DNA of 64,000 nt from Chara braunii (Eukaryota; Plantae; Charophyceae): the NCBI GenBank assembly GCA_003427395.1, contig BFEA01000020.1:5482410-5546409 (forward strand). The letters run 5' to 3'. The stretch's first letter is position 1; each line of letters begins with the position of its first letter. Made by a program: the position numbers and the translations under genes. Below, piece by piece: positions 1 through 64,000 of the stretch. The notes beneath the pieces are model-generated. The model was given only the letters and a program-made list of their open reading frames with translations, was not told the DNA's origin and ran no database searches.

Positions 1-24765: not shown

Positions 24766-26779
24766 GGGGAAAAAAAAAAGAGTGGAAGAATTGTCTACAG
24801 CTTGCCAATTACCTCCCCCTCAAATCAGTTTAGGCGTCTAAACCACCCAACCGCATAAACCACCGCACGTTGTGGCTCTATTTTTCACTGCGGCCGATGT
24901 ATCGGTGAAGTACTGGCGGCTGTAACCACCAGTACTTCCTAAAGTTGTGTCCGTTAACAAGCCACAATTTTAGAAAACGTACAGGCCACTACAGGAGTGC
25001 CCAAATTCATCCGACTAGAAACGTTTCTACTCTATTTTTTTCGGCGGCCGATATCTGGGCCAAGTACTGGTGGTTTAATGACACGCGGGTGGGTTTAGTA
25101 CAAGGATGTGCCTTAAATCGAGAACCATGCGGGGACCTCTACCACATGGCCAAGTGCTGAAGGTGACTCTCATATGTTAATAATCCAGCCTCTATAAAAA
25201 GTTTCTCATTTCCCCGGCAGGTTTGGGAAAATAGATGGNNNNNNNNNNNNNNNNNNNNNNNNNNNNNNNNNNNNNNNNNNNNNNNNNNNNNNNNNNNNNN
25301 NNNNNNNNNNNNNNNNNNNNNNNNNNNNNNNNNNNNNNNNNNNNNNNNNNNNNNNNNNNNNNNNNNNNNNNNNNNNNNNNNNNNNNNNNNNNNNNNNNNN
25401 NNNNNNNNNNNNNNNNNNNNNNNNNNNNNNNNNNNNNNNNNNNNNNNNNNNNNNNNNNNNNNNNNNNNNNNNNNNNNNNNNNNNNNNNNNNNNNNNNNNN
25501 NNNNNNNNNNNNNNNNNNNNNNNNNNNNNNNNNNNNNNNNNNNNNNNNNNNNNNNNNNNNNNNNNNNNNNNNNNNNNNNNNNNNNNNNNNNNNNNNNNNN
25601 NNNNNNNNNNNNNNNNNNNNNNNNNNNNNNNNNNNNNNNNNNNNNNNNNNNNNNNNNNNNNNNNNNNNNNNNNNNNNNNNNNNNNNNNNNNNNNNNNNNN
25701 NNNNNNNNNNNNNNNNNNNNNNNNNNNNNNNNNNNNNNNNNNNNNNNNNNNNNNNNNNNNNNNNNNNNNNNNNNNNNNNNNNNNNNNNNNNNNNNNNNNN
25801 NNNNNNNNNNNNNNNNNNNNNNNNNNNNNNNNNNNNNNNNNNNNNNNTTTTTTTTTTTTTTTTTTTTTTTTTAAGCCCAAACTTGAATGTTTAAGCCAAT
25901 GCATCCCATGCGCATCTTTCTCCCTGCAGTCTTACATACCTGCACACTGCACAGTCAGATGATGGTTGTGGGAGATTCTCCTCTAGTACCATGTATTGTC
26001 AGTAGGGCTCCTCTAGTACCATGTAAGGTGGCATGATAACCACAAGCGGTAGATGGTTTCCATTGGAAGCCATCAATGCATCTGTCCTGTTGCTGCTGCG
26101 TTGTGAGCAGAAGTCAGGGAAGCTATCTCCAGTCAGCAGTGGCTTTGGTCGACCAGCCATGATGAGGTGAGGGGTAAAAAACCATGTTGTTTTATTGGTC
26201 TTCTTGCCGGGGGTGGTGAGCCGGACTGGGGATCCCTCTTTGGATAGGAGAAGTGGAGTGGTGTTTCCTTAAGCAAACAAACAAAAGAAAGAAGAAGATC
26301 GACGGCCAGTATCTCTTCATCCTTGCAAGTGGGGCGCTGCCAGAAGACTCCCCCCTGCCCATGGGAGATTGGATTCGTCCTTTCCAGCCCCGGCAACAAG
26401 TCGAGGAAGGGGTCACGGTGATTGGCTCTGGATGGGCGCAGACAGCTATGCCCCTTTTCCTTCCAAGCCGGTACACCATTGATTTTTGTTTTTTTTCCCT
26501 TCTTCTTGATTCAACCCTTGATTCCTAAACATTTAAACACAACTGCGCTTTCGGGCCTGGCTCTTCCGCTAGAGACGGAAAGATGCACCACCATATTTTT
26601 TGTCTTTTGTGGATGTGGTGAGTAGTGGAGTGAGGCCCTATATTATATGCATTCCCAGATCATTCCCCATCTCCTCTTGTGGTCAAGTGCTGCCTCTTCC
26701 AGTAGGTAGGACACAGGATCAGGCATATTCCTTTCTTTCTTTTTTTAATTAAAAAACAACCCCGGGATCAGCTTGAGGC

Positions 26780-26817
26780 CTGTCTCTTATACACATCTAG
26801 ATGTGTATAAGAGACAG
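26780..26817. other. Nextera mate-pair junction adapter (assembly artefact) between two identical 158-bp copies
   Basis: CTGTCTCTTATACACATCT+AGATGTGTATAAGAGACAG, exact. 26622-26779 is duplicated at 26818-26975. Confidence 0.97.
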
Positions 26818-26934
26818 GTAGTGGAGTGAGGCCCTATATTATATGCATTCCCAGATCATTCCCCATCTCCTCTTGTGGTCAAGTGCTGCCTCTTCCAGTA
26901 GGTAGGACACAGGATCAGGCATATTCCTTTCTTT

Positions 26935-29900
26935 CTTTTTTTAATTAAAAAACAACCCCGGGATCAGCTTGAGGCGCTGGTAGGAGCAGACACATCAAGC
27001 TTCCGCGGAGGAGGCTCCATCTATTGGTGGGGAGCTCCACCTGCTGGAAAACGAGCCCAGCGTCCCTTTATACAACTGTACATTGAAAAACAGGGACCGG
27101 TTGAAACACGTGGGGGGATCGCCTCTTCAGTCTGTCGGCAGACCGCCATTAATATTCAATGAGACGCTAGCTACTCCCCACCTTTATTCACTGTATGTTG
27201 GTTGATGTCGAGGGTGGCCACATTCATCCTCCTCCCTTTGTAATCTAATCCCTAAACCCTAAGCCCTTGGTACTTGATTGCTTCATCGCCGAACCCTCTC
27301 ATTTTGTAGGCTGTGACAGACACGACTTTGACTGTACATATCAGCATACCACCCCTGCTTGTATCCCGCCTCCCTCTTTTGAAGTCTGAACCCCTAAGCC
27401 CTCGAAAAGCAGAGCGCTGAACCCTGTGCGCACACAGACTTCATTGCGGCAAATCTGAGACGTTGCCCCTCCATTCTGTGAACCTTTTGTTCTGATGTGG
27501 CAGAACCATTGATCTGTAAGTCGCCTGGGTCTGCACAGTGTTCTGCCATTCCTTCGTATGCATGGTCCTACGTATGCTTCGATTGTATCTTTGATACTGT
27601 CCGTGGCTGCCCTCCGATGTCGTCATTGGTTGTTACTGAACGAGTCCACAGTCCCCAGACTTGTAGTTGCTCCCCTTCCGTTTCTGCCACCCTTCGCGCG
27701 TCGTTGTTTCCTGCACATACTTTTCCGTCCCGTGTGCGGGTTGGGAGCGTGGATCTATGGGGCAGGCATGGGGCTGGGAGGTTGAGAGTGCAGGGGGGGG
27801 GGGACAGTGAGTGAGAGGGGGTAGGTTGCCACAAGGATGAAGTTAGTCGGAAGGTATGGGACCTGATATTCAGTAAGAGGCTTTCGTTGCCTCGTGCCCT
27901 CTGAGTTTCTCCACCAACTCCACAGAATGTCCAGACTCGCATCCAGTTCACTGAACTTCCTATGGGGATCTTGCCAAATTTGAATCATCATCATCATCAT
28001 CATCATCATCACATCATTAGTATCATCATCTGATTATTGTTATATTAAGCTTTTGGGTGTTCTGAAATTCTGGCTGCATCTAGTATTCTTCCACATTCGG
28101 GATATAGAGAGATCTGGGGTTTGCTGAGGGTGGAAGGCATTCCAGTGGTGAACCGGGGGGGACTACAAGGAGGCGAGAAGAGATCAACTATGGTTGATGT
28201 TGGTTAGGTTGGTTTTGTCTCTGAGGCACAATGTCCTGGCACAGGGAGGGCTAGGAGTTGTACTGGGATTAGGAGGCCAGAATAGCTGATATAGCATAAT
28301 CTTATATATTTTTTCATATATTTGAATTATCATTCTCATTAGCATCATTATCTATGGTATCATCAGTATCATCATGGTNATCATCATAACCATTTGAGGG
28401 ACGCTGAGCCCGGTTCTCAGCAGTTTTGGTTCGATCACTCCGGGCAGACTATGAGGACCCCGGCCTCAATCTTATTATTGGTAATATCAGCCTCGGGCAC
28501 CGGGCCCGGTTTCAAAAAAAAAAAGAAAAAAANAAAAAAAGAAAAAAAAAAGAGGAGTCGTGGATGGCCTGTTTGGCCTGAGGTTCATTCGTATTGCAGT
28601 ATTCGTTTGTCATATATTTGTTTCCACGCTTCCCAGGTGCGGGCAGGTGCGGGATCTGATCACCTCCTCTATTGCATGCCGGGCTTGCTACAGGCCGAAC
28701 TGGTGGTCTTTCCTTTCAAAGGAGCACCTTGCACGCCAGGCCAGCATCGGATGTGCAACCGTGTGTATGAGAATAGGTTAGCTGCGAAGGGAGACCAGTG
28801 GGCTGGCAAGTGTTGATTCTTACGAGCAAAAGGAGGCCCAGATCCCATGGGACGTGGAATGTCGTCAATGAGTGAAAGGCGGCGTCCCACCATCGCCACA
28901 GCTGGGCAACCATCGGGCACGCTAGGAGACAGTGTTCGATCGTTGCTCTGGTGGGTGGCGACGCTCTCCGGCAGTGAGAGCAAATGGGGGACAACTGGCC
29001 TTTCTGCTCCAAGTCTGTTCTTGACACCAACCAGTCCGGTGTGGGAAGGCATTGGTGTAGGATTTGCCACTGCAGCGACCGGAGGTTTGTGGGCATAATC
29101 TTAGCGTATGTAGACCATGACAGGTTGCGCAGCAAGGCCAGTTCTATAGGTGAGTCCCGGGCCCATTGGTCAACTATGATCTGCGTGGTGGGTACATCCG
29201 GGCATGAGGCTCTGTAACCACCCTTCACAGAGTAGTCCCAGACATGCATCGGTTTCTCCCCAGGCCATTCCCAATCCTCCGGGTCAAAGGGCAAAACCAC
29301 AATCGATGTGGAGGGTTCATAGACGAAGAGACCGTCTTTCGGATCCCCCATCACTCGTACGAGCATCAGGTCGGTCCAGATGTGGTCGCAGTCAAGGTCA
29401 ACGTTGCGTGTGAGCTTGGACATTCTTGCCCCCGGATGCTGGGGTTCATGGGCTTCGAGAATGCAGGTCCCCGGGTCGTGTTTGTGCACTCTGTAGATTA
29501 CATGTGGCAGGGGTAGATCATAATATTTGACCACCTAGTCTCCCTGTACGATGGTTGGCCCTTTCTTCAGGGTCAGTTGCCAGGCCAGCGGTGCGGCTTC
29601 CTTTAGGATGTGCAACTTATCCTCCACTTTTTGGATGTACTTTATGCATTTTTGGAGCCGGGTTGCGGTTATCCAGTTCCCTTTGCGAACGTCCCAGAGA
29701 CTTCCTATTGTATATATCCCTTTTTTTCCCCAGGAGAGCCATGGGGAGTTTGTTGTCAGCGGGAAGGGATTACCTGTGTCATCCGCAATGTGGGGGTTCA
29801 AGTTACCAAATAAACGTTGCCTCCATATATTGTGCCACCTATCAGGAGGACTTTTTTTTTCGGTCCCACTTGTCTCCAAAGTTTGATCATGTTCGACCAC

Positions 29901-31020
29901 ATGGGGTCCCAGACAATGTCTTGCTTGGTGGCGTGCACCGGTTTGTCCACTTGAGTTTGTTGGGGGGTGGAAGGGACGGTCTAATGGGCATTTGTCAGCC
30001 ATTGGAAGGGGTGTATCTGGTTCATGACTGTTGTTTCCGGTGCCAGGTTTTTGATCTGTATGCAGGGTAGTGGCGCCCAAGGGATGTCATTACCGGTAAG
30101 GAGTCTGATCAATACCTTGAAGATGAGGGCCTCACTTTCCCGTTCCGGATCTAGTATGCCTAGTCCCTTCCTTCTTGGTTGTGTCAGTATGTCCCATTTA
30201 ACTCGGTTCAAGCAGCCTTGGGATTCAGCGTTGTTTTTCCCTAGGTAGGTCGTAAGGGTCTTTCTGAGCCTTGCATATTTATTTTGGTTCAGGGGCCATA
30301 CTGCGAGTTTGTACCAGATCGCTGCGAGGACAACATTATTGATGGTCAGCGTACGCCGCACTAACGAGGTGTGCAGGCTGTCCCATTTGCCTAGTTTGTC
30401 CACTGCAAGGTTCACCAATATGTTTTGATGGTCCGGCGGGGGGCAGAGTGCTGTCAGTTTGATGCCCAAAATTGTAATTGCTGTGTTTTTTTGTGCCCAT
30501 GAGATAAGCGGCTGCGGTTTGCGGGTGCATCTACCAGCCCTTCATTTTTGCGCCCCAGTTAACCTTCATATCCGCTGCCAGGGAAAACAGGTGGATGACT
30601 TGTGTTAGGGCTTGAAGACTTTGATCATCCGCCCTGATGAGCACAGTGAGGTCATCTCCAAACAGTGATGTGACCGAGACGAGATGCTTTGACAGGTCGG
30701 GAATGCGCACTTTGTGTATCTGGGGTGTGTTCCTCCTTCTCCATCCTCTTCATCGACCTTCTTCTTCTTCATTGTCTTCAATTCCGGGAAACCGTATGCA
30801 CAAAGGTCATTATCCCTGGGGTGGCGATAACCCCTCTTCACCCCCCTCCACCCTGCCTTCCTCCCAAGGGGGTATTGAGGCTTTGCGTGGCGAAAGGGGT
30901 CCATTCTATATTAGTGGGAGTTGCTCCTGCCGGAAGGTGGTTCCCGCTTCCCATTTAACAACACATAGGCAGAGGATCAGACTGCCAAAGTGTGGATAAC
31001 CCCACTGTTTCAGGTGGTTT
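26935..31020 (-). mobile_element. Degenerate L1/Tx1-like LINE (RT 3' half to 3' tail) with secondary insertions
   Basis: SLFGDDLT..MKVNWG (~30550-30670), INNVVLAAIWY/GLGILD (29981-30469), LQWQILHQCLPT..CSHC..EHCLLACP (28716-29534). Conserved tail at 26966-27066. Joining the tail to the body is inferred. Confidence 0.8.
28398..28550 (+). mobile_element. Short poly-A retroposed unit beginning with the GGGAC hairpin motif
   Basis: GGGAC-GCTGAG[CCCGGTT]CTCAGC, ~90 nt of different sequence, then a long A-rich tail at 28514-28551. Confidence 0.6.
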
Positions 31021-31875
31021 TAGGGTGCTACACCGATCTCGCTGAAGTGGACCCTTTTCATTTTGTTTTCTGTTTTTTGGCGACAGCCCTGAGGTATCAC
31101 CACCAAACTGATAAGCCCAGGTAATTCAAATCTTCTTCTTCTTTTTCTTAAAAGAAAATTCATTCATTTGCTAATCTTACCAGAATTCAAACTCGTGGTG
31201 TTGTGGGATGCAGAATGGGAAACCCTCACCTCCACGCCATTCATGTGGGTCATCCGACCGTTGTCGTTGGGCAATCCATAAGATATCCACATGGCATGGA
31301 CAACCTACGAAAAAAACTTCGGGGTGGATCCCACTACAACTCGGAAAGTTTTGAAATAGTTTTTTCGAAACTCCACTGCGCGTGAGAAATTTGGGCAAAT
31401 TATTGCGTTGTTGTTTCTACTCTTCCCACCCTTCGCTTTCTAGGCATTCCATGCAATCCCAGTGCCTCCTTTCCACATGGGATGGATCAACCAAGAGAGT
31501 AGCCACCCCCTTTACTCTCTTCCAAAAATGATGTGCATATGGGATTGGATGAAGTGCTGTAAAAGTGAAAGTTTACTTGCCCTTTCGGGAAAGCATGAAG
31601 GTCTGCAGTAGCATGTTCATACTTAGCTCCCAAAGTACCCGTACAACGGGCTTGTGCGACTCTGCTTCAACCAGGGTTGGGCAGGGGTTCCTGCTCAGCC
31701 CGGGTGCCTGTGACCGCTGTCTGGGCAGGTCACCCTGCGAAGATGGTGATGGGTAATGGGCCCGCGTAGTTAACACTCGGGTAGGACAAAGGGGCTAGGG
31801 GCCTGGGTGCATCCGGAAAAATGATGAGGGGAAGGGTGGGTGGGGTTTGAGGGGTTCAAAAAGAGAAGATTCTCC

Positions 31876-32237
31876 GTTGAACATAACGACCATTTCGTCA
31901 AAATGGACATTTTTTATTTTTTGAACGAAATTGAAACTGAGTTTTTTGGCCGAAAACTCGTCAAAATTTGTTGTTCATGAGGGTACAGCGTTTATAAAAC
32001 GTTGGACCCCCTGGCTGTACATGGACCTAGCTTGAGACCAGACACCTCTAGGCAGGACTGCTTGGAGGTACCTGGTCTCAAGCTAGGTCCATGTACAGTC
32101 AGGGGATCTAGCGTTTTACGAACGCCGGACCCTCGGGAACAACAAATTTTGACGAGTTTTCGTCCAAAAAACTCGGTTTCAATTTCGTTAAAAAAATAAA
32201 CGATGTCCATTTTGACGAAATGACAGTTTGTTACAGC
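31876..32237. mobile_element. ~350-bp foldback (fully palindromic) MITE-like element
   Basis: Arms 31891-32055 and 32058-32222 are reverse complements with scattered substitutions. 2-nt centre. No TSD identified. Confidence 0.8.
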
Positions 32238-33074
32238 ACAACTTTGGGTCCTCCAAGCCAAGAACGATATTACGGAGTACCTGAGATCCATGATAAAGGA
32301 TGCATGAGACGGGCTTCGGAGTAAGTTGAAGTCCATCGATGAACAAAAAGATATGACACCGCAGGTGAAACAACAAAAGAAAAGTGCAGCTATAAACGAA
32401 CTCAGCGAAGTATGACCGAGGCCACAGCAGGCGATGACATAATTGTTTGACAACCAAATAATATAAAAAAACTGGAGACAAGAGGAAAAAACATGGAAGT
32501 ACAAACTACTCACCCACTTCTCTGTCCCTACCTCAGCCATACCAACCTCCTAATCTTACTGCCCTCTCCATAGACCCCCTCAATATACCCTATCCCAATT
32601 CCGACGCGCAGCCGGGGTACTCTTTGTACTTACACCCATCCCATTCCCCAAAAGGTAGGAACAACAAAAGGGATTGTTTTAGTCCATGTACTCCAAGGCA
32701 CCAGAGTGGGACAGGAAAATGGCTAAGTAATTTCTGAAGTTAAACCACTAGTACCTTTCCCCACTTGAAAAACAAATGTGCGGCTTATTAACAACAACGT
32801 TTTTGGGTGGTACCAGACCCAAATGGTTAGTGGCGCCAACCTAAAGCATGCCCACGTTGGTTTTTTTTTTTTTTGTGGCAGGGCGAATTTAGGCTCGACA
32901 TTCATAGTTGGACGAGGAACTAGTGGCTCGAGCACGATAAGACCGGGAGCTGAAGAGGAGAAGGAAAGGGGGGAAAAAACCTAGTCTGATAAGGACTCAA
33001 TATGCATGGGGAAAGCCAAATCGCGTCCAGTACTAGCACGTGGACATTGGATAGGATCCCCAACAATCCCACAA

Positions 33075-34900
33075 GAGACGCTGAACCCAGTCTCCAGAAG
33101 GTGCTGCTCCCCACCAATAGACTGGAGCCATCCACTCCACAAAGCCTCAATCCCAAGGGTTAACTCACCACCCTAGGCAAAGTGGAAAAACAAGAACACA
33201 TTTATTTTTGGGAGGGCGCTGATTATTAACAGAGTGGTGTTGGCAGCTATCCGGTATAAGTCTGCCCTCTGACACCTGGGTAAAAGTAGTGCCAGGGTCT
33301 TTAAAAAACAATTAGTAGTTTTCCTTTGGAGGGGGGGCTCAGACCAACAACACATGATTAACTGAGTGGTTTGTGACACGTTGATTCAAGCCAAAAAACA
33401 AGGGAGGAGTGGGATTGTTGGACCCTTCCCTTCAAGCTACGGCATATCAATCCAATGGGTAAAAAGATTGATCTTGGGCATAACCCCCCCATGGTGGAAC
33501 CTGCCCAGCGAACAAATCTGTAGGCTGGCCCCGCCCGAAGAGTAGACCCGCTTAATTGGATTGATGACCGTTATTGGTCCATTCCCTAAGCCAACTCACA
33601 TTCACGAAAGGAAGGTGATAGAGGAGCAGCAAGACAAGATCTAGCAAGGGAAAAATTTTGGGTAAACCTCATCAAGAATTGGAGAAGGTTGTCGATCCCC
33701 GACAAGCCCCCCCAAGAACGGATAGAAGAGGTCTTGCGCCAACCCCTATTAGGGAACAGAGCCATTACAGTTAGACAAGGTTGGGTACTCGGCAGCTCGG
33801 ACCCTCAATGGACCGCATTGGTTAGAGATTAGATTCTCCGGGTAGAGGACATATAGGACGAGGCAACCAAAGATTGGGAAACTGCTAAAAAACTAAAACC
33901 TTGTCTACGACACGCCCGCAACCTGATAGACAGGCTAGGACAACTGATATTATCGATACCCTTAGCCTAGGTGGTAATCCTGAGAAAAGGACTGTCCTTG
34001 CAGGAACAAGATTGGGTAGTAGTCGGGGCAGAGGACCTACCCCTACAAATAGGGTGCATGGTGGAGGCAAGATCTGAAGGGGCTATGATTAATCTATTTG
34101 AAAGAAAAGGGGATAACACTCTGGTTAGGTACCGCCCAAACTCGGTCCAACGGCGCGAGAATGCCAACCTATATCAGATTCGGGTGCTGCAGATTAACAA
34201 GGGAGGAAAGACAGAATGACGAGTTTATCGCTTGAAAGTTCCCCTGTCCAGTTTAACCCTGGATCGGCTCGAATGGCAATGAGAGCAGGGCCGAACCGGG
34301 CGAAAAGTAAAACTCACTGGACTGACGGTAAAAAACACTTAGAGGATGATTAGGCCCAGGGTAGATGTGCAGGCATGAGTAAGGGATGGGTGGAAGAGAC
34401 ACTTTAACCTGGATGATGATCAGATAAGAGGAATTAAGTGGTTCAAAGGGGTGAAGGAGAGACCGACGAAATTTGCCTCCTTGCAGTGGCAAATCACTCA
34501 TAGATGCCTCCCCACCAACAACTGGTTCAATGATAGAACAAACCATAATCAGAAAGGGGAGACGCTTCCATGGTGTACATTCTGCTATGCGGGATTCCCG
34601 AGCCGTAAAATATGTGAAACAATATGACATATTATCCTCCAGCGCCCAGAGGTGGTACTAATGTGGCATTGGTGGGACCGCATTTGGTCACTACTGGGTA
34701 CTGAGGAGAAGTGGTCATGGAAATGGGAAGCAATCCTGCTAGGTGAATGAGAAAGACCGCAAGCATCCAGCTTCGCCAACAGTCTGTTTTCCATGGCCAG
34801 GAAGGCGGTGGTCTGGATGTTGTGGACAAGATGATGTGTATTTGATCAGGAAGGGGCCAAAATGGGGGAAAGGGAAGCGAAGCAAATAGTCTGATTCCGA
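33075..34900 (+). mobile_element. Truncated LINE tail (33075-33177) directly followed by a highly degenerate LINE ORF2 C-terminal half
   Basis: Tail motif GAGACGCTGAACCCAGTCTCCAG..GCTCCCCACCAATAG, then GRALIINRVVLAAI.YK, FWVNLIKNWRRL.IPDK, SLQWQITHRCLP in mixed frames. Confidence 0.8.
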
Positions 34901-36699
34901 CATCCAGTGAGTCTTGGCGGTGGGCGCCTAGCGCACACGCACCAAGAGACAAAGGCTCTCAGCGTCTCCACACCACCGGGTGACGTGGCGTCACACTAGA
35001 CTCAGGCAAGAGGGGGGAGAGGGGTGGGTGCATACCAGCCCTTTGCCTCTTCTTTTATGGGTGCCGCGGAGAATGCTCTATAGTTGTCGTGTTTCCTAAC
35101 ACGGTGAATGACCTAATGAATGTTGAGTCAGGTCAACATGGATGGAGTTGGCGGAGTGCGCCCCTGAGAAGGTACAGTGTGCGTCACATGGCGCGTTGAA
35201 ATCTTCAAGTAATTGTCGTGTCGCTTGTCCGCTTTTGATTATCGTGCTTTAAAGAGTAGCTTCTCACACGAGGGAATCGTTCGGTCAAATGCCCAATCAA
35301 TGGTGGGCGTCAACTACAGTCAAATCTTACCTGAGGAGTTAGTCCCCAACGTTGTGGAGATGATCAACACCCCCCTTATTTAAAGCGACGGTTGACGTGG
35401 CACCGTTCAAACCACTGAGGCGTCCCCGGTTTCGTAATGATGGTTAGCAACTTCATTTCAAGTAAGGTCTGACGAGCCGCAGGCCAATCCATTGGGAAGA
35501 CTCGTTTCAAAGGAGGGAGGTTGAATGACATGTATCATGTCTACGCTCTCAGATAATTCAAAGCTAAGCAAAAAGGTTATCCAATAGTAGTTGATTATTT
35601 AGTGGTTATTTATATCCATACAATGCGCTCCCAGTACCATTGTGGTAATCACCTCTCCCCCTGGTACATGTTTTTGATAGGTAATGGTGATTTTAAGTGT
35701 GGGGACACGCGCATCTTGAGGGAGGCAGAATAGCGTTTTGGGATTCTTCACTCTTACATAGGAAGTCCACATAGTACGTCTCGTAGCCAGCATTCTCAGC
35801 AAAAGACGAAGAACGAAGAGTAGTAAGAGTTGTCCAGTGGGGGGGAAATTTCACGCATGTCCTCCTACCTCAGTCTCATTATCTGACTAGCTGACGTGGT
35901 ATAACTCAATCTAAGTGTGAAAAGGGTTCACAATTGTAATTCCTGATTGCGGACTCGGAGTGCAAACAAACCAGAGGGAGGTGAGGCAAAAAGGGGGCAT
36001 CTAGCCCTCGTATCTTAGATGAAGAGAAACAAAGAACAATGCTGCTGACGTGGCCAAGGCGAGGGCTATGCCTTTCTGTCTTCAATAGAGGAATTTGACA
36101 CAAAATTATGTCTAGGTATATTCCTTCATCATTTCACCCCTCCTCCTTGAAATTTCTCGCTCCCTATGTCTCTGCCTGCCTCTCCGAGGTCCGAGCCAGT
36201 GAATGAAATAACCAGGGCTCGAATCCTCTTTCTAAAGGTTGTACCCAAAAGCACACTAGTACCCTTCAACAACAACTGCAAACCATATTATTTGCGTCAT
36301 GGATCCCCCCGTGCTGAGTGGATAACGAACGTCACGTTCTTTTCACTTCCTTTTCTTCGGAAAACACATCGTATTTTAAGAAATGAAAAGAGGCGAGAAA
36401 TGTTGATGAGAGAATTGAAAATGTAAAGGGAACACAGATATGCGTTCACCCTGAATAATACATCTGAATGAACAGTGCATCTGTCCCCTTCCCTTGTCAT
36501 CAATCGATCGAAATACTTGGAAATTGAAAAGATAAATAGACAGACGCTCACTCTGAAAATAGATTTGAGTTAACTGTGCATCTACCCCCTTCTCGTTTTT
36601 TTTATTATTGTAGTATCTTATTTGCCTTTCCCTCCTCCCCCAACCCCAAAATAAAGTTGAGCTTCCAACGAGCAAAGGGGTCAGACTCAATGCTATTTT

Positions 36700-39600
36700 A
36701 CCGGGAGCAATGCGCCATGCAATGCTTAAACGCATCGGTCCAACCCCCTATGCTCGTCCTGGAGCGTCAGTCACCAATTGTAATATGGGAGGTTTCCCAG
36801 GGAGTCTGCTTGGAAAGCAGAGGCAGCAAGCACCACAGACATCAGATTCAGGAAGGAAGGTGGTGAACAATGCATGGGGAGACACCCCGTCTGTGGTCAC
36901 CAGCACATTGCACCACACAGAGGAGAGGGGGGCAACACTTCACACACTCTCAACAACAGACCCCCCGCAGGATCTCATGGAATTCCCCCCCATGCAACCT
37001 GCCACTGCTACAAAACAGGATGACCCGACTGGAGAAATGCAGCAGAAGGGAGAGATCTGATAATGCGATAAGGAAATGAAGAGAGTGAACTTCAAGAGGA
37101 AATTCTGACAGGAGATGAAAGAATGCAGGAAAAATCCCAACCCTCACAATCATCTCATAATAAAATTGGAACTGCAAAAGGTACTTCCCAGACTGCTAAC
37201 CAGGTTACTAATCAGCCGTCATGGGCACAAAAGGTGAGGGAATCCCTGCAAAATAAACACTGAACATACAACGCCCATTGATTGATCCGGTTGGTTCCCC
37301 AGCTGAAGAATTGAAGATTTCTCTTAGGAATCTCTCATCATTCAGGACTTACTTCCTGTCTCTCTTCCTTCTCCCCTCAGAACAACTGGTCATCGTGCAA
37401 GCGGCCTACATATCAGTTAATGACAAAATTAAGTTTATTTGCAAGAGGTTGGAATCCTTGAGGGATGGGTCAGAAGGGGTAACAAAATTCTTCCTAATCC
37501 AACCAATCACTCCTACAGTTTTCACAGTTCTGAGTCTTTTTGACAAAGACAAATTTTGCATGGGTGCTTAGAAGAAAATGCACTGGGACCGGTCAGAAGT
37601 CAGAATTTACCAGTGGTTTCCCAAAAAGGTAGGCCTAGAAGAGAAGAGGGAGCAGATGATGAAGGACTCCTACTGGGTAGAGTTCAGACATATCCCAGTC
37701 GAAGTCCAAACAACTTTCATTCATGGCTTCGGTCAGCTATTCAAAATTGTTGACTTCATCAATCCACTGCCTTCTTACGTCGTCAAGAGGGACGACAACT
37801 TAATGATGGCTCGGGACCTCCCCAAAGAGCAACTCTTCTCACTGGACGATATTATTCCCTTCAAAATGGAAGGCAGGGTGTACCAGATTCACACAACGCT
37901 TAAATTCCGACCTTGGTGCTTCAAATGCATGGCCTATGGTCACCTCCACACCGACTATGCCTGCCAACAACACCCCCAACACGCGATCCCCCCAGACATG
38001 CGACTCAAGAGGGATCCACAAAGACCCAACAGATGGGTCCCAGCAGTCTCCGGATACGAGGGGTGGGTCTATTGTGAAGACTTAAACCAGGTGGGGCAGC
38101 CAGTTGGCTGGACGTGGGAAGGGAGAAGTGACTTCCATAAATCTCCCCGTCCCCTAGCAGACTGACCCCCCCCTCAATCCCCTCCTCCCCTCGCGCAGGG
38201 GCAGTCCTAGCAGTCTCATCCCTCACCTTAAGCCTCTCTCCAGCCCGGGAAACCTGCACACATTGACCCGAATAGACAGGGTCAGACATCATCATCTAAA
38301 CCACAGACAGGCCGCATGAAGAAAGGTGAACTGCAACAACCACAGGGCACTAGTGCTGGTGAGAATGCCGATAAGCTGGTTATTAATGAAGGGGGGTTCA
38401 AGGAAAATCAAAAGCACAAGGGAATGGTTACTCCCCCATCTGGCAGTTGAAAAGATCTCTGGGCCCAAGGGCAATGGACTACCTGCCAAAAAGTGGAACA
38501 GGCCCAGAATGGCGCAAAGTAAAAAGAAAAGGAACAACAAAGCCAAAAGAAAACCAGGTTGACACACCAGGACAAACCATGGGTGTGGCAAAGGGTAAGG
38601 AGAGGGAGGAAGGGCAAGGGCGGGGGGAGGAACACGGTGAACCTGATGCAGCGGTGGAGGTAATTCCCATAGAAGTCAAGCCTTTTAGGGACGCCTTCGG
38701 CCCGGAACCAATGAACGTTGAACTATTCTTGCCCTGTGCTCCCCCCCTCGCTGTGTTTGTCAAACCCTGACATTACTGCAGACGTGGAAACAATCGTTCT
38801 TCAAATAGCTGATTGGTTATTGTGTAATCTAAAAGTTCAGCACCCAAGCCTACCCAATGATTCTTGGCCCCAAATCCTCAAGGAATTGATGTTGTTGTTA
38901 GAGAATAGTAAAAGCCTTGGTACCTTTTTACTACAAGGTTCCCCGCTGGGTGTGACATGGAATGACATCAATGCCAAACTCCTCTCGATCGTTTCCTCTA
39001 GGTTCAACCATTCGACCCAAGGAGAAATCCCCCACTTGCCTAGCCTTTACAATCATTTTCAACCATTGGCCTTGCTAGGAAACGAAGCAGAAATTTCAGA
39101 AACCTCATAACAGTCAGGCAATGGGACCTCCCCCCCTGTGAATATCCCTGAGGAAGGAACTCAACCATGTAGGGGGAAGGTTAGTGGCCCATTGCAGGAA
39201 CCTCCTCAAAATTCACGAAATGCGCAGTCTCATCAGGAGGAGGCCCGGGAAAACGATCAGAAAAATGAGCCCCGGAAATTTTCAACTGCTGATACTAAGT
39301 TTCCTAATTAGGTGTCACCTGCTAATATAGGAATCAATTTATTGGATGTCCAGTCCAACGCCCCAACCAATGCAATGGATCCTCAATTGGCAGAACCAGA
39401 AGCCCAGGGAGAGGAGTTTGACCCTCTCAATCAGGCTTTCAATGAGGTCATTTATGAACTTACTAGGGAAAGGAATTTTTGCAGATTCCCAACAACCTAC
39501 GCCCTGCGGTCGCTAGCAAATATAGTCAGGGCCTGATAGAATGAGACCCTGGTTCATACAACCCGCAAGTACAACAAAGACCACATGGAAACCAGATGGT

Positions 39601-40750
39601 GCATGTCACACAAAACTTACATGGGAGTGACAGACAACTTTCCCTGTCCCCCACTGTGTTCGGCTCTACTATACTTAAAGCTCTGCCATAACACTATGAT
39701 TTGACAGGTTTTTCATTATTTACACAAAAAAGTAACTTTGTCAAAATATGTGAGCAAAATATTGCAGAAGGGGATGAAGATAAAAACAATAGTGGATCAA
39801 TGCACTCGGGAAAATATTTCCTTTCGCATTATGTTGCAGCCAATGCGCACTTGCCCTCATACCAGCATAACAGTGACTGTGCCAAAAACAGTATCAGTGA
39901 CAGGGTGTTGGAGAAGACAATAGACCCCACATACTCCCTGCCCGGGCCAAGTCACATAGCAGAGAAAGTGGGTGATGAAGTTGACTTACATCACTTGAAT
40001 CAAGTGCTGGTTGTCTTAGGCCCTGCATCCAAGGAGAAAGAGTTAATACAATAGATGGTGCAGGTAGTGGATCTCAATTAGGACCTACCAAATCGCGGCC
40101 CGGGTGGAAAGGAAAAATAACCTGCAGAATCTGCAGAAACTATAGAAACAGAAAATTTCCAAATTCCTCAAAACCCGCTTTCCTCATTCACTGTCACTAC
40201 AGACCCTGAGCTTACAACAAAGCGTCAGCGGTTGAAACACCGACTAGCAAAAGGTCAGAGAATACTTTCTTCAATTAAGACAAATATTGTTCTCTTACCG
40301 GTCAGACTCAAGGATAGTACGTGGGAAGTAGGATTGTTCATTCCCCAGGGAGAGGTGTATGGGGAAGTGAAAGTGTTCAGTACTACCTCACCTTTCCTCT
40401 CTCTCTCTCCACGAAGACTGACAAGCAAGGAGGAGAGTCACTCATTAAATATGAGGTAGGAAGATTTATCAAGGATAAACTTCCGTCTGGCTATACTATC
40501 ACTTTGACACTCTCCGAAGGAGTTCAGCGGTTGGCTGAGTGGGATGTCTTCTTAAAATATGAAGTTTACAAACATCTTGACCTCAAGTGGTTCAACCAAG
40601 ACCTCCTGACGGAATTGCAACTAATGAAAGTTAAGGCAAACAACTTTTGGTCAGAAGTTGATGTAGGAACACTGCTTGTTCGACTTTTGGGACAACGCAT
40701 TCTAGTGTTAGGAGGCCTGTTAGACTTAGGTCCGTGGCAGACCCTCTAAA
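36700..40750 (+). pseudogene. LINE ORF1 remnants (CCHC knuckle)
   Basis: YWVEF..P..Q...FINPLP...KRDD.L and PWCFKCMAYGHLHTDYAC (37578-38165), homologous to the 49352 ORF. Confidence 0.75.
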
Positions 40751-40882
40751 CTGGCCTGTTCAACCTCTAATTCACTCCCCCAATAGTAGTCAGTGGTGTC
40801 TGCCCTGCTTGTAATGGAGAATTTTCAGAAAATTGACACACTATACAACAAGGACAAAACATGGATATCCCTCAAGAGGCAA

Positions 40883-43800
40883 GCTGATTTAGACTTTAGA
40901 TCCCTGAACGTTAATGCCTTGCCTCCGCCAAGTTTCAAAAGAAGCAAGTCATCTACAACTTAGGGGAATAAGGGGAAAATAATGGTCTGACGTCATTTGT
41001 ATCCAAGAAACGCACCTCATGGATACTGCCATCCACAATCATTACCATAAACAGATATGGCTCTATACAACATTCAAAGCACATGCACCTTGTCCTGAGA
41101 GTGCCGGTGTTGCAATTTGGATTCCTACAGATTCCAATGTAAAACCAGTTTACTGGGAGGTTGACAAAGAAGAAGGAAGGTGAGCATACATACTGGTAAT
41201 GTTGGAGCTAGAAATTGTCATTATCTTATGTGTCTATGGGTCAAAAGACGTAGGTAATCTTCAACCGTTCTTTGAATCTCTGATCCCCAAACTTCCAATT
41301 GGCATCCCAGTGATCATAGCAGGAAATTTTAACACTGCTCCAGATCGATCTTGGATCGCTAGCGTATTCCTACCATCTGCCCGACCTATGTGGAGACTGA
41401 TGAAGTAATGATTGTCAATCTAACTCAATCATTTCACCTGTTTGACTCATTCAGAAGATTGAACCCTACCCACCGTACCTTCTCGTGCTTTAGAAAGCAT
41501 CGGGATAGGATGGTCACTAAGTCGCGTATTGACCTAATTCTCCTCTCTGACAAATTGGAAGGTTCTCTTCAAGTTGCTGAAGTATTCCTAGAAGCTCCCT
41601 GTTAGGACTTGGTCACGCTATGTGTGTGGTTATTCTCTCCTTCAGGAAAAAAAACAGACCAAGGTAAGGGTTACTACAAATTAAACACATCTCACCTTTA
41701 AATTGAAAGATTTAGAGCCCACCTAAAGGATGTCTGATATTTTTGAAGACAGAAAAAAATCATTATCCAGGATGATATTATGTGGTTCAACAATGGTCTA
41801 GCTTCCCGAGGCTGTAAATGCAATGAATATTCAAAACTATTGGCAACCGAACGTCGTTCCAATGAAGCAAGGATTTATCAGCGCTTCCAACAGTTACAAT
41901 CCCAAGAAAGTGAAAATGAGAACGAGGAAAACAATCAACTGGTAGCTCAAGAAATTCAAGAACTAGAAAACCAATTTCTCTCACAAATGAAATATCGTTG
42001 GAATGACCTTCGAATTAGAGGTAAACTTTGAAAGTTTGTCACCGAGGGGGGAATGAATGCATGATTATTTACCATGGTCAGAGCCCGAGTGAGGAGGACA
42101 GTCGTTGAGACTCTGGCTTATCCCCAACATCAAATTGATGAGTCGGCCACCTCTACGGATGAATGTACTAGGATTATGAAAAAAAATTTCAAGAACCTCT
42201 TCTTATCAGAAACTGGTATCATCCCCCTTAACCAGTGTAATATGAAGATAGATGAATTTCTGAAACCTATGTCAAAGTCCCTCTCTGCATCCCAAAGAGA
42301 TCAATTGGATTTGCCCCTAACAAAAGAATAAGTATAGACTGCCCTAATGCTCATGGAGGAGGAAAAAAAAACAGGCATTGCTGGACTACCTAAGGAATTT
42401 TTAGAATATATTTGGGACTTCATCTCTCAGGACTTAATGGACTTTTGTCAGACTGTTTGGGTGACTGGACAGATGAGAGAGTTTGTGGGGCAAGGTATAC
42501 TGACACTGCTCTATAAAAACGACGATAAATGCAATATTTGTAATTATCGGCCCATCATACTCCTCACTATCGTTTATAAACTCATCTCAAAAGTCCTAAC
42601 GAATCGCTTAAATAAATGCATAGCCGACATAATCCACCCCTCCCAAACAAGTTTTATCCAAGGAAGGAATATCCAAGACAATACTCTTCTGATAAATGAG
42701 TTCGTCAAACTCTCTCGTCAACCTAAGCACAACGAGACCATTATATTAATAGATTTCGAAAAAACATATGATCACGTCGACTGTTTTTTTCTGGATAAAT
42801 GCCTAGAGAAACTTAATTTGGATCCAAACTTTAAACGATGGATTAAAATATTGCATAATAACGCAACAACAAGAAAAATGGTTAATGAGAATATGACTCC
42901 CCCTACAGCTCTACACAGATATGTGAGGCAATATGACCCAATTGCGTCACTCCTTTTCGTAATAATAATGGAAGCCCTGAATGATAACCTCCGACAACAG
43001 AAAGATATTAAGCGCATCAAAGTGTCATCCATCCTAGAGGAAACAATCCCTGTTTGCTCCCTGTTTGCTGATGACCTCTCTCTGATGGTTGATGCGTCTT
43101 AAGAGAAACTAGAAGCAATCAAAAGAATCATGGATGAATTTTGCAAACTCTCAGATATGAAGGTAAATTGGGGGAATAAAATGCTGGGATGGTGGATTCA
43201 TTACCAAGGAGTAGGGATTTCAAAACGACCACTGATCAAATGGCTTCTTCCTAAAACACCTATCAGAGTCATAGGGATCTCTCTCTCAACACTTGACCCT
43301 TATCTAACAATGTTGGGATTTTACAACAAGCACATTCAAAATTGGAGCTATAGAGGGACAAACATACCTTGTTACTGGGCAGGACGTTAGTCATTAACAA
43401 TGTGGTATTGGCCTCAATCTGGTATAAATCACTGATCTGACCCTTGAACAAAACAACCATTAAGGTTTTTCAACGACAATTTATTGTCTTCCTCTGGCGA
43501 GAAAATCACGAATGTGAAAATGCCATTAGTAGGGTGACATGACTTTCTATAATCCAGCCCAAAGCCAAAGGTGGCCTAGGCATCATAGACCTCGCTACCC
43601 ATATTATGACCCTGTCCATTCAACGGTTAAAACGCCTCTTATTCAATCCCAGACCTCTTGGAGTAAACTGACAGGTGAGCAAATCAGAAGACTAGCTCCA
43701 CCCATTTCAGAGGACGTGGATCCACTCATGTGGTTGGAAAAATGCTCTTGGTTGCTTCCGAGGAGCACCACATTAGAACCCCATCACCTGGAACTACTCG

Positions 43801-45261
43801 ACCGACAAGCAGCTAGAAGAGATATTGTCAGGGACCCATTTTGGATCAACTTGATTAAAAATTGGAGGAAATTGCCTCTCCCAGACAAGATAGCTCCTGA
43901 GAGATGGGAAGAGGTCTGCCAACAACCATTGTTTAACAATACATTTCTTAGAGATTCTCAAGGGTGCACCCTCAACTGTTCGGACTCACCATGGAAAGGA
44001 TGGATTAAGAAAGGAGTCACACGCATTAGAGACGTCTGAAACATTGAGAACAGGGACTGGATTGATCTATTGACCCTCCAGGAGAGATTAAGATATTGCC
44101 ATCATCAAAAGGAAACTCTAGAACAACTAATTGATATAATTCCCCTAGACTGGGTCAGATTCCTGATAAATGGACCGAAGCTTATCCCAAATGACTGGGT
44201 ATCCATCATCGATCAACAAGGGATAGTGGAAAATGTAACTGAAGTCCGCAACACAAGGGATATTCTTATATCTATCTTTGATCTAGGGGAGGATGGTTTC
44301 ATCAAGGCAAGATCACAAGAGCACACGGGGTGGGTCAAAGCAAATAGAGTTTTTAGGATCAGGGTCCTTATGATTAAGGAAAGTTGGTTTGCTTTTAAAC
44401 GAGACACACCCATCTCTCATTTCCTTTTATATCCGGTCTGTTGGATCTGGTCCTCCTCAAATGGTACAGGGCGCTCTTACGTAAGGACACTTCACACCCT
44501 GTCAGTGAAGTCTACCTATAGGATGCTTCGTCCTAAGATAAACCTCTATTAAGTGATTCCACTCTATTAAATTCAGGCCAGCTAAAGTGGCGTCGTTGCA
44601 ATGACAAATTGCCAATTGCTGTCTCCCTACAAACGACTGGATCATCGATAGAACATCGTTGGAACGAAAAGGAATAGCCCTTCCGTGGTGTAAGTTCTGC
44701 AAATCAACCTTCCCATCTAAACTCATACAGGAAACTTTAGAACACATTTTCTTGCAATGCCCAGGCTCAATTTGGCTATGGCGGTTGTGGGATAGGATTT
44801 GGAGCAAGTTAGGAACATCCCTCCCTTGGCCCTGGAATCGGAAGACCCTCCTCATGGAATCCTGGAATCCGAACCAGGAAGATGCTTTCACTCTGAACCT
44901 ATTCACAATCGGAAGGCGAGCGGTCATGTGGGCAATCTGGTTACGAAGGTGTACTCATGAAATGGAAGGTGCTCGCCTAGATGGCCCTAAATTCACTGAT
45001 ACTATCAGACAACAGATTCAAACAGAGATCACTATCAAATGGGGGTCCCTTAAGGAAAAATTACAATTTTTATCATTAGATAAAGAAATATTGCATCATA
45101 TAAAAACATTCAATCGGAACTGGCTTGGAGGGGACCAGGGAGGGAGATTGGGACGGGTGAAGTGGGAAGGAACAAAAGAGAACGGCCAAGAGGAGATCCC
45201 AAGGAACTACAGTCTGACCTTCAATGACTGGAGCAACGTTGATCCTACTGCACCTTTATGA
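40883..45261 (+). pseudogene. LINE ORF2 (APE endonuclease, RT, zf-RVT) with many stops and frameshifts
   Basis: ADLDFRSLNVN, CIQETHL, AGNFN, SRIDLIL, NYRPIILL, IDFEKTYD, RQYDP, FADD, CKFC..ETLEHIFLQCP. Confidence 0.93.
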
Positions 45262-45901
45262 CCTCTGTCGGATTTCCCTGATCCCTTCCCTCTCTCGAAC
45301 CTTTGCTTAGTTCCCAGGTCGTGGTATGCGTAGGAATGATCTGGAAAATCCCTTGCATTGTCTGTGAATGTTGGGGTCAGCCTTTCTCAAGAACAAGTGT
45401 GATTAAGTGCTAGGAAGATACGTATATCTGACGCCCTCTCAGGGTGAAGAGGCACAAGAGTCAACACTCAGTTGCAGATTTCCCACTGACACTGATCAGT
45501 GTCGAAGTGTATGTTCTTTTGGGGGATGGGCAGGGAGACGGAAGGAGTACCCACTGGTGCCCCCCAGTGGCTCCTCCTTGAACCCTGACCGGGCACAGGG
45601 TCGGAGAGGGAGATGGGGACCACCAGCTTTCAGTTCCACGGTTCGGGTCATGTTCACACCTGCTCTGTTAATCCTCTGGATTCCAGAGCAATCAATGCTG
45701 GCAGGCACCCTCAAGACACCATCCAATTTTCCGTCAATGTCTCATACTGTATCAAACTGTGTAAGGGACTCTGGACCCGTTTTCCAGCAGGTGATGCTCC
45801 CCACCAATAGATGGAGCCTCTCCCCAGGTGCTAGCGATGTCTGCTCTAAACAGCATCGCTAGCACTGGAGGGACTGTTAAAAAAAAAAAAAAAAAAAAAA
45901 A

Positions 45902-47184
45902 GGGACGCTGGGCCCGGTTCCCAGTTTGTGTTGTACCTCGGTCCTTCATTGTTTCTCATGGGACGCTGGACCCGGTTTCGAGAAGGTGCAGCTCCCCACC
46001 AATAGAATGGAGCCCCGATAAGTCTGGTAGGAGTGCATGCTCGTATCATCACTCCTACCTGACGCCACAGGATTTGTTAAAAAAAAAAAAAAAAAAAAGA
46101 GTGCGATGGAAAAAAGTTGAGGAAAAGATGGCACATCTGACACAGAAAACAGATATCACTAAAGAAATCAGTACCTTCTGCGCAGATTGGCTAGGGGGGG
46201 AAAGGGGAGGCAGGATGACACATATAGATTGGCCCCGGGAAAGAGGGAACGAAGGGAGAGGCAATGCACTCGACAACGACTACAAACTCAAGTTTCACGA
46301 ATGGCTTCAGGTCAATCCCGATATTCCAATGAAGAGTCCAGGGGAGTTTCCAGACATTCCCCCACGACAGCCACAACGATCGTAGAAATGCAATGGTTCG
46401 GGCGAGAGTCAGGAAAGAGCAAAGGCAATGTAGAAACCCCCCCACCTGCTCAACTAACAACGAAAATGCTTGTCAGCCACGTATAGTAAATGTTCTGCTT
46501 AAAGGGCACTAGAGTAGCATGCCTGATCATGTGCCCTTCAGTTTGTTGAAGAGGTACCCTCTAAGCAGCAGTCATCACAGTATTTCAGGCTCATCAATAA
46601 ACAAGCTCAAACAAGCTCAATGTAATGGGACGCTGGACCCGTTTTCCAGCAGGTGAAGCTCCCCACCAATAGATGGAGCCTCCCTGGGAATGCTAGAGGG
46701 GTCTGCTCTTATAAGCTCCCCTAGCATCAACCTGGGAAACATACATCATGGGTTTTGGGAGGGAGGGGACAGGGGATGGCGGAAGCCACCCCACATCAAC
46801 TCCATACATACACAATACACCTCACACTGTCATAGCACTGCACAATACATCATGGGTTTTGGGAGGGAGGGGACAGGGGGTGGTGGAAGCCACCCCACAT
46901 CAGTTCCACACTTACACAATACACCTCAAACTCTCACAGCACTGCACAAGGCAGCACCCCGGGCAATATGAAGTTGGACAGCAACTAGGGTCTAAGGGTT
47001 TATCTTATCAGATACGGCTATAATAATATGTCCATCCATACAAACAACCACAATGTTCAGGAACCCTGGACCCGGTTTCCAGCAGGTGCTGCTCCCCACC
47101 AATAGATGGCGCCTCCCCGATAGTGCTAGTGGTGGCTGCTCTTACCAGCATCCCTAACATCTGTTCAGGTTGTTCCCCCCCCCC
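45902..47184 (+). mobile_element. Head-to-tail stack of short LINE 3'-end units
   Basis: Motif starts at 45902, 45960, 46627 and 47060. Poly-A at 46079-46098. ORF2 C-terminal remnant (VRWKKV..WLGGERGGR) at 46099-46385. Confidence 0.75.
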
Positions 47185-47727
47185 NNNNNNNNNNNNNNNN
47201 NNNNNNNNNNNNNNNNNNNNNNNNNNNNNNNNNNNNNNNNNNNNNNNNNNNNNNNNNNNNNNNNNNNNNNNNNNNNNNNNNNNNNNNNNNNNNNNNNNNN
47301 NNNNNNNNNNNNNNNNNNNNNNNNNNNNNNNNNNNNNNNNNNNNNNNNNNNNNNNNNNNNNNNNNNNNNNNNNNNNNNNNNNNNNNNNNNNNNNNNNNNN
47401 NNNNNNNNNGTTCTAGTGGAATATTCATTCTCATTTTGTACATTTGGTGAGTGGTGTGGCGAGGCTCGATCCATGCTAGGGGGACCTTTTTTTTCAGGTA
47501 AACATGGGGGTTACTGCTGATGGGGTTGGTACCTTGCCCCTGTTCAAGGGTGAGACACGTAAATGGGAACATCATCCGAAAAAAAAATTATTAAAGAAAA
47601 AAAACTCAGGGTTTACTCACACTAGGGCTATGTTAAATGCATCTGACCACATTTAAGACCCAACCTGGATGTATCCAACCACAATTAGGTCCAGGAATAA
47701 GTGAAAAGGTGTTAGTGCGAGTATGCC

Positions 47728-47900
47728 CTTTTTTTTTTTTTTTGAAAAAAACTCTGCAGGTAATACTAGTTGAGGTGATACGAGCATCCTCAACTAGCAT
47801 ACCTTGTGCATGTCACTCCATCTATTGGTGGGGAGCTACACCTGCTGGAAACCAGGTCCAGCGTCCCATTAGATACAATTTCACAAATTGGTAACTGAGC
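47728..47900 (-). mobile_element. LINE 3'-end unit, minus strand
   Basis: Motif at 47815-47867, hairpin with CTCGTAT loop (47778-47784), poly-T at 47728-47743. Confidence 0.75.
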
Positions 47901-48096
47901 ACTGAGCCTCTTCTCCCAAACATAGGAGCGAGATGATCTTAAAACCATCATCCAGGTCAAGATTGACAACAAGGAGGCGACAGGGGGTAATCGCCTCGCC
48001 TGTCCCTACCCTCAGAATTGCACACTCTCTAAATTTCTCCTCCCTCACCTCTCTCCTCCCTCGCCTCTCTCCTCCCTCCCTCTTCCCCCCCTCCTC

Positions 48097-48137
<41 letters not shown>

Positions 48138-48241
48138 TATTGCCCTACTGATCCCCTCCTTACACACTTAAATCTTTACTTCAATAACATCGGCTGCCTA
48201 GATCTACCATCGATTCTGTCGGTGAAATCGCCAAACTGGCC

Positions 48242-51200
48242 ATGATGCCACCCTCCCGCCCTCCTCCCTCCTCACAGACTGAGGGAGGGAATAAAAACGA
48301 AACACAGATTCCCTCCACCACACAGGGAAAACATCGGGACGCTACCGCAAGCGCCACCCGCCATCACCCCTCATCGCACCATACAATGCTGGGGGAGAAA
48401 AGCGCGAAGGGGAAGAGCGCAGACGACGACAACACAAGGGGGCAGGATAAGGCAAGTGGCAAACACGATCTGACGACGCAGTCAACTGTGCACAAAGGCA
48501 AAGCGGGTGAAATCGCTGAAATGGCCATGATGCCACCCCCCCGCCCTCCTCCCTCCTTACAGGTTGAGGGAGAGAATAAACACGAAGCACAGATCCCCTC
48601 CACCACACAGGGAAAACATAGGGACGCTACCGCAAGCACCGCCCGCCATCACCCCTCATCGCACCATACAATGCTGGGGGAGAAAAGCGTGAAGGGGAAG
48701 AGCGCAGATGACGACAACACAAGGGGGCAAGATAAGGCAAGTGGCAAGCACGATCTGACGACGCAGTCAACTGTGCAGAATGGCAAAGCGGAGGAAGGTC
48801 AGTATCGTAAAGTCCCTCCGCACAACAGTGCGGACCAGAGGGGCCACACAATGCAACCCTCCCGGAGCACAACATGGGCGGCGGTGGTCAAGGGAGGACC
48901 AAACAGAGATCCAAGTGGTAGCCAGGGCGCCCCCCCGCACAATGGTGCTGACCACAGGGACCACACGGTGCAACCCTCCAGAAGCAGAACATGGGCGGCG
49001 GTGATTAAGGAAGGACTGAACACGGATCCGTGCGGAAGCATCCCAGCACAACCAGGGGGCACCTCTCTCAACTCTGCGCTCATATCTGACACCAATCCCC
49101 CCTTGGGGCTGGATTCAATGCATCCGCTCAGATTCCACTTCGTCCAGAAACTGCACAGGAAAGCGGCAAGGAAAGTCCAAATAAGAAACAATACATTGTG
49201 CCCCGTTTCAATCATCTCCCCTCAAGCTCTGGCTGTGAGGAACCAGGTGTATGATGAGCACGCCGTCCAGTTCATCTTCCCGCAGGTTGCGCTGGCCGCC
49301 CTCCTCAACGACAGACTCAAATGGGTCTTCTGAATCCCCCGCTCCCAAAAGATGTCAGCAGCAGATGCAGCAGACCACTTTCTGGTGGAGTCCTCGGGGG
49401 TTTCCACGGTTACTGTTTCGAATCCTATTGACAAAAAAAACCTCCTTCGCCTGCGCAACCCGACTTTCAAGGGAGCGCAGGTGCGGATCCAACAATGGAG
49501 ACCGGACAAGCCGCTCTCTCCGGACGAGAGACGACTTCAGCTCATGGCAAATCACTACTGGGTGGAGTTTAGCTTTGCACCGGTCCACATTCAGGGAGAG
49601 ATCCTTAAACTGATAGAACAAATTGCGCCTATCAAAGGATTCATAAATGGTCTCCCCCACTTTCTGGCGAAGAGAGATGACACCCTGCTGATTGCAGTCG
49701 ATTGGCACCCGGAGGAAAAATTCCCCCTTGTGGATGAATGGCACTATCATGCTGAAGGGAAGATGTACATAGTCCCCCTCAGTCACCCTCAGAACCCTTG
49801 GTGCCACGTTTGCAAATGTAGAGGACACCTCTACACTGACGATCTCTGCCCGGCCAACCACAGGAACCTTCCAAGAGGATTGGTCACCCAACACCCCTCG
49901 GAAGACTGTACTTGGCTCCCGGATGACAAGCTGCTCAAAGGATGGATATTTAAGACAGACTCCGGGAAAATAACAGGCAAATGGGAGTGGGAGGGAGAAA
50001 GCCCTCCTCAACACTGTCCGGAAGGATGGAAACACCCGTCGCAAGAGCGCCCCCCTGCGAAGGACCCCATCCGGAACCGTCAACAGAAGCATAACTCGCC
50101 CACGCCCACCATTACACCGGGAAATACTTCAAAAACACAGGGCGGTCAAACACCTGTGCCAGGTCATAACCATACATGTATTGGGACGACGGGAGAGCTG
50201 CCTAAACACAGACCTGACCCGACTGGAGCACTGATCGACAGACCTGCAGTGAAGGTGCACCCCGCCCTGTCGAAAGAAGCAGATCCCCTCATGGCTGCCA
50301 ACAGAATCCGATCCGAGGAACACCGATCTCAACACCCAAATGGGGGACAAGACCGTGGAAAGAACCTGACAGTAGAGAGAACAAAGGAAGTCATCCTCAT
50401 TGAGGATAATGACACAGACGAGGAAGGCCCCCCTTTGCTTCCCCGTCGGAGGACCGCTGGTCCGACAACAGCTGCTCAACAAACACGAACATCTGCCCAG
50501 GGTCGAAATATGTCCCCCTTACAAATTACACTCTCCCAAAATCTTTCTGAAGGATACCCGGGGCCTGCGAAGTGGAGACAGAAAAACAAAGATCTCCCAA
50601 AAACCCGTGGCGCCACAGCTAAACAAGGAAATCAACAGTTGGCCGACAAAACTGAGGGAGCGACGGGGATGCCTGGATCCACCCCTCTGCCAGAAGCAGA
50701 GGAGAGGGAGAAATCCAAGCCACACACTGTCGCAGTTGTCCCTCTGCAGATCGGAAGGGAGGGGGAGAACTCCAAGCCAATCGCAACCACACAAACTCCA
50801 CATGGTCATAGCCCTGAAAGCTATCCAGGAGCCATCAATGCTGCTGCGAAAAGTGATACTCCACACAGGCTAGGCCCAAAGAATCTTTCTGGGGTCATCA
50901 TTGTCGCTGCGGGGTCGAACAACAGGGAACCCTCCCCAGGAACGGTCCTATCGCTGGGGAGGGAGAACTCCAAGCCAAAACCAGCTACAACAACTCCACA
51001 CAACAACAACCCCGAGATCTGTTCTGGAGCTATCATTGCTGCAACGAAAATTGACACCCCACACAACCATGGCCCTGCAAACCATTCCGGAGTCAGTATT
51101 GGCCCCGAGGGGACGAACAACCAGGAGTCCTCCCCAGGAATCGACCAAGTACCTTCAGACACACGGCTCCTCATTCCCATAACCGACGCCCGGCAGCGTG

Positions 51201-53883
51201 ATCTGGACCCGGTTGTAAATATATCGCCAGACATACTGGTATACACACACGGCTCACACAAACCGGGAATGGATGACAAGCTTCCCTCGGACAGCACCGC
51301 CCAAATTCCCATCCACCCCTCTCCGCCTCGGATCCTTCAACCCCCTCCATCACCCGACAAGAAAGAAGAGCCCACGGGTCTAGAGAAGGTAAAAGTCAAA
51401 GTGAAAGGACTGGTGAAGGCAATGGCCCGGTATGGGAAGATAGAGAATGCATCTTCAAGAATCAGAGCCCTAATGCAGGGCGGGGAAAACACCGTGGAAG
51501 AAGATCAACAGAGGCTCGACCTGCAACCCTCACCTCTGAATCAGATCGCAGTGGGCCTCCCAACAAAGGGGATAACGGTGACGGACCAAAGAACACAGCT
51601 TCATCCGACCACGGTGTCACCCCCCTCCCTCCCTGCTCGAACAGGAGAAGTACCCAACCAAACCGGTGTCTCCCACTTCAAAGAGATTATCTCGGAGCTG
51701 ACTGGGGAGACAAAATTCCTCTTTCACGCTCCAAGGGGGCCTCCTTCTCAAAAGACACGAAGGAGTGCCCTCATACATGAGGAAATCGACGACCGGCAAG
51801 AAACGACAGAAGAAGCCTCCCCTAACAAACTAATGACTCAGCAGCAAATTACACAGGTGAGGGACGAAGAACTGAGTCCACTGACAAACTTAGACAACAG
51901 AACAGGGCTGGTTTCCTCTTGTGACCTCAAGGACCTTCCGATCACGGATGTATCGGTCACCATGGGGGAACAATACCTGCAACCCACAGGAGGGGAGATG
52001 ACGATGGCTCAACCAGGCCTAGCCACGGAAGATCCCCGACCCCAACCACTGCAGAGTGAACAATCCCAGGGGGATCAACATCAACCCTGGACCTCAACCA
52101 CCCCCTACTGGACCAGAGCGCCGTGGAAATGGAAACGGGGTCGCAACAAGTTGTGGACCACGAAAACCGCTCGTTCATTCCCCACAGTATGAAAGTGGAC
52201 ATTGTGCCCTCTGCTGATCCTGCCCCGTCACCTCCCGTGCTCCCTCAACACCAGGGCCCGCTGCTACAATGGGCAGCGCAAATCCAACAGTCAGTGGGAA
52301 TTTCCCCCCAGGGCTACGAGCTAACTGAGACAATGTCCCTGGCACAGCAACTATCTATGCAAGGGTACAGAATGTGGCAGGCACAGGTAAGGAAAACCTG
52401 TGCATGGCTCTACACAGGTCAATCCCTCCACGAGATCTTGGGTCTCAAAACCCAAATCCCCATGCCCTACCAACAGCCGGGGGGACAGCCACAGGCTGAA
52501 CTTCCATTAACACAAAGCAACCATGAGTCTGTCAGCCTATAGTTATCGGCCCCCATGGAGATTGCAACCATCCAAACGGAGCGTGTGCTGCTCATACAAG
52601 GGAATGAAGTGAAGTCCATTTACGAACAACGACACATGGAAGTGGAACCCCCCCCTGCCCATCCTCCTGAAGGGGACCGCCTCTCTCAGATAAAGAAAGT
52701 AAAACGCAGACTCAAGAAAATAGCGGACTGGGCTCTACAGGACTACTTGAAACACACTACGATCCAAATGGCTAAAACCCTCCCGGAACATTACCGGGTG
52801 ACTATAGCCAACTTGGTGGCTACCTGCCCTCCAATGGTTGAGATGGTGGATGCCTTCCCATCCCTGAACGAGATCGACTGGGCCCATATAGCCCACCTCA
52901 CCGAAGGAGTGGTGGACAAAGTCATCCGCAGCAGCCTCTTCAAAATAGGGCCGGAAGAGCCTGCTGCAGACGAAATAAACAACCATGAAAGGGGGGTAGG
53001 AGAAGACAAACCTGCTCCTGCCTCCCTCACAGTTGCCCCCCACCATCACCCTAGGAGGACCCCCTCGCCTCACCTCCTCTCCCTCATCCCCCCTTCCAAT
53101 ATTCGCTCAGACGAACAAGGCGCGATCGGACGGGCTTTGCAGGTCACCCACCCGGGACAGACAGGACAAGGACAGAACTACGCTGTAGCAATTGACCTCC
53201 TTTCATCCTCAGAGGAAGAGGAGGGGGGAGATAACTCGGAGGAGGAACAGGAGGAGGAGGAGCAGGAGGCGGAGCACGAGGCGGCGAACAACAAGCTTAT
53301 AAGCACCGACAAAACACCCAGGCTGTATGGCCACTCTGAGGGCGGACGAGAAACAAAAACTACCACAAGGGGCAAAATGAAAGACTGGTTAGACATACGA
53401 GAATACTGGGATCTCGCGAATTTGAGAGAAACAACTCTACTTATCATAGCCAGTCAAGACCAGCACACCAACCATCCGCGCATTGGTCTCCTAAAAATGG
53501 AACCACAATATCTTAAGCTGCCAACGGGTCTTTCTCTTCGAGGTTGGAGAAGAAATCTGGACTGTCAGCAGGTGGCTGCTCTCCTGCAACCGCTGCACGA
53601 CATGCGGGCCGAAGACATCGCAAAATGTCTCCTCGCTTTAAACACCCTCCCCTTCCCGCCACAGATACACGTCGTCCGTTGGTACATTACACCTCGACAA
53701 GCCCAAGCCAACAAAACCTTACAAGATCAGTTGGAATGGCTCACGGAGGAAGATTTGCAGCAGATGCCAATAACAAGGTTCAAAACCAGTCAGGTGTGGC
53801 TGGCATACCACATCCGACATATCATCGGGGTGATTCTCACACACGGGCTCATGTCTGTAATGTTGCAGGGACACGGTTACTAG
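48242..53883 (+). pseudogene. LINE ORF1 region (~5.6 kb; in-frame stops at 49331 and 52540, frameshift near 52100)
   Basis: ORFs 48242 and 49352 share a frame, as do 52123 and 52555. TWAAVVK motifs, knuckle PWCHVCKCRGHLYTDDLC, long low-complexity linker. Confidence 0.8.
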
Positions 53884-53919
53884 ACTGCTAAACATGGTTA
53901 GTTTCACAGACCGCCCTTC

Positions 53920-54383
53920 ATGGATTCCAGGTTGCCCACACAAGACAACCAACATCCTCAAATACTTGTCATGATAAACCAGGCCATAACCTCGACCCCA
54001 CCCTCACGCTCGCCCCCACCCCTTCCCCCTTCTCCCCCTCGTGCCCCACCGCTGCCAGCGTTTCACCCCAGACCCGTGCCCCCCCCCGTGCCGCTGGTAC
54101 CCCCCAGACTGAGGAAGCCCCCACAATGGGAAAAAGACCTGATGAAGGCCGACCTTGAGATCCGATCAATAAACGTGAATGGGTTAGCAACCACGACCAA
54201 TCAAAAACGAGCGGCAATCTGGAACATGATACGAACATCCGAACCCCACTATTGGCCAGACGCAATCTGTGTGCAGGAGACACACCTCATGGACACCTCT
54301 CCACACGCTGCGAAAGCAACAGAGGTGTGGCCTTACGCCGCCTTCAATGCATTCATGTCCAATTTTCATTCCGCAGGTGTCGC
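53920..54383 (+). pseudogene. LINE ORF2 endonuclease, N-terminal part
   Basis: ADLEIRSINVNGL, DAICVQETHL, SAGVA. Confidence 0.9.
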
Positions 54384-55438
54384 TGTCGAGCGCATCGGTC
54401 CGGCACCGCATCAGGGCAGCGCGAGACCCTCCCGGACGCATCACGCAGGAGTTGGTTTAGATCCTTCGTCGCGAATATACATGGAGCTTCCGCAAGCCGC
54501 TCCGGCCGAGTGCGCCAGCCATACCTCTTGCGAGCCCCTACGACAGGATAGGGCCTACGCGAGGCACGACTTACCTCCACGTTACGGGAGCTGTCACCTC
54601 CCTTCGGTGGGCGTATCCCCGCCGAGCTACCAGTCCACAGTACGAAAGTTAATCAGCTGCAATCGTAGAGGTGGTCCAGCCGAGGGCGTTTCTCGTTCGC
54701 TGTAGCATAGGGGGTACGCGCGGTAATACGTCTCTATCGGACCCGCACGCGAACCTCCATCTTGGGGGGCTGAAGTCCCAAGCGCGGCCTGTCGTCGGTC
54801 GACTAGGACGTATCCCACACACCACGCGCACACCACTTTATGAACACAAAAATAAAACACACACACACACACGAAACAACACTGCATAAACAACGCGACA
54901 ACGCTCCTAGCCCCTCAGTAGCCAACCCATAACGTTCCGGTGCGGGAAACAAATAAGCGTCGTGCGCGAGACTTAGTATAAAACCGCGTGGACGCAGGGC
55001 CTACTCATATCGACTCGCAATGCAGGCGTACGCAAGCAGTCGCAATGATGGCGTACTATGTAGTGTCCATAATCAAGCGGTCCCTCGTGGATTCGAGTAC
55101 TGCTTATGACACTCAAGTGTCAGACTCGAAGTGTCGTGAGGGTGTAATCCTTCACGACATTGCACGGCTGAAGGAATAGCCGTGTAGCCGCCGCGAGACC
55201 TCCGGCCTTTGGTCTGAGCGTCTCGGTAGGCAAGGCAAATAGACTCCGCACGAGGGATGTCCTGGACAAGGACCTCGAATCCCGGCACAGGACCAACGTC
55301 CGACTAAGAAAATTATCAAGAAGAACAAGCAAAAATAAAACGAGGAGGATATCCCTAGGCCTCTTAGTCTTACCTTCTGAGTATCCTCTTTTGTACGGGG
55401 CCCCTTAACCCATGCAGGCATTCACCCTATGTACACCC

Positions 55439-55441
<3 letters not shown>

Positions 55442-55513
<72 letters not shown>
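55442..55513. repeat. (TA)n microsatellite
   Basis: Direct. Confidence 0.98.
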
Positions 55514-55517
<4 letters not shown>

Positions 55518-56104
55518 AAGGGGGAAGTATGTGACGATCACTTCTCATAGTCTCATTGGGGTCCCTCACAGCCATACGTATATATGTGATCGCAGACAAC
55601 CACATCCAGAATCTGATTCATAGCACATACCTGCAAATCACATCAACGAGTCAAATCAACAGCCCACGCACTACACGGAGTCAACCCCAACTATCTTCAA
55701 CACTCATACCCCTCACTTTAGCCATGCAAGCCCCAACTTCCTGTCCAACCAACCTTAATTAAATACTCAGTACCTTTGTTAAATGACCATTCAATAAAAG
55801 TTCGGGTGAAACCATAACGAAATAATGAAATCACCAGGGCTAAAGCCTTTTAGGTTGAGTGTGGAGGGTAAACTGGAATTGAGTCGTAAACCGACGAATC
55901 GACAACCGACCTGTTATCAGTGATAACAGATAATGATCCTCAAGGGATCAAGCTGAATCTAATCCTGACCTTGAATCAGACAACCTAAAGGACCTGTAAC
56001 ACAAGATAGGTCAAATGCCCATGCTAAATCATCATCATATGGGGGATAAACCTCCATAGCACACCTCCTTATAATACTCTTTAGCGCCACCTGTCGAAAA
56101 TAAA

Positions 56105-56660
56105 CTAACTCCTCTGAAAACAGGGAAATTTCGGCAGCGCTTCCCGTAGGAAAAGTGCCCTCTCAGAATTTATATAAGCCCAAAATATGAAATCAGAAAT
56201 AGCCCTTGACTTTCCAAAGTTCAATTTTGTCTAACTCCTTGAATTAGCAAACTTTTGGGCAGCACTTTCTTTAGAAAAGGAGGCTTCCCATAATTTTACT
56301 AAGCCATATATGAAATCTAGACAAATTGAACTTTGAGAAGTCAGAAATTTGATCAACTCCCTGAATTAGTAAGAATTTGGGCAGCACCCCTTTTAGAAAA
56401 GGAGACTTTCCAAATTTTTACTAAGCCAGATATAATGAAAAGACAAGTCAAGCTTTGACAAGCCAAACTTTTGATTAACTCCCTGAATTAACAAAAATTT
56501 GGACAGCACTCCCTTTAGAAAGGGAGACTTCCCATATTTTTACTAAGTCAGAAAGACAAGTCAAGTTTGGACAAGGCAAAATTTGACTAACTCTTTGGAT
56601 TTGTAGAAATTTCGGCAGCGCTTCCCGTAAAGAAAGTGTCCTGCCAAGATTTATACAAAG
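56105..56660. repeat. Five diverged ~120-bp tandem repeats
   Basis: Units start near 56105, 56231, 56353, 56475 and 56587, each with AACTCC..GAA...AATTTYGGCAGCRCT...TAGAAAAG. Confidence 0.8.
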
Positions 56661-56939
56661 CCAAGCATAAGGAAAAATCCCAGAAAATGCGAGAAAAAAA
56701 ACTTAGCTCAGAAAATGCAGGAATTGAAACTAACTCCTATGGCTCTAGCACGTGGCGAGCGACTAAAACAACTACCTATCAAACTGAAACTCAGACTAAG
56801 TAGTAGTCTCACTTAGTCACATGCAGGCCAAACCACAAAGGTAAGTACTCTCACCATCCCAAAGTCAATCTGAACAAACAATAGTTCATGATCTCTCAAT
56901 GATTTAACCCTTTATACCCGGCTTACATAAGGCATAGGT

Positions 56940-57890
56940 CAGGTTGTCTGAACTTACAGAACAACTCAACCTAGCCAGGCCTAGAGTCAGAATACCTAAA
57001 CTTATAAAGCGTTATGAATAGGCCAAATATACACGAACAGAGGGCATAACTACTTTTCTCTTCTTTGGGCACATGACTAGACCACTCTAGTCCCCCTGAA
57101 CTGTTTAACATATCCAAGGTATATATACTTATATTTACCTTCGTCTTCTAAGGCTGCATATGACTGAGCTAACTTAAGTTCAGCCTGCCCCAGTTTACCA
57201 TCAATTTTATTATTAATTGTATTCGCTTCACGTTGTGATACGGCTATAGTCAGACCACCTAAACTTATAGAACAGTCTGATTAGCTCGTTCTTAAATAAA
57301 GTAATAATAAAGTATAGCCACATTATAACCTTTGGGTTCCAGCATGTGCGAGGCTTTGAGCCAGACCCTCTGAACTTACAGAAGGGTCAAACTCTCCGCC
57401 AGATTCGTTTCTATCTGAACCAATATATGTGTGGCATCGAGTCAAACCCCTTGAACTTACAGAAGGTTCTGCCTCTTTGCCAAGATTAATTCTTCAGAAT
57501 AAAGAGCAGGAAGAGACCGAGCTGTTCAGACTGAGCCACCTGAACTTACAGAACAGCTCAGTCTCCTCGTTCAGAAACCAAGAAACAAGTAAAAACCCAA
57601 TGAAAATAAAGCAACCCAAAACACCAAAACTTATTGAGCGCCCTGAGTCCCTGAAAATCAAGAACAATCAAACCCCTCACAGGTCAGAGCAGTCATGCCA
57701 CCTGAACTTACAGAACAGCCTGACCCTCCATACAAACCATAGCACCGGGTCTCCCTAAACTTATGGGGACATCCCAGCCTTCAGAGTAATCAGACCTCCT
57801 AAACTTATAGAAGGGTCTGACTTCTCCATGCATAACCAAAATAAAACAGAGCGTTGGGGTTCCCCAAACTTATGGGGACTCCCCAACCTC
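56940..57890 (+). repeat. Array of hairpins with invariant AACTTA loop
   Basis: AACTTA at 56951, 56999, 57171, 57262, 57373, 57454, 57543, 57628, 57705, 57758, 57802 and 57867, each closed by complementary flanks (weak at 56999). Confidence 0.8.
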
Positions 57891-60556
57891 AATGACCCGG
57901 TCAATCATCACACAAAACAAAACCCATCCTGCCTTTTTCCCAGATGCAGTTCCTTCTAACAGTCTGAGTTCACACAGTCAACAAAAACGGAAACTGAAAC
58001 TTCACAACATTCCTTTATTTAGCCTGATTTAGTGTCCTGAAAGTCAAACCAAAAGCAAAGTAAGGTTGCACACCATATATTCAGCCAGAGATGCATTAGG
58101 TAGTCCAAGTAGGGGTTATATCTCAGGTGTATAGCGGGAAAAGAGAATGGTTACCTGTCAGTTCCCTGCCTCCAAAGCCTCGCTAGGCTCCGACCGAGCT
58201 CCCGCAATCGGTGGGTTGACTCCCCACAGAGTCTTGATGCGGTCCTACGGGTTGCAATCCCGCCTGCCACCTTCCCCTCAGAACAAGACCAGACTTAGAA
58301 TGAGAAAGGTAGAAAAAGAAGGTTTTGAGACTCTTAGATACCAGAGGGGTGTTCTCAAGCTCACTGGAGAGGGCCTTGTTCCCTTGACTCGCCTGAGGGC
58401 CCCGCAATGGCGGCCAATGTGATAACTTGGTCAACTCTCTGAAGTCAAAAACGTCAAGAGTCACTCTCTGTCGACCTCTCAGACTGCAACACTACCCTCT
58501 TTTGTCCAACCCCTCGCCGCCCCGCAACCTGTAACAACCGGCCACCTCTTATGGTAGCATGCAGGACTATCGGTAGGCAGCGGCAGCACCCGGCAATGGC
58601 CAACAACAACAGTCGTAGTCGCTTGCCACAGCAGTCCTCAGCAGCAGTCTATTGACAGCGATCAACTAGCACCAGCAGTAGTCGCTCGTCTTCACAACAC
58701 AATCCACAGAAAGCCCCTCACTTTCACCTGCTAGCAGCAGACAGCCGCCCGTAACGGCTGTCAGCAGCAATTAGTCTGAGCGCAGTCCGTCGTAACTTGT
58801 AACATGTGCCTAGCCAAACTGTAGCCGCAGCTGTACGCGGCGAAGGTCATCAGCAACAACGAACAACCTGCAGCGATTTTTCTGTCGGCACTTAGCCCGC
58901 AAGCACAGCATCCGTACACTGCGAAAAGCAGTGCCCAGTATCATAAGACGGTAGGATTACGTGTCCAACGGCCGCCCTTGCAACAGACACTGCGGTATGG
59001 AGCAACAGTAGTAACAGCGGTCCTCTGTCGCATCTATGTAGTCTTACTGCAGTCGCAGCAGCAACAACCGTTCAAACCCCAGCCAACGAGCATAGCCACA
59101 TCATGCAGGTGTTACCTCCTTCCCCGTGGATTTTTCCTCCACCAATCTTTGGCTCCACCTGGCGTTCGTGTCGCCACCACAAGCTCCACAGTCTCGATGG
59201 CCACGTCGAGGGGCACTGCCAGTATAGCCGGTACCGTAATCCGTTCGCCCTTGGTCCCTTACACAGCCAAATTCAACCGAAGGCTGGCGCAGGGGCTAAC
59301 TCGCAGAAATGGAGGGTGACGGGCAGGCTGTATCTTACGGACCAAACTGGATAGTTGGGGTGGCTACTACTGCAGACATTTACTCAACAACTCACCTTTT
59401 CGGGGTGAATGTACCCGCCTGCCAAATACAGCCCGGTTCATTTCCCAAAACTCAACTCAGTCAGGCGCAGCCCTGGCCCGGCGCACCACCCTTCTCTTCT
59501 ATCAATAAACCCACTAACTTTCTACTAGTTCTAACAACAGATCTGGATTCGCCTCCCCTAAAAACACAAATCTACTACCTTCATTCACTCGATGGAATCG
59601 AGAGTCGAGTGAACCCCTGATTTTTCATTCCTTATCCTCTCTTCCCCACCATAGCCTCCGCGCACACCGTTTCTACCATATCTCCTATCTTACAAACTTT
59701 CTCTTAAAACTAACATCATGATCAGACTCGCCAACCCCCAAAACCTCTATCCGAATTCTTACTTCGCTCGATTCAGTCAAGAATCGAGCGTGCTACGCAT
59801 CTTCCCGTCCGCCTTGCTCCGTTTCTACCCGACGACCTGCGCATGAATCCGGACGCGAATAGCGTCCGTGTGCATTCGGCTCTGCGGCTCGTCCCCCCTC
59901 CTCTCGGCCCAACAGTGCAGCGCCCACTTCAGTCGCTCTCTCCTCAGCATCCTGTCGCTCGGTGGCGCAGTCGCCGCGCCATCTTCAACTCAGTTGCCCA
60001 TGCATCCGGCGCGGTCCCCCGTCCTGGTTCGTCCCTCCTTCACTATTGCCAGTCTCCCCGACCGACACTAACTCCTACGACTGTGCCATCACCCGCGTTC
60101 ACTACCATCCGCTACCGCCCGCACTGCTATCCGCCTGCCCCCGCTGCGCTCATCCCCACTCTATGCCTGCACGAACCTGGCACCGGCTTGCGCCCACGTT
60201 CAACCCCTCCGTTTGGCTACCCCGGCGCCTTTTCCTTTCCTCGTTACGCAGGTTAGCGCAGCCTGCTGACTCGTAGCTCCTACGACCGAGCGGCATGCTA
60301 GCACAGCGATCCCCGACTATCCTACGCAAAACTACGGGAGGTACTCATTACCAACTGGCGCGACTGATGTGCCATTCACATACGCAAACCCGACGGCCGG
60401 ACGCACGCCGCTATAACCCCGGCCAATGCCCAGCCATCTCGATCCCCGGATGTATCCGGTGCGAATCCGCGCCCGGTTCACTTTTCTTCGGCCACCCGCC
60501 CGCCGTAGCTCTCTCCTGGCTCGACACTTCTAGCACAGCGGCCCTGCCCGACGACG

Positions 60557-60640
60557 CTGAGGGAAACTTCGGGGGGAAACAACTACTAGACGGTTCGATT
60601 AGTCTTTCGCCGCTATACCCAAGTCCGACGACGATTGCAT
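60557..60640 (-). rRNA. Short degenerate fragment of cytosolic LSU (25S/28S) rRNA; not a gene
   Basis: CTGAGGGAAACTTCGG..GGAA.CA.CTACTAGACGGTTCGATTAGTCTTTCGCC.CTATACCCAAGTC.GACGA is the reverse complement of a conserved LSU segment. Confidence 0.85.
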
Positions 60641-62097
60641 GAGTATACACCCGCGGCCCTGATGTTTCCTTCTACGTAGGCAGCCACCACCGCTCTGCAC
60701 CGCGCCTGCACTCGGCAGAGCCCGCTCCCTCTTCACCGCATGCGCCTATCTCAGGAACCCATCCGGGTTCATTCGGACCCCCTTCCCTATTCCCTGGGTC
60801 TCCGACCAGCGTGGCTTCCCCACTGCGGCCGACGGCACAGCCCCCGGCCTACAGTGCCTGCTACTAACGTAGCCCCCTACAATGCGCGCCTCCTTGAAGA
60901 TGCTAGAGCGCCCTGGCTTCCTCCGTGTTACGTGTGTCGTTCTTGCGCGGGGGTCATGTCAGTCTCCTCTGAGTCATTCCAATTTTTAACGGATGTCCCA
61001 AAGGACTCAGCCTGGACCGTGGGGACGACTGGCCCCACGCAATCCAGGATATTTGGTTTTGCTCACCGTTCCTTCATCTGGATACGAACGCCGGCCTGTA
61101 CTCCAACAGTTCATGGGTGTACGTACTGAGTTGGGCCTTCGAGTGCCAGCCATATCCACGGCACCGTGATACAGCCCCGGAAACAGCTGGCCTTGCACTG
61201 CAGGCAATCCCGTGGCTGCAAACATACCCCCTGCGCGCTTCGAGCCCACCTATGGGCGTGGGATAAAATAATAACAGTATTAAAACTTCGAAACAAATAT
61301 ATATATATCGTCAAATAGACATATAAGAACCGCAAGCACTCGGTAACCAGGCGAAGGCTGCGGCCCCCGTGTCAGCAAAAGGCAAGGGGGATAGCCCTAC
61401 CAGCCCATCAACCCCTCAAGCCTTTCCGCAGTGCTCCTCCGCTCCCTCATCGTACGACGTTGGCCTCGATCCCTGCGTCTGCTTCATACCAGTCTGGAGC
61501 TGTAACCTATAGGGTTAAGCCCAAGCCTAGGACCAGTAGACCTGACACGCCTTATAAAGAGGTAGCGCGCGGCCCTTGGGGCCAAGGAAACGCCCTATAC
61601 CACTTCCCGGCCCACACTTTGCACAAGGGACCACCCAAACTCACGTCGTCCTACCCTGTACTCCCCCACATGCCCACAAAAAGCCGTGCCAACCTTCCGA
61701 CCGTGCCGAGGCCACCCTTACCCAGCCGAATCCGTCAGGTTCCATCATCTGGATTTCCGCCTAAGTCCATACCGGCTCACTAACCCGTCCATCGTACCAC
61801 GCGGAACCAAATGAACAAGGTACTCATAGGCTAAACAGTTCAATCAAAACAAAAATGACATATGCTGACCAAAAATCCACGCCACGTCTACCAGTGTAAC
61901 CAAAGGAAGGGAAAATCACCCGCGCCTCAAGCTTGCGCGCCCACGCACTCTTTTACTCTCGTTAACCATCTAGTCAACATAAATTACGGACGCGGCCGCG
62001 CCTAGCGCGCGCGGCATACTTAAATTTTAAACCAGACTGTTTTTTGTTGTTTGCAAAGACCAGGGCGGATACCCTTGTAAGGGTATTCGCACCGACA

Positions 62098-63618
62098 TCG
62101 CAATCTGGCTTCCCCCCACATCGAGGTTAAAACCCCTATCAGTCGTGGTTGACAAATCTCAGGGGAGGTGGGTATATCTCAAAGCCAGTATGGGGGACGA
62201 AGTAGGCCTAGCCTGCATCTATGCCCCGAACTCAACAGCAGAAAGAGCAAACTTCTTTCTAGATCTTATGCGCAATATTCCCACTGACGTCCCCCTCATA
62301 CTGGCGGGGTACTTCAGAAGGAGTCCTTCCCAGACTGATAGCCAGGCACAAACCCAACCTCATTTCGGGCTGGATGCCCTCGTCTTCAACCAAGTGATGG
62401 CTGAATTCCAACTGCTGGACTCACTCCACCCGAGCAAGCAAAGTTTCTTCTGCACAAGATCAAGGGGGGACGAAGGTCTCTCTAATTCTAGGATCGACCT
62501 CATTCTAATCTCCAAGGACCTCGTCGGACCGCTTCGGGTGGCGGCGATTTTTCCCGTCTCCCCATGTCGGTCCTTTGACCACAAGATGACCGCCATAGGC
62601 CTGAACCTACACCCAGCCTTCCCGAGAGGACCGAGCTTTTTTAAGTTCAACACCTCCCTGCTCAAACTGCCCTCCTTCCACAAGTGTGTCAAGGAATTTT
62701 GGGAATACTGGGTTACTAGGAAAACTGAATTTCATTCATTGGTGGACTGGTTCAATCAAGGAGTGGGACAGTTAAGAGAAAGAGTCAGAAAATTTTCAGT
62801 CAAAAGGGTCAGGGAAAGAAAAGCGATCCTTGAAGACCTCCTGCAAACTCTACAGCAATGGGACGATCAACTTTCCTCCCACCCGCTCGACAACCATGTC
62901 TATGCTCAATTACAACAAGCAAGAGACAGACTCCAAGAATACTTGGACGACCAGGCCGAAGCGTGGAGAGTCCAAGCAAAGATCAAGCGGATACACACTG
63001 AGGGCACAATGACCAAAGTTTTTTTTGCAAAGGCCAAGACCAAAGGCAGGCAAGCGACCATTAATTCCCTCACCCACCCTCTTGACAAGAACCAGCCCCG
63101 AGCCACGAATCCTTACGCAGTCGTGGATTACGCTGCTAAATATTATCGGGATCTGTTTACTTCGAGAACGACCCGGAGAGGGGAGGAAGACCTCCACACC
63201 GCCAGACAGCAACTGTTAGATAACTTGCAAACCACACTCTCTCAGGCCCAGAAGGAAGGGATGGACGCTCCCCTGACCTCCTTTGAAATATTCACGGCCC
63301 TCCAACAGATGGAGGACGAGAAAACACCCGGCCTGGATTCGTTTCCTAAAGAAATTTGGATAGCGACATGGCCTTTGCTAGGCACCAACCTAATGGAGTA
63401 CATAAACGCAGTCCTCACAGAGGGTACGTTTGGAGGTCTTCTCAATCAAGGGGTCACTACATTGCTATACAAGAAAGGAGCAAAAGACGAAATCAGGAAC
63501 TACAGGCCGATAACGCTGTTGCCGGTGCCTTATAAAATGGTAGCAAAAACATTGACAAATCGAATGCTACCTAACATGAAACACCTCATACACCCAGATC
63601 AGTCCGGATTCATTCCGG
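62098..63618 (+). pseudogene. LINE ORF2 continuation (EN C-terminal half and RT N-terminus)
   Basis: GRWV, IYAPN, SRIDLIL, DHKM, GPSFFKFNTSLL, KTPGLD, NYRPITLL, HPDQSGFIP. Confidence 0.93.
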
Positions 63619-64000
63619 TGTCAGGCGGCCACAAGTAGTGCGCCGCCTGAAAACGGCAGTTTAGGGGTTTAGGCTCAGGGTTAAGTCCGCGTCTTGACAG
63701 TGCTTTGGGATGACCGGGCTGCAGGAATTTGAGAACTCAGGGTACCCCTGATTCTGGGCGCACTAGATTTTAAGAGTGACCCCCAAAGATAGCGAGATGG
63801 ATGGGTGTACTGAGCACAACTAGAGACCGTCATTTCCGGTCGCTCAGAGGACTGGGACCGTTTTGGCCTGCCGCGGAGAGGGATCGCGGAAACAGACCTC
63901 GCCGCGGCATTTTGACGGCATACAACCGGGGCCGAAATGAGGCCTCGGATTTTTGTCTATTATAATATCATAATTAAAAATAAAAGAAAAAGATTAAGAC
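63619..64000. mobile_element. Start of another TGTC-ended insertion running out of the window
   Basis: RT homology stops abruptly after GFIP at CCGG|TGTCAGGCGGCC. Terminal hairpin TCAGGCGGC..GCCGCCTGA. Confidence 0.65.

Follow-up and report, generated by a model that had tools for sequence, protein, structure and literature searches.

A stretch of 64,000 nt of the Chara braunii genome (hereafter the window) contains seven copies of an RNA hairpin located at the 3' ends of decayed LINEs, which sequence comparisons support placing in the L1 clade. The hairpin is a real, conserved RNA fold that combines a variable helix, a single unpaired base on the 5' side and a nearly constant heptaloop. We consider it, at a probability of roughly 55%, to be a stringent-type 3' recognition hairpin that would be read by the ORF2 protein (ORF2p) together with the poly(A).

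The terminal hairpin and its copies

The hairpin that was initially flagged is the last structured element in the tail of a LINE that we designate LINE-E. The features of this tail are as follows.

45765-45818, plus strand: 54-nt upstream module, a GGGAC hairpin and a CCACCAAUAGA hairpin, which recurs in the window
45828-45865, plus strand: core of the flagged hairpin (type A), a 12-bp helix without mismatch, then a bulge, 3 bp and a heptaloop
45828-45839, plus strand: 5' arm of the flagged hairpin
45840, plus strand: bulged U
45841-45843, plus strand: CUG
45844-45850, plus strand: loop (CTCTAAA)
45851-45853, plus strand: CAG
45854-45865, plus strand: 3' arm
45866-45901, plus strand: 13-nt spacer with a CUGUU end (45874-45878), then a 23-nt poly(A) (45879-45901)

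An outer helix lengthens the flagged hairpin to approximately 45821-45873, its minimum free energy is -33.1 kcal/mol (z = -5.1 relative to dinucleotide shuffles), and 28 nt separate the end of the loop from the poly(A). The upstream module has a mean pairwise identity of 0.87 across 10 copies and lies 5' of the terminal hairpin in most type-A copies; it is absent upstream of the copy with its loop at 15824. The sequence AAUAGA is invariant in the loop of the module. We also observed a TGTA(A/T)-like motif 5' of the module and U-rich runs at the poly(A) junctions (45757-45764, 45874-45879 and 46074-46079 on the plus strand, and 47745-47743 on the minus strand).

The type-A architecture occurs seven times in the window. 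As we define it, a helix of about 12 bp is followed by a single unpaired 5'-side base, three pairs (CUG/CAG) and a heptaloop of the form CUCNUAY. All of the hairpin positions quoted in the original prediction were confirmed: the plus-strand loops begin at 45844, 46040, 46706, 47139 and 15824, and the minus-strand loops at 47784 and 26986. The copies other than the flagged one are listed below, together with two from public contigs that we refer to as L001 and L002.

46024-46061, plus strand: type-A hairpin, loop CTCGTAT at 46040-46046, bulged C, poly(A) at 46079-46098, z -4.9; part of a 197-bp unit (45902-46098)
46690-46727, plus strand: type-A hairpin, loop CTCTTAT at 46706-46712, closing CAG mutated to AAG, poly(A) lost; ends the truncated LINE-F
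47123-47160, plus strand: type-A hairpin, loop CTCTTAC at 47139-47145, stem decayed; continues into an assembly gap at 47185
47763-47800, minus strand: type-A hairpin, loop CTCGTAT at 47784-47778, bulge 2 bp under the loop, 15-nt poly(A) with its end near 47729, z -5.7
26965-27002, minus strand: type-A hairpin, loop CTCCTAC at 26986-26980, small internal loop in place of the single bulge, z -3.6; ends LINE-C
15808-15845, plus strand: type-A hairpin, loop CTCGTAC at 15824-15830, bulged U, poly(A) at 15868-15877; without the 54-nt module
L001:428-494 and L002:9-75, both minus strand: two external type-A copies in public contigs (BFBZ01...)

Both contigs were retrieved by one metagenome scan with the upstream-module pattern, and a scan of viral contigs retrieved none. 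Orientation and position relative to the poly(A) are constant in all copies, and in the six copies that have kept a poly(A) the loop ends 28-37 nt before it, in agreement with the predicted pre-poly(A) location. Searching the window and the contigs with a covariance model (R1), filters off, returned no copy beyond these nine, which scored 52-69 bits; everything else scored at most 21 bits, the next-best matches being the reverse strands of the same hairpins. Weak matches of the covariance model at 21767, 52977, 24885 and 18784 are generic hairpins and were rejected, as were other CTGCTCNTAYCAG-like sites (29354, 52588, 11679 and others), which are not hairpins at tails.

Structure, covariation and loop enrichment

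To compare the copies we used a gapless alignment anchored on the loop (alignment A2), which comprises the seven window copies and those of L001 and L002 (n = 9). Given no hint, RNAalifold recovered from A2 a fold of 12 bp, a 1-nt bulge on the 5' side, 3 bp and a 7-nt loop, and single-sequence minimum free energy folds had the same shape in six copies (z from -2.3 to -5.7). Paired cells amounted to 88.1% in the alignment compared to 71.2% in shuffles, and in none of 500 shuffles was pairing or covariation as high as in the real alignment. Pairing fell to 27-56% once the 3' partner was displaced by 1-3 columns, and changes on both sides of the helix (double compensatory changes) were found in nine of the 15 pairs. 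The loop is also enriched within this architecture: the two strands of the window contain 64 CTCNTAY sites, six of which have at least 13 of the 15 pairs in the exact arrangement. Across positions in general, such pairing has a frequency of about 5e-4, a background that includes AT repeats and the copies themselves.

Conservation is highest at the apex. The invariant columns of A2 are G26, U29, G30, C31, U32, C33, A36, A39 and C41, and the conserved core can be written as G-N(bulge)-CUG-[CUCNUAY]-CAG-C. A fixed CTCNTAY loop had been predicted, and this holds in eight of the nine copies; the exception is the flagged copy itself, the loop of which (CTCTAAA) differs at two positions. This deviation can be explained by decay after insertion, since the loop of the nearest relative, in L002, is CTCTTAT and the element that carries the flagged copy has decayed heavily. 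The single 5'-side bulge near the loop is kept as had been proposed, with column 27 unpaired in all nine copies (column 28 in one copy), and the identity of the bulged base varies (U in five copies, G in three and C in one; in the copy at 47784 the adjacent A may be the unpaired one).

Pairwise identity is 0.89 in the apex, 0.59 in the lower stem, 0.44 in the mid stem and 0.34-0.39 in the flanks. The lower stems had been described as fully replaced between copies yet still paired. The pairing is indeed maintained, at 88.1%, but full replacement overstates the case, given that a UGCUAG/CUAGCA stem base is common to five or six copies and identity in the lower stem reaches 0.59. The pair G26-C41 is invariant and G21-C46 nearly so, free variation is found mainly in a window of 4-5 bp between the semi-conserved stem base and the conserved apex, and the stems are quite different in three or four copies (15824, 26986, 46040 and L001). 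Between the flagged copy and that of L002, which belong to one subfamily and have similar flanks, two stem pairs have changed on both sides (C-G to U-A and A-U to G-C). Stem variation of this kind is explained by neutral drift under a pairing constraint, so that no special hypermutation is needed. The variable stems appeared to share 6-9-mers with coding sequence close by (near 46100-46125), but this is at chance level for 8-9-mers in 128 kb and was discarded.

Wobble pairs in A2 carry no strand signal (7 G.U compared to 9 A.C), and the RNA strand was instead assigned from the side on which the poly(A) lies, the asymmetry of the loop and bulge, and the model scores. Looking by eye for loop-to-module kissing or a pseudoknot, we saw no complementarity that the different loop variants have in common.

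These results bear directly on the reading that the hairpins have no function and are chance palindromes or a by-product of copying. There are only nine copies, all of which sit in decayed elements, as this reading would allow, yet the covariation, the slid and shuffled controls, the enrichment of the loop in this architecture, the asymmetry of the conserved loop and bulge, and the constant placement relative to the poly(A) together make it scarcely credible.

ENE-type elements carry a U-rich internal loop on both strands of their stem, and an ENE-type poly(A) clamp was ruled out here, since the Chara hairpin has a single unpaired base only and no U-rich internal loops. The iron-responsive element and the MS2 operator, for their part, combine a free helix with a fixed loop and an unpaired 5' base set a few pairs below it. 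The Chara hairpin resembles these two in form only, the sequences and proteins being unrelated.

LINEs that carry the hairpin

Decayed LINEs in the window were mapped by tblastn with the window's own LINE ORFs, which delimited the following elements and parts.

40880-45261, plus strand: LINE-E, decayed L1-clade body that owns the flagged tail, followed by a 3' UTR of about 500 nt
~40880-41600, plus strand: endonuclease remnant of LINE-E
42347-43102, plus strand: reverse transcriptase (RT) of LINE-E
44659-45261, plus strand: CCHC-type Cys/His C-terminus of LINE-E
46119-46385, plus strand: ORF2 C-terminus of LINE-F, a truncated element with its tail at 46690-46727
30100-28649, minus strand: ORF2 C-terminus of LINE-C, with its tail at 26965-27002
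18851-18249, minus strand: ORF2 C-terminus of LINE-B, which has a tail of type C (see below)

The RT ORF at 42347-43102 matches the Pfam family RVT_1 (1.5e-21), and its best relative among solved structures in the PDB is human LINE-1 ORF2p (2e-23), ahead of R2 (4e-13). The zf-RVT family was found in two other ORF2 C-termini, and matches of the LINE endonuclease pieces to Exo_endo_phos are weak. Taken with the poly(A), the RT and zf-RVT matches bear out the proposed L1-like family and support the assignment of the carriers to the L1 clade. With the RT and C-terminal ORFs as queries, word-based protein searches brought up no Chara braunii relatives, ten ORFs of the window and one of L002 had no match in exact look-ups, and the Logan contig L003 ends within ORF2.

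Type-A hairpins terminate LINE-C, LINE-E, LINE-F and the elements in L001 and L002, and they also terminate short or truncated units at 45960, 47060, 47867 (minus strand) and 15824. In LINE-E, LINE-F, L001 and L002 the ORF2 C-terminus lies 240-500 nt upstream of the tail. The ORF2 C-termini of type-A carriers are 26-48% identical, and the 500 nt upstream of each tail have no shared nucleotide similarity between carriers. Set against such diverged C-termini and 3' UTRs that cannot be aligned, the 87-89% identity of the module and apex indicates purifying selection, as judged from these comparisons.

Tandem duplications of about 105-146 bp are present in LINE 3' UTRs, 5' of the tails, at 12502-12837 and 46741-46949 (both plus strand). 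Further along the window, a 946-aa open frame without a Pfam match extends over 49352-52192 (plus strand), and its N-terminal section at 49475-50002 is 35% identical to an ORF1-like ORF at 37578-38165. This open frame is probably the ORF1 of a downstream LINE, the endonuclease of which lies at 53920-54705 and the RT at 62145-63638.

Other tail types and candidate riders

Tails of two other types were found alongside those of type A, as well as one short unit that ends in a type-A tail.

13029-13172, 33075-33190 and L001:272-405, all plus strand: type B tail, with the 54-nt module as in type A and a different terminal hairpin
17815-17700 and 18033-17900, both minus strand: type C tail, a GGGAC hairpin directly followed by A6-7 and then a conserved G-rich stretch
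45902-46098, plus strand: 197-bp unit, single copy, which begins exactly at the GGGAC hairpin inside the LINE-E poly(A) and ends with the module, a type-A hairpin and A20

The apex of type B reads CGGU[U-NNN-UCACC]ACCG, and type B tails have no UGUU-type run before the poly(A). The sequence CTCTCAC near 13115, which had been listed as a variant of the type-A loop, turned out to belong to this apex, other members of which are CATTCAC and AACTCAC. The type C copy at 18033 lies about 200 nt past the ORF2 C-terminus of LINE-B. Tail type and ORF2 C-terminal similarity do not go together among these few elements: LINE-C (type A) is nearest to LINE-A (type B) at 48%, with the caveat that a body-to-tail distance of 1.1-1.6 kb makes the tail assignment of both less sure, and LINE-E (type A) is nearest to LINE-B (type C) at 44%.

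The 197-bp unit may be a SINE-like rider, or it may have arisen by extreme 5' truncation. It and the module-less copy at 15824 are the candidates for a SINE partner, both being indistinguishable from extreme 5' truncation, and no definite SINE partner was found within the window, nor were tRNA-like heads found on the candidate riders there. A 13-nt sequence put forward as a target site duplication of the element at 13212-15878 is A-rich, low-complexity DNA and was set aside as unreliable.

Several other features were recorded in these regions. An insert at 28398-28551 (plus strand), in opposite orientation within the 3' region of LINE-C, consists of a GGGAC hairpin, a long poly(A) with interruptions and, between the two, unrelated sequence of about 90 nt. 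A full-length U6 snRNA match (Rfam RF00026, 80.9 bits) with a T-run end lies at 14094-14196 (plus strand), between the tails at 13029 and 15824, and the pol of a chromovirus-type LTR retrotransposon is found at 5952-9391 (plus strand; Pfam RVT_1, Integrase_H2C2/rve and Chromo).

Candidate readers of the tail

The decoupling of tail type from the ORF2 C-terminus fits module exchange or a shared host reader no less well than it fits recognition by ORF2p. With a host reader, the tail would signal to host factors that act in the formation of RNA 3' ends, in export or in stability, which we regard as unlikely. The same apex and module are present on L1 lineages with ORF2 C-termini that are about 30% identical, and this is what a host signal would lead one to expect, as is the decoupling of tail type. 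A U-rich run with a pyrimidine as its last base stands before every poly(A), so that the junction reads YA; AAUAAA is absent from the last 40 nt and AAUAGA is invariant in the module; and TGTA-like motifs often occur just 5' of the module, all of which is compatible with 3'-end formation. On this explanation the element must supply its own polyadenylation signals, which the structured tail could present or bring near the cleavage site, and the TGTA(A/T) motif, the U-rich run and AAUAGA could together constitute plant-type signals of this kind. However, a single host reader predicts uniformity, and tails of types B and C with other terminal hairpins coexist in the genome; moreover, a hairpin that merely provides spacing needs no fixed loop and bulge.

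A related proposal is that the tail is a portable cassette, the apex (which looks like an anticodon loop) and module of which would be recognised by a cellular RNA-binding or 3'-end-processing factor and not by the element's protein. Such a cassette would account for the apex shared at about 30% ORF2 identity, and for hairpin types that seem to have been swapped between related lineages, and we nevertheless judge it quite improbable on the present comparisons.

Within the element itself, the ORF1 protein offers another candidate, as a zinc-knuckle type RNA binder that would bind the hairpin in place of ORF2p, for packaging or for cis preference. The ORF1-like frame that lies 5' of LINE-E (37578-38165) contains a Cys/His motif and has the 35% identical relative at 49475-50002 noted above, and nucleic-acid chaperones typically target hairpins with conserved loops. 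Yet zinc-knuckle proteins usually prefer an exposed G, and the loop motif is without G, while no Pfam domain was detected in the ORF1 pieces. Published binding to LINE tails maps to ORF2 (PMC4176376), and we consider the ORF1 protein a decidedly doubtful reader.

It is also conceivable, if very improbable, that the hairpin mimics an anticodon arm with CNU anticodons and thereby recruits a host tRNA-binding protein. The anticodon loop of tRNA has the layout Y32-U33-NNN-R37, with 7 nt on a 5-bp stem. The loop C-U-C-N-U-A-Y fits this layout in its second base (U) and its sixth (A), but the seventh is a pyrimidine and not the usual A, and the stem consists of 3 bp and a bulge instead of 5 bp. The middle base is free (G, U or C), which disfavours a specific synthetase, and neither ARAGORN nor Rfam identified anything tRNA-like.

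Recognition by ORF2p is the reading that we favour. The hairpins occupy the same position and orientation, they covary, and the apex is far more similar between copies (0.89) than the mid stem (0.44) or the flanks (0.34-0.39). The loop is enriched within hairpins of this architecture, and the covariance model scores the poly(A) strand only. The carriers are L1-like and deeply diverged, with C-termini 26-48% identical, and double-sided stem changes are seen even within one subfamily, between 45844 and L002. Precedents exist, moreover, in the L1 tails of plants and green algae (PMC3472496, PMC3747384) and in the zebrafish L2 element (PMC4176376). We counted against recognition by ORF2p the small number of copies, all of them decayed, such that no active source element is known, as well as the off-consensus loop of the flagged copy, the failure of tail type to follow the similarity of ORF2 C-termini, and the lack of a definite SINE partner in the window.

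Under this model, ORF2p would bind the hairpin on its own transcript. The neighbouring poly(A) would be annealed to the nicked, T-rich target, and there ORF2p would begin target-primed reverse transcription. Template choice would be stringent and poly(A) would be required, as in SART1 and the proposed ancestral plant L1. From the pattern of conservation we infer that the apex and bulge form a putative protein-recognition site and that the stem would give generic helix contacts. The conservation of apex and bulge across diverged lineages matches the published pattern of stringent-type LINE tails (PMC3472496, PMC4176376).

Comparison with known LINE tails

Tails of comparable organisation have been described in both land plants and chlorophytes. 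In a monocot L1 lineage a hairpin occupies the last ~45-50 nt, with compensatory changes in its stem and a few conserved bases in the loop and flank (Ohshima 2012; PMC3472496, PMC3747384), and the tail hairpin of this type in monocot 1a / LINE1-1_ZM is common to maize and sorghum SINEs, including ZmSINE2/3 (PMC3472496). In Chlamydomonas, L1-1_CR and SINEX-3_CR have a common tail of ~80 nt with a poly(A) end (PMC3472496). On the evidence of one monocot lineage and one Chlamydomonas element, Ohshima proposed that the ancestral green-plant L1 was stringent and required poly(A), and that land-plant and mammalian L1 became relaxed independently (PMC3472496). The silkworm element SART1 of the R1 clade, as summarised in the same work, combines stringent 3' UTR recognition with a required poly(A) (PMC3472496). 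In zebrafish L2, the region of ORF2 between the endonuclease and the RT binds the cognate hairpin, for which the stem is generic and the loop specific (PMC4176376).

The Chara hairpin appears, on sequence grounds, to belong to this known class of stringent LINE tails, in a form that we did not find described and that is not the maize motif. Rfam 15 gave no match to the tail at gathering score across the whole window, nor at E<=1 within 45700-48000, and we found no description in the literature of L1 tails from Chara or other streptophyte algae. Like LINE1-1_ZM, the Chara elements are plant-lineage L1s with a terminal hairpin, a variable but compensated stem, conserved loop bases and a tail that is more conserved than the body. 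LINE1-1_ZM differs, going by its published description, in having a UCU loop and a CGAG 3' flank, whereas the Chara hairpin has CUCNUAY, a 5' bulge and CUG/CAG; none of the nine Chara copies has CGAG 3' of the stem, and UCU occurs in the loop only if N is U. In addition, LINE1-1_ZM has a demonstrated SINE partner, whereas the Chara hairpin is known from LINE tails and ambiguous short units.

L1-1_CR, compared here by its text description, is likewise an L1 of the green lineage with a specific tail and a poly(A), although Chlamydomonas is a chlorophyte and Chara a streptophyte alga. The eel UnaL2 and zebrafish ZfL2 elements also end in a stem-loop, and the reading of these by ORF2, as presented in PMC4176376 and in Nomura 2006 as cited there, is the model for the mechanism that we propose. 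These belong to the L2 clade, end in short repeats and not in poly(A), and have loops of other sequence and size, and binding is proven for them and predicted here. SART1, as far as it is summarised in PMC3472496, is similar in that stringent 3' UTR recognition goes together with a required poly(A), and it differs in belonging to the R1 clade, in being telomere-specific and in its RNA motifs.

A covarying, loop-specific tail, shared in a streptophyte alga by many divergent L1 lineages, would bridge the monocot and Chlamydomonas points. At ~40 nt, the hairpin is also a compact RNA for assays of binding and mobility. In a genome so rich in repeats, moreover, the apex motif is a useful marker by which L1 3' ends and their non-autonomous riders can be annotated.
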